In this document: in pieces, positions 1 through 15,876 of the stretch
How the letters are laid out: each line of letters begins with the position of its first letter
Position numbering within the stretch: position 1 is the first letter of the stretch
Source: Bdellovibrionota bacterium
GTDB taxonomy: Bacteria; Bdellovibrionota_C; UBA2361; JBGSMV01
Direction: 5' to 3'
Length of the DNA stretch: 15,876 bases
Assembly: GCA_041739995.1 (NCBI GenBank)
Contig: JBGSMV010000071.1
Location: 1-15,876, forward strand
The notes under the pieces: model-generated
The model's database searches: none
Seen by the model: only the letters and a program-made list of their open reading frames with translations
Told to the model about the DNA's origin: nothing
Translations under genes and position numbers: made by a program

Positions 1-72
1 TACGGATACTCCCGACTCGGATTCCTGCAGGATCTTCACGATCTTTTCTTCGCTAAATCGACTCTTCTTCAT
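1..72 (-). CDS. IS3-family transposase OrfA, N-terminal fragment (partial)
   Basis: Manual translation MKKSRFSEEKIVKILQESESGVSV, a typical IS3/IS407-group OrfA start; SD AAGGAGG just upstream. Confidence 0.85.
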   Translation of the reverse strand, partial: MKKSRFSEEKIVKILQESESGVSV

Positions 73-103
73 TTTTCCTCCTTAACACAGTTAATGAGGA
101 AAA
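73..103 (-). promoter_or_regulatory. Hairpin overlapping the orfA Shine-Dalgarno
   Basis: TTTTCCTCCTTAAC-ACA-GTTAATGAGGAAAA is an inverted repeat with one mismatch that would sequester the SD in read-through transcripts. Confidence 0.55.
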
Positions 104-141
104 CTAACTTCAGACTGGTCTACATTTCAGGGGGGACGTCA

Positions 142-241
142 CCTTCAACTAAACATTCTGGCCACTTAGCACGAACAACTTGTTGAAGGGTGTTGTAGGG
201 TATTAAAGGATGTTGAAGCTATTTACGTAAAAATTACGGAA
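142..241 (+). repeat. att-arm-like repeat, copy 1 (5'-truncated by the IS3 element)
   Basis: Near-identical to 3043-3142 and 14303-14392; contains four 10-bp units (TGTTGAAGGG TGTTGTAGGG TATTAAAGGA TGTTGAAGCT) and TTTACGTAAAAATTACGGAA. Confidence 0.9.
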
Positions 242-259
242 TTTTTCCCAATCAAGAAT

Positions 260-769
260 TCAATTAATATGTTTGCTGTCAGCGCAAAGAATTGCCCGTA
301 CAAGCTCTGCTGGATGTACGTACTTTGTGAAGGTAAAGATGCTCTTGGCGATCTGCATCTCGCCCTCCGAAGCCTTCAGCGGCCCCGCAGACGCGTCTTC
401 TGCCATAAGTTGTAAGGTCAATCCTATCTCATTCATCGATCCGAGCACTCTGCGGTTCTGGCTCTTCCGAATCTCAACATTATCCATCTCCTTCAACTCA
501 ACAGCAGCTCGCGCTTCGGGTACCCCTAATAGCCGAAGAAGGTTAAAAACTCGCATAGTAAACATCGAAAGCGGATGCTGGCCTTCAATGAGTGGAAGGA
601 TCACTGTAAGCAGCGTGCGCTCGTTCGTGCAAATTACGATTCCGCCCCGGCAGGTTGGCACCAAGTTTGCGTACCAGTCGCCCAACGCCGTAGTCGGGGT
701 TTTCTCCCCGAGTGTAGGTGTGGCCGCCATTTCGGAAAGTAACCTCTTGGTACACCGGAGCGAAAACAC
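260..769 (-). CDS. Hypothetical protein, DUF6933-like
   Basis: Likely GTG start at 769 (MFSLRCTKRLL...LGDWYAN...NRRVLGSMNE) with SD GGAGG; starts 4 bp after the phosphoesterase stop. The ORF-track start at 835 overlaps the upstream gene. Confidence 0.65.
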   Translation of the reverse strand: MFSLRCTKRLLSEMAATPTLGEKTPTTALGDWYANLVPTCRGGIVICTNERTLLTVILPLIEGQHPLSMFTMRVFNLLRLLGVPEARAAVELKEMDNVEIRKSQNRRVLGSMNEIGLTLQLMAEDASAGPLKASEGEMQIAKSIFTFTKYVHPAELVRAILCADSKHIN

Positions 770-773
770 AGAA

Positions 774-1301
774 CTACCCCTCCTCCCTGCTTCCAACCAT
801 GGCAGCTTTAATCTGGTCCAACGCAACCGGCACATAGCTCCAGGAATCTACACCGACATCCAGCGCCAAGGATCCCGGCTCCGATGCAAGCCGCCCATGA
901 GAATGTCCATAAAGGTGCCAAGTCCCATAGCGCTTACGATCCCAGATCCGCATGGCGTAGTGCATCAGCGCAATCTTTACTCCACCGTTGAGACCCAAGA
1001 AAAAGTAGTCCTTGATCCACTCAAAACGCGAAGCGCAAAGCTTGTGCTCAGCTGCCTTGTCGTGGTTTCCACGAATCAGGAATATCTTGCCGTTTAGTGA
1101 ATCGAGAATCTTGCGGGTTATCTCAGGTCGTAGAATAGAAACATCGCCGAGGTGATACACGGTGTCTGATGTTCCGACGGTACGATTCCAATTCTTGATT
1201 AGAATTTCGTTCAATTCGGTAACATCGCGAAATGGCCGCTTGTCATAGCGGAGGACATTGGAGTGCCCAAAGTGGGTGTCGGCAGTGAAGAAGACTGTCA
1301 T
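774..1301 (-). CDS. Calcineurin-like metallophosphoesterase (phage/MGE-associated type)
   Basis: Motifs DTHFGH, HLGD, GNHD, MHY and GHSHG. Confidence 0.9.
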   Translation of the reverse strand: MTVFFTADTHFGHSNVLRYDKRPFRDVTELNEILIKNWNRTVGTSDTVYHLGDVSILRPEITRKILDSLNGKIFLIRGNHDKAAEHKLCASRFEWIKDYFFLGLNGGVKIALMHYAMRIWDRKRYGTWHLYGHSHGRLASEPGSLALDVGVDSWSYVPVALDQIKAAMVGSREEG

Positions 1302-1482
1302 TCCGCCTTACGCTCCCGTCGTTTCTGCTGATGGGTGTTACTCCCTTCCCCGGTTCTCCTCGAAGCTTGGATTCATGCCCGTATATTAAACTCAGGCTTT
1401 ACTATACAGCAAAAACTGCGCATAATAAAGCCAGATATTACTATGGCGGTACATGTTAGCTGTCCTAATAGGTGACTTTACT

Positions 1483-2646
1483 ATGGAATCGAGTTTATCC
1501 CAGTCTCGCGCCGGTAAGTACATTAAGCAGATTTCGGGTTATCGCTCGTTTATCCCTGCTGATTTGCCTCCCACACCGGCAATCGATTTAGGCGGCACAA
1601 TTCAAACCATGCTCTCGGAGGCCGATCGTACTCTTGGTCGACTTGATGGAGCTGTAATGACCCTTCCCAATCCAGACTTATTTGTATTCATGTATGTGCG
1701 AAAAGAGGCAGTTCTTTCCAGTCAGATTGAAGGCACACAAAGCTCTCTGCAAGATCTTCTCGCTGCAGAAGCAAACGTGTTTACCGATCAGCAACCCAAG
1801 GATGTAGACGAAGTTGTAAACTATGTAAGTGCAATGAGACACGGATTAAGCAAGCTCAGCGAGCTTCCAGTATCCGTGCGACTCATCAGGGAGATCCATG
1901 AAAAGCTTTTAGCAGGCGTTCGCGGCTCTCATCTTACCCCGGGTGAGATCCGTAAAACTCAAAACTGGATCGGGCCAGCCAATTGCACACTGAATCAGGC
2001 GACATTTGTACCGCCACCGCCCGACATGGTTGCCGAATCGCTCAGCAAACTTGAGCAGTTTCTTCATTCGAGTTCAGATCTTCCGCTTCTTATTCGTATA
2101 GGACTTGCGCATGCTCAATTCGAGACTATTCATCCTTTTTTGGATGGGAATGGGAGAATTGGACGCCTACTCATTACTTTTTTGTTATGCGAGCAGCGTG
2201 CATTACAGAAGCCGGTCCTTTACCTCTCATATTTTTTCAAACAACACCGACAAGAATATTACGAACGTCTTCAAGCTGTGAGAGATACTGGTAACTGGGA
2301 AGCCTGGCTAGAATTTTTCTTAAGAGGAATTGCCGAAGTTAGTGGCCAAGCGACTGAGACGGCGCGTAAAATTCTTGTACTTCGTGAAGAGCATAGATCT
2401 CTAGTTACACAACATCTCGGACGTGGCGCCGGGAACGGACATAGGGTTTTAGACAGCCTATTCGAACATCCCATTACATCTGTAAAGAATGTGCTCGACA
2501 TGACTAAAACTTCTTATCCAGCCGCAAACAATCTTGTGAATAAATTGATTGAGCTAGACATCCTCAGTGAGTTTACTGGCCAGAAGCGGCACCGAAAATT
2601 CAGATATCGTAGGTATATCGAGCTCTTCGATGATCAGGCTAAATAA
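1483..2646 (+). CDS. Fic family protein (class II, probable AMP-transferase) with probable C-terminal winged HTH
   Basis: Canonical HPFLDGNGRIGR motif and N-terminal inhibitory motif SSQIEG. ATG at 1483 follows AGGTGA; alternative start at 1453. Confidence 0.92.
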   Translation: MESSLSQSRAGKYIKQISGYRSFIPADLPPTPAIDLGGTIQTMLSEADRTLGRLDGAVMTLPNPDLFVFMYVRKEAVLSSQIEGTQSSLQDLLAAEANVFTDQQPKDVDEVVNYVSAMRHGLSKLSELPVSVRLIREIHEKLLAGVRGSHLTPGEIRKTQNWIGPANCTLNQATFVPPPPDMVAESLSKLEQFLHSSSDLPLLIRIGLAHAQFETIHPFLDGNGRIGRLLITFLLCEQRALQKPVLYLSYFFKQHRQEYYERLQAVRDTGNWEAWLEFFLRGIAEVSGQATETARKILVLREEHRSLVTQHLGRGAGNGHRVLDSLFEHPITSVKNVLDMTKTSYPAANNLVNKLIELDILSEFTGQKRHRKFRYRRYIELFDDQAK

Positions 2647-2750
2647 TCAGCTTAGGGCGACGCATATCAACGAAATCTGGCGCTCTCGGTTTACCTTTCA
2701 TGGCCCTAAAGCATCACATAGTGACACCTTAGGGGAAGCAAATGCCGAGG

Positions 2751-2844
2751 GTCCTTCGATGCGCTTCCTTCGACTCGTTTAACTCGCTCAGGCCTAGTCG
2801 CTTACTCAGGACTTACCATGAGAGAACAAACGCGAGTCGAATGG
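2751..2844. repeat. Cluster of nested/inverted CCTTCGA...CTCAGG REP-like palindromes at the tRNA 3' end
   Basis: Outer GTCCTTCGA...CTCAGGAC (2751-2812) encloses inner CCTTCGACTCG...CTCGCTCAGG (2767-2792); an inverted copy CCATGAG...CGAGTCGAATGG (2816-2844) overlaps the tRNA CCA. Confidence 0.65.
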
Positions 2845-2978
2845 TCCCGAGGGCGGGAATTGAACCGTTCGGCTGCCTTCGACCCGAGCTCAGGCCGAGG
2901 GTAGCTCACGTCGAAGCTCGCACGGCTGTTAACCCCAGGATTTTAAGTCCTGTATGTCTACCATTCCATCACTCGGGC
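2842..2978 (-). tRNA. tRNA-Leu(UAA), interrupted by a 52-bp insert in the T-arm; probable pseudo- or chimeric tRNA
   Basis: GCCCGAG-TG-ATGGAATGGTAGACAT-A-CAGGA-CTTAAAA-TCCTG, long variable arm, GCG[insert]GGTTCAATTCCCGC-CCTCGGG-ACCA. The acceptor stem is out of register by one base. Confidence 0.85.
2865..2916 (-). mobile_element. Type A nested palindromic mini-insert (52 bp) in the tRNA T-stem
   Basis: CTTCGACGTGAGCTACCCTCGGCCTGAGCTCGGGTCGAAGGCAGCCGAACGG; nearly identical to 14635-14687 and 15628-15680. The empty site is visible in the tRNA fragment at 14231-14240. Confidence 0.9.
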
Positions 2979-2998
2979 AAATAACCTCACTCACTTTC

Positions 2999-3142
2999 TT
3001 TTAAGTTCGCTGGGTACATTACCGGTCGATCCCCCTCAACGTCCTTCAACTAAACATTCTCGCCACTTAGCACGAACAACTTGTTGAAGGGTGTTGTAGG
3101 GCATTGAAGGATGTTGAAGCTATTTACGTAAAATTTACGGAA
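2999..3142 (+). repeat. att-arm-like repeat, copy 2, starting at the core TTTTAAGT (left junction of the cargo island)
   Basis: Similarity to 14259-14392 begins exactly at TTTTAAGT, the reverse complement of the tRNA-Leu anticodon loop plus one base. Confidence 0.9.
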
Positions 3143-3157
3143 AACTTCTATGCCTCC

Positions 3158-4969
3158 TCACGGACCGAAGGATACAGTTGAAGATGCCAACCGGACCAAA
3201 GCTTCTTGACCAATCGGCTCCTCAGGCTGCCAAGGCAGCCACGCGGTCCGTTTTGCATGAGTCTCAACGACTTCCTGCAAATACCGACGCTCTGATTCTT
3301 CGCGGCGTAGCAGAAGCGGATCGCAGGATCCGCTATTGAATAGGCTTTGATTTATGACCCAGGCGAAGGGCTCAATCTGCGCACGTCGCAGATCTTCCTG
3401 CAATGCAGCAGCCTCGTGAACTGGCGTCGCTTCTGGCAATGCGATCAGCAATATGCGGGTAAATGCTGGATCTCGCAGGCGCTCCAAAAGATGCAGCACC
3501 TCCTCTGGTTGCGTGCTGCGTGCTTGGCGCTGAAGTTCGCGGTGATACGCTTCGCTTGAGTCGAGCAACAATAGGGTGTGGCCGGTGGGAGCGGTATCCA
3601 GCACAACAAAACGCCCCTTCCCCTGCCCGACCTCGCGAGCGAAAGCTCTAAAAACTGCGATCTCTTCTGTGCACGGAGAGCGCAGGTCTTCTTCCAACAA
3701 GGCTCGCCCAGCTTCGTCCATAGCGGAGCTTTGGTTGCGCATAACCTCTGCTTGATAAGCTACTGTCTCGGCCGAAGGATCGATTTTACCGATGGTGAGT
3801 CCTGCAACCTGCCCCGCGAGTGTCTGAGCAACATGCGCTGCTGGATCGGTAGTGCTGAGATGAACAGAATGGCCGCGCTTCGCAAGCATCACGGCAATGG
3901 CGGCGGCAACGGTAGTCTTGCCAACCCCACCTTTACCCATCGTCATGATAACGCCATGTCCCTGCTGCTCGATCGTCGAAATGAGCGCTGCAAGGCACTC
4001 CATCGCGGGCGGTATCCATTTTTCCTTCTGTAGCATGCGCGGCCCTGACTGCTCAGTTTTTTTATCTGATCTAAAATCCAACAACTCACGCAAACCTCCG
4101 AGCCCAAGAATATTGATTGACCTTAAGGGAACAACAAAAGTCGACATACTGCTGATAAACTCATTTGCCGTGGCAAGTGCCAACATCCCTCGCTGCTGCA
4201 TCGCTTGCGCAGTGACATCCTTAGGGCATGTTGTTTCAAAAACGCCATTTACAACGAGGCATTGATTGCCCACACCAAGAGTGCGGAGCTCCTTTGAGGT
4301 ACGCTCAGCTTCGCGAAGTGCAGCAAGCTGCGGCCGACTTACTAGAACCAGAGTCGTTGCTGAGGCATCTGCCAACGTCTTCACTGTGGCTTCATAAATG
4401 ACCCGCTGCTTCTCCAAACCAGCAAGTGGTCCGAGACAAGAAGTACCGCTCGTATTTTTATCGAGAAACTGATCCCATGCCTTAGCGAGACTCATAAGCC
4501 TTAGAGTGTGCCCAGTCGGCGCAGTATCGAAGATAACGTGGTCGTAGTTCTTGGTCGCTTCGGGATCGCCGATGAGACCTGAGAATTCGTCAAATGAAGC
4601 GATCTCAACGGTACACGAACCTGAAAGCTGCTCCTCCATGCTTGCAAGTGCTGCGGTAGGGAGAAGGCCACGCATCGGACCAATAAGCCGTTCACGATAC
4701 GCAGCGGCCGCTGCAACTGGATTAATATTGATTGCATGAAGTCCGGGAGCGCCTGGAATCGCCGTGGGCGAATTCGTAAGCTTCACTTCCAATACTTCGT
4801 CCAAATTGGAAGCCGGATCGGTGCTTACCAGCAGTACCCGCTTGCCAGCCTCAACGAGCATCAGTGCAGTGGCACAAGACAGCGACGTTTTACCAACTCC
4901 TCCTTTTCCGGTAAAAAAAAGATAGCGTGTGGTTTCGGCGGGATTAGGTTGATAATTGGGAAGCTTCAC
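3158..4969 (-). CDS. arsA: Arsenical pump-driving ATPase ArsA
   Basis: Two GKGGVGKT P-loops, two DTAPTGH signatures, metalloid-binding Cys in GSCTVEIA, TSCLGP and SPCTEEIA. GTG start overlaps the arsD stop. Confidence 0.97.
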   Translation of the reverse strand: MKLPNYQPNPAETTRYLFFTGKGGVGKTSLSCATALMLVEAGKRVLLVSTDPASNLDEVLEVKLTNSPTAIPGAPGLHAININPVAAAAAYRERLIGPMRGLLPTAALASMEEQLSGSCTVEIASFDEFSGLIGDPEATKNYDHVIFDTAPTGHTLRLMSLAKAWDQFLDKNTSGTSCLGPLAGLEKQRVIYEATVKTLADASATTLVLVSRPQLAALREAERTSKELRTLGVGNQCLVVNGVFETTCPKDVTAQAMQQRGMLALATANEFISSMSTFVVPLRSINILGLGGLRELLDFRSDKKTEQSGPRMLQKEKWIPPAMECLAALISTIEQQGHGVIMTMGKGGVGKTTVAAAIAVMLAKRGHSVHLSTTDPAAHVAQTLAGQVAGLTIGKIDPSAETVAYQAEVMRNQSSAMDEAGRALLEEDLRSPCTEEIAVFRAFAREVGQGKGRFVVLDTAPTGHTLLLLDSSEAYHRELQRQARSTQPEEVLHLLERLRDPAFTRILLIALPEATPVHEAAALQEDLRRAQIEPFAWVINQSLFNSGSCDPLLLRREESERRYLQEVVETHAKRTAWLPWQPEEPIGQEALVRLASSTVSFGP

Positions 4970-5298
4970 AAAGTTACCTTTTTCTCATCCTCAAGTGCCG
5001 CACGACTAAATGCTGGTCGCTCAATCGCCGTCGGATAGCGCCCCTTCAGGTAGACCTCGTCGTTTAGAAATATCAGTGGCAACACATCGGTACCTTCGTT
5101 GTCGAGCAAAGCCTTTACGACCGAATTTTCTGCGAAGGCCATCGGCTGTTGGCCCATGTTGTAGCGCTCAATCGTGAGGCCCTGCGTACCTAATTGCGCA
5201 AGTAGCGCGGCAAAGTTCACGAGATCAGGATTAATATCAGTACCGCAAACGCCGGTGGAGCAGCACATCGGTGGGTCATAAACTCGAATGGATTTCAT
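4966..5298 (-). CDS. arsD: Arsenite metallochaperone ArsD
   Basis: YDPPMCCSTGVCG (Cys12/13/18) and GRYPT motifs; SD AGGAGG. Confidence 0.96.
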   Translation of the reverse strand: MKSIRVYDPPMCCSTGVCGTDINPDLVNFAALLAQLGTQGLTIERYNMGQQPMAFAENSVVKALLDNEGTDVLPLIFLNDEVYLKGRYPTAIERPAFSRAALEDEKKVTL

Positions 5299-5334
5299 AA
5301 TGGAACCTCCTGATACGACTTCAGATAAAGCTGA

Positions 5335-6450
5335 TTATAATAGGATGCTACGTTTCTTTTCGACATGTCCTTCGTCATAGAGGCGCTTTCGAAAGAATAA
5401 CGCGACACTAACGAGACCGATGAGCACTGGTACCTCAACCAATGGCCCGATCACTGCTGCAAAAGCTGCGCCAGAATTAATTCCAAACACGCCGATAGCA
5501 ACGGCTATGGCGAGCTCAAAATTATTACTGGCGGCGGTAAAGCTGAGCGTTGCTGTTTTGGGGTAGTCAGCACCTGCCTTGTAGCTTACATAAAACGAAA
5601 CCAAAAACATCACGACGAAGTAAATCAGTAGTGGCACTGCGATACGAAAGACATCAAAGGGCAATGCGATAATATATTCGCCCTTAAGCGAGAACATCAC
5701 CACGATGGTAAAAAGAAGCGCTATCAAGGTTAGCGGGCTGATTCTTGGGATGAATTGTTCGTCATACCAGTCTCGACCATTAGCGCGAACTAACCAAAAA
5801 CGGGTCGCCATCCCAGCAAGAAACGGAATTCCGAGATAGATGAAGACACTCTCCGCTATGGCAGCGATAGTGATTGTCGAGAGATCCACCGAACCGAAAT
5901 CCACTCCGAAGATTGGTGGAAGTACCTTGATAAAGACAAAGGCAAACAGCGAGTAAAAAAGCACCTGAAAGATAGAATTAAAGGCTACTAGTCCTGCCGC
6001 GTATTCTGGGTCACCCTTAGCAAGATCATTCCACACAATGACCATAGCGATACACCGGGCGAGGCCAATCATGATGAGCCCAATCGCATATTCTGGTTTA
6101 TCCGAAAGAAAAATAAGTGCCAACGCAAACATCAGACATGGGCCGATGATCCAGTTCTGAGCAAGCGATAGGCTAAGAATCTTCCAATCTCTAAATACCC
6201 TTGGCAGCTCCTCATACCTGACCTTCGCCAAAGGCGGATACATCATAACAATAAGACCAAGCGCTATCGGTATGGAGGTTGTTCCAACGGAGAGTGACGT
6301 AAGAAACGTGACGGCTGAGGGGGTGAAGTAGCCGACCCCAATGCCAAGGCCCATGGCAAGAAATATCCACAGCGTAAGCCAGCGGTCTAGAAATGAAAGC
6401 CTTCCGACAACTGTGGGGCTACAACAGTTCCTCGCATCAACACCACTCAT
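5335..6450 (-). CDS. acr3: ACR3-family arsenite efflux transporter
   Basis: [47 protein letters not shown] and GPLVEVPVL motifs. Confidence 0.96.
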
Positions 6451-6567
6451 ATCAATCCCTCAATTCATTCAATGCAGAAATTCACTTATCTCTCGCGTTG
6501 TCGGCACGCTTCCTACGAAGTCAACTTACCTTCCGACCATTTGAAGCTGAATTATTGGTGCAACTAC

Positions 6568-7008
6568 CTACCCAACTTCAGCGTGCGAGAGCCACTGAAC
6601 AATCTTAGCTTTTATCTCGTCTCTCACTTGTCGAAATTTCTGTAACTCGAATTCTTCTGTGCCATCAAAAGCTGCTGGATCCTCAAATGGCTAATAAAGT
6701 GTGCTCCCAGCAAACGGAAACATAGTTGGGCAGCTATTCTTAGCATTTTCGCAAACCATAATTGCAGCACGCACTGCGGCTTTTCCTAGGTATGTTGAAA
6801 CACTCTTCGGGTTCTGTTTACTTGTATCAATTCCGATTTCCGCCATCACTTTATGCGTAAGAAAATGAATCGGCTTGGGATCAAGTCCCGCGCGATGCGC
6901 ATCGAAACTATCGGGCGCATAATGGCGAAGCAACGCTTCAGCCATTTGGCTCCTAGCGGAATTGCCCGTGCAAAGAACTAAAACTACTGGTTTGCGTTTC
7001 TCCTCCAT
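6568..7008 (-). pseudogene. arsC: Second ArsC/LMW-PTP-type arsenate reductase with an in-frame amber stop
   Basis: CTGNSARS P-loop. TAG at 6691-6693 replaces the conserved Trp (LY*PFEDPA); the frame continues [33 protein letters not shown] to a TAG at 6568. Confidence 0.88.
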
Positions 7009-7029
7009 ATCTTGCTACGCCTTAATGCC

Positions 7030-7521
7030 TTAGCTAATTAAACTTGTTGGATTGGATAAAGATTCAGGAAGTCTAGCTACAAAGGCTTTAATCTCGTCAC
7101 GTACCCTTCTGTAGTGCCCAAGCACCTCCTCCTCAGACTTAGCATTCAATGCAAGCTTTGGTGGGTCATCAAATCCGACATGCACTTTTTTTGCGCCGCC
7201 GGGAAATATCGGACACGCTTCGTTTGCGGAGTCACAAACTGTGATTACGCAATCAAATGTCCTTCCGGTTAATGAATCGACATGTTTTGAGCCTTGCTTT
7301 GTAATATCTATTCCCACTTCGGCCATCACCTTTACGGCGAGAGGGTTTAATCCTTGCGGCTTTGTTCCAGCAGAAAAGGCTTCAATACAATCCTCCTTTA
7401 GGTGATGCGCAAAGCCTTCAGCCATCTGACTGCGGCAGGAATTCCCAGTACAAAGAAAGAGAATTTTTGTTTGCATAGTAGGACTTGCGCCGAACTCGTT
7501 CTTTCCATTCTTGTGCATCAT
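7030..7521 (-). CDS. arsC: Thioredoxin-coupled arsenate reductase ArsC (LMW-PTP fold)
   Basis: CTGNSCRSQMAEG, CDSANEACPIFPG, FDDP and RVRDEI motifs. The start may be downstream at MQTKIL (7476). Confidence 0.93.
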   Translation of the reverse strand: MMHKNGKNEFGASPTMQTKILFLCTGNSCRSQMAEGFAHHLKEDCIEAFSAGTKPQGLNPLAVKVMAEVGIDITKQGSKHVDSLTGRTFDCVITVCDSANEACPIFPGGAKKVHVGFDDPPKLALNAKSEEEVLGHYRRVRDEIKAFVARLPESLSNPTSLIS

Positions 7522-7536
7522 AAATTCTTTTCGATT

Positions 7537-7917
7537 TTATTTTTGCTCACAACAGCCGCCTTTAGCGCTTGGGGCACAACATCCCTCAAACGCACGTGCT
7601 AAATCCCTAAGTGCAGCGCTTATCTCTTTATAACGAACCTGATAGGAGACCACGCGCCCACTCTTCGATGATTGAATGACATTGGCCCGGGCAAGAATTG
7701 CTAAATGCCTCGACACCACCGAAAAATCGACTGAGCAACACTGCGAAACCTCGGTTACCGAACAAGGGCGCCCGCACTTTGCAAGGCACGATAAAAGTAA
7801 CAACCGAGTTGGATCACCCAGTGCTTTAAAGAGCTCTGCGTTCAAAAGCTTATCAATAGGCTCTTCTCGGGCCGAGGCATGCTTGGGAGATTTCGCATAT
7901 TTGTATACTTGCGCCAT
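7537..7917 (-). CDS. arsR: ArsR/SmtB family metalloregulatory repressor
   Basis: FKALGDPTRL and VVSRHLAIL HTH motifs; C-terminal GCCAPSAKGGCC. ATG at 7917 chosen from promoter geometry. Confidence 0.92.
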   Translation of the reverse strand: MAQVYKYAKSPKHASAREEPIDKLLNAELFKALGDPTRLLLLSCLAKCGRPCSVTEVSQCCSVDFSVVSRHLAILARANVIQSSKSGRVVSYQVRYKEISAALRDLARAFEGCCAPSAKGGCCEQK

Positions 7918-7952
7918 AATGCAAATATATGACCATTCCTCAAATTGATCAA
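7897..7952 (-). promoter_or_regulatory. sigma70-type ars promoter with overlapping inverted-repeat operator
   Basis: TTGATC (7952-7947), 17-bp spacer, TATATT (7929-7924), then 6 nt to the ATG; inverted repeat ATATTTG...CAAATAT at 7897-7928. Confidence 0.7.
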
Positions 7953-8012
7953 CAAGCATAAATCAAATTCTAATGATTGAATTTGAATCTGAGTGAGCGC
8001 AACATCGAAAAC

Positions 8013-10463
8013 TTACTTGCCTTGATACGCCAAGAGTCGCAGCGCATTAAGGACCACGAGAAGCGTTGAACCTTCGTGGAGGAATACAGCGGGGCCTAAT
8101 CTCAGTCCGAAGATGGTCGCTGGAACCAGAAAAACTACCATACCGAGACTTAACCAGAGATTTTGACGAATGATGCGGCTCGTTTGTCGGCTAAGACCGA
8201 CGGCGAAGGGAAGGTGATTTAGATCATCAGCCATAAGAGCCACGTCAGCGGTTTCTAATGCAACATCTGAACCCGCAGCACCCATCGCAATCCCGACCGT
8301 CGCGTTCGCCATCGCAGGCGCGTCGTTCACGCCATCGCCCACCATCGCAACGCCTCCTTCCTTGTTTAGCTTCCTGATCGCCGAGACTTTATCATCGGGC
8401 ATTAAATCGCCCAACGCTTCATCGATACCGACGGCTTTGGCTACCGCATTGGCAACCTGTTGGTTGTCGCCCGAGAGCATGATCATTCTCCTAATGCCAA
8501 GCGCCCGTAGGCGGATAATCACACCCTTGGCTGCGTCTCGCGGTGTGTCCATTAACCCGAGCACACCAAGGTAGGTATCACCACGGCGGACGATCATTAT
8601 TGTTCTCCCAAGCGCTTTAAGTTTCTCGACAGATTCGCGTAAGGCATCCGGTGGTGGCGGGCCCTCCACTTCCGTGAATAGGCTGTCTTTACCAATATAA
8701 ACCCGCTGACCATCGACTGTGGCTAGAACCCCCCGTCCGGTAACACTTTGCATGTCGTGCGCTTGCAGAACTGAATCGCTCTTCAGCCGTTCCTTGGCGC
8801 CTCGAACTACGGCTGCGGCCAGTGGATGATCACTTTGAGCTTCTACAGCGACCGCAACCTTCAACAATTCCACTTCAGTGACGCTATCGAACTTGATTAC
8901 ATCGGTAAGTCGTGGCTTTCCTTCAGTCAATGTACCAGTCTTATCAAATGCAATCGCCCCCAGCCGCCCTAAGTTTTCAAGCGGCGCGCCGCCTTTCACT
9001 AGTACGCCCCCGCGAGCTGCGCGAGCTACTCCGCTAAGTACGGCGCTGGGGGTTGAGATAGCCAATGCACAGGGGCTTGCCGCAACTAATACCGCCATTG
9101 CGCGATAGAACGACTGGCTAAACGGCTCGTCGATAATCGCCCAGGCAAACAGCAGCAGAACGACCAACCCCAGCACCGCAGGCACAAAATATCGCTCGAA
9201 CCTATCGGTGAAATGTTGCGTCGGAGACTTTTGCGTTTCAGCCTCGCTCACCATTTTGACCACACGGGCGAGCGTGGAGTCACGAGCAAGCTTTGTGACC
9301 TGAATTTCCAGTGAGCCACTACCGTTAATCGTGCCGGCAAAGACCCGATGTTGCGCATCGAGCCGGTCCGGATTCGTTGCGGCCTTAGGTAAATCGTCAA
9401 CGGGACGCTTGTCGACCGGAACGCTTTCCCCTGTGATCGGGGCCTGATCGACGACGCTTTCTCCCTTAATCACAAACCCATCGGCGGGAATACGCTCGTT
9501 CGGTTTAATCACCACCACATCCCCTAGCCGAAGCTGCTCCACGGGCACTTCTTTTGTCTCTTTCCCACGCCGGACTATCGCGGTTTGGGGTGCTAGCTCA
9601 GCGAGTGCTTCAATCGCCCGCTTTGCGCGGCCCATTGCGTAATGTTCCAACGAGTGTCCAATACTGAATAGAAACAAGAGCAGAGCACCTTCAGCCCATT
9701 CTCCGAGTGTAGCAGCGCCAATCGCAGCCACTAGCATCAAGAAGTCGATCTCAAAACGGCCAACACGGATGCTAGCGACCACTTCGCGAAGCGTGAAATA
9801 TCCGCCGAAAATGTAAGCGGCCAGATAGAAACTCCATGGTATCCACGGCGTGATGTTAGAGCGCCATGATACGAGCCAGCCGATAACCAGTAGCCCGCCG
9901 CAAAGCACTGCGAAAAGCAGTTCCGTTCGCTCCCCCAATAGGTCTCCGTGGTTCTGCTCTTTAGCGACCGCCTTAGGCCCAGCTTCGTAGGCAACTGATG
10001 GCTGAGGTGCGATCGTCTTTTCGGCAAAACGCACGCCGAATTTTCGCAGCTCCGCTCGAATGCTTTCGTCGTCGGTCGCCTCACGATCAAACTCAAGACG
10101 CACTACGCCAGCGGGCGACACTGCGGCATCCAGCACCCCCCGTATCTTTCTCGCTCGTGCTTCAACCGTGAGCGCCTGTGCAGCGAACATGGTTTCCGAG
10201 GTGACCAATAAATGACCAAATCGATCGTCGAGTTCCGCCCCAGCTCGTTCGGCCAAATCTCGAACTTCTCCAATCGAAAGTCGATTGGGATCAAAGTGAA
10301 TACAGATTGCTTCGTGGCCGTTGGCCTCGGTCTTAGCAAGATGGGCTTTCTCAATTCCTTTCTTCGCACTTAGTAATTCACTAAGTCGCTTAACGCACGC
10401 GTCACGAGCGTCTGGCACCGTCGGCAATAGTAAGGCGATATCAATCTTTGTTCTCTCAGGCAT
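8013..10463 (-). CDS. Heavy-metal P1B-type ATPase, P1B-4 subgroup (Co/Zn/Fe/Cd candidate substrates)
   Basis: TGES, SPC in the transmembrane metal site, DKTGT, HP, GDGVNDAP and HEGST motifs. Start overlaps the upstream stop by 8 bp. Confidence 0.95.
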   Translation of the reverse strand: MPERTKIDIALLLPTVPDARDACVKRLSELLSAKKGIEKAHLAKTEANGHEAICIHFDPNRLSIGEVRDLAERAGAELDDRFGHLLVTSETMFAAQALTVEARARKIRGVLDAAVSPAGVVRLEFDREATDDESIRAELRKFGVRFAEKTIAPQPSVAYEAGPKAVAKEQNHGDLLGERTELLFAVLCGGLLVIGWLVSWRSNITPWIPWSFYLAAYIFGGYFTLREVVASIRVGRFEIDFLMLVAAIGAATLGEWAEGALLLFLFSIGHSLEHYAMGRAKRAIEALAELAPQTAIVRRGKETKEVPVEQLRLGDVVVIKPNERIPADGFVIKGESVVDQAPITGESVPVDKRPVDDLPKAATNPDRLDAQHRVFAGTINGSGSLEIQVTKLARDSTLARVVKMVSEAETQKSPTQHFTDRFERYFVPAVLGLVVLLLFAWAIIDEPFSQSFYRAMAVLVAASPCALAISTPSAVLSGVARAARGGVLVKGGAPLENLGRLGAIAFDKTGTLTEGKPRLTDVIKFDSVTEVELLKVAVAVEAQSDHPLAAAVVRGAKERLKSDSVLQAHDMQSVTGRGVLATVDGQRVYIGKDSLFTEVEGPPPPDALRESVEKLKALGRTIMIVRRGDTYLGVLGLMDTPRDAAKGVIIRLRALGIRRMIMLSGDNQQVANAVAKAVGIDEALGDLMPDDKVSAIRKLNKEGGVAMVGDGVNDAPAMANATVGIAMGAAGSDVALETADVALMADDLNHLPFAVGLSRQTSRIIRQNLWLSLGMVVFLVPATIFGLRLGPAVFLHEGSTLLVVLNALRLLAYQGK

Positions 10464-12138
10464 TCTTTTTTACTCGATCATTCAGATCTTCAATCGCGGG
10501 ATTAAATAGCTTGTAGGTCTTATAGCCACCACTCACGTTTACGGCAGAATAGCCCATCTGCATCAGAATTCGGGTCGCTAAGTAGCCGCGCTGCCCGACT
10601 TGGCAATAGGAAGCAATCTTGCGGTCGGTTGGCAATTCTTTAAGGCGCGATCGTAGTTCGTCGATCGGCATGTTAACTGCACCTGGGATGTGCCCCGAAG
10701 CAAATTCCTGCGGTGTGCGAACATCCAAAAGAAACGGTCGATCGGCAACAGGAGCTGCAAATAGGGTTTCGACATCGACCTGGGGATGATCTCCACGCAA
10801 CAAGCCGCCCGCAACAAAGCCCGCCATATTTATCGGGTCTTTTGCCGAACCGTACTGCGGCGCGTAGGCGAGTTCCATCTCTTCTAGGTCGAAAACAGTC
10901 ATACCGGCTTGAATCGCAACGGAGAGAATATCGATTCGCTTATCCACGCCAGTCCCGCCCACGGCCTGCGCCCCCAGAACGTGACCCGTTGTCGGATCAA
11001 AGAGCAGCTTCAGTATCATCACTTCGGCACCGGGGTAGTACCCAGCGTGATGCGCCGGATGGACGTAAACCTTGTTAAATGCCCGCTTAGCTCGCCGCAG
11101 GATTTTCTCAGAAGCCCCTGTCATCGCGGCCGTGCGGTCGAACACTCCGACGATAGCGGTTCCCTGTGTTCCCCGATACTTTGACGACCGCCCGAAGACG
11201 TTGTCGGCAGCGATTCGTCCTTGTCGATTTGCAGGTCCAGCAAGAGGAATCTGAGTCGGCTCGCCCGACAAAACGTCCTTGACCTCAATCGCGTCACCAA
11301 CCGCATAGATACACGCGTCGCTAGTTTGCAGAAATTCGTTAACCCGGATCCCACCACCGCGCCCTACCTCGAGGCCCGCGTCGACTGCAAGCTTACTTTC
11401 CGGGTGTACCCCCACTCCGAAGATGACAAGTTGGGCAGGGAGTCGTCGACCTGAATTCAAGCAGGCGACCAATCCCTCGGAGGTTTCCTCCAACGCTTCG
11501 GCAGTTTGTCCGAGAAGTAATGTGACGCCTTTGTTCGCCAATTCGTGAACTAGCGGTGTAACCATCTCCTTATCGAACGGTGTAAGAATCTGCTCACTCC
11601 TCTCGACCACCGTGGTTGCAATGCCGCGTCTAACAAAATTTTCCGCGAGTTCGAGATTTATGAAGCCACCTCCCAAGAGTACGGCCTGCTTCACGCCATG
11701 TGCCACTCGCGCCATTATTCGGTCAGTATCTTGTAAGTCTCGCAGCGTAAACACGCCGGGCAAGTTAACACCGGGAATTGACGGGCGTACCGGAGCCGCG
11801 CCTGTTGCGAGGATTAGCTTGTCATAAGATTCGACGTAATCCTTTCCGGACGCTAGGTCACGAACACGAACAGTCTTTGCAGTGCGATCGATAACTTCAA
11901 CAGACGACCGAATTCGCAAGTCGAGTCTAAAACGCGCGCGCAACAATTCGGGCTTCGTGACGAGCAGTTTTTCTCTCTCTGAAATTTCGCCGCCGATGTA
12001 ATAAGGAAGCCCACAGTTCGCGAAGGATACATCCGGCCCCCGCTCAAACAGCACGATTTGCGCGTCCTCCGAGAGACGCCGCGCCCGAGCGGCAGCCGAA
12101 GCACCTCCGGCCACGCCGCCAATTATTACTAATTTCAC
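10456..12138 (-). CDS. CoA-disulfide/persulfide reductase with C-terminal rhodanese domain (CoADR-RHD/Npsr-like)
   Basis: GGVAGG FAD motif, SFANCG redox Cys, GGGFI NAD(P)H motif, YAPQY, rhodanese LDVRTPQEF...GHIPGA...YCQVGQRG; GTG start with AGGAG SD. Confidence 0.92.
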   Translation of the reverse strand: MKLVIIGGVAGGASAAARARRLSEDAQIVLFERGPDVSFANCGLPYYIGGEISEREKLLVTKPELLRARFRLDLRIRSSVEVIDRTAKTVRVRDLASGKDYVESYDKLILATGAAPVRPSIPGVNLPGVFTLRDLQDTDRIMARVAHGVKQAVLLGGGFINLELAENFVRRGIATTVVERSEQILTPFDKEMVTPLVHELANKGVTLLLGQTAEALEETSEGLVACLNSGRRLPAQLVIFGVGVHPESKLAVDAGLEVGRGGGIRVNEFLQTSDACIYAVGDAIEVKDVLSGEPTQIPLAGPANRQGRIAADNVFGRSSKYRGTQGTAIVGVFDRTAAMTGASEKILRRAKRAFNKVYVHPAHHAGYYPGAEVMILKLLFDPTTGHVLGAQAVGGTGVDKRIDILSVAIQAGMTVFDLEEMELAYAPQYGSAKDPINMAGFVAGGLLRGDHPQVDVETLFAAPVADRPFLLDVRTPQEFASGHIPGAVNMPIDELRSRLKELPTDRKIASYCQVGQRGYLATRILMQMGYSAVNVSGGYKTYKLFNPAIEDLNDRVKKNA

Positions 12139-12252
12139 AATGAGGACTCCTTTTGTGTGGGCGAGGTGTGACTACGGACAGCTCCACGTCAGTTCACGTG
12201 ACCTATCAGAAGAGTGTTGAGAGTTCCACTCGTTGTTCGAATTTATTCTCGC

Positions 12253-12258
12253 ATTATA
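12253..12258 (-). promoter_or_regulatory. Candidate -10 box for the reductase-ATPase operon
   Basis: Perfect TATAAT about 115 bp upstream of the start; no convincing -35. Confidence 0.35.
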
Positions 12259-12300
12259 TCTTACCACCAGAATCTCTCCGGTTAGGCTGACTAACATCAC

Positions 12301-12573
12301 TCAGCGGTGCAATGCCCAGTAGGCATCCGCCTCAGCCTCAAGCCGCTCCAGCCGCGTGTAGTAATCCGGGAACTCTTTGAGATGTGCCCACGCAATCTTT
12401 CCGGTTAACACGACATCATCATTAGTGACATTTGTCGCAGGGTCGTGGGTGCCGTGCTCGAACTCCACCTCAAGTCCGCGCCGGAACTGGTCGGGGTCTA
12501 TTTTGGCCCAATCGATACCTAGCTTGCTGCCAATTTGCTCAGCTTCATCGGTCGTGATCTTTCGCTTGTTCAT
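12301..12573 (-). CDS. DUF5661 family protein
   Basis: GLEVEFEHG...TGKIAWAHLKEFPDYYTRL. ATG at 12573 avoids overlap with the dehydrogenase. Confidence 0.8.
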   Translation of the reverse strand: MNKRKITTDEAEQIGSKLGIDWAKIDPDQFRRGLEVEFEHGTHDPATNVTNDDVVLTGKIAWAHLKEFPDYYTRLERLEAEADAYWALHR

Positions 12574-12598
12574 AAAAAACTCGCAGTAGTTTAAAATA

Positions 12599-13672
12599 TT
12601 ATCCAAATGAGATTAGCGGTTTGATCATTCCATCCTCTTTGGTCTGCATCATCTTGAACGCCTTTTCGATATCTTTGAACTCGAAACGGTGGGTTGTGAG
12701 CGCGAGGGGATCCACGCGCTCCTTCCTAATCAGTCGCATTAAGCGACCCATACGTTCGGAGCCGCCCGGACACAAACCTGTTCGGATTGTCTTGTCACTC
12801 ATGCCCACACCCCAGGCCTCGCGCGGAATTGGCACATTGTCCCCATCGCCATGATAGCCGATGTTAGAAATTGTTCCGCCCGGGCGCGTCACGCTTACGC
12901 ATGCTTCAAAAGTTTGTGCTGCGCCCAAGGCCTCAATAGACGAATCCACTCCCTTGCCGTCCGTGAGTTTCATAATCGCCAAGACGGGGTCCTCATCAGC
13001 GAAGTTCACGACCACGTCGCAGCCATACTTCTTCGCCAGTGCGATACGATTCGGCATGGACTCAACACCGATGATGAGGCCCGCACCTCGTAATCTAGCT
13101 CCAACCGTTGCCATCAACCCTACTGGCCCTTGCGAGAAAATCGCGACGCTGCCGCCAATCGGTATATTGGCGTGCTCCGCTGCCACAAATCCTGTCGAGA
13201 GCATGTCGCAGCAGTAAGCGGCCTGTTCGTCGGAGAGTTCGTCTGGAATGGGGGCGAGGTTAGCGATCGCGTTATTGACGTGAAAGTATTCGGCAAAGCT
13301 GCCATCTTTCAGGTTCGCGAACTTCCAACCACCAAGCATCCCACCACACTGACTCGAATAACCTCGCTGGCAATTGTCACACTCAAAACACGGTGTAATG
13401 GCGTTTACCGCAACACGCTGGCCAATTTTAAACAGACCACTACCGGCAGCTACTTCTCCAAGCTCGTGGATTACACCGACAGCCTCATGCCCGAGCGTCA
13501 GATTCTGGCGCTCACCAATGGCGCCAGCCACGGTGTGAATATCGGAGGTGCAGACAAGAGCAGCGGTCGTGCGAATGATTGCGTCGTTCGGTCCCGGGAG
13601 CGGAATCGGCTTATCCATCACGCCGACCCGTCCGATACCGCGCATCACAAAACATTGCATTCTACTGGACAT
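12599..13672 (-). CDS. Zinc-dependent (MDR) alcohol dehydrogenase, similar to NAD(P)-dependent secondary/isopropanol dehydrogenases
   Basis: CTSDIH, GHEAVG, CFECDNCQRGYSSQC structural Zn site, QGPVG nucleotide-binding loop. Confidence 0.92.
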   Translation of the reverse strand: MSSRMQCFVMRGIGRVGVMDKPIPLPGPNDAIIRTTAALVCTSDIHTVAGAIGERQNLTLGHEAVGVIHELGEVAAGSGLFKIGQRVAVNAITPCFECDNCQRGYSSQCGGMLGGWKFANLKDGSFAEYFHVNNAIANLAPIPDELSDEQAAYCCDMLSTGFVAAEHANIPIGGSVAIFSQGPVGLMATVGARLRGAGLIIGVESMPNRIALAKKYGCDVVVNFADEDPVLAIMKLTDGKGVDSSIEALGAAQTFEACVSVTRPGGTISNIGYHGDGDNVPIPREAWGVGMSDKTIRTGLCPGGSERMGRLMRLIRKERVDPLALTTHRFEFKDIEKAFKMMQTKEDGMIKPLISFG

Positions 13673-14031
13673 AGTCTATCGCTCCCACTCATTTGAGCCC
13701 TGGTCTTTTCGACAGTTACCTTTCGTACTTTAGTATTAAGCAGCTCTTCTGGGTGAGATGGTCATGATGCTCATCATATGCTCCCCCATCAAATGAGCAC
13801 AGCGCACCTGGCGGTGTATTTTCCAGCGCGGTGAGCGGCGTACGGGAAGTCCAGGACTTTAGATGTCGATTTGACGCAGCGCTTCGCCCGGAGCCGAGTT
13901 CCTGCCACGACGCTATCTGAGCTATTTTTCCCCAATGTAAATCGATTTCTGGTGCATGAATAAACCTTGGAAGTATCGCCCACACGGCAGTCTGTCCTTG
14001 TAAACTTTGGTCGTGAAGAGGGGCTGCTCCT

Positions 14032-14060
14032 GCCCGCCAAAGCTTCAGCGACGGCGGACT
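14032..14060. repeat. Single type B REP-like palindrome
   Basis: GCCCGCCAAAGCTTCAGCGACGGCGGACT is nearly identical to the right arm of the insert at 15454-15528. Confidence 0.8.
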
Positions 14061-14076
14061 CTTGTAGCCTTCTTGG

Positions 14077-14155
14077 CTACGGAAATTCCCGCTATCCGAA
14101 AATCTCCGCAAGCAATCACAACACCTGTCAACAACCTACAACACCCTACAACAAA
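14077..14155. repeat. Opposite att-arm-like region
   Basis: TACGGAAAT at 14078 matches the TTTACGGAAA motif; four CAACA units at 10-bp spacing (14116-14155) are the reverse complement of the TGTTGTAGGG units. Confidence 0.7.
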
Positions 14156-14214
14156 CGGCTTCCGCCGCTAAACTTCCAAGTGCCCGGAATCAGGAGTGGG
14201 ACGCATGACTTTAA

Positions 14215-14266
14215 TGCCCAGGGCGGGACTTGAACCCGCACGGCTGTTAACCCCAGGATTTTAAGT
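14215..14266 (-). other. 3' half of tRNA-Leu(UAA): att identity block
   Basis: ACTTAAAATCCTGGGGTTAACAGCCGTGCGGGTTCAAGTCCCGCCCTGGGCA matches the tRNA at 2842-2978 from the anticodon loop onward and has no insert; the 5' half is absent. Confidence 0.9.
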
Positions 14267-14392
14267 TCGACGGGTACAATACCGGTCGACACCCTTCAAC
14301 GTCCTTCAACTAGATATTCTCGCCACTTAGCACGAACAACTTGTTGAGGGGTGTTGTAGGGTATTGAAGCTGTTTACGTAAAATTTACGGAA
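14259..14392 (+). repeat. att-arm-like repeat, copy 3
   Basis: Near-identical to 2999-3142 but has three rather than four 10-bp units. Confidence 0.9.
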
Positions 14393-14634
14393 ATTTTGAA
14401 CCCCTCGACGCCCCCCTTCCTGCTCCACCTAGGCAACTTTCCGCTGCAATTACCGATTATGTTAGGTGTTGCAGTGTCGCCGCTGGGAGAGCACCAAGAA
14501 CTCGCTCCAGCATTATCGCCGAAGAACTCCAGAGCAGACGCAGCTCTACCGCGTCGTCTATCACGGACGAGACGAGCTATCTCGGGTCTGGGAAGAGCGC
14601 TTTCAGCAAACCTATGGCGTTCTTCGTGACGAGG

Positions 14635-14687
14635 CTTCGGCCGTGAGCTACCCTCGGCCTGAGCTCGGGTCGAAGGCAGCCGAACGG
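14635..14687 (+). mobile_element. Type A nested palindromic mini-insert (53 bp), frameshifting
   Basis: Removal joins GAG G|TC (Glu-Val) and restores the frame; identical to 15628-15680. Confidence 0.9.
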
Positions 14688-14830
14688 TCTTAACGACGTT
14701 CGATGAGTATCTCAATTGCGGACTGCTCGCGCACGGGGCGGCGCGAGTCTATTGCGATACCTGCAAGCATTCGTTACTCGTGGCATTTTCATGCAAAAAG
14801 CGCGGGATTTGCCCGAGCTGTGGCGCGAAG

Positions 14831-14898
14831 TCCGTCTTCGCATAAAGCTACGCCGGGACTGACTATTAGACCACGCCGTAGCATTTTGCGTAGGCGGG
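14831..14898. mobile_element. Type B REPIN-like doublet insert (68 bp), frameshifting
   Basis: About 25-bp inverted arms TCCGTCTTCGCATAAAGCTACGCCG and CGCCGTAGCATTTTGCGTAGGCGGG; removal joins AAG|CGC (CGAK-RAVKF). Confidence 0.85.
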
Positions 14899-15453
14899 CG
14901 CGCCGTGAAGTTCGGTGAACATCTCTACGATTCAGTCCTTGAGAAGGTGCCGCATCGGCACTGCGGCTTTACGCTCCCAAAGCGCCTACGAGTGTATTTT
15001 AGGTACGACCGGAGCCTGAACAATATTCTCTTTCAGGCGGCAGCTACCGCCGTGCATTCAGTGCTTGGCTCAGATACCAAAAGCACCGCACTTGTCCTCA
15101 CCGTGCAGACTGCCGGTGAGGCACTTAACTTCAATCCACATCTGCACGGGTTACTTGCCGATGGGACATTCGAAGCATCTGGAAAATTCACCCCTCTTGC
15201 TGCCATAGACATCGAGGCTCTCACCTGCCACTTCGAAAACGAGGTGCTCGCGAAACTCATCACCCGGGGACTCATCACCGATGACGAGGTTGCCCAGATT
15301 CTTGCCCAAGAGCATTCGGGCTTCGGTGCCTGGGTCGGAGAACCATTCGAGGAGGCGGACCGTACAAAATTCGTCGCACGCTACATCGAACGGGGTCCGA
15401 TCTCGCTAGAGAAGCTGACAATCCAGGATGATATAATTACCTACACCACCAAG

Positions 15454-15528
15454 TCCGACTTCGCTAAAGCTGCGTCGGGACACCGCCGTTGCATGGGAGG
15501 ACCACGCCAAAGCTTCAGCGGCGGCGGG
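15454..15528. mobile_element. Type B REPIN-like doublet insert (75 bp), in frame
   Basis: TCCGACTTCGCTAAAGCTGCGTCGGGAC-spacer-GACCACGCCAAAGCTTCAGCGGCGGCGGG after AAG; adds 25 aa SDFAKAASGHRRCMGGPRQSFSGGG. Confidence 0.85.
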
Positions 15529-15627
15529 GACGAGCGCGCTCATGAATTCGATGCCATGGAGTTTCTCGCACTCCTGTCCTGTCATATTCCGAAACCATAC
15601 GAATGTATCACTCGATACTACGGCTGG

Positions 15628-15680
15628 CTTCGGCCGTGAGCTACCCTCGGCCTGAGCTCGGGTCGAAGGCAGCCGAACGG
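15628..15680 (+). mobile_element. Type A nested palindromic mini-insert (53 bp), introduces a stop
   Basis: Removal joins TGG|TAC, giving the conserved RYYGWYS. Confidence 0.9.
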
Positions 15681-15730
15681 TACTCGTGCAGGGCGAGAGG
15701 GGAGAGAAAAAAGCGCATTCCCGTTCAAGA

Positions 15731-15746
15731 CTCCCCTCCCCTCCCC
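15731..15746 (+). repeat. (CTCCC)3 tandem repeat causing a frameshift in the transposase
   Basis: Three units give TAG at 15747; two units put the WAQCFKRIYEINPLECPRC C-terminus in frame. Confidence 0.7.
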
Positions 15747-15876
15747 TAGAGGTCGGAGGGCGACCATCGCTCACCTGGGCGCAATGCTTCAAGCGCATCT
15801 ATGAAATTAATCCGCTCGAGTGCCCACGCTGCAAAAATGAGATGCGAATCATCGCATTCGTTACCAATGAGCGAGA

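Follow-up and report, generated by a model that had tools for sequence, protein, structure and literature searches.

A nested 53-nt hairpin inserted in transposase pseudogenes and tRNA-Leu remnants of a Bdellovibrionota genome, and the occurrence of its 27-nt core in many bacterial phyla

The 15,876-nt stretch of contig JBGSMV010000071.1 from a Bdellovibrionota bacterium (hereafter the window) contains the same hairpin-like sequence of 52-53 nt three times, raising the question of what this sequence is and how it came to interrupt both a tRNA gene and a transposase gene. An earlier note on this DNA had located the three copies correctly, one on the minus strand (2865..2916) and two on the plus strand (14635..14687 and 15628..15680). 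In a self-comparison of the window, the two plus copies fall within an exact direct repeat of 56 nt (14633-14688 and 15626-15681) and positions 2864-2910 give a complementary match of 47 nt at 100%, the minus copy being a 52-nt variant whose divergence is confined to its first ~7 bases. The explanation that we favour, and regard as fairly probable, is that we are dealing with a mobile DNA element that is non-autonomous, very small and built as a nest. Insertion takes place at the DNA level, precisely and without target duplication, and the insertion sites of family members include one another's GAGCTC loops, tandem heptamers and also coding genes, the latter entered in frame.

The genome-wide BLASTN called for by the earlier note was run with the 53-mer as query on the 3.8-Mb assembly to which the window belongs. 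It returned 34 rows, 27 of them matches of 12-16 nt and seven of them full or 46-nt exact copies (three on C16 and one each on C75, C36, C13 and C27), which adds four copies to the window's three. A backwards-read control pattern gave no matches in 61 genomes and none in 124, and the copies are hence far above chance expectation. All seven lie within mobile or dead DNA: five occur in diverged transposase genes of the IS91 family (Y2), always at one or the other of two fixed codon positions, and two occupy a single T-arm position in displaced tRNA-Leu 3' halves located at the junctions of an island. At these three sites the inserts are identical (53/53, or 52/52 for the tRNA variant), whereas the 100-nt flanks are only 55-85% identical. 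This disparity, together with the mix of filled and empty sites among paralogs, supports the earlier view of an inserted, non-autonomous element, and one that is younger than its hosts.

Both plus-strand copies reside in one IS91-family (Y2_Tnp) transposase pseudogene (14460..15876, plus strand), recognized through Pfam PF04986, translation by frame and paralog alignment, and extending past the window's end. The first (site B) splits the GTC codon in ...RDE-V-LTTFDEY..., the second (site A) lies between TGG and TAC of ...YYGW^YSC..., and at each of them the reading frame is restored exactly once 53 nt are taken out. Empty sites that had previously been deduced from the filled ones could be confirmed against real empty sequences. 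Site B is empty in paralog C77 (CGAGG^TCTTAAC), site A is empty in C77 and C8 (GGATGG^TATTCG), and paralog C36 has site A filled and site B empty. In contigs from DNA runs, exactly 53 nt are missing at site B (14632->14686, runs X2 and X4) and at site A (15625->15679, run X4), although these metagenome contigs are ~91% identical to the window and may be paralogs rather than alleles of the same locus. The minus-strand copy sits at the boundary between T-stem and T-loop of a tRNA-Leu(UAA)-like gene (2842..2978, minus strand; Rfam tRNA match at 2881-2978, 29.3 bits), and on C27 (1972-2023) the 52-nt variant occurs again at this position. The 5' half of the interrupted gene is identical to a genuine tRNA on C27 and its 3' half is of different origin. 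Removal of 52 nt restores the T arm, and the window itself provides a natural empty site in a tRNA-Leu 3' half without insert (14217..14266, minus strand), which reads GTGCGGG^TTCAAG. Comparison with the empty sequences reveals no target duplication at site A, site B or the tRNA site, the junction being placeable only within 2 nt because of the flanking G's.

The 53-nt unit is in turn a nest of two smaller elements, a structure that the earlier note missed. A 27-nt core (14650..14676, plus strand; ACCCTCGGCCTGAGCTCGGGTCGAAGG) sits within a related 26-nt hairpin, or shell, having entered its loop at GAGCT^C; the shell arms span 14635-14649 and 14677-14687, and the same 27-mer occurs alone in many genomes. 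The same separation of core and shell places the core of the second copy at 15643..15669 (plus strand) and that of the tRNA copy at 2876..2902 (minus strand). The core is an imperfect hairpin, its halves forming imperfect inverted repeats (10/13), and its length equals nine codons, with five of the six frames open; the predicted fold of the whole 53-mer is no more stable than shuffled sequences (z = -0.97). Nesting is also reciprocal, with a three-level nest in genome G065 (contig C41) and a shell-type element inside a core in genome G114 (contig C250); loci L133 and L136 hold nests, and plasmid pAQ6 of Picosynechococcus PCC 7002 carries a triple, diverged one. The 53-nt composite has since been copied as a single unit.

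The core on its own has a much wider distribution. At least 118 exact copies were found in at least 116 loci, identical in sequence across many phyla, and the 80 loci listed span ~45 accession prefixes and at least nine phylum-level labels. Carriers include Thermodesulfobacteriota, Nitrospirota, Chloroflexota, Planctomycetota, Verrucomicrobiota, Bdellovibrionota, Methylomirabilota and lineages of the candidate phyla radiation. Genomes contain 1-22 nearly identical copies: in five genomes searched with up to three mismatches, 18/22, 9/9, 1/3, 0/3 and 1/1 were exact and decayed copies were very few, a single genome likewise had 7/7 exact copies, and the lone complete chromosome among the carriers searched has three. 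Within the window's phylum the distribution is patchy, the element being present in 9 of 124 genomes. At orthologous or paralogous sites the cores are identical and their flanks 77-88% identical. Where heptamer arrays surround the core, they fix its boundaries by phase (e.g. CA^CTCCG, AA^CTTTG), and a direct repeat of 7 nt flanks it in 11 of 71 unique contexts (controls mean 0.3), with flanking repeats of 5, 6, 8 and 9 nt seen in 0-2 contexts; the window's own sites are outside tandem heptamers. The target sites have no consistent fold in common, and no neighbour gene common to the copies was seen.

Many of these cores are intragenic, some of them in intact genes. Ten in-frame copies were identified in nine Pfam-supported ORFs, the hosts being PolA, a nitrogenase-type oxidoreductase, a P-type ATPase, CbiA, CobQ (twice), GluRS, aconitase and CbiE (twice), and judging from the translated sequences these cores are read through in frame. 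The predicted GluRS, when aligned with PDB 4gri, shows a gap of exactly nine residues, the length of the core, and no target duplication accompanies this copy. As for the target, the earlier note had proposed GG^T. The GG part stands, since all shell-type sites have GG just before the element; T comes next in five of seven distinct sites (sites A and B, the tRNA site, L009 and L132) and is absent from the repeated context in genome G033. For the core alone, C follows in 70 of 72 unique contexts, the motif being very short.

Which enzyme might mobilize the element was addressed by comparing Y1_Tnp and Y2_Tnp across carriers and non-carriers, and no mobilizing enzyme was identified in this comparison. 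In the window's phylum, Y1_Tnp is found in 7/9 element-positive and 86/115 element-negative genomes, and thus shows no enrichment. No Y1_Tnp gene adjoins any copy in G000 and five carrier genomes; gene and copies have no common contig in G061 and G000, and are ~9 and 14 kb apart on two G065 contigs. A RAYT or IS200-type gene flanked by the hairpins, which the earlier note had put forward for search, was not found in the window's own genome or in carrier genomes. Y2_Tnp is present in 8/9 element-positive versus 52/115 element-negative genomes of the phylum, but six of the nine positives in this contrast come from one genus, where 25/36 genomes have Y2_Tnp, and the domain is absent from three of five carriers of other phyla, one of these three being a 1.3-Mb genome whose only core lies in polA.

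We suggest that an enzyme acting in trans may move the element in the form of a single-stranded DNA hairpin, through a precise cut-and-rejoin of HUH type (IS200/IS605 or IS91 like) that would permit precise excision too. Frame-breaking 53-mers would presumably survive only in dispensable DNA, and 27-mers in frame within genes. The common orientation in IS91 genes could then reflect the one strand exposed as single-stranded DNA, not transcription, and some same-site paralog copies may have spread via recombination between IS copies and not through fresh insertion. On the other hand, the 7-nt flanking repeat fits a staggered-cut transposase better than a HUH enzyme, although the GluRS copy lacks any duplication. 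Moreover, simple selfish spread leaves unexplained the exact identity of the core across phyla and the near-absence of decayed copies.

It is conceivable, if decidedly tentative, that the core belongs to an undescribed class, namely a minimal, self-nesting and phylum-crossing hairpin, its range taking in cyanobacterial plasmids, with precise insertion and excision, tolerated in frame by essential genes (polA, gltX), linked to 7-nt repeats and served by widespread or unrecognized machinery. Precise insertion and excision would keep the sequence identical and therefore leave almost no decayed copies. The core would in this case seed or target 7-nt tandem repeats, and its driver would be an unrecognized enzyme or else some host function of very wide occurrence.

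Less plausible, and in our opinion unlikely, is that the copies are mere passengers, with one old or foreign insertion per site that arrived by horizontal transfer and was spread among IS91 copies and att remnants of islands by homologous recombination or gene conversion. The location of all seven copies in IS or island-junction DNA speaks for such a process, and the transposase paralogs are indeed mosaics: C16 and C77 are ~97% identical over their first ~100 nt and ~80% beyond, and C16 and C75 are identical in their right flank, downstream of site A, with C63 starting at the point where each of them ends. Some of the seemingly independent copies could accordingly be products of recombination, or of assembly across the repeat. 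A second small insert (14831-14898) is likewise common to C16 and C36 at one site (98.6%), the element is absent from the relatives in the window's own genus and family (0/4), and the composite is rare elsewhere, with one match in a metagenome contig collection. Nonetheless, conversion tracts would need to stop within a few bases of the insert every time, and the pattern of identical core, diverged flanks and same site is found repeatedly in genes and phyla unrelated to these, including single cores in housekeeping genes that have no paralog from which to convert. C77, moreover, has at site B the same sequence as the filled targets and yet is unoccupied.

Two other proposals treat the 27-mer as something other than a mobile unit. 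It could represent the joined ends of a larger transposon, either as paired 13-nt terminal inverted repeats or as an excision footprint with 7-bp duplications, a notion that its inverted-repeat halves (10/13) and the flanking repeats of exactly 7 nt (11/71 unique contexts) bring to mind. We consider this improbable: in five genomes half-sites belong nearly always to whole cores (7/7; 9/9; 9/9 and 9/10; 5/5 and 5/6; ~20/22), split cores in the same genomes hold other small hairpins and not kilobase elements, and many copies, such as the GluRS copy, the nested copies and those of the window, are devoid of duplication. Just as improbable is a motif kept constant by function and recruited repeatedly, be it a protein-binding or recombination site or a signal for RNA stability or termination. 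Such a motif would account for the identity of the core across phyla and at orthologous sites with coding flanks 12-23% diverged, as well as for the scarcity of decayed copies, but it is at odds with the arbitrary positions of copies within enzymes, with their occurrence in both orientations and also in pseudogenes and between genes, with their low number and patchiness among relatives (9/124), and with the failure to match any known RNA family or to reveal a common neighbour gene.

The orientation of the element had been taken in the earlier note as always sense, and its removal at the RNA level had been contemplated; neither idea is upheld. Eight of the ten cores inside Pfam-supported genes are antisense, and shell-type copies elsewhere are intergenic, those at L003 and L132 opposed to both neighbouring ORFs. 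The sense orientation in the window is that of three independent sites, all in pseudogenes or remnants. Insert-bearing transposase copies are otherwise broken, by additional inserts, by a 5-nt indel and by deletions or truncations (that of the window also has inserts of 68 and 75 nt from another small family and the 5-nt indel, and that of C36 a large internal deletion), and this speaks against excision from the transcript; in empty copies the frame stays open over 343-425 aa. No Rfam family, ribozyme or intron model matches the element, whether at the gathering score or with E values allowed up to 10. An intron-like element (of group I, group II or archaeal bulge-helix-bulge type) removed from the transcript of host genes that stay functional would explain the sense orientation at all three window sites and the restoration of both frames and of the T arm, but is highly improbable given these broken hosts, the lack of a match among the Rfam models, the intact tRNA-Leu(taa) elsewhere in the genome (C27 c[2100,2182]), the cores apparently read through in frame in intact genes (8/10 antisense), and the fact that self-splicing introns are far larger than 53 nt.

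Returning to the favoured reading of a very small mobile element, the best reading among known systems is that it behaves like the small dispersed repeats (SDR) of cyanobacteria, a likeness drawn from descriptions of the SDR. The SDR of Nostocaceae are reportedly hairpin-forming sequences of 21-27 nt with near-perfect conservation, and are said to occur in tandem heptamers and nested in related elements; we know of no transposase for them. The present element resembles them in size class (core of 27 nt), near-perfect conservation, predicted hairpin, in-phase embedding in tandem heptamers (7-nt repeat or array in 11/71 contexts) and nesting (the 53-mer of the window, L133, L136 and pAQ6), and no transposase was found for it either. 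It differs in being present outside cyanobacteria, under at least nine phylum labels and in hosts other than Nostocaceae, with a low number of copies (1-22) and with in-frame copies in housekeeping genes. HIP1-rich cyanobacteria other than Nostocaceae yielded no SDR-like repeats, according to PMC5861425.

Similarities to other systems are more limited. Like REP and REPIN sequences, the element is a short imperfect, non-autonomous palindrome, but its copies are intragenic as well as extragenic and number 1-22 per genome, whereas REP are extragenic and number in the hundreds. RAYT, a HUH Y1 enzyme, would move REP as single-stranded hairpins, a mode proposed here too, and no RAYT gene flanked by the present hairpins was found in the genomes searched. 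PMC3733652 gives a GTAG or CGTC tetranucleotide at one palindrome end as a criterion for REP, and neither is seen at either end of core or shell. The element shares with Rickettsia palindromic elements the condition of palindromic selfish DNA lying in frame in coding genes, translation being predicted for the core, but differs in its 27- and 53-nt units, many phyla and self-nesting. The Rickettsia elements are said to measure ~100-150 bp, to be restricted to Rickettsia and to be translated in frame, even in essential genes. Derivatives of IS200/IS605 (PATEs and MITEs) and rolling-circle elements of the IS91 family depend on imperfect hairpins, are strand-specific, insert beside a short fixed motif without target duplication and can excise precisely. 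The present element is similar to them in its imperfect hairpin and duplication-free insertion, and may be so in a fixed motif, strand specificity and precise excision, but those elements have two distinct hairpin ends and ~100 bp or more, compared to a single 26-27-nt hairpin with no enzyme link here. Finally, classical MITEs (Correia/NEMIS, ERIC, Nezha) span 100-400 bp, derive from recognizable IS and generate target duplications. The present element is also non-autonomous, with terminal inverted repeats, and may also sit within genes, but the window sites lack duplications, no parent IS is seen and no long element bounded by core halves was found in the five genomes searched for half-sites; the 7-nt repeat in 11/71 core contexts may be a partial likeness.

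If our reading is correct, elements of the SDR kind would be no curiosity of Nostoc but would form a general class, comprising the smallest mobile DNA known and reaching many phyla, among them bacteria whose genomes are tiny. The question of what moves the core is posed clearly, and in testable form, by its identity from phylum to phylum together with the lack of decayed copies; it could be pursued in Picosynechococcus PCC 7002, which is cultured and transformable and has a diverged nest on one of its plasmids. In more practical terms, nine-residue insertions in essential enzymes may be mistaken for lineage-specific loops, and these elements break assemblies at IS copies, the contigs studied here ending at or near copies. 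They also defeat tRNA finders, ARAGORN calling no tRNA at the interrupted 2842..2978 gene. Within the window, finding the inserts identifies two dead remnants, the transposase gene and the tRNA copy, which lie at the border of an island for resistance to arsenic and metals.

The mobile hairpin of 52-53 bp that the earlier note described is real, and its anatomy is more interesting than that note saw. Comparison of repeats and direct reading of the sequence both place the copies where they had been reported, at 14635-14687 and 15628-15680 on the plus strand and at 2865-2916 on the minus strand. The former two sit within an exact direct repeat of 56 nt (14633-14688 and 15626-15681), to which 47 nt at 2864-2910 are perfectly complementary, and the minus-strand copy is a 52-nt variant in which only the first few bases differ. 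A BLAST search of the window's own assembly (81 contigs, 3.8 Mb, 52% G+C) with the 53-mer returned 34 rows, of which 27 span 12-16 nt and seven are full or 46-nt exact copies: the three in the window and one on each of four other contigs (C75, 3978-4030; C36, 183773-183825; C13, 1844-1896; C27, 1972-2023). An exact scan with 24 nt over one genome per species yielded more than 116 loci and, among the matches listed, the sole constant part is a 27-mer, 14650-14676 of the window, outside which the sequence varies. In the window this 27-mer is placed between GAGCT and C of the other 26 nt, and the two pieces share TCGGCC towards the 5' end, a central GAGCTC and CGAA-GG at the 3' end. Hence, the 53-mer is a composite, in which a 27-nt core is nested in the loop of a related 26-nt shell.

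The boundaries of the core are fixed by its behavior in tandem heptamers, which it interrupts in perfect phase at many loci (CACTCCG CA^CTCCG, AACTTTG AA^CTTTG, AACAAAC AA^CAAAC). Among the matches listed, it is followed by C in 70 of 72 unique contexts, and its first base is A in 41, C in 27 and G in 4 of them. Of 71 unique contexts among the matches listed, 11 have the core flanked by direct repeats of exactly 7 nt, where controls average 0.3 and reach at most 2; repeats of 5, 6, 8 or 9 nt occur in 0-2 of these 71. This preference for 7 nt suggests a staggered cut or slippage and is at odds with the duplication-free copies. Nesting elsewhere is reciprocal: in one genome (G065, contig C41) a core is split after GAGC by a family member with an intact GAGCTC, the whole lying inside a third member, and in another (G114, contig C250) a shell-type element sits within a core. 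A diverged triple nest is also found between genes at 1480-1580 of plasmid pAQ6 of Picosynechococcus sp. PCC 7002, a cultured and genetically tractable cyanobacterium. No intact shell devoid of core was detected in the window's genome at up to 5 mismatches, a search that gave three partial look-alikes at 3-4 mismatches, and a long parent element sought through half-sites was not found.

Both plus-strand copies lie in an IS91-family transposase gene (Pfam Y2_Tnp) at the right end of the window. Separate translation of the pieces reveals that the copy at 14635 interrupts a GTC codon (RDE-V-LTTFDEY), and that the copy at 15628 falls between TGG and TAC codons (YYGW-YSC). The copies on C13, C36 and C75 occupy the same two positions, here termed site B (at 14635) and site A (at 15628), in other diverged copies of the gene. 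Site A is empty in two further paralogs, on C8 and C77 (GGATGG^TATTCG), site B is empty on C77 (CGAGG^TCTTAACC), and the C36 paralog has site A filled and site B empty. Contigs from four DNA metagenome runs were also aligned to the window: those from two runs (X2 and X4) skip exactly 53 nt from 14632 to 14686 and those from X4 do likewise from 15625 to 15679, although these contigs carry about 9% other letters with respect to the window and may represent paralogs rather than alleles. Insertion is precise, takes place at the DNA level and leaves no target duplication at the sites of the window, where the placement of the junctions is ambiguous by at most 2 nt; elements are nested in GAGCTC loops, and filled and empty states are mixed among paralogs. 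The flanks of the inserts have diverged, with identities over 100 nt on each side of 84/101 and 85/100 between C16 (the window's contig) and C13, of 69/110 and 64/112 between C16 and C36, and of 60/116 and 66/113 between the two copies in tRNA genes. The inserts are identical despite these diverged flanks, and hence younger than the divergence of their hosts. Nonetheless, the transposase paralogs are mosaics, C16 and C75 do not differ downstream of site A, and the two contigs both stop at the point where C63 starts, so that part of the apparent recurrence may stem from recombination or from assembly across the 53-nt repeat.

The filled transposase genes are damaged in other ways. The same metagenome contigs skip 82 nt from 14815 to 14898, with 14 other letters in between, and 75-76 nt from 15452 to 15528, and one of them lacks 5 nt at 15731; with the 53-nt skips counted in, the window gene has four small inserts plus an indel that shifts the frame. 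The C36 gene has a large internal deletion and those on C13 and C75 are truncated or rearranged, and in the empty copies on C77 and C8 frames of 425 and 343 aa remain open. At about 15731 the window has one CCCCT unit more than an X1 contig and C75, and the frame of the transposase C-terminus is shifted. The gene also holds a second family of small inserts, at 14831-14898 (68 nt) and 15454-15528 (75 nt), which share their termini and one orientation and both directly follow AAG; the former recurs at the same site of the C36 paralog with 98.6% identity, and empty paralogs read GCGAAG^CGCGCC. Finally, a truncated transposase remnant on C67 (6480-6700) ends at site A, where the shell's left arm is present in inverted orientation, and carries an additional insert of about 32 nt within CHIPKP codons, which suggests breakage and rejoining at the boundary and loop of the element.

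The minus-strand copy interrupts a tRNA-Leu(UAA)-like gene at the point where the 5' strand of the T stem meets the T loop, and the copy on C27 occupies the same position in a tRNA 3' half. An empty counterpart is provided by another 3' half at 14217-14266 of the window, which reads GTGCGGG^TTCAAG. ARAGORN predicted no tRNA in the window, and the Rfam tRNA match to the interrupted gene is borderline (29.3 bits for a cut-off of 29). An intact tRNA-Leu(taa) is found on C27, c[2100,2182], immediately upstream of the fragment with the insert, and the window gene combines the 5' half of this genuine tRNA with a foreign 3' half. Between the tRNA pieces lie genes for ArsA, ArsD, an Acr3-type carrier, two ArsC-like proteins, ArsR, a P-type ATPase and a CoA-disulfide-reductase-like protein, an arrangement from which we infer that one island, or several in tandem, integrated at tRNA-Leu; on this reading, all seven copies reside in insertion sequence or island-junction DNA. 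Folding of 60-nt empty targets as DNA (five sites, both strands) placed no consistent or significant hairpin where insertion occurs, the tRNA T arm being the sole folded target with that point at a stem-loop junction. A degenerate relative of the hairpin family (CCTTCGACTCG...GCTCAGGCC) lies just downstream of the interrupted tRNA-like gene, at about 2765-2800, and shares the strand of the 52-nt copy. A repeat of about 110-160 nt, in which GTTGAAGG/GTTGTAGG-like motifs abound, appears in three copies that are 64-91% identical (98-255, 2999-3156 and 14259-14406) directly beside the tRNA-Leu pieces, with the arsenic and metal resistance genes between them. Two of these copies end at ACTTAAAA, the sequence of the tRNA anticodon loop, and the three resemble the arm or att regions that tandem integrative islands would have. 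To the left of the window, outside the island, are genes for a Fic/DOC-family protein (1453-2646) and a DUF6933 protein (260-835).

Beyond the window's genome, the core also lies within genes. Among the matches listed, the longest open frames spanning cores were scanned against Pfam (16 frames, 15 with family matches), and in nine of them, holding ten copies, a single open frame runs through a core that falls within a domain or between domains: DNA polymerase I (L019), a nitrogenase-type oxidoreductase (L023), a P-type ATPase (L029), CbiA (L033), CobQ with two cores (L034), glutamyl-tRNA synthetase (L036), aconitase (L040), and CbiE (L051) and its ortholog (L066). The remaining six were left uncounted, with the core in the first 24-39 residues, past the last domain or in a high-G+C frame. 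The synthetase insert aligns as a gap of exactly nine residues with PDB 4gri and, as read from the sequence, the 27-mer is open in five of its six frames. Three of these loci (L033, L034 and L051) belong to a 58-kb contig of a Nitrospiraceae-labelled genome, on which four cores (CbiA, CobQ twice, CbiE) fall within some 15 kb of one cobalamin gene cluster, each inside CACTCCG/CAATCCG heptamers.

These data bear on the view that the element always reads in the sense direction of its host at GG^T. The sense rule is not supported: in the window's genome it amounts to three sites, all in dead genes, and elsewhere eight of the ten in-gene cores are antisense, the two sense copies constituting one orthologous site. 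Shell-type copies outside this genome are intergenic, running opposite to both flanking ORFs at L003 and L132 and co-directionally with them at L009. The target preference survives in part, with GG preceding the shell at every site seen and T following it at five of seven (sites A and B, the tRNA site, L009 and L132, the latter without the last G of the element); a repeated context in G033 lacks this T and counts as two positions, six bases apart. Intron-like removal from RNA, the weakest reading, finds no support; Rfam at E up to 10 returned a single spurious lncRNA row around the element. The 53-mer folds no better than shuffled sequences (z = -0.97).

We propose that an HUH-type enzyme would move the element in trans, in the form of a single-stranded hairpin, and that excision would be precise. 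Such mobilization would explain why frame-breaking composites are confined to dispensable DNA, why cores are tolerated in essential genes and why few decayed copies are seen. Both 53-mers in the window transposase gene share one orientation. Rolling-circle transposition of IS91-type elements would leave one fixed strand exposed, and an insertion process that needs single-stranded DNA could generate this shared orientation. The RAYT-type partner previously envisaged fares poorly, as there is no Y1 gene next to any copy and Y1_Tnp is not enriched in carriers (7 of 9, versus 93 of 124 genomes in the phylum). Y2_Tnp is present in 60 of these 124 genomes and in 8 of 9 carriers, six of which belong to one genus with Y2_Tnp in 25 of 36 genomes, and it is missing from three of five carriers in other phyla; given this relatedness, neither association is convincing as a pointer to the mobilizing enzyme. 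In a tblastn search with the transposase pieces, three of the 121 loci covered (L013-L128 and five G033 loci) matched: at L077 the gene lies some 1.2 kb from the core, and at L119 and L124 the core sits inside an IS91-type gene, alone and in sense orientation at a third position (ECP^KCK), in the one core frame with a stop.

By behavior, the nearest known system is that of the small dispersed repeats (SDR) of the Nostocaceae, which reportedly are 21-27 nt long, nearly invariant, found in heptamer arrays and self-nesting, and which thus share size, near-invariance, heptamer arrays and self-nesting with the element. REP/REPIN-RAYT systems, Rickettsia palindromic elements and IS200/IS605 derivatives each match it in part and fail in part. 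A 2018 study (PMC5861425) reports finding no SDR-like repeat in HIP1-rich cyanobacteria outside the Nostocaceae. Our literature searches, of incomplete coverage, returned nothing on the 27-mer, its cross-phylum spread or SDR-like elements outside cyanobacteria, and novelty is unproven.

The distribution of the element is sparse and uneven. At up to 2 mismatches, the core is present in 9 of 124 genomes of the window's phylum and in none of four from its genus and family. The shell-plus-core string occurs in 2 of 61 relatives, the window's genome included. Five carriers hold 22, 9, 3, 3 and 1 copies at up to 3 mismatches, of which 18, 9, 1, 0 and 1 are exact. A 43-nt shell-plus-core string gave one match in a metagenome contig collection, a 24-nt piece of the core gave none in viral contigs, phage records gave no match, and plasmid records yielded three weak matches, including pAQ6. 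At orthologous or paralogous sites in other genomes, cores are identical between L051 and L066, with flanks identical at 116/150 and 132/150 positions, and between L119 and L124, with flanks at 121/150 and 121/154. At a further locus (L138, on contig C239 of G114), a 300-nt direct repeat (189-488 and 3541-3840, 97% identical) has a core in each copy and brackets ORFs of 463 and 375 aa, some 1.2 kb upstream of a Y2 transposase gene; GTTC and CTTG, the target tetranucleotides of IS91, are among the bases that immediately precede the core.

Follow-up and report, generated by a model that had tools for sequence, protein, structure and literature searches.

The window, a 15,876-nt stretch of DNA from a hot-spring-type bacterium that forms contig C16 of a metagenome-assembled draft of 81 contigs, ends inside a transposase gene that lies in five pieces on the forward strand. 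The first piece (14466..14634, frame 0) runs from the N-terminus to ...VLRDE and shared 89% identity with amino acids 1–57 of an intact paralog from this assembly (425 aa; C77:2159-3433). The second (14688..14830, frame 2) encodes the zinc-binding region (CxxC...CxxC, ending in ...CPSCGAK), which is a Zn_Tnp_IS91 domain in the intact paralog. The third (14899..15453, frame 0) carries the HUH motif NPHLHG and matched Y2_Tnp with 55.2 bits. The fourth (15529..15627, frame 0) ends in ...ITRYYGW, and the fifth (15681..15876) reaches the contig end and contains a frameshift in a (CCCCT)3 run at 15733-15747. We take residues in NPHLHG and the paired tyrosines of RYYGW|YSCR to be catalytic. In a profile search, the intact paralog scored 65 bits for Zn_Tnp_IS91, 58.1 bits for Y2_Tnp and 154.7 bits for NF033538 (cut-off 125). 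These matches bore out the preliminary description of the gene as an IS91-family HUH transposase. Its insert-free reading frame was also confirmed, with all five pieces stop-free in the expected frames and CxxC...CxxC, NPHLHG and RYYGW|YSCR kept. Insertion sequence (IS) right ends common to copies in genome G047, in C77 and in the largest genus (e.g., ...GATCGATCTTCCTACTCGCT and ...GATCTTACTATCCAT) presumably resemble the published oriIS consensus; the window copy's own right end falls outside the contig. Nearly all of the approximately 13 kb of repeated DNA in this genome belonged to this IS91 family.

Between the pieces lie four inserts of 53, 68, 75 and 53 bp, all on the forward strand. Their existence and sizes, already given in the preliminary description, were confirmed against the intact paralog and a second copy (C8), which served as the reference for insert boundaries: each was a clean gap with a codon-level junction. 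Inserts i1 (14635-14687) and i4 (15628-15680) are 53-nt elements of a family termed A and are identical over 56 nt. The boundary of i1 is made ambiguous by GG on both flanks, and i4 splits the tyrosine motif at RYYGW|YSCR. Insert i2 (14831-14898, 68 nt) is an inverted doublet of a second family, B, with a long REPIN-like hairpin, and its insertion point is the loop of a hairpin native to the gene (GGCGCG-AAG^CGCGCC). Insert i3 (15454-15528, 75 nt) is a family B doublet with extra internal sequence and is read through in frame; an i3-like element (84% identity) was found approximately 33 nt upstream in the same gene of a same-genus genome (G001). The sole lesion besides the inserts is a slip in a polymorphic 5-nt repeat. 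The extra unit noted earlier is real, with three CCCCT units in the window versus two in C75, and one contig of run X1 was without 5 nt at 15731. The claim that the inserts are hairpins held in part. It was supported for the 68-bp insert (z −3.8 and −3.2 versus shuffles) but not for the 53-bp (z 0.1 and 0.4) or the 75-bp insert (z 0.2 and −0.9). The 5' arms of i2 and i3 matched a covarying hairpin model, R1. No insert matched any Rfam family at E ≤ 1. The inserts had no sequence in common with either end of this IS in three lineages, whose ends were free of such modules, and an origin from the IS's own ends was thereby ruled out.

Chimeric joins introduced by metagenome assembly or binning would be one source of such gaps. 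The draft is fragmented, and the gene sits at a contig end, the last 141 nt of the window overlapping the start of contig C63. On the other hand, public-run contigs from a different assembler run through the junctions with no mismatch: i1 is crossed and i2 spanned by X1 records 2 and 3, i2 is also spanned by X2 record 13 and i3 by X2 record 15, and X3 record 21 takes in both i3 and i4. These runs may include the source sample and are not fully independent. The same inserts were also present in four other contigs of this assembly, and similar ones in 16 other genomes. We regard an artefact as extremely improbable.

The family A element is 53 nt long and has a 32-nt core that is widely conserved. 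Its ends (CTTCGGC...GCCGAAC) are complementary at 6/7 positions, and GG was present on both sides in six of the seven copies in this genome, which also held two copies of i2 and one of i3. Neither a significant fold nor covariation was detected for family A, in a sample chosen by exact 32-mer that had little power to reveal them. An integron attC-like or serine-recombinase GG-core element was dropped as an identity of family A, because the end sequences did not fit. Family B consists of a hairpin module of approximately 27 nt and an ACAAG-like tail. Covariation was evident in the alignment column pairs 1-27 (UA 26, CG 12, GC 4) and 13-16 (UA 27, CG 21), which had played no part in choosing the sequences aligned. 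Family B is a genuine structured element. Model R1 had 42 matches in this genome (E ≤ 1), 35 of them outside transposase DNA, and in 8/42 a module lay within the loop of another. Across the order, modules were present in 60 of 91 genomes, with 0–54 matches per genome, these match counts being lower bounds. For i2 and i3 there was no target duplication beyond 1 nt. Their left flanks read GAAG, CAAG and CAAG, while other family B copies were preceded by GAT, GGA, GAC, AAA or AAC. Target words were weak overall: that of family A was GG^T, and family B lacked a consensus. In an activated sludge run (X7), the only traces were approximately 35 nt from the family A core and 32 nt from the i3 arm, in other contexts.

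The preliminary description noted no such insert in the other ~13 kb of coding sequence; in the non-coding DNA of the window, there was one. A third family A copy (52 nt, 2867-2918, minus strand) splits a tRNA-Leu(UAA) gene copy in its T arm (2843..2983, minus strand; Rfam tRNA, 29.3 bits). ARAGORN recognized this tRNA-Leu only once the insert had been removed in silico, and an uninterrupted tRNA-Leu(UAA) is present on C27. An archaeal bulge-helix-bulge intron was ruled out for this insert, as the genome has a full-length bacterial SSU rRNA (1594 bits). Within this genome, family A and the i2/i3 doublets were found only in the transposase gene family and in tRNA-Leu copies.

The same inserts occupied the same sites in diverged paralogs of this genome. 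Insert i1 was identical at 56/56 positions in C16 and C13, with flanks of 86.5% and 81.7% identity and a pS of 0.45. Insert i2 was identical at 67/68 positions in C16 and C36, with flanks of 70.4% and 79.6% and a pS of 0.79. The i4 site was also filled in C36, with 56/56 identical positions between flanks of 69.6% and 59.2%, and it was filled in C75 too. In these comparisons, sequence identity ended 4–9 nt from each insert. The insert-free copies C77 and C8 had the same target words as the occupied copies. The paralogs sit on short contigs of a metagenome-assembled draft and could come from different strains. These alignments show that the inserts arrived long after the transposase copies bearing them had diverged.

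Such a pattern could also arise if each insert originated once and was then copied alone into diverged paralogs by recombination or gene conversion. Mosaic copies were indeed observed: C75 resembles C36 to the left of i4 (93.5%) and is identical to C16 to its right, the copies G072:C11 and C28 are 96–100% identical upstream and diverge between two insert sites, and homology in C13 stops 5 nt beyond the i2 site. However, conversion tracts would have to end within 4–9 nt on both sides of the inserts in flanks only 60–87% identical, which is too little homology for homologous recombination. Transfer of this kind also gives no account of family A at two sites, or of related modules at shared sites in different species, and we consider it very unlikely.

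Transposase homologues were found in 56 of the 91 genomes of the order. Among the loci fetched, small A-, B- or C-type inserts interrupted this gene family in at least 16 further genomes and at approximately 14 sites, with sizes of 31–34, 50–56 or 65–68 nt; a 203-nt ‘insert’ in G020 was excluded because of a masked N run inside it. Ten of the approximately 14 sites were common to diverged copies. At GFG(A/V)^W, for example, a module was present in G054, G077, G005 and three G000 copies. Occupied positions recurred in clades that also hold intact, insert-free members. Copies with several inserts, here and in other genomes, were mostly without any other lesion, and G077:C18 and G067:C11 are full-length with two inserts each and no stop. 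The lineage-specific N/S ratio was 0.22–0.41 in seven insert-bearing copies versus 0.20–0.35 in eight intact copies. The lesion-free multi-insert copies and the unraised N/S support the earlier suggestion that inserts arrive faster than point decay. The classification of the inserts as small mobile repeats of the REP/REPIN/MITE type was likewise supported, and these comparisons show that related modules have repeatedly invaded the gene family throughout the order.

The selection data also bear on the idea that the interruptions are tolerated or reversible, with inserts either removed seamlessly from the DNA by an HUH enzyme, in the manner of IS200/IS605 elements, or removed or bypassed at the RNA or ribosome level, so that they act as an off/on switch of transposition. 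Insert-sharing copies differed with a pS of 0.29–0.59 and a dN/dS of 0.07–0.15, as intact genes do (dN/dS 0.06–0.08 in intact pairs), and most insert-bearing copies showed no raised N/S. The inserts were far more conserved than synonymous sites, shared 31-nt inserts differing by only 1 nt. The interrupted copies were otherwise open, and the patchy presence and absence of inserts would also fit precise loss. Against this, the reading frame is thrown out by inserts of 31, 34, 53 and 68 nt, and beyond i1 the shifted frame hits a stop at once. Translational bypass elements, such as those of T4 gene 60 and the yeast mitochondrial byps, are also small and located in coding sequence, but no matching take-off and landing codons were seen for i1 or the 31-nt module in a non-exhaustive inspection by eye. 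We know of no bacterial mechanism that removes such inserts at the RNA, ribosome or DNA level. All of these data would fit equally well if the genes had diverged in an intact state and received their inserts only recently. The empty sites expected of excisable inserts were sought in Logan contigs of four runs. Skips of 53 nt (i1) and 75–76 nt (i3) were present only in contigs with 6–14 mismatches, which are other copies, and no exact empty site was found, although contigs cannot show absence. We consider reversible interruption rather unlikely. A stronger form of it, in which the modules are hyper-parasites or gates of rolling-circle IS that home to few positions, silence the gene and leave seamlessly, so that copies can be revived, is in our view doubtful. 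The same doubt attaches to its corollary, that interrupted genes stay under purifying selection (dN/dS ~0.1) through a reversible DNA-level on/off layer made of 31–75-nt elements.

Preferential targeting of rolling-circle elements, as proposed in the preliminary description, was supported in part. Within this genome, seven of the 42 model matches fell within 9.6 kb of transposase-family DNA, or 0.25% of the genome (P = 1.6e-11 versus the genome share and 2.5e-5 versus a non-coding share taken as 12%). Of the best 150 order-wide matches, at least 15 were in transposase genes, 522 further matches being outside this count. Identical inserts at the same sites at a pS of 45–79%, and the sites that recur across the order, favour targeting as well. 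In contrast, most family A and B copies outside the transposase genes of this order were unrelated to IS91. In wider samples, a transposase homologue within 1.5 kb was seen at 0/19 genome loci with the family A core and at 0/80 fetched metagenome loci bearing the family B module, out of at least 120 such loci. Five genomes of the largest genus, taken without selection, gave 0/16 pattern matches in transposase genes; the figure of 14/25 stems from genomes picked for having inserts. The same insert with the same flanks was found in G072:C11 and C28, and in G077:C15 and C250, and insert counts are inflated by such co-amplification. The related suggestion that inserts ride on the IS held for this passive co-amplification, and nothing beyond it was seen. 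Deletion derivatives that keep the right end were present in three and two copies in this genome, which shows that defective copies are mobilized in trans.

These observations also fit passive accumulation and hitch-hiking, in which REP-like repeats land randomly wherever they are tolerated, a compact genome offers no larger target of this kind than its dead or dispensable transposase copies, and the insert-bearing copies are multiplied in trans and shuffled, all without targeting. The dispersed family B population in this genome and the order, the three outside samples with no match near or in a transposase gene, the identical insert-plus-flank copies within and between genomes, and the multiplied deletion derivatives are all as expected under random landing. 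In pneumococcus, a comparable claim about RUP and insertion sequences did not stand up later (PMC3049150). Random landing does not, however, readily explain inserts that are 98.5–100% identical where flanking synonymous sites differ by 45–79% and identity is gone within 4–9 nt, nor the same nucleotide position being filled in clades with intact, insert-free members. Copies with two to four inserts and no other lesion, the confinement of family A and the i2/i3 doublets, and the enrichment that persists against the 12% non-coding share also argue against it. Overall, we judge passive accumulation to be unlikely, if worth serious attention.

We favour, with a probability of roughly 55%, REP/MITE-like hairpin elements that insert seamlessly and site-preferentially into the IS91-family transposase gene. 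The locus would then be one copy of an insertion sequence of the IS91 family (HUH, two-tyrosine, rolling-circle), and its transposase gene was probably inactivated when tiny, non-autonomous repeats of the hairpin type inserted seamlessly at four points. Insertion may prefer hairpin loops of this gene, or further features of its single-stranded DNA, that would become accessible in the rolling-circle intermediate. Loop targeting is suggested because i2 lies in a native hairpin loop and 8/42 modules lie in the loops of others. An HUH-type single-strand nuclease could join the insert without target duplication, and the candidate enzymes are the element's own transposase acting in trans or a Y1 enzyme such as that on C68. 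Insert-bearing copies have multiplied together with the insertion sequence, with silenced transposase copies as the likely practical outcome. In this genome, no enzyme link was found for the inserts and no RAYT was flanked by modules. Y1_Tnp gave two weak matches in the genome (29.9 and 21 bits), and a 335-aa open reading frame on C68 had a Y1_Tnp domain at 28.1 bits, with no family A or B match adjoining it. A single-strand target predicts a strand or orientation bias, but none was found. Modules were present in both orientations relative to the gene, which is a poor fit to a simple one-strand model.

Several known systems invite comparison with these inserts. Rickettsia palindromic elements are comparable repeats inside genes. 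DDE-mobilized MITEs have terminal inverted repeats and target-site duplications. Palindrome-associated elements derived from IS200/IS605 are small, form hairpins and insert seamlessly without clear target duplication, 3' of a fixed tetra- or pentanucleotide; there was no conserved target tetranucleotide here. The likeness to REPs and REPINs lies in the short, GC-rich, covarying hairpins, the near-palindromic 68-nt inverted doublet i2 and the dispersed copies. A palindromic unit with a conserved hairpin and inverted doublets was found in family B but not in family A. Copies here numbered tens per genome rather than hundreds (>100). Typical REPs are extragenic, whereas the four inserts are intragenic and many copies lie in one gene family. 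In family B, the loop is the conserved part, and GTAG lies inside the loop on the opposite strand instead of at the foot. Mobilization of REP/REPIN elements by an HUH enzyme acting on single-stranded DNA has been proposed (PMC3733652). REPs are also reported in coding regions: one species has dual REP inserts in each of its two uvrA genes, and two Xanthomonas species have different REPs at about the same recB site. Others lie inside small target palindromes (Di Nocera et al. 2013, PMC3733652). The position of i2 in a native hairpin loop and the modules nested in each other's loops resemble those cases, but the genes concerned there are housekeeping repair genes, whereas here a transposase is hit, mostly with a frameshift, and identical inserts occur in diverged paralogs.

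RUP of Streptococcus pneumoniae was once proposed to insert preferentially in or near insertion sequences and thereby to limit functional transposase genes. It is described as a 107-bp, TA-targeting, IS630-linked derivative with inverted repeats, the IS association of which was unsupported in complete genomes (PMC3049150). By comparison, enrichment was measured here, and it is partly inflated by co-amplification. Miniature derivatives of IS801, an IS91-family element, arise from one-ended transposition, and a 229-nt fragment interrupts ISPsy3, also of the IS91 family (PMC3189936). The deletion derivatives in this genome that keep the right end are of the same kind as those described there; the four inserts differ from them in sharing no sequence with IS ends and in being 3–4 times shorter.

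Small palindromic repeats tend to be regarded as extragenic clutter and have rarely been caught moving. In this gene family, nature has recorded many gains at defined positions, and interrupted copies can be set beside intact relatives, so that both target choice and the enzyme are open to direct tests. Should targeting be real, tiny repeats would be a main route by which rolling-circle IS are disarmed in these bacteria, with a bearing on the restraint of gene-capturing elements of the IS91/ISCR type. If the inserts are reversible, they would represent a new mode of transposase regulation. In metagenome-assembled genomes, copy counts of this family are too low, as interrupted genes are split or missed by gene callers.

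Elsewhere in the window, Rfam gave only a borderline tRNA match, one sub-threshold antisense family and one plant microRNA family. A solitary, weak family B module (14027..14058, minus strand; E 0.2) matches the 3' arm of i3 over 23 nt. Upstream of the transposase gene, in the left-end region of the element, a repeat at 14259..14406 (forward strand) has further copies at 98-255 and 2999-3156. It adjoins a tRNA-Leu 3' fragment (14215-14266, minus strand) and is partly present upstream of the intact copy C77 as well.

The draft genome (81 contigs, 3.81 Mb, 52% G+C) contained a full-length bacterial 16S rRNA gene, and the window constitutes its entire contig C16 (15,876 bp). The public runs with the window sequence were hot-spring and biofilm metagenomes. 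A copy of an IS91-family transposase gene occupied the window from position 14466 to the contig end. Its intact paralog on C77 (425 aa) had Zn_Tnp_IS91 and Y2_Tnp domains and scored above the NCBIfam IS91 equivalog cut-off (154.7 versus 125 bits). The end of the window (15736-15876) overlapped contig C63 (1-141) by 141 nt; C16 and C75, a contig with a diverged insert-bearing copy, ended at the same base, where C63 began. Alignment with the C77 paralog and a second insert-free copy (C8) delimited four clean extra blocks: i1 (14635-14687, 53 nt), i2 (14831-14898, 68 nt), i3 (15454-15528, 75 nt) and i4 (15628-15680, 53 nt). The insertions were seamless. Every one of the five transposase pieces between the inserts was open in the expected frame and, combined, they held the zinc-finger cysteines, NPHLHG and RYYGW|YSCR, which bears out the preliminary description of four inserts in an otherwise near-intact IS91 transposase gene. 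The sole further lesion was an additional unit in a (CCCCT)n run, with three units in the window and two in C75; one contig of public run X1 was also one unit short. That the inserts are an artefact is hardly credible, since all junctions were crossed by contigs of another assembler; the source sample may, however, be among the runs concerned.

Inserts i1 and i4 are the same 53-nt element (family A). Its 32-nt core had exact matches at 19 loci in genomes of other species, in records labelled delta proteobacteria, a Lacipirellulaceae bacterium and others, and was also found in one other genome among 41 relatives searched. The preliminary description had noticed no such insert in the other ~13 kb of coding sequence; outside protein-coding DNA, the window has a third copy of the element (2867-2918), on the opposite strand, which interrupts a tRNA-Leu(UAA) gene of full length (2843-2983, minus strand) in its T arm. 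ARAGORN detected this tRNA only once the 52 nt of the insert had been removed in silico. On contig C27, an uninterrupted tRNA-Leu(UAA) gene preceded a 3' tRNA fragment that likewise carried the family A insert. None of the seven family A copies in the source genome lay outside the transposase family and these two tRNA-Leu contexts. The target word of family A was weak (GG^T). The element showed no significant fold relative to shuffled sequence (z = 0.1) and no covariation, in a sample with little power for the latter. At C67:6500-6800, the i4 site of another transposase copy consisted of a reversed 16-nt family A piece and then unrelated DNA, which suggests that copies in opposite orientation have rearranged with each other.

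The arms of i2 and i3 matched a second module (family B), NCCNCC-TTCGC(N)TAAAGCTAC-GGNGGN', followed by ACAAG or ACAGG. Its stem covaried in 51 copies from many sources, including at two column pairs that had no role in selecting these copies (columns 1-27: UA 26, CG 12, GC 4; columns 13-16: UA 27, CG 21). Insert i2 is an inverted doublet whose 68-nt hairpin surpassed shuffled sequence (z = −3.8), whereas i3, a doublet with additional internal sequence, did not (z = 0.2 and −0.9); by this statistic, the earlier term 'hairpin' suits i2, but neither i3 nor the 53-nt element. The module was very common in metagenomes (at least 120 loci). A covariance model gave 42 matches at E ≤ 1 in the source genome, and matches in 60 of the 91 genomes of the order, with lower bounds of 0-54 per genome. 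Given this abundance and the covarying stem, family B is a local REP-like repeat. The source genome had no copy of i2 (two in total) or i3 (one, plus a 23-nt fragment) beyond the transposase family and tRNA-Leu contexts, and no target word was found at family B insertion sites. Modules can sit in hairpin loops: i2 lay in the loop of a native gene hairpin (GGCGCG-AAG^CGCGCC), and in 8 of the 42 matches a module occupied the loop of another. Such nesting, in the apical loop, was seen in the source genome at C48:5412, C26:8240, C77:63161, C64:32229, C17:12663, C17:17504, C9:7444 and C5:18059, within a composite repeat of ~100 nt (CCATTTAATTCGAGGAGGCT...GGCGGGACGTCGTCGTCTGT) with at least 20 copies. 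Family B modules also lay in or directly adjoining the 3' ends of tRNA genes, both in other genomes (L278, G053:C431:77-108; L284, G055:C253) and at metagenome loci L152 and L175.

The arrival of the inserts was recent relative to the divergence of the transposase copies. Four other contigs of the source genome carried diverged copies that shared inserts with the window gene, position for position. Between C16 and C13 (synonymous difference, pS, 0.45), i1 was identical (56/56) and its flanks were 86.5% and 81.7% identical. Between C16 and C36 (pS 0.79), i2 matched at 67/68 positions with flanks of 70.4% and 79.6%, and i4 at 56/56 with flanks of 69.6% and 59.2%. Identity stopped 4-9 nt from each insert, and the insert-free copies C77 and C8 had the same target words. 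Since a neutral insert shared by descent is expected to diverge about as much as synonymous sites, the inserts must either be far more recent than the copies or be under tight constraint. Mosaic copies with junctions at inserts (C75; G072:C11 versus C28) indicate that some exchange between copies occurs; conversion confined to the inserts, which would spread them between copies with such abrupt limits of identity, seems to us very improbable. The inserts were co-amplified with the insertion sequence. One of its internal-deletion types was present in three copies and another, which begins at codon 308 within a family B module, in two. This implies that defective copies were mobilised in trans. 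Deletion derivatives keeping the right (ori-like) end lay at C67:4430-4690, 18440-18700 and 26830-27090, C41:101770-102030 and C14:65410-65670; these derivatives are non-autonomous and have been copied.

Transposase homologues were present in 56 of the 91 genomes. Chaining of protein matches over fetched loci, a non-random set picked in part for hints of split genes, revealed small inserts at about 14 positions in 16 further genomes. Transposase genes contained family-A-like elements in reverse (G050, G059) or forward orientation (G068), single family B modules of 31-34 nt (G005, G054, G066, G067, G072, G076, G077) and family B doublets (G077, G001, G047); a third family (C), a double hairpin, adjoined the HUH motif in G088, G074 and G073. 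The same positions were used repeatedly. Ten insert sites were common to diverged copies, and the site GFG(A/V)^W was occupied in G054, G077, G005 and three source-genome copies, in clades that also contain intact, insert-free members. Interrupted genes were otherwise intact, and full-length copies, including G077:C18 and G067:C11, had two inserts and no stop. Insert-sharing pairs had pS of 0.29-0.59 and dN/dS of 0.07-0.15 (five intact pairs: 0.06-0.08), and their common 31-nt inserts differed by a single base. Private nonsynonymous-to-synonymous ratios were 0.22-0.41 in seven interrupted copies versus 0.20-0.35 in eight intact ones. Such frames could be read as a tolerated or reversible interruption of the gene, an explanation we consider unlikely.

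Transposase-family DNA made up 9.6 kb (0.25%) of the source genome and contained seven of its 42 family B matches, representing four distinct sites (P = 1.6e-11 relative to the genome share; 2.5e-5 relative to an assumed non-coding share of 12%). Order-wide, at least 15 of the best 150 matches lay in such genes, counting only sequences already shown to be transposase genes. When five genomes were drawn from the largest genus in the sequence of the table, none of their 16 family B pattern matches was in a transposase gene; five other genomes gave 14 of 25, a biased figure as these were picked for having inserts. No IS91 homologue was found within 1.5 kb of the 19 family A loci (tblastn, profile of 15 proteins) or near the family B module at 80 fetched metagenome loci out of at least 120. 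Insert copies were not independent, as a given insert recurred together with its flanks both within and between genomes, and modules occurred in both orientations relative to the gene. The inserts did not resemble the insertion-sequence ends in three lineages. No enzyme tied to the modules was found; the single lead was a 335-aa ORF (C68:1677-2684; L113:1372-2379) with an IS200-like Y1_Tnp domain and HUH as HIH, directly downstream of the 3' remnant of an IS91-family gene.

Targeting is weakened by the outside loci unrelated to IS91, the co-copied inserts, the weak target words, the use of both orientations and the lack of a linked enzyme. Passive accumulation of modules with hitch-hiking is conceivable but doubtful; the same-site inserts, the absence of free copies, the order-wide pattern, the intactness and the enrichment indicate that the inserts are not simply the debris of a defunct gene. 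We favour, with a probability of roughly 0.55, movement of the modules by an HUH-type single-strand enzyme, with preferential landing in the transposase gene. The single-stranded rolling-circle intermediate, established for IS91-type elements (PMC3189936), and the hairpins of the gene would together make it a preferred landing place.

The nearest kind of known element is REP/REPIN with Y1 transposases, although the elements here depart from its usual definition in copy number, in their location within genes and in the cognate gene, which was not found. Di Nocera et al. (PMC3733652) describe REPs within repair genes, at about the same recB site in two species, and small palindromes as insertion places, which parallels the in-gene, recurrent-site and palindrome insertions seen here. 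A preference of pneumococcal RUP for insertion sequences was once proposed, but later work was unsupportive (PMC3049150). IS801 gives rise to miniature derivatives, and one of these interrupts a different member of the IS91 family (PMC3189936). In the literature outside subscription journals, we found no description of recurrent, site-specific invasion of IS91-family transposase genes.

A repeat of ~160 nt, rich in GTTG(T/A)AGGG words, occurred three times in the window (98-255, 2999-3156 and 14259-14406). One copy abutted the anticodon-loop half of tRNA-Leu and one lay upstream of the transposase gene; a tRNA-Leu 3' fragment was located at 14215-14266. The repeats bracketed a Fic-domain gene (1453-2646) and an arsenic and metal-resistance block (3158-12138, minus strand) with arsA, arsD, an ACR3-type (SBF) carrier, two arsC-like phosphatases, arsR, a P-type ATPase and a CoA-disulfide-reductase/rhodanese fusion. 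They could delimit tandem islands at tRNA-Leu, or could be repeated left-end (ter-like) rolling-circle signals, with the cluster captured by read-through. At 11951-12119 (plus strand), antisense to an oxidoreductase gene, a sub-threshold Rfam match to the Vibrio antisense RNA AS7 (51.9 bits; gathering score 90) probably reflects conserved coding sequence.
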